DNA of 64,000 nt from Octopus bimaculoides (Eukaryota), in assembly GCF_001194135.2 (NCBI RefSeq), contig NC_068985.1:36151348-36215347 (forward strand). Direction: 5' to 3'. A program made the position numbers and the translations under genes. The notes under the pieces were generated by a model that saw nothing but the letters and a program-made list of their open reading frames with translations, was not told the origin of the DNA and made no database searches. Positions 1 to 64,000 of this stretch are shown here, one piece after another (within the stretch, counting starts at the first letter, position 1; every line of letters begins with the position of its first letter).

Positions 1-13538: not shown

Positions 13539-15642
13539 CATTAACCTTGTCTATCTTCTAAACAACACTGCCATGAAAATGCCCTTTCGCCCACTAAAAT
13601 CAAACTCTAACCTCTTTACTCTACTTTTGTAGACTCTAGGAAATGTCTGAAAATTAAATGAAGCAATATCCTTTCTTTCTCTCAATATTTTCATGTTCAT
13701 TCAAAACTAAATCTGAAATCCGTATGTAAAGAAATTTGGTATTATTGAAAGGAAAAAAAAAAATGACTAAAAAGAATATTTTTGTACAGAACTCACCCAC
13801 CCCCAGCAAAAATATGTTTTCCTAATGTTGGAAGACACTTTACTCACCTATTGACAACTCATCCCTATTTAAGATGATTAAATTCAGTGGTATTGCTACC
13901 AATACAAACTTTTTGATTCCTTATTGGTACTCTTCTGGTTTAATTTTTTTAATATTTATACCGCTGTTTATCCATTTTATGGTTTGTTTCTTTTTTTTTT
14001 TGTATTTTCTGTTGAGAATGACATTGTTCTGTAGATATGATAAAACACCATTTTTTTTTCAGTTCAACTTATTCATATATATTTAACATTCATTCAGACT
14101 CCCACACTCTAGAATATTGACTAGCCAACAATTAGCCTATTTATTTGTTTATCATAATTTGATATTTTCTAAATTAATTCATTACTTCTAGGGAATGACT
14201 GATTATCTTCAAGAATTGGTAAGATGGCATTTCACTACTAAATAAATATGAAATTATTACTTAGAGGAACTTATGTATGTTTTGAGAAAACAATTATATC
14301 ACTAAGATGGGTTGTGGGTTACATATGAAGATTTGAAAAGAGATATCAAGGGCCTCTTGTCAGAGTGGTTCAAATAATATGTGATATAAGGTATATCCAG
14401 TTTCTTTCTTGAAAGATTAGTATAACCTAATCTGTAGTGAGTCATTGTATCTCCCCAGCCCACAAAGAAAAAAAATGTTTCATTCCAGTTTACAACTGAA
14501 ATTTCATTTTGTCTGAATGATATCTGTGATGTAAAAATCAAATAATATACGAGCACCTTACTATACTAGCTCCTCATGTTTAAACCAAACAGGGTCCTAT
14601 AGATTGAAACTAAATTGGATCGTGTAAGTGAAAGTCGTATTGAAAAACAAGGGATAAAAAAATAAAACAAATAAATTATTTAACAAATTGTTGGAGTACT
14701 TATTTTCTCCACGCTGATATTTTTTTGTATTAAAACTAGAAATATCACCATGAGGAACCATATAAAAGTATTTTCAGATATATTTTTGTAATGAAGGCCA
14801 GTTAGCCTGCAATAGAACATTATAACTGCCAATAATGTCTGCTATGTTGTTGATTTTATATGCCTTAAACAAATTATAAAGGAAAAATTTATAAAATTTG
14901 CACAGATATAATTGCAATGGCTCTATGTTTTTAGTGCTTTATCCCCTGTAATGTTAAATTTAGCTATTTGCATACAACTAAGTATAATAATTGTATTATA
15001 TTTCCAAGTTGTTATTTATAAAATTGAATGTGATATTTTTGTGAGTTAGAATAACATATATCAACCTCTTATTATAAGGGCGCACAATTTGATAAAACTT
15101 TAAAATTTGAGCAATATGCTGACATTTTGAATATCACAGGGAATTCAAACAGAAAACTATATCTTTAAATATCCCCCATTTTCAAGATATTTATTCATTG
15201 TCATGAAGGCTAACTGGTGTTCAGGAATACAGGATATTTTACCATATCTGAATAGTGTGGCTGGAAGATCATCTACAACATTTGTGGGGATAAGCTTTAA
15301 GATCACAATTTTATTCAAGCCTTTGATTAAAGTGATATTATTACTCAACTGAATTTAATGAATCTAGATCTATATTATCCCTCTCTGGGAACACTCACAC
15401 TTAAAATATCTAGCTTTAAGTAAAATGTTTCACCTTTGGTATTCATCTAATCAACAGATACAAATATATCGTGATTTATTCCCTATCAACTCACCAGTTG
15501 ATAGTGACTTTTAAAGAAAAGTAATCTAATTGGGGTTATTCTGTATTAGCTTTGAAGTAAAATATAATTACCTTATTTTAAAATTTTATTTACTTACTAA
15601 AATAGTTGAAAATTGGATTTAGTTTAGTTCTCTTGGAAGATG

Positions 15643-15707
<65 letters not shown>
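15643..15707. repeat. (TAA)n microsatellite
   Basis: Direct reading. Confidence 0.95.
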
Positions 15708-15708
<1 letters not shown>

Positions 15709-17188
15709 GTTAATTAACTTTCTTACTAGTAAACTACTTGAAATTGTTTTCATTTCTTATCTCACTCTTATCACTGTCTCCAGAAGGACTATCAATTGGT
15801 ACCATTAGTTAGACTTATGTCATCTTTAGGTAAATATGTAAATATCTTCACTTGCCATTTAGACATTGCAAATAGTGGATGAGGAGTCAAAGGTTGAGCA
15901 TTTCTCCTTGACATGTTATAATTTTTTTTTCCTTTTTGAGAAAATGATATTTTGATAATAAAATGAGTGAAAACAAAAGAAAGAGCAAACTTGAGTAAAA
16001 GTGATAATGGTAATAATCATGATAATTAATCATAATAACAATAATATAAAATGAAGAAAAGAAGAAAAAGAAGACAAAAGCAACAAACAGACATAAAACA
16101 CTGGTAAACTTGTCAGTGGAGTTGAAAAATTGTTAAGAAATCTATAATTTTTGATAGACAAAGAAATATTTTTTAAATATGCGAACTAACCAATAAATTT
16201 GGCCTGCATTATTACTGTTATTGGCTTTATTGTTGTCAGTTGGAAATATTTTTTCAAAAGAGTTTGCTGTTGGAGTTGTTTTCTTACAAAGTCCTTTCTT
16301 TCTGTGTACAGTTATCTTTATGTTTCCCTCTTTCTTTCTCTTCTTCTTCTTCTCCCTTCTTTCTCTGTTTCTTTTTCTCTAAATAAAAATAAATCTCTCA
16401 ATTGCAGTTGATTCCAATACAATTTATATATTTTTTCTTGTACATTTCAAAGAACATATTGCAGAGAAGCAATAAGAATACAAAGGAAATTTAAAAAAAA
16501 AAAGAATTAAATATTTAAAAAATATTATATTTTGCTAGATGAAAAAAATATTCTATTCCCTTTCCATTTGTCTGAATTTCTTTTTCTCCAGACCTAAAAT
16601 TATTTACCCTTTATGGGGCAAAAAGTTCTTATTCTAACAATATTAAGATATATTTCATTAAAATAATTTAACAATTTTTCCATTATTGATTNNNNNNNNN
16701 NNNNNNNNNNNNNNNNNNNNNNNNNNNNNNNNNNNNNNNNNNNNNNNNNNNNNNNNNNNNNNNNNNNNNNNNNNNNNNNNNNNNNNNNNNNNNNNNNNNN
16801 NNNNNNNNNNNNNNNNNNNNNNNNNNNNNNNNNNNNNNNNNNNNNNNNNNNNNNNNNNNNNNNNNNNNNNNNNNNNNNNNNNNNNNNNNNNNNNNNNNNN
16901 NNNNNNNNNNNNNNNNNNNNNNNNNNNNNNNNNNNNNNNNNNNNNNNNNNNNNNNNNNNNNNNNNNNNNNNNNNNNNNNNNNNNNNNNNNNNNNNNNNNN
17001 NNNNNNNNNNNNNNNNNNNNNNNNNNNNNNNNNNNNNNNNNNNNNNNNNNNNNNNNNNNNNNNNNNNNNNNNNNNNNNNNNNNNNNNNNNNNNNNNNNNN
17101 NNNNNNNNNNNNNNNNNNNNNNNNNNNNNNNNNNNNNNNNNNNNNNNNNNNNNNNNNNNNNNNNNNNNNNNNNNNNNNNNNNNNNNNN

Positions 17189-17240
<52 letters not shown>

Positions 17241-17353
17241 TGGATAGGCTAATTTTCTTGGACTGCTTATTGCCATTTTATAAAGTAAGCTGGCTCACTG
17301 GTATTTGGACTGAGTCTGAGAAGCTACCAATATCAATATTTATTATTATGATG

Positions 17354-17545
17354 AAGGTGGCAAGCTAGCAGAATTGTTAGCATTCCAGATAAAATGCTTA
17401 GTAACATCTCATCAGCCTTTACTTTCTGAATTCAAATTCTGCTGTGAAATAAGTACTAGTTGACTACTGGGGTCAATTAATCAATCAACCAGCCCTTCCC
17501 CTAAAAAATTTAAGGCCTTGTGCCTATAGCAGAAAGGATTATTAT
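17354..17545 (+). mobile_element. tRNA-head SINE, family B
   Basis: ggtggcaagctagcagaattgttagc...gaattcaaattc (B-box-like)...aagtactagttgactactggggtcaat...ggccttgtgcctatagcagaaaggattattatt. The same pattern recurs at 30284, 30524, 35988, 36238, 41030, 48700 and 55152. Confidence 0.8.
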
Positions 17546-19546
17546 TATTATTTTGTTATTGTTACTGTTGTTTTTTCAAGAAATGAAAAGAAAATGAGAA
17601 AAAATGTAAAAATGTAATGTTTGTCAATTAAATTTATAAGCATGTTGTTTAGAAAATAATTTCTCTCAGATTATAACTGAAATGTTATAATTTATGTTCT
17701 TCATTACTGTCTACAAGAATTTAATTCTGTGGGCTTCACTCATCTCATGAATTATCACAGAAAAAAAGTTAAGGATGCTTACCTTTTTTTCAATCCTTAT
17801 GAAACAGTTGCTATATTTTTTTAAATCTCTTTTATTTCCTTTCAGGGATTTTTTTCTTGTTAATTTTATTTCAATTCTTTTCCAAAATTTAGTTTTAAAA
17901 TATTTATAAGTTTGAATTTTGTAACTCTTGTCCTTGTTTGGAAGCTTTCTTCTCTTTTTTTTTTTTGTGTTTTGTATTAATAATAAATATTTCATTTTTT
18001 TTTATATATTCTCTGATTTTTACCATACATAAGTTTTTTTTAATAAATGCCACCTCTTAATATTTTTTATATTATTTTTTTTATGATACTTAATTTAAGA
18101 AATTATTTAAAATTATCCAGTTATTAAAAAAAGATATCAAATTAAAAAGATTTTTGACTAAAAGATTTAATGTAAAAAATACTTTTCATTCTAAAATGTA
18201 AAGCTACCAAAAACCAAGACTAACAGAATTCTCCTGTTGTCTCCAATCACCCTCCCCAAAAAGGAAAGAAATTTTAAATGTTAATTTTATGGCTGCAGGA
18301 AACGTATAAGAAGTTTCAGATTATCTTAGATCAAGAAATTTTTTAGCCTTTGTTTTTTGGGGGTTTTTTTAAGGTCAAATACATTTTTCTGATACAATAA
18401 CTGTTCTAGTTACAACTGATGCTACATTAATAAAAAATATATTTTATTGTTGTTCTTGTTGTTACATCACTGTTGCATCATCAACACCATGTAATTAAGA
18501 AGTAGAAACATAAGCATAAGTTCTCAATGAGACACCCTAAGTCTTTAGTCAAACACTGTCTTAATTTTGTATTTGTATTTGTTTGATGAGTGGCTTGATC
18601 TTAAATTGTTTTGAAACTGAAGCAATTACATTGTGGAAGAGAAATTTTAATCATTTAAGAACTCACTAAAACTGTTGGGTTTACTTTTTGTTTGTTTCTT
18701 GAGGTGTCAAATTTTGTGTCCCACATCTGCAACCTTGTCACTGACTTAAGGTCACTACAGCTGCTGAAAATTATTCACTGGTAAGTTTCAATAGGCCTCA
18801 CAGATTTTCCTTTACTACCCCCACCTTGTTTGTTGTTGTTGCTGTTATAGTTGTTTAATCTCTAAACATATGGGCCTAATGAATATTTGTTGTTTAGTAT
18901 TAAGACATGGGTGGCCATTAGTCATTTTTTGGTTCAATTTTTCTACAAAAGTTTTGGTTCTGTTTGTCCACAAATCTATGTTCTATTTCAGCCATTCTTT
19001 GTTCTTTTACTTTTTTTCCTTTCTTTTCTCTTGATTGTTTTGAATATATGAAAATGTTGTTGGCTATGTATATAAAAAGTATGATTGAAATATCTTGTTC
19101 TATAGAACAAGACTTTTGAATTTAGATTCTAGCTTAGTTGATATATTTAACTGTGTGTCAAAAATGTGGAGAGCAAATAATAATTTTTAAATGATATAAC
19201 AGATAAATTATAATATTTTTTATAACTCTGTATGCACACACACAAACACACACATACACATGGAGTGACACTGCCTGTTAGTGTTGAAACCATGAAAATA
19301 TCTGATTAAGCAGTTGAGGATAGGATGTTCCCTCTTAATGTCTTCATTATGTCTTCATTCTGTTGTTATCTCTGTAAATTTTTAGATAGTTTTACTTTTA
19401 ATTCTAGTAATTTTTTTATGCAGGAGTTTGTTAGAATTTTATCAAATAAATAGCAGTAATGGCAACTAGCTTTATATGTACAGGTAATTGAATGTTGGAC
19501 TTTATGAGGTTTAGAAGAAGTGAGAGAGAGAGAGAGAGACACACAC

Positions 19547-19592
<46 letters not shown>

Positions 19593-19879
19593 GTGTATAA
19601 AAACTGATCTAAGGTGGAGAGGATTTTTTTTCTATATATTAGCTAATTCACTGTTGGGTGTGGCTTCTATAAATATTACATTATTGACATTGCACCATGT
19701 ACTGAGTATGGTTTTTTTACTGTTACTTGTAACTACTATTTTCCATCAAAGTTGGAATTGCTGGAAATGGTGCACATTTTTTCATGATGTGGTGAGATGA
19801 GCAAATAAAACAAAAAATGGCTACCTCTAATTTTGATATAGCACTGTACCCTTGGTAAGTTGATGGCATTAACTTTATC

Positions 19880-20345
19880 ATTAAAACTTATGCTGCTGAT
19901 CGTCAGTTGGATGAAGAAAACACTGTTTACTAGACGATGCATAACAATTCTAACTGTGATAGTACAAAAGTCACTATTGACTACCCACTAGACACCCCAG
20001 TAAAAGATTACCTATAATGGACAGCATTCTATGGATAGAGAATAAAACTCTTAATGGGACAACCAAACCATACATATTCCCCATATATTGTAAATTATCC
20101 ATGACAGACTCACTTGTATCTAGAAAAGATTCTGATGTGTTGGAAACTGCTAAACTGATCATACTAATGACAGATTTCAGAAGACTAATGAGAAACCTTT
20201 CACAAATGTGCTAGTCTCAAGAATAGTAAGACTACCTTCAGTATTTTATTTACCAAATGTAGTTATCTGGTTACACTATGAATATACAGTGAAAAAATCC
20301 AAGAAATGGTTTGAAATCATTTCAAAAATTGATGCAAATGAATAT
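19880..20345 (+). mobile_element. Penelope-like element fossil (RT thumb region)
   Basis: Frame-shifted translation TIDYP..HPSKRLPIMDSILWIENK...IYCKLSM...SDVLETAKLIILMTDFRRLMRNLS resembles the PLE pattern D.P......LPILD..VW...Y.KP..S....K..IL..E..R..RN.S. Confidence 0.5.
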
Positions 20346-20577
20346 ATAAATATATATGTATATTTATATATATATATATATATATNNNNNNNNNNNNNNN
20401 NNNNNNNNNNNNNNNNNNNNNNNNNNNNNNNNNNNNNNNNNNNNNCATCATCATCATCGTTTAACGTCCGCTTTCCATGCTAGCATATATATGTGTGTGT
20501 GTATATACATATATAGATGATGATGATGATGATGATGATGATGATAAGTGTAACTCATATATATGTATACATATAAA

Positions 20578-20621
<44 letters not shown>

Positions 20622-22371
20622 TAAGGAGAACATGGAGAGTTAGAACTCTCCATTTTCTCCTTATAATATATCATATTGAAATATACCTATATATCAAAAT
20701 GTATTAATCATTAAACTCCATAATATACTTAATTGGTACCTGTTTAAACAATAAACACCAATATCATTAATTTATACTGGACTCTTGAACTTTTACATCG
20801 ATATATAAGATTAAACTGGTGAAGATTGGATGATAACATCCCTTTTAGAAGTATCTCTTTACTCTAAATATATATATTTATATACAAAACTTCTCTAAGG
20901 TGGAGAAGGAATACATACATGTCTGTGAATGTCTGTGAGTCTATATGCATATGTATCAGTGTATGTATATATGTATAAGTGTCTATGTAAATGTGTGGAA
21001 TTATTTATAAATTAGGGTATGTAGGATTTTTATGTACATATATACAGAACTTGTTATGGTTATATCTACTGATTTCCTATAGAAATTATAGTGAACACTG
21101 ATATGTTACATTTTGTGTCTGAGTATGCCTACTGTACACAACAAATCAGTGCTGGTTATAATGTCTAAAGAAAATACATAGAGATAACATTAACAAGTGA
21201 TTTAACAGCACTGCTAACACAGTAGTACACATAATTGACTTATAAAATGTTTAATATACTTTGTAATATATTCTGGTTGCATAGCAAAATACGGTGTCCC
21301 TACAAATTATCAATATATACAGAGATATATGTGTGATTTTATGTTATTTATAAATTATTATTTGTTAATCCAACACTTCCTTTTACCATACAAGTAAATA
21401 CATCAACTTAGCAAGAATATATAAATTTAGTAAACTTGTAGTAGCAGCAGATATTTTCACTATACTTTATATGTACACATAGCCAACAACACTCAAAAAG
21501 CAAACCCTCATCACAAGAAGGAGAAAAAAATATGTAAGGATGGCTGATTGTAATAAAACATCTTAATTTATAGACAGACAGAAGAACTGAATCTAAAAGT
21601 GACAAAAAACAGTTCATGTCAAAAGCTCAAACAGGCTCAACAAAGAGATAAAGAATAAATAAAATTCCCTGAGACCTATCAATACTCACCAGTATATTAT
21701 TTTAAATAGTTGTGGTGGAATTTGTTAGTGATCATGTAGTAGAGGTAGGGTGACAATTTTAACACCTCAATCAATAAATAAAAATTGAATATAACACTTA
21801 TTGCATGTTCTAAAAAGGCTCTTCCACTATCTTATTTATGATTTTGTAATAGTTTGATTAATTACCATTTTCATCAGTTTTGAATTATTATGGTTGTATT
21901 TTTTTTTTTGTTTTTTTGTTGACTGTCAATTCAAAAGAAGACTGAAAAATTTCCAAATGTTTGCTATCTGAAAAAATATGTACTCAGTTATAAAGTAGTT
22001 TTTAGTGAAGTGATTTGCTTCCTAATAATTCCTGTAATTTAAACCATTGTTTCCTGAACTTTTTTTTTCAATTTAGTGCCATTTTAATTAAGTGAGTCCC
22101 AGTACTAACTATTAGTAGTAAAATTGTTATTTTTCAGAAAAGTGATTGGTGTGATACTAGAGGTATAGAAAAACAATAAAATTTTAAACAGGTAATTTAC
22201 AATTTATCAATCAGCATTGATTTAGACTCTTTTAATTCAATTAATTAAACAAAATTATGAATCTTTTTCAAGAGATAACAACTTTTCAAAATCTAATAGT
22301 CGTTTCACAACAGTTTTTGAGACTACTTTAAATATTTACTTTAGTGTAGATTAATCAACTTAAAAAATATA

Positions 22372-23299
22372 CAAGGGCGAGCCAAAAAGTAATGCAATTT
22401 GTTTTATTATATAAAAAGCAAGGAACACAAATATATCACACATCAAAATATAGCTATACATCACAAGTTTACGTCCCTACTTCTCAACATAGTTACCACC
22501 TCTTTCAATGGCAGTATTCCACCTATGAATGAGGGCATGTATTGCAGCTTTATAATATTCAGCTGGCTGCTGACATAGCCAATTCCTTACAGCAGTTTTC
22601 ACTTCTACACTCCATCAATTGTCTTTTTGATTCTGGTTCATAATGATGAATCCAAGTTTCATTACCAGTTATGAGCCTTTGAAAGAAGGTTTTGTCTCTT
22701 TCACTGAGTTCAAGAAGTTCAGTGCAATGTTTAACCCTTTCAATCCTGTGCTCATTTGTCAATTGTTTTGGTACCCAGCAGGCACACACTTTTGAATATC
22801 CAAGTGACTCGATAATGTTGAGTACTATTATGGCTAACTCCAAGCTTTGAGGCCAGCTCATCAATGCTTATGTGCCTATCAGTTCTAATTAAAGCATCTG
22901 CTTTTTCTTTGTTGGCAGGGTTGACAGAAGTTGACATGCAGCCACAAGACGTATCTGCTAAGCATGAATTTCCCAATTCTTTTGGTCTGTTGAATTCTCA
23001 TTCAGATGGTGAGCCCATCTCCACAGATTGCTGTAGTCTAAAGCTCTATGTTTTTAAACATTTTTCACTTCCTTTGGCATCAAAGAACTCAATTACCGTT
23101 CTTTCCTTCTGATGGACTTCCAGCAGGGCAGCCATTCCAATATCAGCTTATTTATTTATATATCTGGAAAAAAAAAAAAAATTAGATAATTAAATATCAA
23201 GAGTATATGTGCCTTTATAGCTGTACCAAATATCAAATAAATGCATTGAAAAATGCACCTCTTATGATAAAAATTGCATTACTTTTTGACTCAACATTA
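22372..23299 (-). mobile_element. Mariner element with both TIRs, TA target duplication and an internal deletion of the catalytic core
   Basis: Left end ta|caagggcgagccaaaaagtaatgcaattt and right end aaattgcattactttttgactcaacatta|ta. Coding remnants include HTH, WVPKQL and ITGNETWIHHYEPESKRQ, which jumps directly to the C-terminal EVKTAVRNWLCQQPAEYYKAAIHALIHRWNTAIERGGNYVEK*. Confidence 0.9.
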
Positions 23300-24460
23300 T
23301 ATCTTGATTCTGTAATTCCAACCCTTCAAAACTGATTGTAATTTAGCAATAGTCTTAAATAATTATAATATGTAATTAATTTCACGAAGATTTTATTTAT
23401 TTAGCATAACAGATTATCTTGATTGCAGCGTTGCTAAATTTCTGAGACCCTTAATAGTCAATAAATTTAGTATTTTACTATTCAATAAATTCTTACTATA
23501 GTGAATGGATAAAATTTTTTGTAACTCAGTGCTATTCAGAGTGATCCTGCTTACTGTAAGTGTACCTCTTGGCACCTCACAATACTTCAAACACTCTCTA
23601 AGGAATAAATCATTAACAAAAAAATTATAAACATTGACCTAACCAAACCAATGAGAGTGCCTTTATGTAGTCACTTCATATAAATATTAGCCAAATCTAC
23701 ATATTACACTTTGCCATCTTTAGGAAAGAAAGGACACATTAGATAGTGATACATATATGACATATATCCCATTTTCCTAAGAAGATGGGATGGCCATGGT
23801 TAGAATACCCTTGTTCAGGGGTCTGATCAGGCTAACAGGGACAAAACAATAACAAATTAACATACTTGCTTAGAAGTATTTGTTTTCACATAAGGCATTA
23901 ATATGAGTGCCAGAAGTCTCATGACCCATTAGTTTGGTCTTCATATACTGTGTAACTTTCTCTCTCATGGTTGCATTGTGAATTCTTAACCACACAGCCT
24001 TATCTCTCTGTGTCCAGAAAGATAAGTAAAATGATTAAATAAGGCATAGACATGGCTATGAATTTGATGTCTACTGATTTCTTGTATCAGTGGTTACAAC
24101 ACTTAATTTGCATATAAATATTCACAAAGTAAAGAGTGGTAACCACCAAAATGTTACTTATAAGAGTTTGATTTTCAGTTCTCTGATATATTAACAGCAT
24201 ATATACATATCACTTCTAAAGCCAGAATTAAGCCCTGCTTTTATGAACTCTGTGTCATGTATGTGAATATATAATTTTCTCTCCATCATATGGATCATAT
24301 TTAAGTATGTGCACTTTTTACCTAGCTAAATATGTATCTGTAAGCATGAGAGTGTGTGATGTATGATTGTGTTTCTGTGTGTATAGAAATGCATATACAT
24401 AAAAATTCTGATCAATATGATGAGAAAATTATCATATTGACATGCATGTATGTGTGTGTA

Positions 24461-25870
24461 CATCATCATCATCGTTTAACGTCTGTCTTCCATGCATGCA
24501 TGGGTAGGACGATTGACAGGAACCAGCTAGGTATAAAAACTACCCTAGGCTACTGTGTCTATTTTGGCAGAGATTTTACGGCTGGATGCCCTTCCTAGCA
24601 TCAACCACTCTGCAGAGTGGACTCAGTGCTTTTTACGTGGCACTACCACAGGCAAAGTTAGTGTCAGCATGATTTTTACAGCTGGATGCTTTTAACATGG
24701 CACCAGCACTGGCAGGGTAACCAAGTAACTCACAAGACAAGGAATTATGAGAGGGGCAGGGTATTTGAGGAGGGGAACTTGTGTCAGAGGATGAAAGGCT
24801 AGAGTGTGACAAAGAGACAGAGAGACAGAAGCAGGTGTCTCGCCACAACAGAGGTGGGCATTAGAAGAGGTGATCCAATATCAGATAATGATAGGTTAGA
24901 GTGTAACAGAGAAATAGCAAGGCAGAAATAGGTGTCCTGCTATAGAGGAGGTACATGGTTATGCAGTGAGAGAGAGGTACAAGAAAGAGGCCAGAAACAA
25001 GTGTGCTGATGTAAAGGAGACACAGTCAGTGTCCATGTCTCACTACTATGTAACATAGCCATTCTCACACAAGCATCATACAATCTATCTTTCACTCTGA
25101 GAGAGAGTCATTTTGCTGCCAATAGAGGTAGCAGTTCTCTAAACTTCCTCCATTTTATTCTTGTTCTAGAAACACTACTTTCAGAGAATCCACCATTGTT
25201 ACTAATTTGGTCACCTAAATAGCAGAAACTATCTACTACCTCAAGAAAGCTTCCTGGGTATTTGAGAGAGTTTAAGTCCCTCATGCTCTTAGTACTTACT
25301 GTTCCTGAACATCTGCCACACACGAAAGCAACCTATATCTGATAACCTTCCTATGAGTCCACTGTTTCTTTTATGTGTCTATAGCTTACACTTGGTGCAG
25401 CAAATGGAGTTACATCCCACGCCTTTCCTACATATTGAACAGGGCCATTTATCAGCTGGAATGAGAGAGTTATCTCCTTTTGCACTAACAATTTTAGTCT
25501 TAGCTAAGTTAACATTAAAGCCCTTTGGTTCCAGGTTTTGCTTCCAAACCTGGAACTTCTTTTCCAATTCTGCTTCAGAGTTTGCAATAAGAGCAAGATC
25601 ATCTACATATAGTAGTTTCCATGGGCATCCAGTTTTGAATTCATCTGTTATGGCCTGGAGAACTCTGATGAATAAGAATGGAATAAGAACTGAACGCTGG
25701 TGTATTCTAACTTGTATGTTGAATTCATCACTGTTTTCAAGGCCAACTCTCACCTTACTGCTAGAGGGTTCTGGTTGATCTGGGTGAGGTGATGTGAACT
25801 CCTTCCCCTCTCTGGTAAATTGCTCAATCACTCTATTAACTGTAGAAAGCAGGATCCCAAGGTTTTCTGC
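24461..25870 (-). mobile_element. RTE-clade LINE remnant: RT fragment with PHD-like finger, CT-rich 3' region and family A (GAT)n end
   Basis: ORF 25379-25831 [38 protein letters not shown] (YADD equivalent), then CSIC..CTKC..HKR..CGRC and VVDSFCYLGDQIS...WRKFRELLPLL (25108-25323). It continues leftward into the catcatcatcgtttaac tail at 24461. Confidence 0.85.
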
Positions 25871-26076
25871 GATTTTATGCTGCCTTCAGAATGACACACA
25901 ATATGGTCTCTTTGAAATTCAGACAGTTCCAAGGCTTCTTTTGTACATGGCATGATTAAACAATCACATATAGAACCTGAAACATAAAAATGTCAATTAA
26001 TAAAAAATATAAACGTTTACAAGTTAGAATAAACATAAAACGATGTTTTATGGGGTGACTGTTTACTTATCATGTC

Positions 26077-26112
<36 letters not shown>

Positions 26113-26892
26113 NNNNNNNNNNNNNNNNNNNNNNNNNNNNNNNNNNNNNNNNNNNNNNNNNNNNNNNNNNNNNNNNNNNNNNNNNNNNNNNNNNNNNNNN
26201 NNNNNNNNNNNNNNNNNNNNNNNNNNNNNNNNNNNNNNNNNNNNNNNNNNNNNNNNNNNNNNNNNNNNNNNNNNNNNNNNNNNNNNNNNNNNNNNNNNNN
26301 NNNNNNNNNNNNNNNNNNNNNNNNNNNNNNNNNNNNNNNNNNNNNNNNNNNNNNNNNNNNNNNNNNNNNNNNNNNNNNNNNNNNNNNNNNNNNNNNNNNN
26401 NNNNNNNNNNNNNNNNNNNNNNNNNNNNNNNNNNNNNNNNNNNNNNNNNNNNNNNNNNNNNNNNNNNNNNNNNNNNNNNNNNNNNNNNNNNNNNNNNNNN
26501 NNNNNNNNNNNNNNNNNNNNNNNNNNNNNNNNNNNNNNNNNNNNNNNNNNNNNNNNNNNNNNNNNNNNNNNNNNNNNNNNNNNNNNNNNNNNNNNNNNNN
26601 NNNNNNNNNNNNNNNNNNNNNNNNNNNNNNNNNNNNNNNNNNNNNNNNNNNNNNNNNNNNNNNNNNNNNNNNNNNNNNNNNNNNNNNNNNNNNNNNNNNN
26701 NNNNNNNNNNNNNNNNNNNNNNNNNNNNNNNNNNNNNNNNNNNNNNNNNNNNNNNNNNNNNNNNNNNNNNNNNNNNNNNNNNNNNNNNNNNNNNNNNNNN
26801 NNNNNNNNNNNNNNNNNNNNNNNNNNNNNNNNNNNNNNNNNNNNNNNNNNNNNNNNNNNNNNNNNNNNNNNNNNNNNNNNNNNNNNNNNNNN

Positions 26893-26955
<63 letters not shown>

Positions 26956-26978
26956 ATATATATCTATATACATACACA

Positions 26979-27085
26979 TATTTGATGGGCTTCTTTCCAC
27001 TCACAAGGCTTTGGTTGGCCTGAGGCTATATTAGAAGACACTTGCGCAAGGTGCCACACAGTGGGGCTGAACCCAGAACCATGTA
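26979..27085 (-). mobile_element. tRNA-head SINE, family C, 5' part (other partial copies 37368-37498, 53748-53915, 61718-61828; 3' parts 33650-33800, 36750-36960)
   Basis: gggcttctttcc...cacaaggctttggttggcctgaggctatattagaagacacttg.gcaaggtgccac.cagtggg.ctgaacccagaaccatgt matches the full copy at 42860-43318. Confidence 0.8.
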
Positions 27086-27380
27086 TAGATAAAGGAAAAG
27101 AGAGCACAGTGGTTGTTCAAAGTAGAAAGAGTGAACCTGTGGAAAATGAGAGAGTATTGCTTTTTTTGTGTGTGATTTGTGGAAGGAATACTTGAATCAT
27201 GCAGGCCTGGTCAACCATCAGAGAATTCACAGGAATCAACCCCTTGTAAAATGTCATATGGCTATTGTTCACAACAGAATATGTGCAACCTGTGGAATGG
27301 TGTGCTTTCAGTTGAAGAATGAAAAAAGCATGTCAAAAGACTTCATACTGTGGCACCTGTTCCCTCTGCTAGCCAGCACA
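27085..27380 (+). pseudogene. Two frameshifted C2H2 zinc-finger remnants, probably the 3' end of a LINE ORF
   Basis: CVICGR/YLNHAGLVNHQRIH and ICATCGMVC/KHVKRLH can be read only across frameshifts. No splice signals were seen. Confidence 0.4.
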
Positions 27381-27516
27381 GGTGTGTGTATTATGCAATA
27401 AAATGTGTAAATCTTTGTCCAGGCTCAAGACTCATACAATCATCAATGACTCATTTCAATGATTCTTTCTAGCAATAGTTTTGCTCATATACAAGAAAGC
27501 AGCTACTACGTATGTT

Positions 27517-27581
<65 letters not shown>

Positions 27582-27632
27582 ATATATGTGTGTGTGTGTG
27601 TGTGTATGTATATATATACATATGTATATAAA

Positions 27633-27918
27633 CAGGATGTGGTGAATATATTATCGTTGAAATTACGTAAGCATGAAAATAATACTGACATCTCATTTTA
27701 ACAGATATATTTACCAAAATTACATAAAAATATCTTCAAATACTAAAGAGTAAATTTATTCAATAAAATCGCCATTGACTTCAACCACGGCCTCCAGACG
27801 ACTTTGGAATCTCCTGCAACTCTTCTGGATGGTCTCCTTGTTTAAGTTGGTGAATGCTGTAATAATCCTTGCCTTCAGTTTACCTTTGGTGTTACAAGGA
27901 ATTTTGTTGGTCTCTTAC
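27633..27918 (-). mobile_element. Tc1/mariner-superfamily 3' end (maT/DD37D-like C-terminus) with TIR, running into an N-gap
   Basis: Minus frame ETNKIPCNTKGKLKARIITAFTNLNKETIQKSCRRFQSRLEAVVEVNGDFIE*. TIR-like caggatgtggtgaatatattatcgtt at 27633 after a TA run. Confidence 0.75.
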
Positions 27919-28629
27919 NNNNNNNNNNNNNNNNNNNNNNNNNNNNNNNNNNNNNNNNNNNNNNNNNNNNNNNNNNNNNNNNNNNNNNNNNNNNNNNNNN
28001 NNNNNNNNNNNNNNNNNNNNNNNNNNNNNNNNNNNNNNNNNNNNNNNNNNNNNNNNNNNNNNNNNNNNNNNNNNNNNNNNNNNNNNNNNNNNNNNNNNNN
28101 NNNNNNNNNNNNNNNNNNNNNNNNNNNNNNNNNNNNNNNNNNNNNNNNNNNNNNNNNNNNNNNNNNNNNNNNNNNNNNNNNNNNNNNNNNNNNNNNNNNN
28201 NNNNNNNNNNNNNNNNNNNNNNNNNNNNNNNNNNNNNNNNNNNNNNNNNNNNNNNNNNNNNNNNNNNNNNNNNNNNNNNNNNNNNNNNNNNNNNNNNNNN
28301 NNNNNNNNNNNNNNNNNNNNNNNNNNNNNNNNNNNNNNNNNNNNNNNNNNNNNNNNNNNNNNNNNNNNNNNNNNNNNNNNNNNNNNNNNNNNNNNNNNNN
28401 NNNNNNNNNNNNNNNNNNNNNNNNNNNNNNNNNNNNNNNNNNNNNNNNNNNNNNNNNNNNNNNNNNNNNNNNNNNNNNNNNNNNNNNNNNNNNNNNNNNN
28501 NNNNNNNNNNNNNNNNNNNNNNNNNNNNNNNNNNNNNNNNNNNNNNNNNNNNNNNNNNNATATGAATGTATTTATATGTATGTGTTTATATATATATATT
28601 GTTGTATTTTGGGACGGTCATGTTGCCAA

Positions 28630-28940
28630 TATCATCATCATTGTTTAATGTCTGTTTTCCATGCTGGTATGGGTTGGATGGTTTGATAGGATTTGGCCAG
28701 CTGAGGAGCTGTCCAGGCTCCATTTGTCTGTTGTCGCATGATTTCTGCAGCTGAATGCCCTTCTTAATGCCAACCACTTTACAGAGTATGCTGGGTGCTT
28801 TTTACATGCCACCAGCATGGGTGCATTTATGCAGCACCAGCATGAGTGCATTTTACATGGTACCAACACCTGTAAAGGACAATGATGATCATCATCATTT
28901 TACATCTGCTTTTCCATGCCTGCATGGGTTGGATAGATCT
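28630..28940 (-). mobile_element. Family A retroposon ends (one long copy plus a short second start at about 28886)
   Basis: catcatcattgtttaatgtctgttttccatgctggtatgggttggatgg...gcccttcttaatgccaaccact. Other decayed copies lie at 31114-31330, 37921-38770, 51942-52124, 54062-54184 and 58520-58720. Confidence 0.8.
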
Positions 28941-30197
28941 TCTCTTGCACAACATCTTGCCACTTATTACTTTCCTTTATCATCTCATTCATGTCATTCA
29001 TCTTCCTGAGATTATTACTTTGCAGCTATTTACTATGAATTCAACCTAAGCCAAATCTGAACTGGTCTTTCCAATTTGCATAATAGTGCATTAAAAGTTA
29101 AATCAGTATTGCGCTACACACTGTTTTTAAGATAATTTGAAATCTCAGGTAAACCTTTTTAATAAGCAGACAATTTTATCTTACTGTAAAGAGTAAGCAA
29201 CATGACTACCATTGACTGTTCCTGCACTGTTGTGAAAATTAGACAGACTAATTCTGCTCTGTTTCAGTTTATATACTTTATAAATAATTATAAACTAAAA
29301 CTTTGTCTGTAGATAGAAGGGTATTCTTTCTTTTGATAAAAGTCTTAGCATGACTCTAGTCAGATTGATCTGTTTTCTGCACACTGAGAGATAAATTGTG
29401 TGGTGTAACCACTTTGTTTACTTTTCACAGTAAAGCTGAATTGTATCTTCTATTAAAATGTATACTAGACATTACAAATTATTTCACAAAAGAAGTGAGT
29501 AGGGCAACATCAACTAAAATGTGTGTGTGCGTGCATGTGTATACATATATCATAATGTAAGAGTAAAATGTATCAAAATATATTTTAGAGTGCAAACATT
29601 ATCTATCTATCTGTCTGTCTATCTGTGTGTGTGTGTGTGTGTTTGTGTTTGGTAGAACAGATAGGAGAAACAGAACTCAGTACATGAGTATATTTACTTT
29701 ATTATTTTTAACCAGGAGAAAGTTACAGAAGTGATTCACACACCAATAGTTTTGTGCATGGCTCTTATCAAAAAGTGCCATAAGTGACATGCTGGAAACT
29801 CTCTGCCCTTGAGTCACTTTTGTAACTTTCTATTGATTAAAAATAATAAATATATATATATAGATAGATAGATAGATAGATACAAATGTGTATGGCTAGG
29901 GTGTAGAGTTTATAAAACTTCTTGGACCAGGTAGCACATAATGTCCTTGAACAGAGCATTATATTTTATATTGCTCAAGCCCATTCCGCTGAAAATGAGT
30001 ACCAGCAGCAGCCGCCCAAAGATTATTGTACTCTCACAGTAACATAATAACATTTTTACCAATTGACTGAAAAATTAATTGAGTTTATTATTGATTTTTA
30101 TTGTTATAGGATCAACCTTTATTCTACCTCAGAGAAACTATTATTGTCTCCTCTTTTGTCCCACTTTTGTCTCAGAGATAAATTATTATGGTCCTCG

Positions 30198-30199
30198 TT

Positions 30200-30232
<33 letters not shown>

Positions 30233-30261
30233 GCTGTTGTTGTTGTTGTTGTTGTTGTTGT
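30198..30261. repeat. (TTG)n microsatellite
   Basis: Direct reading. It is the source of the poly-L/poly-C/poly-N ORFs at 30063-30346. Confidence 0.95.
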
Positions 30262-30283
30262 TATTATTATAATTATTATTATT

Positions 30284-30735
30284 GAGGCTGTGAGCTAGCA
30301 GAATTGTTAGCATGCTGGACAAAATGCTTAGTGTCATTTTGTCCACCTTTATGCTCTGGTTTCAAATGCTGCTGAGGTCGACTTTACTTTTCATCATTTC
30401 AAGGTCGATAAAAGAAGTACCAGTTGAGCATTCAGGTTGTAATTGATAAGCCCCTTCCCCCAAAATTTCAGGCCTTGTGCTTATAGTAGGAATTATTATT
30501 ATTATTTTATTATTATTATTGTTAGGGTGGCAAGCTGACTGAATCATTAGCAGGCTGGTGGCAAGCAAGTGGCATTTCATCCATCTTTATGTTCTGAGTT
30601 CAAATTCCGCCAAGGTCGACTTTGCCTTTCTTCCTTTCAGGGTTGATAAATTAAGTACCAGTCATGTACTGGGGTCAATGTGAATGACTTAACCCTCCCT
30701 ACAAATTTTAGGCCTTGTGCCTTTAGTAGAAAGGA
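30284..30735 (+). mobile_element. Two tandem family B SINEs (30284-30491, 30524-30735) separated and flanked by (ATT)n
   Basis: Each has a gcagaattgttagc / ctgaatcattagc head, gttcaaat B-box-like motif, ggtcgac, gataaa..aagtaccag core and ggccttgtgc..agtag.aaggatt end. Confidence 0.85.
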
Positions 30736-33700
30736 TTATTATTATTATTGCTTTGTTAGATTTTGAGTAAACATCATAATTCAGTTTTAATTGTCATTTT
30801 GGAGCTGCTTTGCTTAATGTTGCTAATGATCTTAGAAAAAGCATGACACAGCAGAAATATTTTTATTACTATTGTTATAAGCATGACTTCAGAGACAAAA
30901 TCTTTGGAAATAGTATGTCTGGTTTCATCTTAGATTTTTCATTAAAACTGTTTTATTTTGTTATATTAATAATTATGAGAAAATCCTAAACATACTTTTC
31001 TCATCTTCTGCAGCTTAAAGAAAAGTTCAAGAACATATTCTTGCTCTTGTTATAATCCAATCTGTAACTTAGTTCAAATATATTTTGTTCCAAATCCATT
31101 TTTGAATGTTTTATCATCATCATCATCATCATCATTTAATATCCATATTCCCTGATGGCATGAATTGAATGGTTCAACAGAATCAGACAAGTGAAAGGGC
31201 TGCTTTGAACTTTAATGTCTATTTTGGCATGTTTCTGTGATGGGATGCCCTTCCTAACGCCAGCAACTTTACAGAGTATACTGGGTGCTTTTTCATGTCA
31301 CCTGCACTAATGAGGTTGCCAAGTAGCTCAGCTGGAAAAGCAGTGATGAAGAAGATAGGGTGGTGATGTGTCTGGACTTACCATTAAGGTACAAGAGAAG
31401 AACATGAGGGGGTGGAAGGAGAAGAACAGTTGAGGGGAATGGGGAGAGAGGAATAGATGAGGTGATTGAGAGAGGATTAGCAATTGCTTATAAATTTGTC
31501 TATATCTTTTAATCATAGCTATGTCAACTCTTCCAACAAAAGACAGTGAAATATACTTATTCCCTGTCTTTACTCAGTTTTTTATTCCCCAAAATTTCAT
31601 TTCCTAAATTTTTCTTGAATATTTATTTTCCCTCATTTAATTTTGTATTTTATTTAAGTAATTCTTTATTACTTTGGTTGTTATTGTTTAGATACAGATC
31701 AACCTTGACTGATTGGAATCATAACCAATGGCATTCCAGCCTTGATTCACTAGATTCTATAACTAAAGGCACTCCAACCATGACCAATTCTCCCTTTTTT
31801 TTATTAAGAGCACAGTGTATTGAGGACTAGATTATCTAATGTGTCCATCTTTGTTTATTGAACATGGTAGAGTGATATATGCAGTAGAGTTCTCTGCTAT
31901 TTCTAGCAGAACAAGCAGTCATGTAACCAACCACTATGTTGTGACACACAAGAATGCCATATATGCTGCAAACATGTGCCACATATGGTCCACAATGTCC
32001 CACAATTTTTTAAGGCAATTTGTAAAATAGTGGAATATTCAGGAAACTTATTTTAATGCACTGCACTAGTGAATCTGTACTTCTATATAGCAAAGCGCAG
32101 TACATGCACCAATCTCTGTTTTGATGCAATTTAAATATTCTTTTTTTTTTCTTTTTCAATAAAATTTTAAAGAGCTGATGGTGTGACAACATTTGCAGAA
32201 CCTTACTCAGTGTACCATGAGTTAAAAAAATGGTTGAAAATAGTTAAGATTGCTATTTTTGTTGTTATTGTTGGTTATTATTACTGATTTGTTAGTTGTT
32301 TTTCTGCAATTTCCTTCCATCTGATCCACTGAGTCTTCTTTTATTTAACAATAGAAGCTGGTTTTCTATTGTGTAGTATGGGTGAATGGTTAAGTATTTT
32401 TGTTGTTTTCTTTTTTTCTTTACTTTTCAAATTTCTCTGTGCTACAAATATCTTAAGTTGTGCATAAAGAAAAATCAAGTAAGTGATTGAAAAAAAACAA
32501 ACAACTATCTCCTTCCCCTCAGAAAATAAAAGTTGCATCTTTATTTTATCCAAAATACCAATTTAAAAAGAACCAGAACAGTAAAAAAAAATCTGGTTTC
32601 AATATTTTTTTTAATATGTCTTTTAAATCCCTCTTCATTTTAAGTTGATCTATTCAGATTGGCAGTGCCATTTGTGAGAAGTTAAACTGTATTGTATTTG
32701 ATGTCAAGAATATATTTGTATGTTTGCATGTGTTTGTATATCTGTGTGCAAATATTCATAAAAAAAATTAATTCTATAATTCATTAAATATTGTTGGATT
32801 TTTTTTTTTTTTTTTGAAGAATTATAGTGTGCTTTAAGTACATGAAAAATAGCTTTTTCTTTCTTTTTTTCTTTTTTTTCTTTTTGCTGCATTTGTATCA
32901 AGAGAAATTTGGAATTATTTTTGTCTCACATTATTGATTCCTCTTTGTTGTTTATCAATAAAAAAAGAAATTAATGATTGTTATAGAATTGGATTTATTT
33001 GCTTGACTTGTTAGTTTCAAAACCCAGAGGATCAATAGCTAGTGATCCAAAAATCAAATATTTTCATAAAGTACTTTAAAGGTCATGTTGTCACCTAGAT
33101 GTAATATGTTGGCTAGCTTTGCAGGGAGAAAACCTGAAATATTACCTATAGGAATGAAACTTCTATATTTTTCCTTGAATTAATGAGTTTCACTTGATTT
33201 CAATTGATTTATGACTTTAACTTGGACTGGAAACATTAAAATATTTGTATAAGAAAAATTCTATGTCAAATATGGCACGTTTAAGTGAAATGAATTATCA
33301 AAGCTTAGATAGCATGTTACACCTTGGTGATTGATGGTAACTTGTTACAACTGGTTACTATAACAAAGTTAGAGCCAAGAAAAACAGAAAGCAGGTAATT
33401 ATATCTACCAAAAATTTAAAAATGAAAAAAAAATAGTCTAAGAGAAAACTTAGACATGTTTGTATTACAAGAGAAAATGGTTGATAATATGAGAAGCTTT
33501 GTCTTTTTGAAGCTACCATAAATTTGATGAACATAACACAGAAATATATAATGAGTGAGAGGTTAATCAGCTCAGAGAGAATTTAAATGGCAGACACATA
33601 TTTAAACCTCATTTATTGATACAAACATTAAAAAAAAAATTTTACATCGAGTGTTGGTATTTTTACATCCCCCATAACTTAGCAGTTCAGCAAAAGAGAC

Positions 33701-34590
33701 CAATAGAATAAGTCCTGGGGTCGATTTGTTTGACTAAAACCCTTCTAGGTGGTGCTCCAGCATGGCTGTAGTCAAATGACTGAAACAAGTAAAAGAGTAA
33801 AGATTATTTTCTTTGATTTTGTAAAACAGTTATCATCTGCTCTTTCGTGTTGGCATGGGTTAGATGGTTTTTCTGAGGCAGTGACACAGTTGGATACCCT
33901 TCCTGTTACCAACACTCCTTATGNNNNNNNNNNNNNNNNNNNNNNNNNNNNNNNNNNNNNNNNNNNNNNNNNNNNNNNNNNNNNNNNNNNNNNNNNNNNN
34001 NNNNNNNNNNNNNNNNNNNNNNNNNNNNNNNNNNNNNNNNNNNNNNNNNNNNNNNNNNNNNNNNNNNNNNNNNNNNNNNNNNNNNNNNNNNNNNNNNNNN
34101 NNNNNNNNNNNNNNNNNNNNNNNNNNNNNNNNNNNNNNNNNNNNNNNNNNNNNNNNNNNNNNNNNNNNNNNNNNNNNNNNNNNNNNNNNNNNNNNNNNNN
34201 NNNNNNNNNNNNNNNNNNNNNNNNNNNNNNNNNNNNNNNNNNNNNNNNNNNNNNNNNNNNNNNNNNNNNNNNNNNNNNNNNNNNNNNNNNNNNNNNNNNN
34301 NNNNNNNNNNNNNNNNNNNNNNNNNNNNNNNNNNNNNNNNNNNNNNNNNNNNNNNNNNNNNNNATTATTGTAAAACTTGGATACAAATAATTTTGTAAGA
34401 CTGTAATGGAATATATATGACTTGGATATTGTCATAGGTACTGATATTTGGGGAATCGTAAACACATAGATCGATGATTAAACCTTAAGGACTGAGAGCT
34501 GATTATTATTTAAACCTTAAACAGTTGTAACATGAGCCTAAATTTATTCTTACAAGCAAGATACTTATTTTTGATTAGAAAAGGAAACAA

Positions 34591-34629
<39 letters not shown>

Positions 34630-35987
34630 TCTAATATCATAAAAAGTTTGATGGACAGTTATGTTGAAGATTTTCTCCAATGGTAAAAATGTCCTTTTGT
34701 GATATGTTTTTCCTTCTTATTTAAAATTTTAGAGTTTCATCAATGAGTTGTTACACAACATTGAAACGTTTAACAGTTGTTCAGTTCTGCTTGACTAAAC
34801 CTATTGTTTAATCTGAAGTCAGTGCTAATCACGCAGATTAATGATCAAAGACTTTCCAACAATGACTGCTGTTTTAATATTTTTTTGTGATTTTTTTTTT
34901 TGTTTTTATTTTACACCAGGACTACATTATTTAATGTATCCTTCCTTTTCAAAAATAATAGTTATTCAGTTGCTATTTCTTGCAGATTGATCAATCATGT
35001 TGAGACTTATTCTTATGTTTTGTCTTTACTATGTAGTGGATGACTACATAGTGTATAATTTGGCAATCAGAACAGGCCTCAAACAATTTCTTACCTACTT
35101 TATTTGTATATGTTTAAAGGCTTTGGTCATATTCACAATGAAGATGGGCAAAATGGACTTAGCTAGCACTTAGTTGTTTTGGTTCCTCTGAATTCACTGA
35201 AGCTGATAGGTAAATTCTCATAAAATTTGGGCATATGTAACTATTGTTGTTGGAGATATTTTCTTATGTTTAGAAAATATACATCTATCAGAACCACATA
35301 GGAGAGATAATACTTTTAAAATTTCACAGCTTTTCATGACTAGTTCATTTAGTTCATTGGTTCTATATTTGCACCAAAAATGAAGCTTTGGGGGTACTTA
35401 AGGGAGCATGTTGAAATAAGGCATTTCTAAGGAAGCATTGTTCTTGTTACCACTTCGAAATTTCTTGTGATGTTACCTTTTATAAGTGTTGTGTTACTTC
35501 TTTATCTATGTAGGATGTGCTGGAAATAAAATACAGAGCCACAGAGACTGGGAACCAAAATCACTGCTCTAATTATTTGAGAAGTAATTTTTGCAGTGTA
35601 ATTTTAGGTGTTGCTTAGAATTTATGAGTATTACTCATAACATACTTTTATTATATTCATTTTTAAACTTTCTTTTGTAAGGTTCACATGTTTCATAAAT
35701 ATTGAACATTTACAAATTATATGGGCTATTCACATTAACTTGTTTTATCTTTGTTTCTGAAATTGTTCAAACTAATATTGATTTAGCCATTGTTGTTATT
35801 TTGAAGACTTTTAATCATTGATTTATTTGAAATGTTCTCAATGTTCTTCTAAATACTATCTGACTGATATTCATTCTCAACTTCCAAGGTCAACATTTGG
35901 TTTTCTTTTCATATTATTATTTATTGTTGTTTTTATTTTTATTATTTTGTTATTGTCACTGTTACTAATACTATTATTGTTTATGAG

Positions 35988-36590
35988 GTTTGGCAGAAGC
36001 ATTAGAGCAGTGGGGAAAATGCTTTGTGATATTTCTCCCAGCTTCTTACATTCTGGGTTCAAATCCTGCTGAGAAATCATTTCAGGATTGATAAAATAAA
36101 TTACCAGTCAAGTAATGGGATCAATGATTTTAAGTGCTCTCATCCCTTCAAAATTGTTGCTCTTGTACCTACATTAGAAACCATTGGTAGTATTTGTTGT
36201 TATTAAGAAAGGATAAATTAATGATTATTATTGTTAAAGTGGTGAGCAGGCAGAATCATTAGCACACCAGGCAAAATGCTTAGCAGCATTTCACCGATCT
36301 TTATGTTCTGAGTTCAAATCCTGTCAGGGTCACTTTGCCTTTCATCCTTTTGGGGTTGATAAAATAGGTACCAGTTGATCACTGGGATCGATGTAATCGA
36401 CTTACCCCATACTTGCTGGCCATGTGCCAAAATTAGAAATCAATATGCTTAGTGGCAATTTCCAGGCCTGTTACATTCTGAGTTCAAATACCAGAGGTCA
36501 ATATTGCCTTTCATCCATACAAGGTTGATAAAATAAAGTCAACTTACCCCCTCCCTAAACATTGCTGGCCTTGTGCCTAAATTTGAATCC
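35988..36590 (+). mobile_element. Cluster of three family B SINE copies or fragments
   Basis: Repeated ttctgagttcaaatcc / gataaaata..taccag / ggccttgtgcc..aatt.gaa motifs starting at about 35988, 36238 and 36445. Confidence 0.75.
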
Positions 36591-39589
36591 ATCATTATTG
36601 TTACTGTAGTTATTGTTATTTTAGTGTTATTTGGGAGACTAAAAGTGCTGTAGATTGGTGGCAAACTCCCTAAACAAGGTGAATCCGTGTTCTTATTTTT
36701 ATATGATTCATGATGGTAGTACTTTCACTTCATTTATTCTTTTCTTTTATTCTTTTACTTGTTTCAGTCATTTAACTGCAGCCATGCTGGAGCAAAACCA
36801 TGAAGGGTTTTAATCAAACAAATCGTCCTCAGGATTTAAATTTTTTAAAGCCTAGTACTTATTCTATCGGTTGCTTTTGCCAAACCGCTAAGTTATGGGG
36901 ACATAAACACACAAACATCAGTTGTCATGCAATGTGGGGACAAACAGAGATACACAGATGCACACACACATATATAATTTATTTTCAAAAGATAAAATTT
37001 TCTCTATATATAGGACACATTGAAGTGCTCAGTTTATTTGAACCATAGCATAATAGGGAAAATAATGATGAAAGACAAAAGATAGGTTACTACAACATAT
37101 TCTGTTGTAAAATTATTATATGCACAAAATCATGTACAAAAAATATATAGATATATACACTTAGAAATATATTAAAAATACATTAAAAATATATAAATAT
37201 AAATATATAAATATACTAAGAATATATATATGTTCTTGAGCAAAAGTGAGTAATACTGTGACAGGCCACTATCCCATCCAGGTGGGGAATATATATGCCA
37301 TGAAACCAGGAAATGAGCCCTTATATGTTGGCATGACTTGAGAAGGTAACATTACCTAGGAAGGTAATCCACTCAAAAGGCTTTGGTTGGTTCAAGGCTA
37401 TAGTAGAAGATACTTGCTGATGGTTCCACAAAGTGGGACTGAACTCAGAACCATGTGGTTAGAAAGCAAACTTCTTACTACACAACCAGGTCTGCATCTA
37501 TATAAGAAAAAATTAACAATGTTGCTAACACATTTAAATCAATGATTCCATGAGGTTCATGTCAGTCATTGTTGTCCAAATTAAATTTATGCTAATTATG
37601 ACTTGGTTAGAGAACATACATGAAGACAAATGGACAACTACTAAAGAAATATTTCTGTTGCTTTTTAACTTTTGTTATAATCTCAGTAACGTGAACTTGA
37701 AGTGAGATTGATGGTTTCTATCTATGTGTCTGCCAATCTATCAATCTAATTTAAATATGTATGTATGTATGTATGTATGCATGCAATGTATGTATGTATA
37801 AACTATTTCAACTGAATTCCTATTTTACAACTTGTGTTTCATGCCATACCAATCATCAGGTAAGAATGTTTTTGGCTAATAGTTGTTGTGTATGAAACAT
37901 ATATATATATACACACACATACATCATCATCATTTAGTGTCCCAGAATCTGATGAGCCAGAGGATTGTATTGAGGTCCAAAATCTGTTTTGGCATAGTTT
38001 CTACAGCTGGATGCTGACCACTTTACAGAGTGTACTGGGTACTTTTCCATGACACCAGCACAAGTGAGGTCACCAAGTAACTCTCAAGACAGAGTGGAAG
38101 GTGCAGTATTGAGAGACATAACCTTATTCCAAATGTTGAGAAGCTAAAGTATGATAGAGGGATAGGAATAAATGTCATGCGATAGAGGAGATACATGGCT
38201 ACCCCAGCTAGAAAAGGAAAAAGGATGGTGAAGATGTGTTAGGGCATATTCTCAAGGTAAAAGGAGGTGGATAGAGAGAGAGAATAGGAAAAGAGAATCG
38301 AAGATGGCTAAGCAGGTAGACTCTTAAGAGTGTGAAAGGTGAGAATAGAAGTGAATGTAAAGAATGGTGTACATGGGTGGAGGTGAAGAGAGTGGGGGAA
38401 AATAGAGAAAATATGAGTTGGTCGAAGAGGAAAAGGTAATAGGTAGCAACACATAAAAAAGTGGAGAGAGCAATGGTGTAATAAAACATAGACAGATGAG
38501 AAACAGGGAGATGATGTGAAGTGTCGGGGAAGGAGAGAGAAGATACAGTGATGGAGATGGAGATCAGAGGTACATAGGGGTGGATATAGTGAATGACAAA
38601 AAAGGTGGGGCATAAATGGTAGATGTGAGAGGATGTTCAGTGGAGAAAATGTTGTAAAGGATGATACTGGAAGTGCAGGATGGGTGGCAAAGGAAGTAGT
38701 TCTAGGAAAAGTGATAATTGATAGCACAAAAGTGGAATGAAATATGTGCAGTTCTGCTCTCATATAACTACATCAGCTGAGGAATAGTGCTGTAGTTAGA
38801 GGGATGAAGGGAAAATGATTGATGCAGAAGAGGTATTAGATGTAGTCATGGGGGGAAAAAAACTAATAAGGCAAATAATTGCTAGTTATAGCTGTAGTTT
38901 CTTTATGATTGACAGACTACTTCTACAACTACTACTACTATTACTACTACTTGTATGTGCACTAAAGTAATATTAAATCACTTGCATATAGAAACATAAA
39001 TACAATGAGCAAAAATCCTTATCTTGTAAAAATATATTTATAAATAAATAAATATAGCTACAAAAATAAGACCTAGCAAACTACAACCATAATGAAAATA
39101 CTTCTTTTATGCAAAGAGTTGTGCAAAGAGCTTTAATAAAAGTGATAAGTATAGTTAAGCAGAGGGAGCCTTGAAAACTATATCAACTTATATATATATT
39201 GAAGTAGATCCTCACCATCATTGCCATCATCATTGTAATTTTACCGTCCACTTTTCCATGCTTGTATGGATCAGCAAAATTTTAAGACACATTTCAATAT
39301 GGCTGGGTGTTCTTCTTGTTATGCACCCTTACCTGTTGCCTAGCAAGGTAATATTTCCTCTAATCCTTCAAGCACATCAGGCACAATGACCTGACATGCT
39401 TTCAAGGAAGATTGCCAACAAATAACACCACTTGGGAGACGGTGAAGCTAGTATGTGGTGTCAAAACTAGGATACTCGTGTACATACATAAGGACATGCG
39501 CATGCACACACACACACACACACACATATATGCCATGAAACCAGGAAATGAGCCCTTATGGGCTGGCAGAGTGTAAGCATCTTGAGAGG

Positions 39590-40250
39590 AAAGTTGGGCG
39601 TAAGAGACATCAGATGTTGTGTACAATAGAGATGACTGAGCTGGTATGGTTATGTGATGTGTATGGTCAAGGACAGCTGTGTAAAGAAGTACCGACCTCT
39701 AGCTGTGGTAGAGATAGACCCAGGAAGACATGGGACGAACTGGTGAAGCATGATCTTCAAATGTTGGGCTTCATAGTGGTAATGTCTAGTGAATGAGACC
39801 TTTGGCGATATGCCATGCTTGAGAAGACCTGTCAAACCAAGTGAAATCATCATCATGGCTGATGCTGATGTCATGTAACTAGTGTAAAAAAAAAAAAGCA
39901 CCTTTCGAGCATTGGGCCTTATGGAGGCAAGGTGGCCACTGCTGGTGGCACATAAAATGCACCTTTTGAGTGTTGGGCCTCATGAAGGTAATGACAAATG
40001 ACCAAGACCTTTGGCATTATGCCATGCTTGAGAAGAAGGCTCATCAAGCCAAGTGAAATCATAGTTGTGGAAGATACTGATGTCGTGCAAATGGTACCTG
40101 TGCTGGTGGCACATAAAAGCACTCATTTTACTCTTGGAGTGGTTGGCGTTAAGAAGGGCATCCAGTCATAGAAATCATGCCAAATCAAACTAGAGTCTGG
40201 TACAACCTTCCAGCTTCCCAGCCCTGGTCAAACCGTCCAACCCATTGACA
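39590..40250 (+). mobile_element. RTE LINE 3' end: ORF C-terminus, 3' UTR modules and family A end
   Basis: SCGRDRPRKTWDELVKHDLQMLG (GRPRK.W motif), followed by duplicated ccatgcttgagaagacc..caagccaagtgaaatc modules and ggttggcgttaagaagggcatcc. Confidence 0.8.
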
Positions 40251-41167
40251 TCACACGATAATTGTATTGCCATGGTGCAAACAGTATCCCTCATTTGCAA
40301 TCTTCTGTGAAAAGCAAGATTTAATTATCCCATGACCAGACATATCTAGTCATGGGGGAATATTACTTTACTTGGAAACAGGAAGGGCATATAACAATAA
40401 AAAAATCTGCCTCAACAAATTCCGTCCAACTGATGCAAGCATGGAAAAGCAGATATTAAAGGTGATGATTATGATGATATATGTATATAAGTTGATTTTA
40501 TTTTCAAGTGCTTCTTCCTTTATCATTATATGTGTGCCATTATATACAAAATGGAACTCTGTTACAATTTCGAGATTATGTCAAGAAGTTTGTCCTATAA
40601 CAGTTTGTTTTAATGATGTTGGATATTGCTTGTTATTCTTGATGGAAAATTATGGAGACAATTAGCAAAACAAAATTTATTTTCAATAAATGTATGCAAT
40701 AAATCATTCAGCTTTGATGGATATTCAGTTCACTTCTTGTATCTCAATTTCCAAAGTAATCTTTCTAGAATTTTCTTGAACACTACTGGAAAACAATGTT
40801 TTGTTTTGTTTTTCTTTTTCTTTTCTTTCCCCATAAGTATGTTAGCTGTCTACAGCTAATAACAAGCAAGTGCAGATGATGCAGAAGTGTTACTGCCGAT
40901 GCTATCAGTACTAGCTACAGTAACCTGTGTCCCTAGTAAAATTAATTAAATCATCATTATTTAACTTTTTTTATTGATTGATCAATTCCTGCATTCTTTC
41001 TATCAATGTTGTTATTATTATCCCCATCAAGAATATGGTTCATGGCAAAATTGGTAAAATGCCAGACAAAACACTTTGCAGCATTTAGTTATGCCTTTGC
41101 AGTTTGAATTCAAATCCTGCTAAAGGTTAATAAAATAAGTTGTAGTCAAGTACTTGAATCAGTTTAA

Positions 41168-53636: not shown

Positions 53637-55151
53637 TATATATATATATAGATAGATAGATAGATAGATAGATATATATATAATCATCATAATCATCATT
53701 TAACATCCATTTTCTATGCTGGCCTGTGTATGTATAATACTATACCACAAGTGTGGCTGTGCAATTTAGAGGTTTGCTTTTCAACTACATAGTTTTGGGA
53801 TTTAGTTCCACTTCACAGCACCTTGAACAAGCAAATGTCTTCTACTATAGCCCCAGGCCCAAAAATGACTTGCTAGTAAATTCAGTAGACAGAAACTGAA
53901 AAGCCCATCCTGAAGTGTGTGTGTGTGTGTGTGTGTGCATTTCAGTAAATTTGATTTCTTTTGTCTTGATGTCATGCGCTAGTTGTAAATGAATCTTACA
54001 AGTAGTGTCGTTCATTTCCAATATTCTGCAGAAATATATCTAGCGATGGGGAAATATTAGCTTGCTTGGAAACAAATGTTACTAACAGGAAGGGCACGTA
54101 GCTGAAAAAAAAATCTGTCTCAATCAACTCCATCAGACCCGTGCAAGCATGGAAAGTGGATGTTAAAACAATGATCATGATGATGTACTTTTTAGTCCTC
54201 TTAAACATTGGGAACCACAGATTAAAGTCAATGACATTGCTGTAAAGTGGGTATATATAATCATGATGGAATCCTTTGCTTAATAAGCTTTCAATTCAAT
54301 ATGGATTGTATAAGACTAGGATGTGAATTGGCACATAACCAGGACTCAGTTCTAAAGGTAAGGCTGACACAGATGACTGGATTCTCTGTGAAGCTGACTA
54401 ATGAAACAGCTTAAACAGAACATTGCAAATGAAATACTACAGCTCTTCACCGATTTGAACTGTATTTATTAATTTGACTTGTTAAGCTGTAATTATTAAA
54501 ATGTGTACTATACGATGCCCATTACATATGATAGAGAGAAAGAGAGAGAGGAGGAGGGAGAGAGAAGGGGAGGGGGGAGAGAGAGAGAGAGAAGACTTAA
54601 GTTATAAACAAATGATATACAATAGCTCGTATTTCAATGATAGCTGATCAAATACTTGCTGTCATAGAATTACGAACTGCAGCTACCAGTTTAGCCTGCT
54701 AGAGTATATATATATATATACATTAACTTGATTAATGGTGAATATTTAATGAGAATACATTGTATAAAGAATACAGTTGTGAATTTCAGTATTTGTTCAT
54801 TGTGCAAGTGGTGTGTGATAGAGCATGGTATGGATGTGAAATGCTGGGATAAAATGACTGGCAACTAATCTAACTTCAAGGAAGATTAAAGGAAAGAGAG
54901 AAAAAAACTTAAGAGGTTGAAGAGGATTCCTATAAAAATAGGTAGTTACATCCCCTCAAGAAGTGCAGCTACTGTAAATGAGATTGCCATACACACACAT
55001 TAAAAACCCTAGTCAAGTAAAACCCTGCAATGACTGGCATGACTCAGGGCTCATAGCTGAAAAGAGATGCACTTGTTTTTATTGACCGTGAGAGGCAAGA
55101 TAAAACAATGTCAACTGGCAGGATTTAAACTCAAAATGTAAAGAAGACATT

Positions 55152-55370
55152 CTTATTTCTTTATTGCCCACAAGGGGCTAAACATAGTGGGGACAAACAA
55201 CGACAGACAAAGGGATTAAGTTGATTACATCGACCCCAGTGCGTGACTGGTACTTAATTTATCGACCCCGAAAGGATGAAAGGCAAAGTCAACCTCGGCG
55301 GAATTTGAACTCAGAACGTAACGGCAGACAAAATTCTGCTAGGCATTTCGCCCGGCGTGCTAACATTTCT
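55152..55370 (-). mobile_element. Young family B SINE (CpG-rich, little decay)
   Basis: catcgaccccagtgcgtgactggtacttaatttatcgaccccgaaaggatgaaaggcaaagtcaacctcggcggaatttgaactcagaacg...catttcgcccggcgtgctaac. Confidence 0.9.
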
Positions 55371-56009
55371 TCAAGGTAATCTTTGGATGAGTTAGAAGGA
55401 TTGTGTACTTTTCAGTGATTTAGCTAGAATTTTCTGAAACTAAAGCAACAATTAAACTTTTGGATTCAGCAAAAAATATCAAATACCTACAATTTTTCAT
55501 TAATTATAAAATTCAATAAAAGTTTCAATAATATTGCTTTTTTTTATGCCAGAGTTACCAAATTCTTTTAAATAGTGAATTTTATGAAACCATTGTTTTG
55601 AATCAATTTTACATAGGAAACTTCTGTTCAAAAGGATGTCATGCACATGGATAATAAAAACTAAGTGGTAGGATATATTACTGTGAAAGTCATTTTAGAA
55701 GTCATCAATTTGTTGTAGAAAGAATATGTGGGCTTGCTATCTTAAGTATAAGGAATGTTTCTAAATGAATGAAAATAATGCTAAATGTATTTGGTATGAA
55801 GTCTAGTCAATTGGTGAAGATAGATGATGAGGACTGGATAACTAAAATAGATATGCAGAAAAGGAGTAAGCAGGTATTCCTTATTGTGTACCCATCATAA
55901 AGCATGGATGCACGAGAGGCATAATGGGATCACAGACAGGCTAACAACTAAGGTAAATTCCAAATGCAGTGGTTACACTTGAGTAGCTAGCAGTAAGAGT
56001 ACAAGTGAG

Positions 56010-56600
56010 AGGAATTCCATCAAAAGCTTAGGAGTAGTTAATATCTTTTGTTACCTAAGTGATGTAATTAGCAGTGAAGATGGACACTCGCAAAGCATAA
56101 TAGCCAGAGTAAGAATGTGTCGGAAGAAGTTCAGGATGTTAATGTCTCTACTGGCAACAAAGTGATTCTTTTTCAGAATGAAAGGTAGGTTATGTAATAT
56201 TTGTGCAGCAAGACATGATCTTTGAATGCAGAGTTTCTGAAAAAGCTGGAAAGAAAAGGGGTGAAAATGCTCTGATGGATGTGTGGTGTGCATGAACAAT
56301 GGAGCACAAATAAGCTGAGAGAAGAAAAGGAACAAAAAAGAAGAATCAGATGTAGTGTACAATATATGAGACTGTGCTGGTATTGGCATGTGATGAATAT
56401 GGAGGATGCCAGCTGAATAAAGAAGTTCCAAGTACTCAGAGTGGATGGAACCTGTGGGATCTCAAGCTGTTGAACCAAATGAAGGAGAATAAAAAGGACA
56501 GTGATTTGTGACATGCTTTACTAGAGAGAGCCTGCACAGCCCATGAGCATGAAAAAACAAGATGCATAAGCTATGTTGATAGAGATTGGGATGTAAACTG
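56010..56600 (+). mobile_element. Decayed RTE LINE fragment (post-RT region)
   Basis: Parallels the 25088-25300 region (gatgtaattagcagtg..agcata.tagccagagtaagaat..gaagaagttcagg..ctactggcaacaaag), followed by a CT-rich 3' region. Confidence 0.65.
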
Positions 56601-57319
56601 TCTATATTTTGGTTTCTCCTAACTATTCTGTTCATATTGAATCTCAATATATCATTCTTCCCACTCGCTGCCTTAGACTCACCTATTACACTCTCTTCCC
56701 CAACCAATACACCTCCCTATTATCACTCAATTTCTCACACATCATGGAATGCATAACAATAGATAACATTGCATTGTATTTGTCTGTTTTCAATCCCTAC
56801 TTCTTCATAGTTAACCATAATTCTCTCTCTCCCATTACTTCATCTATCATTCATTATTGACACCTATCACCACCACTCCCTTACTATCACTCATCTTCAT
56901 AGCTATCAATTTCTCTCTCTCTCTCTCTCTCTCACACACAACACAACACTCTTCCATTCTTCATCNNNNNNNNNNNNNNNNNNNNNNNNNNNNNNNNNNN
57001 NNNNNNNNNNNNNNNNNNNNNNNNNNNNNNNNNNNNNNNNNNNNNNNNNNNNNNNNNNNNNNNNNNNNNNNNNNNNNNNNNNNNNNNNNNNNNNNNNNNN
57101 NNNNNNNNNNNNNNNNNNNNNNNNNNNNNNNNNNNNNNNNNNNNNNNNNNNNNNNNNNNNNNNNNNNNNNNNNNNNNNNNNNNNNNNNNNNNNNNNNNNN
57201 NNNNNNNNNNNNNNNNNNNNNNNNNNNNNNNNNNNNNNNNNNNNNNNNNNNNNNNNNNNNNNNNNNNNNNNNNNNNNNNNNNNNNNNNNNNNNNNNNNNN
57301 NNNNNNNNNNNNNNNNNNN

Positions 57320-57694
57320 TGTTTATATAATAAATTACGCTGTGCGTATCTATGTGTGTAACAATTTTAGAGTTCGGATTCTAGAGTTAGGGTTAGTTTT
57401 AGGGTTAGGGTTAGGGTTAACAGTCTAGTTAGGGTTAGGGTTAGGGTTAGGGGATTAATACGATATACACCGTTACAGCGCTAACTGTTTTCAACTGAAT
57501 AGACGTCAGTGATTAGTAGAAATTATCGAAATAAGACAATTTTTTTACATGAAATAAATTCGAATACAAAAATTTTTTTCTGTTCTATAACACAAAATAG
57601 ATAAGTATACGAAGTTTGAAAGTCTTTCGGTACCAAAAACACTACATAAAACATAAATGAAAACTGGTGCCCCCCCCGTTTTGAAATAGATCCC
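57320..57694. mobile_element. Unclassified, probably non-autonomous DNA element with two internal TTAGGG arrays (57387-57416, 57429-57452)
   Basis: Eight perfect TTAGGG units in CpG-retaining sequence that ends in gttttgaaatagatccc. It interrupts a CT-rich retroposon region. The other end is lost in the N-gap. Confidence 0.5.
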
Positions 57695-57814
57695 TGTTAT
57701 CTACTCTCATTTCCAGTCCTCCTCCTTCCATCATACAGTCTCCTTCCTGTCACTTTCTCTTCCCCCATCAGCCCTTTTGAATCTCTTTACCAACAATCAT
57801 CATGTAGCATTTTA

Positions 57815-57849
<35 letters not shown>

Positions 57850-60800
57850 TCTTCCACTCTCACACCTATCATCCACGCCTACCACCAAGTCATTTCTATG
57901 CTCCTCATGCTGGCCTTCTTTCCATACTTCCTTTTTGCCTGCTGGAGATGAGACAACCTTCTAATGTTGGTGAAGAAAAAACAGTCTTTTCTAAACCAAA
58001 ACAATCTCAAATGTTGCTGCCACAATAAATGTATCTAGCTACAGCAAACCTATCAAAAATTATGTAATGTACAAGTTAGATGTGATCCCAACCCATTTAG
58101 GAGGTGGCAGTAGTTCCAAATAAGAACAGAACTTAGTCTATGATGGCCTACCCAACCCATGTGAGCACAGAAAAATGAATGAAAGAATAGCGATGATAAT
58201 GATGATAAAAGAGAGGCTATAGGGCTATAGAAAATTACCATGGTATAAGTATTTCGCTATTTCACAAGGAAAAATAGCAAGAGTAATATCGATATCTCTA
58301 GAACTTAGAGAATGCTGAATGAAAAGAAATAATTACTCATTAAGTCAAATCCGTAATGCAGAAGTCATTTTACTTAACTGCTAATACTCTGGAGTATCAG
58401 ATGAGTATAAGAATATTCTATTTCCTTTTTTGCCTGGAAACACAGAGTCCTGTGGCTAGTTAAAAGTACTTTAAAATTACCCTAACTGCAAATATAAGGA
58501 AAACTAAAGAAATCACCATTATTTTACGTCCATGAATCATCATTTTACATCTACTTTCCATGTTTGCATGAGTTGGACAGGTCATCACACTCCAAGTAAA
58601 TACTAATTTGGAGTTACTGTCTTCATAGATTGGTTGAAGGACCACATCTCACTTGTACATTTTATTTTAGATTTGGTTTCTATGGCTGGATGTCATTCCT
58701 ATTATCAACCACTTTACAGGTGAGGTATTTAATCTTGGCAGAGGTTGTTATGCCCTTGACATGACAAGATTAACAGTCTTTAAGATTCTAGATTCTCACC
58801 ACTCAGATGCTAACCATTTTTAACAGTTTACACATACATCAGAAGTGGGTTCTGAAAATTCAAACACTTTTCAGAATTGTTAAAGTGCATTTTTACAGTT
58901 GGATATTCTTAACACAAATTATTTAACTGTAAAATGATAAAACTACCTAACTACTTTTACTAAAGGATTTTTTTTACAAGAAATAATTACAGTATATTAT
59001 CAGTAAAAAATTTTTCATTTTGACCATGTTTGATAATTGTATCACAATAATGACTTAGTCACTACCTAACTTGTATTGTGAAAGAAAAAGTTTAACGTAT
59101 TTATTTTGCAAGATTCTTGATGTAAAATTGTGTGTTGAAACAGATATTGTTATATTTCGGAATAGTCATTTTTTTTTTCTTTTGCCAAATAAACACACAC
59201 ACAATATATTCACCCATTCTGAATGGACTAAACAGGACAGAAGGAGACACATGGAAGAGAGAGTCACCAAAAAGATCACAGGGTGTGTAATGAAAGATTT
59301 CAGATAAAGGACACTAAAACAAGAACGATAATAAAGCTGGAGTGAAGAACAAGTATATAGTTTGTGAGCTGATTCAGCAAAAAAAAAAAAAAAGTCATCC
59401 TGAAATATGACAATAAAAGTTTAATGTTTCCAGAGATTTTTCCAACATAAAAAAAAACCCTAAAGTATTTGACGTGACTCACTGATATTTAAACATTGCT
59501 GTACATTAAAAAATGTTTACATAAAAAAAAAAGCTGTAACAATGGCATGATAAAATCACAAGAAATCTACAAAAAAATTCTTCAATTATTTTATTTGATC
59601 TCATATTTTCTATAATTAAACCTTTAATTTGTCTTTGGAAATAATCTTCAAGTTAAAAGACAAAAATTTCTCAAGTGCTTAGAATGAATTAAAATTTAGT
59701 TTACCAAATCCTTTGCTGTCAATACTCTGATCACAATCCGACAACAGTAAAACACTGTGAAAGCAACAAGAGTAAAGATTCGACACTGTTTTGCTCTATC
59801 ATTATAAGGTTCCCCATCTTGTTCTTTATCATATTCTCAATATTTATATAATGAAATATAAACTCTATAAAATAATAGTAAAGGGTCTGATACAATCAAT
59901 GTCTTAATTCATTAAAATCCAAATGAAAATTTATTATTTTATAGGGACATCTGCCACAAATAATACAAAATTCATCCCCCCAATAAACCCATAGCCATTA
60001 GCAGTATTTTTTTTTTTAAATCAGGTTCATAATAACAGCTCGTTACTCTTACTTGACTTCATTTATCTGCAGACATACAAAAAAAATGACAATGATAATG
60101 AAAGACAGAAGGAGAGAAAGAAAAAATGATTGTCTGGATTAAAGACAGATTGCATAAGATATGTCTGTTTAGTCAAATCCTAGTATGAAACTATGTAGAC
60201 CAATTGGAGGACTTTTAACAGTATTCTTTATTTATCAATGATTTCATGATATTGTTTTACAGAAGTGTAAGAAGTCTCATAGAGTAGGACACTATTATTT
60301 ACAATTAGCTGGTCTTGAGAGAAGCTATAAAATAAATAAATAAACAAACACACAAAGAAAAAAATTAATTAAATAATTCATGCAAAATATGTGCAGAATA
60401 ATGCTGATTTAGTTGTTTTGGCTCTGATGGAAAATTACAATCCAAAGTAAAAATCTATATTTAGATTAACAAGGTTACAATACAAATGAGCTTCTTCTTT
60501 CACATATACATGCCTATATACTACTACTGTTTCTATTTCCTTATGAAGCCAATAAGACATCTTTTGACATACTTTCTCCAAGATTGAATTGCAAAAGCTC
60601 CAGTAAGCAACTTTTATCTAAACGAGATCAAATATTCAAAAGGTTTAAAAAAAACCTAAATGATTGTCAATATTCATAATTGATAGATGTAGCATCAAAG
60701 AGAAGGAAAGCAGAAGCCCTTGTATTTATTCAGTTCCAAGATGTGTATTTGGCGAATCAGTGAAATGAAAGCATAAAATGAGTTAAATTAGATAAAGAAA

Positions 60801-60957
60801 GTAATCAAAATCACTATTATTAAACAAAATAAATAAAAATAATTAATTTAGGCTTTCTTGGAAGTAGAAAAGAAGACTTGTTTTAACAATGAAAAATAAC
60901 AAAAATATGGTAAACCATAATTGCATGCACACTGCAATATGCATATAGTTTGATGCC

Positions 60958-61404
60958 TCATCCAAAAAATGGAAATTTCTGAAACATAACTCGACATACT
61001 TCCACTTTTGTATCTTCATCTATGTTTTGAACTTCATAAACCACTGAATCCTGTGGAAGATCTAACTTAAGAATTTTTCTCAAAGTACTTTTTGGAATTT
61101 GTAATTCTGCTGAACGCTTCCTCATTGATAATGAAGGCGAACGAATAAGTGACTCTTGTATTGCAGTTAGATGTTCAAATCTTGTCCTTGGTCGACCACA
61201 ACGAGGTGCATCAAGAACACTACCAGTTTCAAATACTTTTTTCTCCCATTCTCTCAAGATGCGTGGTGTAGGTGAAGGCTTTCCAAAACGTTCCTGGAAC
61301 AATCGCCGAATTTCGGGTATTTTTTTATTATTAAGAACACGATCATGCATCCAAACAGCTGCAACTAATCGTTCTTCAATTGTATATGGACTTTGGTCAC
61401 TCAT
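60958..61404 (-). CDS. Intact 148-aa HTH-only protein (DUF4817-like Tc1/mariner N-terminus); candidate domesticated gene
   Basis: MSDQSPYTIEERLVAAVWMHDR...FQERFGKPSP...WEKKVFETGSVLDAPRCGRPRT...SPSLSMRKRSAELQIPKSTLRKILK is a paired-like bipartite HTH with a GRPR linker. It stops before the FSDE catalytic motif. A 3' splice site lies at 61418-61456, 13 nt upstream of the ATG. Confidence 0.8.
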   Translation of the reverse strand: MSDQSPYTIEERLVAAVWMHDRVLNNKKIPEIRRLFQERFGKPSPTPRILREWEKKVFETGSVLDAPRCGRPRTRFEHLTAIQESLIRSPSLSMRKRSAELQIPKSTLRKILKLDLPQDSVVYEVQNIDEDTKVEVCRVMFQKFPFFG

Positions 61405-61417
61405 AGTAGATTAATCC

Positions 61418-61456
61418 CTGTACAAAAATAAAAATAAAATAAAAGAAAATAATTAG
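61418..61456 (-). promoter_or_regulatory. 3' splice site: branch point CTAAT (61456-61452), pyrimidine tract, CAG (61420-61418)
   Basis: Minus strand reads ctgCTAATtattttcttttattttatttttatttttgtaCAG|ggattaatctactATG. Confidence 0.75.
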
Positions 61457-62409
61457 CAGTAATATTCAGAAATAACACTATGTCAAATCAAGTTAATATA
61501 ATTTCAATGATAACTACAAAGTTGAAAAATAGTTTATCAGTTTTACAGCTGAGTGCAAATATATCATATATGTATATAAATGTATAAACAATATTTGTTT
61601 GAGGACTGCGTTAATGACAACCTCAACACCAGATTCTCCTGTTAGCTTTGCTAACATGATAGATATATCAGATTTGTGCAACTGAATGAAAACAGGACAA
61701 GGCAACACCTGTAACTGAATGCTGTGTGATTAAGAAGTTTAATTAGCAATCATGTGGTACAAGGTTCGAATCCTACTGCATAATACTTTGAGCCACTATA
61801 CCCTTGGATTGACTAAAGCCTTGTGAATGGAATGTGAAGAATGGAGTCCGCCACTACATTCCTCCATGGCTAGATTTAATTTGCGTATACAAATTTAATC
61901 TGCGATCCATGGGACGAGCCGTTTTAGCGATGCGTCCTGCCCAAGCTCGTCGAAACGCCGGTGTTAAAACGTGGGTGGCTGATGAAGGAGAATGTTCTCT
62001 ATGTGGCTCGTGTGTTCTCGTCTACGTTTGTTTGCAATGTCCTGTACCCAGATATGCACCTATACATACAGGTGGATGTCGGTATGCACATACCTGTACG
62101 TATATATGCATATACTCATTTACTANNNNNNNNNNNNNNNNNNNNNNNNNNNNNNNNNNNNNNNNNNNNNNNNNNNNNNNNNNNNNNNNNNNNNNNNNNN
62201 NNNNNNNNNNNNNNNNNNNNNNNNNNNNNNNNNNNNNNNNNNNNNNNNNNNNNNNNNNNNNNNNNNNNNNNNNNNNNNNNNNNNNNNNNNNNNNNNNNCA
62301 CACACACACACACATATGAAATAGATGCATGTATACGTATTGCAAGAGAAAGAGAAATACTTAGCTAAAAGTAAGCTGCTGTACTTAACATTGATTACAA
62401 TCAAACTTT

Positions 62410-63200
62410 TCAACAGGATTTTTTGCTCTATGACCACATGGACACTGAGGAGGTGGCTTGTGAAAGTCATAAAAGTTATGTACAGAGCCGTTAAAAGTTA
62501 GCAGGGAGTTAACAATGTATACTGTAACAATTTTAGTAAGTAGGTAGGAGTTCATCAGGGTTCAGTTCTCAGCCACCATCACCCCATTCATCAGGCGATA
62601 ACAGAAGATTTTAACCCTTTCAATACCAACCTGGCTGAAACTGGCTCTGGCTCTGTAGTACAAATGTTTCATTTTCATAAATTTTGAATTAAAATCTTCC
62701 ACCAGACCTTAGTCACAATTTATGTTCCTACACAATTTATGTTCCTAACACTATCTTAATGATAATCAAGTTATTTTACTAGATTCTTTGTTATATTTAA
62801 AATAATTGAAAGAAACACAGAGCAACAAAAGGGTTAAGACCAGTATGGGAACTTATTTGTACTGATGACCTTGATATTATAACTAAAGTTATAAGTAAAA
62901 TTAGAAAAGAAATTCTACACATGGAAGCATAACCTGGAATCAAAAGGCCTTAAAGTTAACTTATCAATAACCAAAGTTTTAGTAAGTAGGAAAACACAAA
63001 CAGATCTCAGCTTCAACCAGGGACATCGCCTTACTTGATATGTAGAAAAGTAGAACTACCATATAGTGTATGCAATGCAAACAATGGACACACAAGTGCA
63101 GTGGTATCATAGGCAGGTTAACAGAAAAAGTAGATTTTACTTGTAGTAGATGTGCAGGAACAATAAACACTAAGAACCCACACAAAATAGATTTTCTTAA
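62410..63200 (+). mobile_element. RTE RT fragment interrupted by a piggyBac-type MITE
   Basis: VGVHQGSVLS..QAITEDF|K left of the MITE and KT..WELICTDDL...WKHNLESKGLKVNLSITKVL right of it. Same family as 25379-25831. Confidence 0.8.
62615..62833. mobile_element. piggyBac-type MITE with TTAA target duplication
   Basis: TTAA(62611-14)|cccttt...aaaggg|TTAA(62834-37). Removing it restores the RTE reading ITEDFKT. Contains an internal 17-bp tandem duplication of cacaatttatgttccta. Confidence 0.8.
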
Positions 63201-63500
63201 ATGCCCAGGAAAAACACTTTTCATACCTTGAGGATCCACCCTAAGACTTCATCACCACTATTCTATCTTTTTCAGGTCCATTCCAGTAACTCTCCTATAA
63301 TGAGAGTGGCTATGTATCTCCCCTGCAGCAAGGAACCTGTTCTACTTTGGTCTCTTCTTTCATACTTTAACCTCTCATATCCTATCATAAAGCTGTTGTT
63401 TAGTTAAAGATGGTGGGTGGCCATTCAGGAGGGTTAGATCTCTGAGGAACTGTTTGGTGTAGATGTCCTTGTCAGTCATGTTGCTGCAATTGTTGTTTAT

Positions 63501-63792
63501 ATGTACAATCTCGTTTCTCACATATGTTTCTCGAATTTGATGTTTATATCAGTGTTATTGAAGTTCCGGTATATGTTAATGGCCATTAACATACACCGGA
63601 CCTTCAATAACACTGATATAAACATCAAATTCAAGATTGTACATCCAGACAAACCCAGAACCCTCACTCTACTCAACTTCCAACTGAAGATCACAGAGGA
63701 TGGCTCCATATTTACCAAATTCTATAAAAAAGCTGCTAATAGAAAACTTTTCATCCACTACCAATCAGCCTTGCCCATCAGAGCCAAAGTCA
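63501..63792 (+). mobile_element. Penelope-like RT thumb fragment with a 5' fold-back palindrome, truncated by a family A insertion
   Basis: HRTFNNTDINIKFKIVHPDKPRTLTLLNFQLKITEDGSIFTKFYKKAANRKLFIHYQSALPIRAK matches the PLE pattern FN......IKF......L.FLD..I......T..Y.K......H..S.HP...K. Confidence 0.8.
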
Positions 63793-64000
63793 CATCATCA
63801 TCATCATCATCATCGTTTAACGTCTGCCTTCCATGCTAGCATGGGTTGGACGATTTGACTGAGGACTGGTGAAACCGGATGGCAACACCAGGCTCCAATC
63901 TAATTTGGCAGAGTTTCTACAGCTGGATGCCCTTCCTAACGCCAACCACTCAGAGAGTGTAGTGGGTGCTTTTACGTGTCACCCGCACGAAAACGGCCAC
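63793..64000 (-). mobile_element. Young family A retroposon end, runs off the window
   Basis: (cat)n cgtttaacgtctgccttccatgctagcatgggttggacgatttgactgaggactggtgaaaccggatggcaacaccaggctcc... Confidence 0.9.

Follow-up and report, generated by a model that had tools for sequence, protein, structure and literature searches.

Does an intact open reading frame (ORF) that resembles the N-terminal part of a Tc1/mariner transposase represent a gene in use by the octopus, or is it what a mobile element has left behind? The locus that raises this question lies on Octopus bimaculoides chromosome CM046605.1 (assembly GCA_001194135.2), and it was analyzed in a stretch of 64,000 nucleotides (i.e., the window, whose first letter is position 1). 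A first-pass annotation of this stretch had proposed a spliced and domesticated transposase gene that retains only the DNA-binding domain (DBD).

An intact ORF behind acceptor-like signals

On the reverse strand, which carries every feature assigned below to this gene, positions 60958 to 61404 hold an ORF of 148 codons that runs from an ATG start to a TGA stop (60958 to 60960) and encodes a protein of 148 amino acids (aa). It contains neither stops nor frameshifts, as the first-pass annotation had described. The expected number of stop-free runs of at least 148 codons is approximately 0.08 (six frames; window with 33% G+C content). The annotated product is the read-through isoform, encoded by these 148 codons plus TGA; it equals the Octopus sinensis proteins XP_036359222/3 in length.

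Upstream of the ORF, the signals of a 3' splice site can be read in the expected order. A candidate branch point (CTAAT; 61452 to 61456), recognized by its motif only and also present in contig L017 from a related octopus, is followed by a T-rich polypyrimidine tract of ~31 nt with a few purines (61421 to 61451) and by the acceptor CAG (61418 to 61420), which gives a predicted exon start at 61417. Between the acceptor and the ATG lies a 13-nt 5' leader, GGATTAATCTACT (61405 to 61417), with an in-frame TAA (61413 to 61411) and an A at -3. All of these elements (i.e., CTAAT, a pyrimidine tract of ~30 nt, CAG, and the 13-nt leader with its TAA and its A at -3) read as previously claimed. The leader, in the form ATTAATCT[A/G]CT, is kept together with the in-frame stop in Argonauta A and in the related octopus, and this conservation fixes the start codon of the 148-codon ORF.

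The surroundings contain other pieces of Tc1/mariner elements (i.e., a Transposase_1 segment at 45778 to 46380 and a Tc1-type helix-turn-helix [HTH] at 42098 to 42313). These are fragments, as had been noted, and they belong to other families; neither is the parent of the 148-codon gene. TMEM117 is located 60 kb from the gene, inside the window. A stretch upstream of the ORF (61700 to 62060) is unique, richer in G+C, and contains CpG; it includes a candidate donor at 61709/61708 and may hold the upstream 5' exon. It is not a tRNA, and no repeat of it was found among the sequences examined.

Domain architecture and predicted fold

The AlphaFold2 model of the protein (mean pLDDT, 75.9) consists of two three-helix bundles (residues 9 to 60, block pLDDT of 90 to 97; residues 75 to 115, pLDDT of ~68 to 87) that are joined by a flexible CGRPR linker, and the tail is disordered from residue 120. 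The first HTH (residues 9 to 60; positions 61225 to 61380) is formed by helices 9 to 25, 29 to 40, and 47 to 60 and aligns to the DBD of SETMAR. The second (residues 75 to 115; 61060 to 61182) is formed by helices 75 to 88, 94 to 101, and 105 to 115 and aligns to HTH2 of SETMAR; it contains the invariant motif RKRSAELQIP, and R95 to L101 are almost invariant. The intervening CGRPR (residues 69 to 73; 61186 to 61200) is a minor-groove linker of the GRPR type that matches the RSGRP of SETMAR. Its low pLDDT is expected because the linker is flexible, and R68, R71, and P72 in this region are invariant or almost so across the family. While the DBD (residues ~9 to 115) is basic (pI 10.5), the segment that follows (residues 117 to 135; 61000 to 61056) is acidic (pI 4.05), has a pN/pS of 0.27, and is disordered in the model. 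This acidic segment aligns to residues 104 to 126 of the transposase P0056, which identifies it as the homolog of the linker that precedes the catalytic core. No recognizable effector domain was found, nor was any further Pfam domain detected in the 18 family members scanned.

As a single sequence, the protein gave a sub-threshold match to the N terminus of Mos1 (E = 0.078). A profile of 18 homologs matched the SETMAR DBD (7s03; E = 3.6e-4) over both HTHs and the RSGRP linker, and a Foldseek search with the AlphaFold2 model ranked 7s03 and Mos1 at the top (probability, 0.99). The TM-scores to these solved structures were low (about 0.3), which is explicable by the arrangement of two subdomains on a flexible linker. 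The bipartite HTH with a GRPR linker, which had been recognized as characteristic of Tc1/mariner transposases, is thus confirmed by profile alignment to SETMAR, by structure prediction, and by fold comparison. The relationship to DUF4817 (PF16087) is looser: residues 31 to 63 scored 14 bits (E = 0.041), below the gathering threshold of 22.6 bits, and 6 of the 18 family members matched at E < 0.01, while UniProt calls the Octopus vulgaris and Acanthosepion proteins DUF4817-containing. Judged by these scores, the octopus protein is best described as a divergent relative of DUF4817 rather than as a clean member.

Transposase ancestry and mobile relatives

An exhaustive profile search yielded 2,896 relatives, most of them short fragments. 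Two relatives look full length (P0056, 341 aa; P0085, 359 aa) and carry the same N-terminal domain followed by the motifs F[ST]DE, QQDGAP, and SPDL, which are also present in P0116. The second and third catalytic D are separated by 37 residues in P0085 and P0116 and by 36 in P0056; DD37D spacing is assigned to the maT-type clade, a candidate parent of the gene. Residues 14 to 144 of the octopus ORF align with residues 1 to 135 of P0056 at 41% identity (BLASTP; E = 1e-32). The ORF stops ~10 residues before the FTDE of P0056 (i.e., the first catalytic aspartate), so the statement that it ends just ahead of the FSDE position was correct. The reported absence of TIRs and of a catalytic remnant was also reproduced: tblastn searches with the full-length relatives as queries found no catalytic domain after the stop, and the inverted-repeat search found no credible repeats bracketing the ORF.

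The DBD family is widespread in animals (e.g., lobster, bichir, lampreys, millipede, and land snail). Outside the cephalopods, the sequences that lie nearest to the cephalopod proteins in the tree are copies found in the land snail Bradybaena similaris. Two Bradybaena copies on different chromosomes have in common a sharp-edged block of ~1.0 kb (90.5% identity), the ends of which are 30-nt inverted repeats, CAGGGTGGCCACAAAGTCCCTGGTCA, flanked by TA. These copies (L021 and L022) are internally deleted Tc1/mariner-type transposons. The snail-type TIR had no match in the window or in the cephalopod loci, and neither a parent-type TIR nor a catalytic remnant was seen in the ~150 kb of cephalopod sequence examined.

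P0056, P0085, and the Bradybaena elements are the closest mobile relatives of the octopus gene, with which they share 41 to 60% identity in the DBD, including the N terminus MxDxSPYTxEER. They differ from it in carrying a catalytic core or its remnants, in having 30-nt TIRs flanked by TA, and in being present as multiple diverged copies per genome. The upstream sequences differ as well: in the transposon, ~155 nt of element sequence extend out to the TIR, while in the octopus gene a splice acceptor is found 13 nt upstream of the ATG.

Orthologs and purifying selection

Clustering at 90% identity grouped the protein with those of O. sinensis LOC115212318 (XP_036359222 and XP_036359223, "uncharacterized"), O. 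vulgaris (CAI9722633), another octopus (a contig), and Argonauta hians (GAB1604875). The cluster members are 92 to 97% identical to the O. bimaculoides protein over its whole length (O. sinensis, 97%), and the same …FQKFPFFG stop is found in all of them except the O. vulgaris model. Between O. bimaculoides and the Argonauta ortholog, dS is 0.73 and dN is 0.039 (dN/dS, 0.053). The dN/dS value is 0.067 between O. bimaculoides and the related octopus, 0.042 for a third ortholog pair, and 0.036 for a pair of transcripts from a paralog group. Purifying selection is significant for the full coding sequence (Fisher p = 3e-23) and for the DBD alone (codons 1 to 116; pN/pS, 0.038; Fisher p = 4e-24).

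When the Argonauta locus is compared with that of the octopus, the sole alignable block outside repeats (61437 to 60960) begins inside the pyrimidine tract and ends at the stop codon. In the comparison with the closely related octopus, the coding sequence is 95.7% identical and free of indels, while the flanks are 79 to 88% identical and contain indels. No neighbor genes shared between Octopus and Argonauta were found within 10 kb, where the flanks are unalignable. Synteny via KIFAP3 and CWC25, which flank an Argonauta paralog, was also considered and abandoned, as exons of neither gene occur in the window. P0006 was rejected as the Argonauta ortholog; the tree and the clustering show that it is a paralog.

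The first-pass annotation had looked to single-copy orthologs in octopus, squid, and cuttlefish with dN/dS well below 1 and a conserved stop position. Orthologs with the expected dN/dS exist in three Octopus species and in Argonauta; contrary to that expectation, the gene belongs to a family of paralogs, and the stop of the squid/cuttlefish-type proteins lies elsewhere. Little of the gene has changed among octopuses, and cuttlefish-type cephalopods have relatives of it, which indicates that it is now in use by the host, probably as a regulator that binds DNA. On the basis of the orthologs, the dN/dS values (0.04 to 0.07), the absence of TIRs and of a catalytic core, and the splicing of homologs described below, the proposed domestication is well supported, and nothing that the first-pass annotation had named as contrary evidence was encountered. 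We consider it likely that the O. bimaculoides gene is the ortholog of O. sinensis LOC115212318 and a host gene domesticated from the N-terminal DBD of a Tc1/mariner-superfamily transposase (full-length relatives, DD36-37D).

Probable splicing upstream of the start codon

A pyrimidine tract and CAG are positioned 10 to 13 nt before the ATG in five genomic loci (i.e., the window, Argonauta A, Argonauta B, L003, and L004), and the leader is conserved among orthologs as ACAG|ACATTAATCTGCT ATG, in-frame stop included. Transcript-derived sequences of a homolog show how such an acceptor is used. In contigs of P0009, which come from many sequencing runs, one identical protein stands behind two different upstream sequences; the two leaders, both of which lack a pyrimidine tract and an AG, part at a point exactly 12 nt upstream of the main ATG. 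This is the pattern of alternative first exons joined to a common acceptor. For O. sinensis, RefSeq lists one identical sequence under two protein accessions, which suggests that two transcript variants exist and that only their untranslated regions differ. The nearest contigs from the related octopus (L017 and L018) follow the genomic sequence without a break across the acceptor; since this collinearity includes intron-like sequence, they are genomic or unspliced, and we rejected them as evidence for splicing in the octopus.

A CAG acceptor 13 nt before the ATG implies at least one noncoding 5' exon upstream, as had been proposed. The acceptor is conserved, and its counterpart is used in transcripts of homologs; for the O. 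bimaculoides gene itself, we infer the use of the acceptor and the upstream exon from these homologs. The leaders of the homolog transcripts matched none of the loci examined.

An internal donor and probable alternative C-terminal tails

Directly after codon 135 (…KVE), the ORF contains a candidate alternative 5' splice donor, GTATGT (60994 to 60999; GAA|GTATGT, with the GT at 60999 to 60998), which is kept in Argonauta A and in the related octopus. The first-pass annotation had missed this donor. The read-through tail, VCRVMFQKFPFFG (codons 136 to 148; 60961 to 60999), has the same stop in Octopus and Argonauta and doubles as the donor-proximal part of the intron. Synonymous sites in the octopod tail are near-frozen (pS of 0.07, versus 0.49 in the DBD), which fits a dual role as coding sequence and donor-proximal intron.

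Homologs are alike up to …KVE, after which the O. vulgaris protein ends as KVE-NGDGVQ-stop and the cuttlefish-type proteins read KVE-TKESLQY… or KVE-VC…. The window contains a candidate downstream exon (51686 to 51773) with a TTTTAG acceptor, followed by AAT GGT GAT GGC GTT CAG TGA (NGDGVQ-stop) and a possible donor CCAG|GT at 51686/51685. The NGDGVQ-stop sequence (51773 to 51753, reverse strand) matches the C terminus of the O. vulgaris model (P0021) exactly, with a chance expectation of 1.5e-5 in the window. In Argonauta (L016), a search of 10 kb did not reveal this exon. In the decapodiform locus L004, contigs L019 and L020 map as an exon (9988 to 10468), a 2.7-kb intron, and a terminal exon starting at 13171, with intron borders GAG|GTTGTT … TTTTTCAG|ACC. 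This mapping proves that the homologous internal donor is used in decapodiforms, and its use explains why the stop position differs in the squid/cuttlefish-type proteins. In the octopus, the conserved internal donor and the matching downstream exon at 51773 make C-terminal isoforms likely; the gene probably produces two (148 aa and about 141 aa), each of which would consist of the DBD and a short tail.

History of the family in cephalopods

The cephalopod proteins, including those of Acanthosepion pharaonis, form one clade (bootstrap, 0.995). Within it are the octopod group of the window's protein (bootstrap, 1.0), a group that includes Acanthosepion pharaonis, and a looser "B" group (bootstrap, 0.74), which holds a second Argonauta gene located between KIFAP3 and CWC25. 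Synonymous sites are saturated between the paralog groups, and one ENA sample contained two paralog types on different contigs. The gene is one of two or three old paralogs in a cephalopod-only clade that includes a cuttlefish. The simplest reading is that domestication took place once, in ancient times, and that duplication came before or around the time when octopods and decapodiforms split, hundreds of millions of years ago. Although two Argonauta proteins are named "eIF1b-like isoform X1," no eIF1b exons were found in the window, L001, or L002.

Alternative explanations

It is extremely improbable that the locus is a decaying transposon relic with an ORF left open by chance or a multicopy nonautonomous element. 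The same DBD is found in many short gene-called fragments of other animals (e.g., at least five degraded copies in Bradybaena), but decay is difficult to reconcile with a dN/dS of about 0.05 (p of about 1e-23), with a stop kept over a dS of 0.73, and with a coding sequence that lacks indels while its flanks have them. There are no TIRs, and one contig only per chromosome-level genome carries the protein. The gene could instead be a single-exon gene or yield an unspliced transcript, in which case the acceptor-like motif would be unused and the noncoding first exon nonexistent. The collinearity of L017 and L018 through the motif, with the same start base in several samples, would be accounted for in this way, and T-rich tracts followed by AG are frequent in DNA with 33% G+C content. 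However, the position of the CAG is kept in five loci that are otherwise unalignable upstream, the homolog leaders without a pyrimidine tract or AG join at exactly the CAG point, and O. sinensis has two RefSeq transcript variants for one identical protein. We consider the lack of a spliced first exon quite unlikely.

The extent of the product raises another alternative, in which the ORF is the N-terminal exon of a larger protein whose main isoform adds an effector domain downstream. Such a protein would make sense of the conserved internal donor and the downstream exon, of the lamprey DBD relatives that lie inside longer gene models (e.g., SNRNP25 isoforms), and of the odd name "eIF1b-like isoform X1" given to two Argonauta proteins. 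Yet it is very unlikely, since the observed spliced products reach a stop after 6 further residues in the O. vulgaris model and after 26 in decapodiform transcripts, the O. sinensis RefSeq models have 148 aa, all cephalopod proteins of the family have at most 244 aa with no other Pfam domain in the 18 scanned, and eIF1b exons are absent from the window and the loci. The remaining alternative accepts the same domesticated gene but attributes its selection to defense against the parent transposon, either by competition for TIRs or by poisoning of transposase oligomers, for both of which the P-element KP repressor is the model. A protein reduced to its DBD, with the core removed, has the expected look of a competitive inhibitor, and in another mollusk the parent family is present as a genuine transposon with TIRs. 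Against this, the family has been kept in octopods and decapodiforms, with dS saturated between paralogs, for far longer than transposons are usually active, and several paralogs with tails of their own have been retained. The absence of parent-type TIRs and catalytic relics in ~150 kb of cephalopod DNA, like the age of the family, argues against a purely anti-transposon function, and we regard defense as unlikely.

Proposed function

The first-pass annotation had suggested that the protein might bind TIR-derived sites or repress its parent family. For the domesticated host gene, we propose the following model. The 148-aa protein comprises a basic bipartite HTH (residues ~9 to 115), then a short disordered stretch of acidic character, and finally a tail of 13 residues, which a second isoform probably swaps, by means of the donor after codon 135, for the exon ~9.2 kb downstream. 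As in Mos1 and SETMAR, the protein would bind DNA in a sequence-specific manner, with its two HTHs in adjacent major grooves and CGRPR in the minor groove. Its action as a small regulator may depend on the occupation of sites or on partners that the acidic tail recruits. We lean slightly toward a host regulatory or chromatin role. Since the family is older than the divergence of octopus and cuttlefish, such a role is favored over pure transposon repression; what probability remains is shared by other roles and a larger isoform.

Transposons abound in cephalopod genomes, and the catalog of regulators specific to this lineage is poor. It is possible, although doubtful, that coleoids carry an undescribed lineage-specific family of two or three ancient DBD-only paralogs resembling transcription factors, the tails of which are swapped by regulated splicing and which bind sites derived from transposon ends, thereby wiring a cephalopod regulatory network. 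The small protein offers a tractable means of asking whether relics of transposon ends act as cis-regulatory sites in cephalopods. In addition, the internal donor with frozen synonymous sites behind it represents an overlap of coding sequence and splicing signal.

Comparison with known systems

Related cases of domestication include SETMAR, the Pax paired domain, and CENP-B-like genes; the Pax paired domain is thought to descend from a Tc1-like transposase. The octopus gene is already annotated, as an uncharacterized or DUF4817 protein; its kind is known. Orthologs, an omega of about 0.05, the loss of TIRs and of the catalytic core, and host-type splicing are found together here with mobile relatives that are still identifiable in a gastropod, which makes this a clean and datable case of a transposase DNA-binding module turned host gene. 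The searchable literature contained neither the gene identifier nor DUF4817 in cephalopods, and SRA run numbers likewise gave no match. The cephalopod family is absent from a survey of transposon-derived transcription factors that includes O. bimaculoides (PMC10027918). The intron-bearing Tc1 elements of bivalves named "TLEWI" (10.1101/656579) were set aside, as they belong to a different family, are DD36E, and are full length.

The Drosophila gene CG4570 (225 aa) is a DBD-only domestication of a Tc1/mariner transposase (PMC13548663). Domestication is judged there by intact orthologs in several species, purifying selection, conserved genomic position, and host expression. CG4570 and the octopus gene are alike in that the N-terminal HTH has been kept and the catalytic domain lost, and both are short, under purifying selection, present throughout a clade, and proposed to bind DNA in a sequence-specific way (PMC13548663). 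CG4570 originated in an independent event in insects, and its likeness to the cephalopod gene is one of architecture, not the result of a sequence comparison. The cephalopod gene differs from it in its smaller product, its membership in a small paralog family, and the alternative 3' splicing of its tail.

Among solved structures, Mos1 (PDB 3hos and 5hoo) has the same N-terminal fold and order of elements, and the octopus ORF ends where the catalytic domain of Mos1 begins. Mos1 is active as a transposase; its DD34D core, TIRs, and TA duplications have no counterpart in the octopus gene. The paired domain of Pax5 (1k78), which ranked ninth in the fold search, also has a bipartite HTH; the Pax paired domain is far older, showed no detectable sequence similarity here, and is part of larger multidomain transcription factors. 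The best profile and structural match is the DBD of SETMAR (Metnase; 7s03), which derives from Hsmar1 and contains a bipartite HTH with an RSGRP linker. In SETMAR, a mariner DBD has been domesticated and continues to bind dispersed TIRs. In contrast to the octopus gene, SETMAR has kept the whole transposase region and has a SET methyltransferase domain as fusion partner; it occurs only in anthropoid primates, its source was a DD34D mariner, and its identity to the octopus protein is 23% over the aligned structure. If the coleoid network outlined above is real, it would be analogous to SETMAR and Hsmar1, although much older and without an enzymatic partner domain.

Sequence upstream of the candidate acceptor

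A unique and relatively CpG-rich stretch (61700 to 62060, minus strand) lies 300 to 650 nt upstream of the candidate 3' splice site (CAG, 61420 to 61418) of the domesticated transposase gene. Within it are a B-box-like sequence (GGATTCGAACC) and, at 61709/61708, a possible donor (CAG|GTGTTG). A tRNA identity was considered and rejected (i.e., the stretch is not a tRNA), and no further copies of it were found in the sequence examined. The stretch could be a SINE relic or, alternatively, could represent the promoter or first exon of the gene. Only ~700 nt separate the acceptor from an upstream assembly gap (62126 to 62298), which could conceal some of the 5' region. This gap is one of 13 runs of N in the window (e.g., 5150 to 5868, 26113 to 26892, and 47415 to 48167), which often adjoin microsatellite-like (TA/CA)n sequence.

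Genomic surroundings

The conventional gene nearest to the domesticated transposase gene is TMEM117, which lies ~50 to 60 kb away in convergent orientation and can therefore be used as a synteny anchor. Its terminal coding exon (862 to 1383, plus strand) matches Pfam PF15113 (E = 2.6e-48; profile positions 290 to 411 of 411). Three minus-strand fragments, namely, a mariner Transposase_1 fragment (45778 to 46380; E = 1e-18), a Tc1-type helix-turn-helix fragment adjoining an assembly gap (42098 to 42313), and a reverse-transcriptase fragment (25382 to 25831), are debris from transposon families other than that of the gene.

The window also carries copies (7317 to 7470, 20446 to 20486, 47040 to 47207, 51942 to 52096, and 63793 to 63955) of a dispersed SINE-like repeat (~160 to 200 bp), which occurs in both Argonauta hians loci that encode family members (70 to 90% identity). 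In one case, the repeat precedes the candidate downstream exon (51686 to 51773, minus strand) by ~170 nt. A near-perfect 108-nt palindrome (63529 to 63636) consists of two abutting 54-nt arms that are 94% complementary; a partial copy occurs in genomic locus L002 (7769 to 7876; the same position) and elsewhere.

Relatives in other animals

Both A. hians family members (loci L001 and L016) carry the name [quoted passage not shown] No eIF1b exon was found in the window or up to 10 kb from either of these genes. The name may be a propagated annotation or may hint that, in some species, a homologue and an eIF1b gene have a 5' exon in common.

In lampreys (proteins P0045, P0189-P0191, and P0043/P0188), the same DNA-binding domain occurs as a ~199-amino-acid protein conserved in three species and also within SNRNP25 isoform models of Lampetra planeri. 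These proteins may be independent domestications or exonizations from the same transposon family. In the land snail Bradybaena similaris, the parent family is represented by internally deleted, nonautonomous elements of ~1.0 kb (L021, 2846 to 3851; L022, 2847 to 3851). Their 30-nt TIRs, which are flanked by TA, and their 90.5% identity between chromosomes suggest that the family was active fairly recently in this snail.
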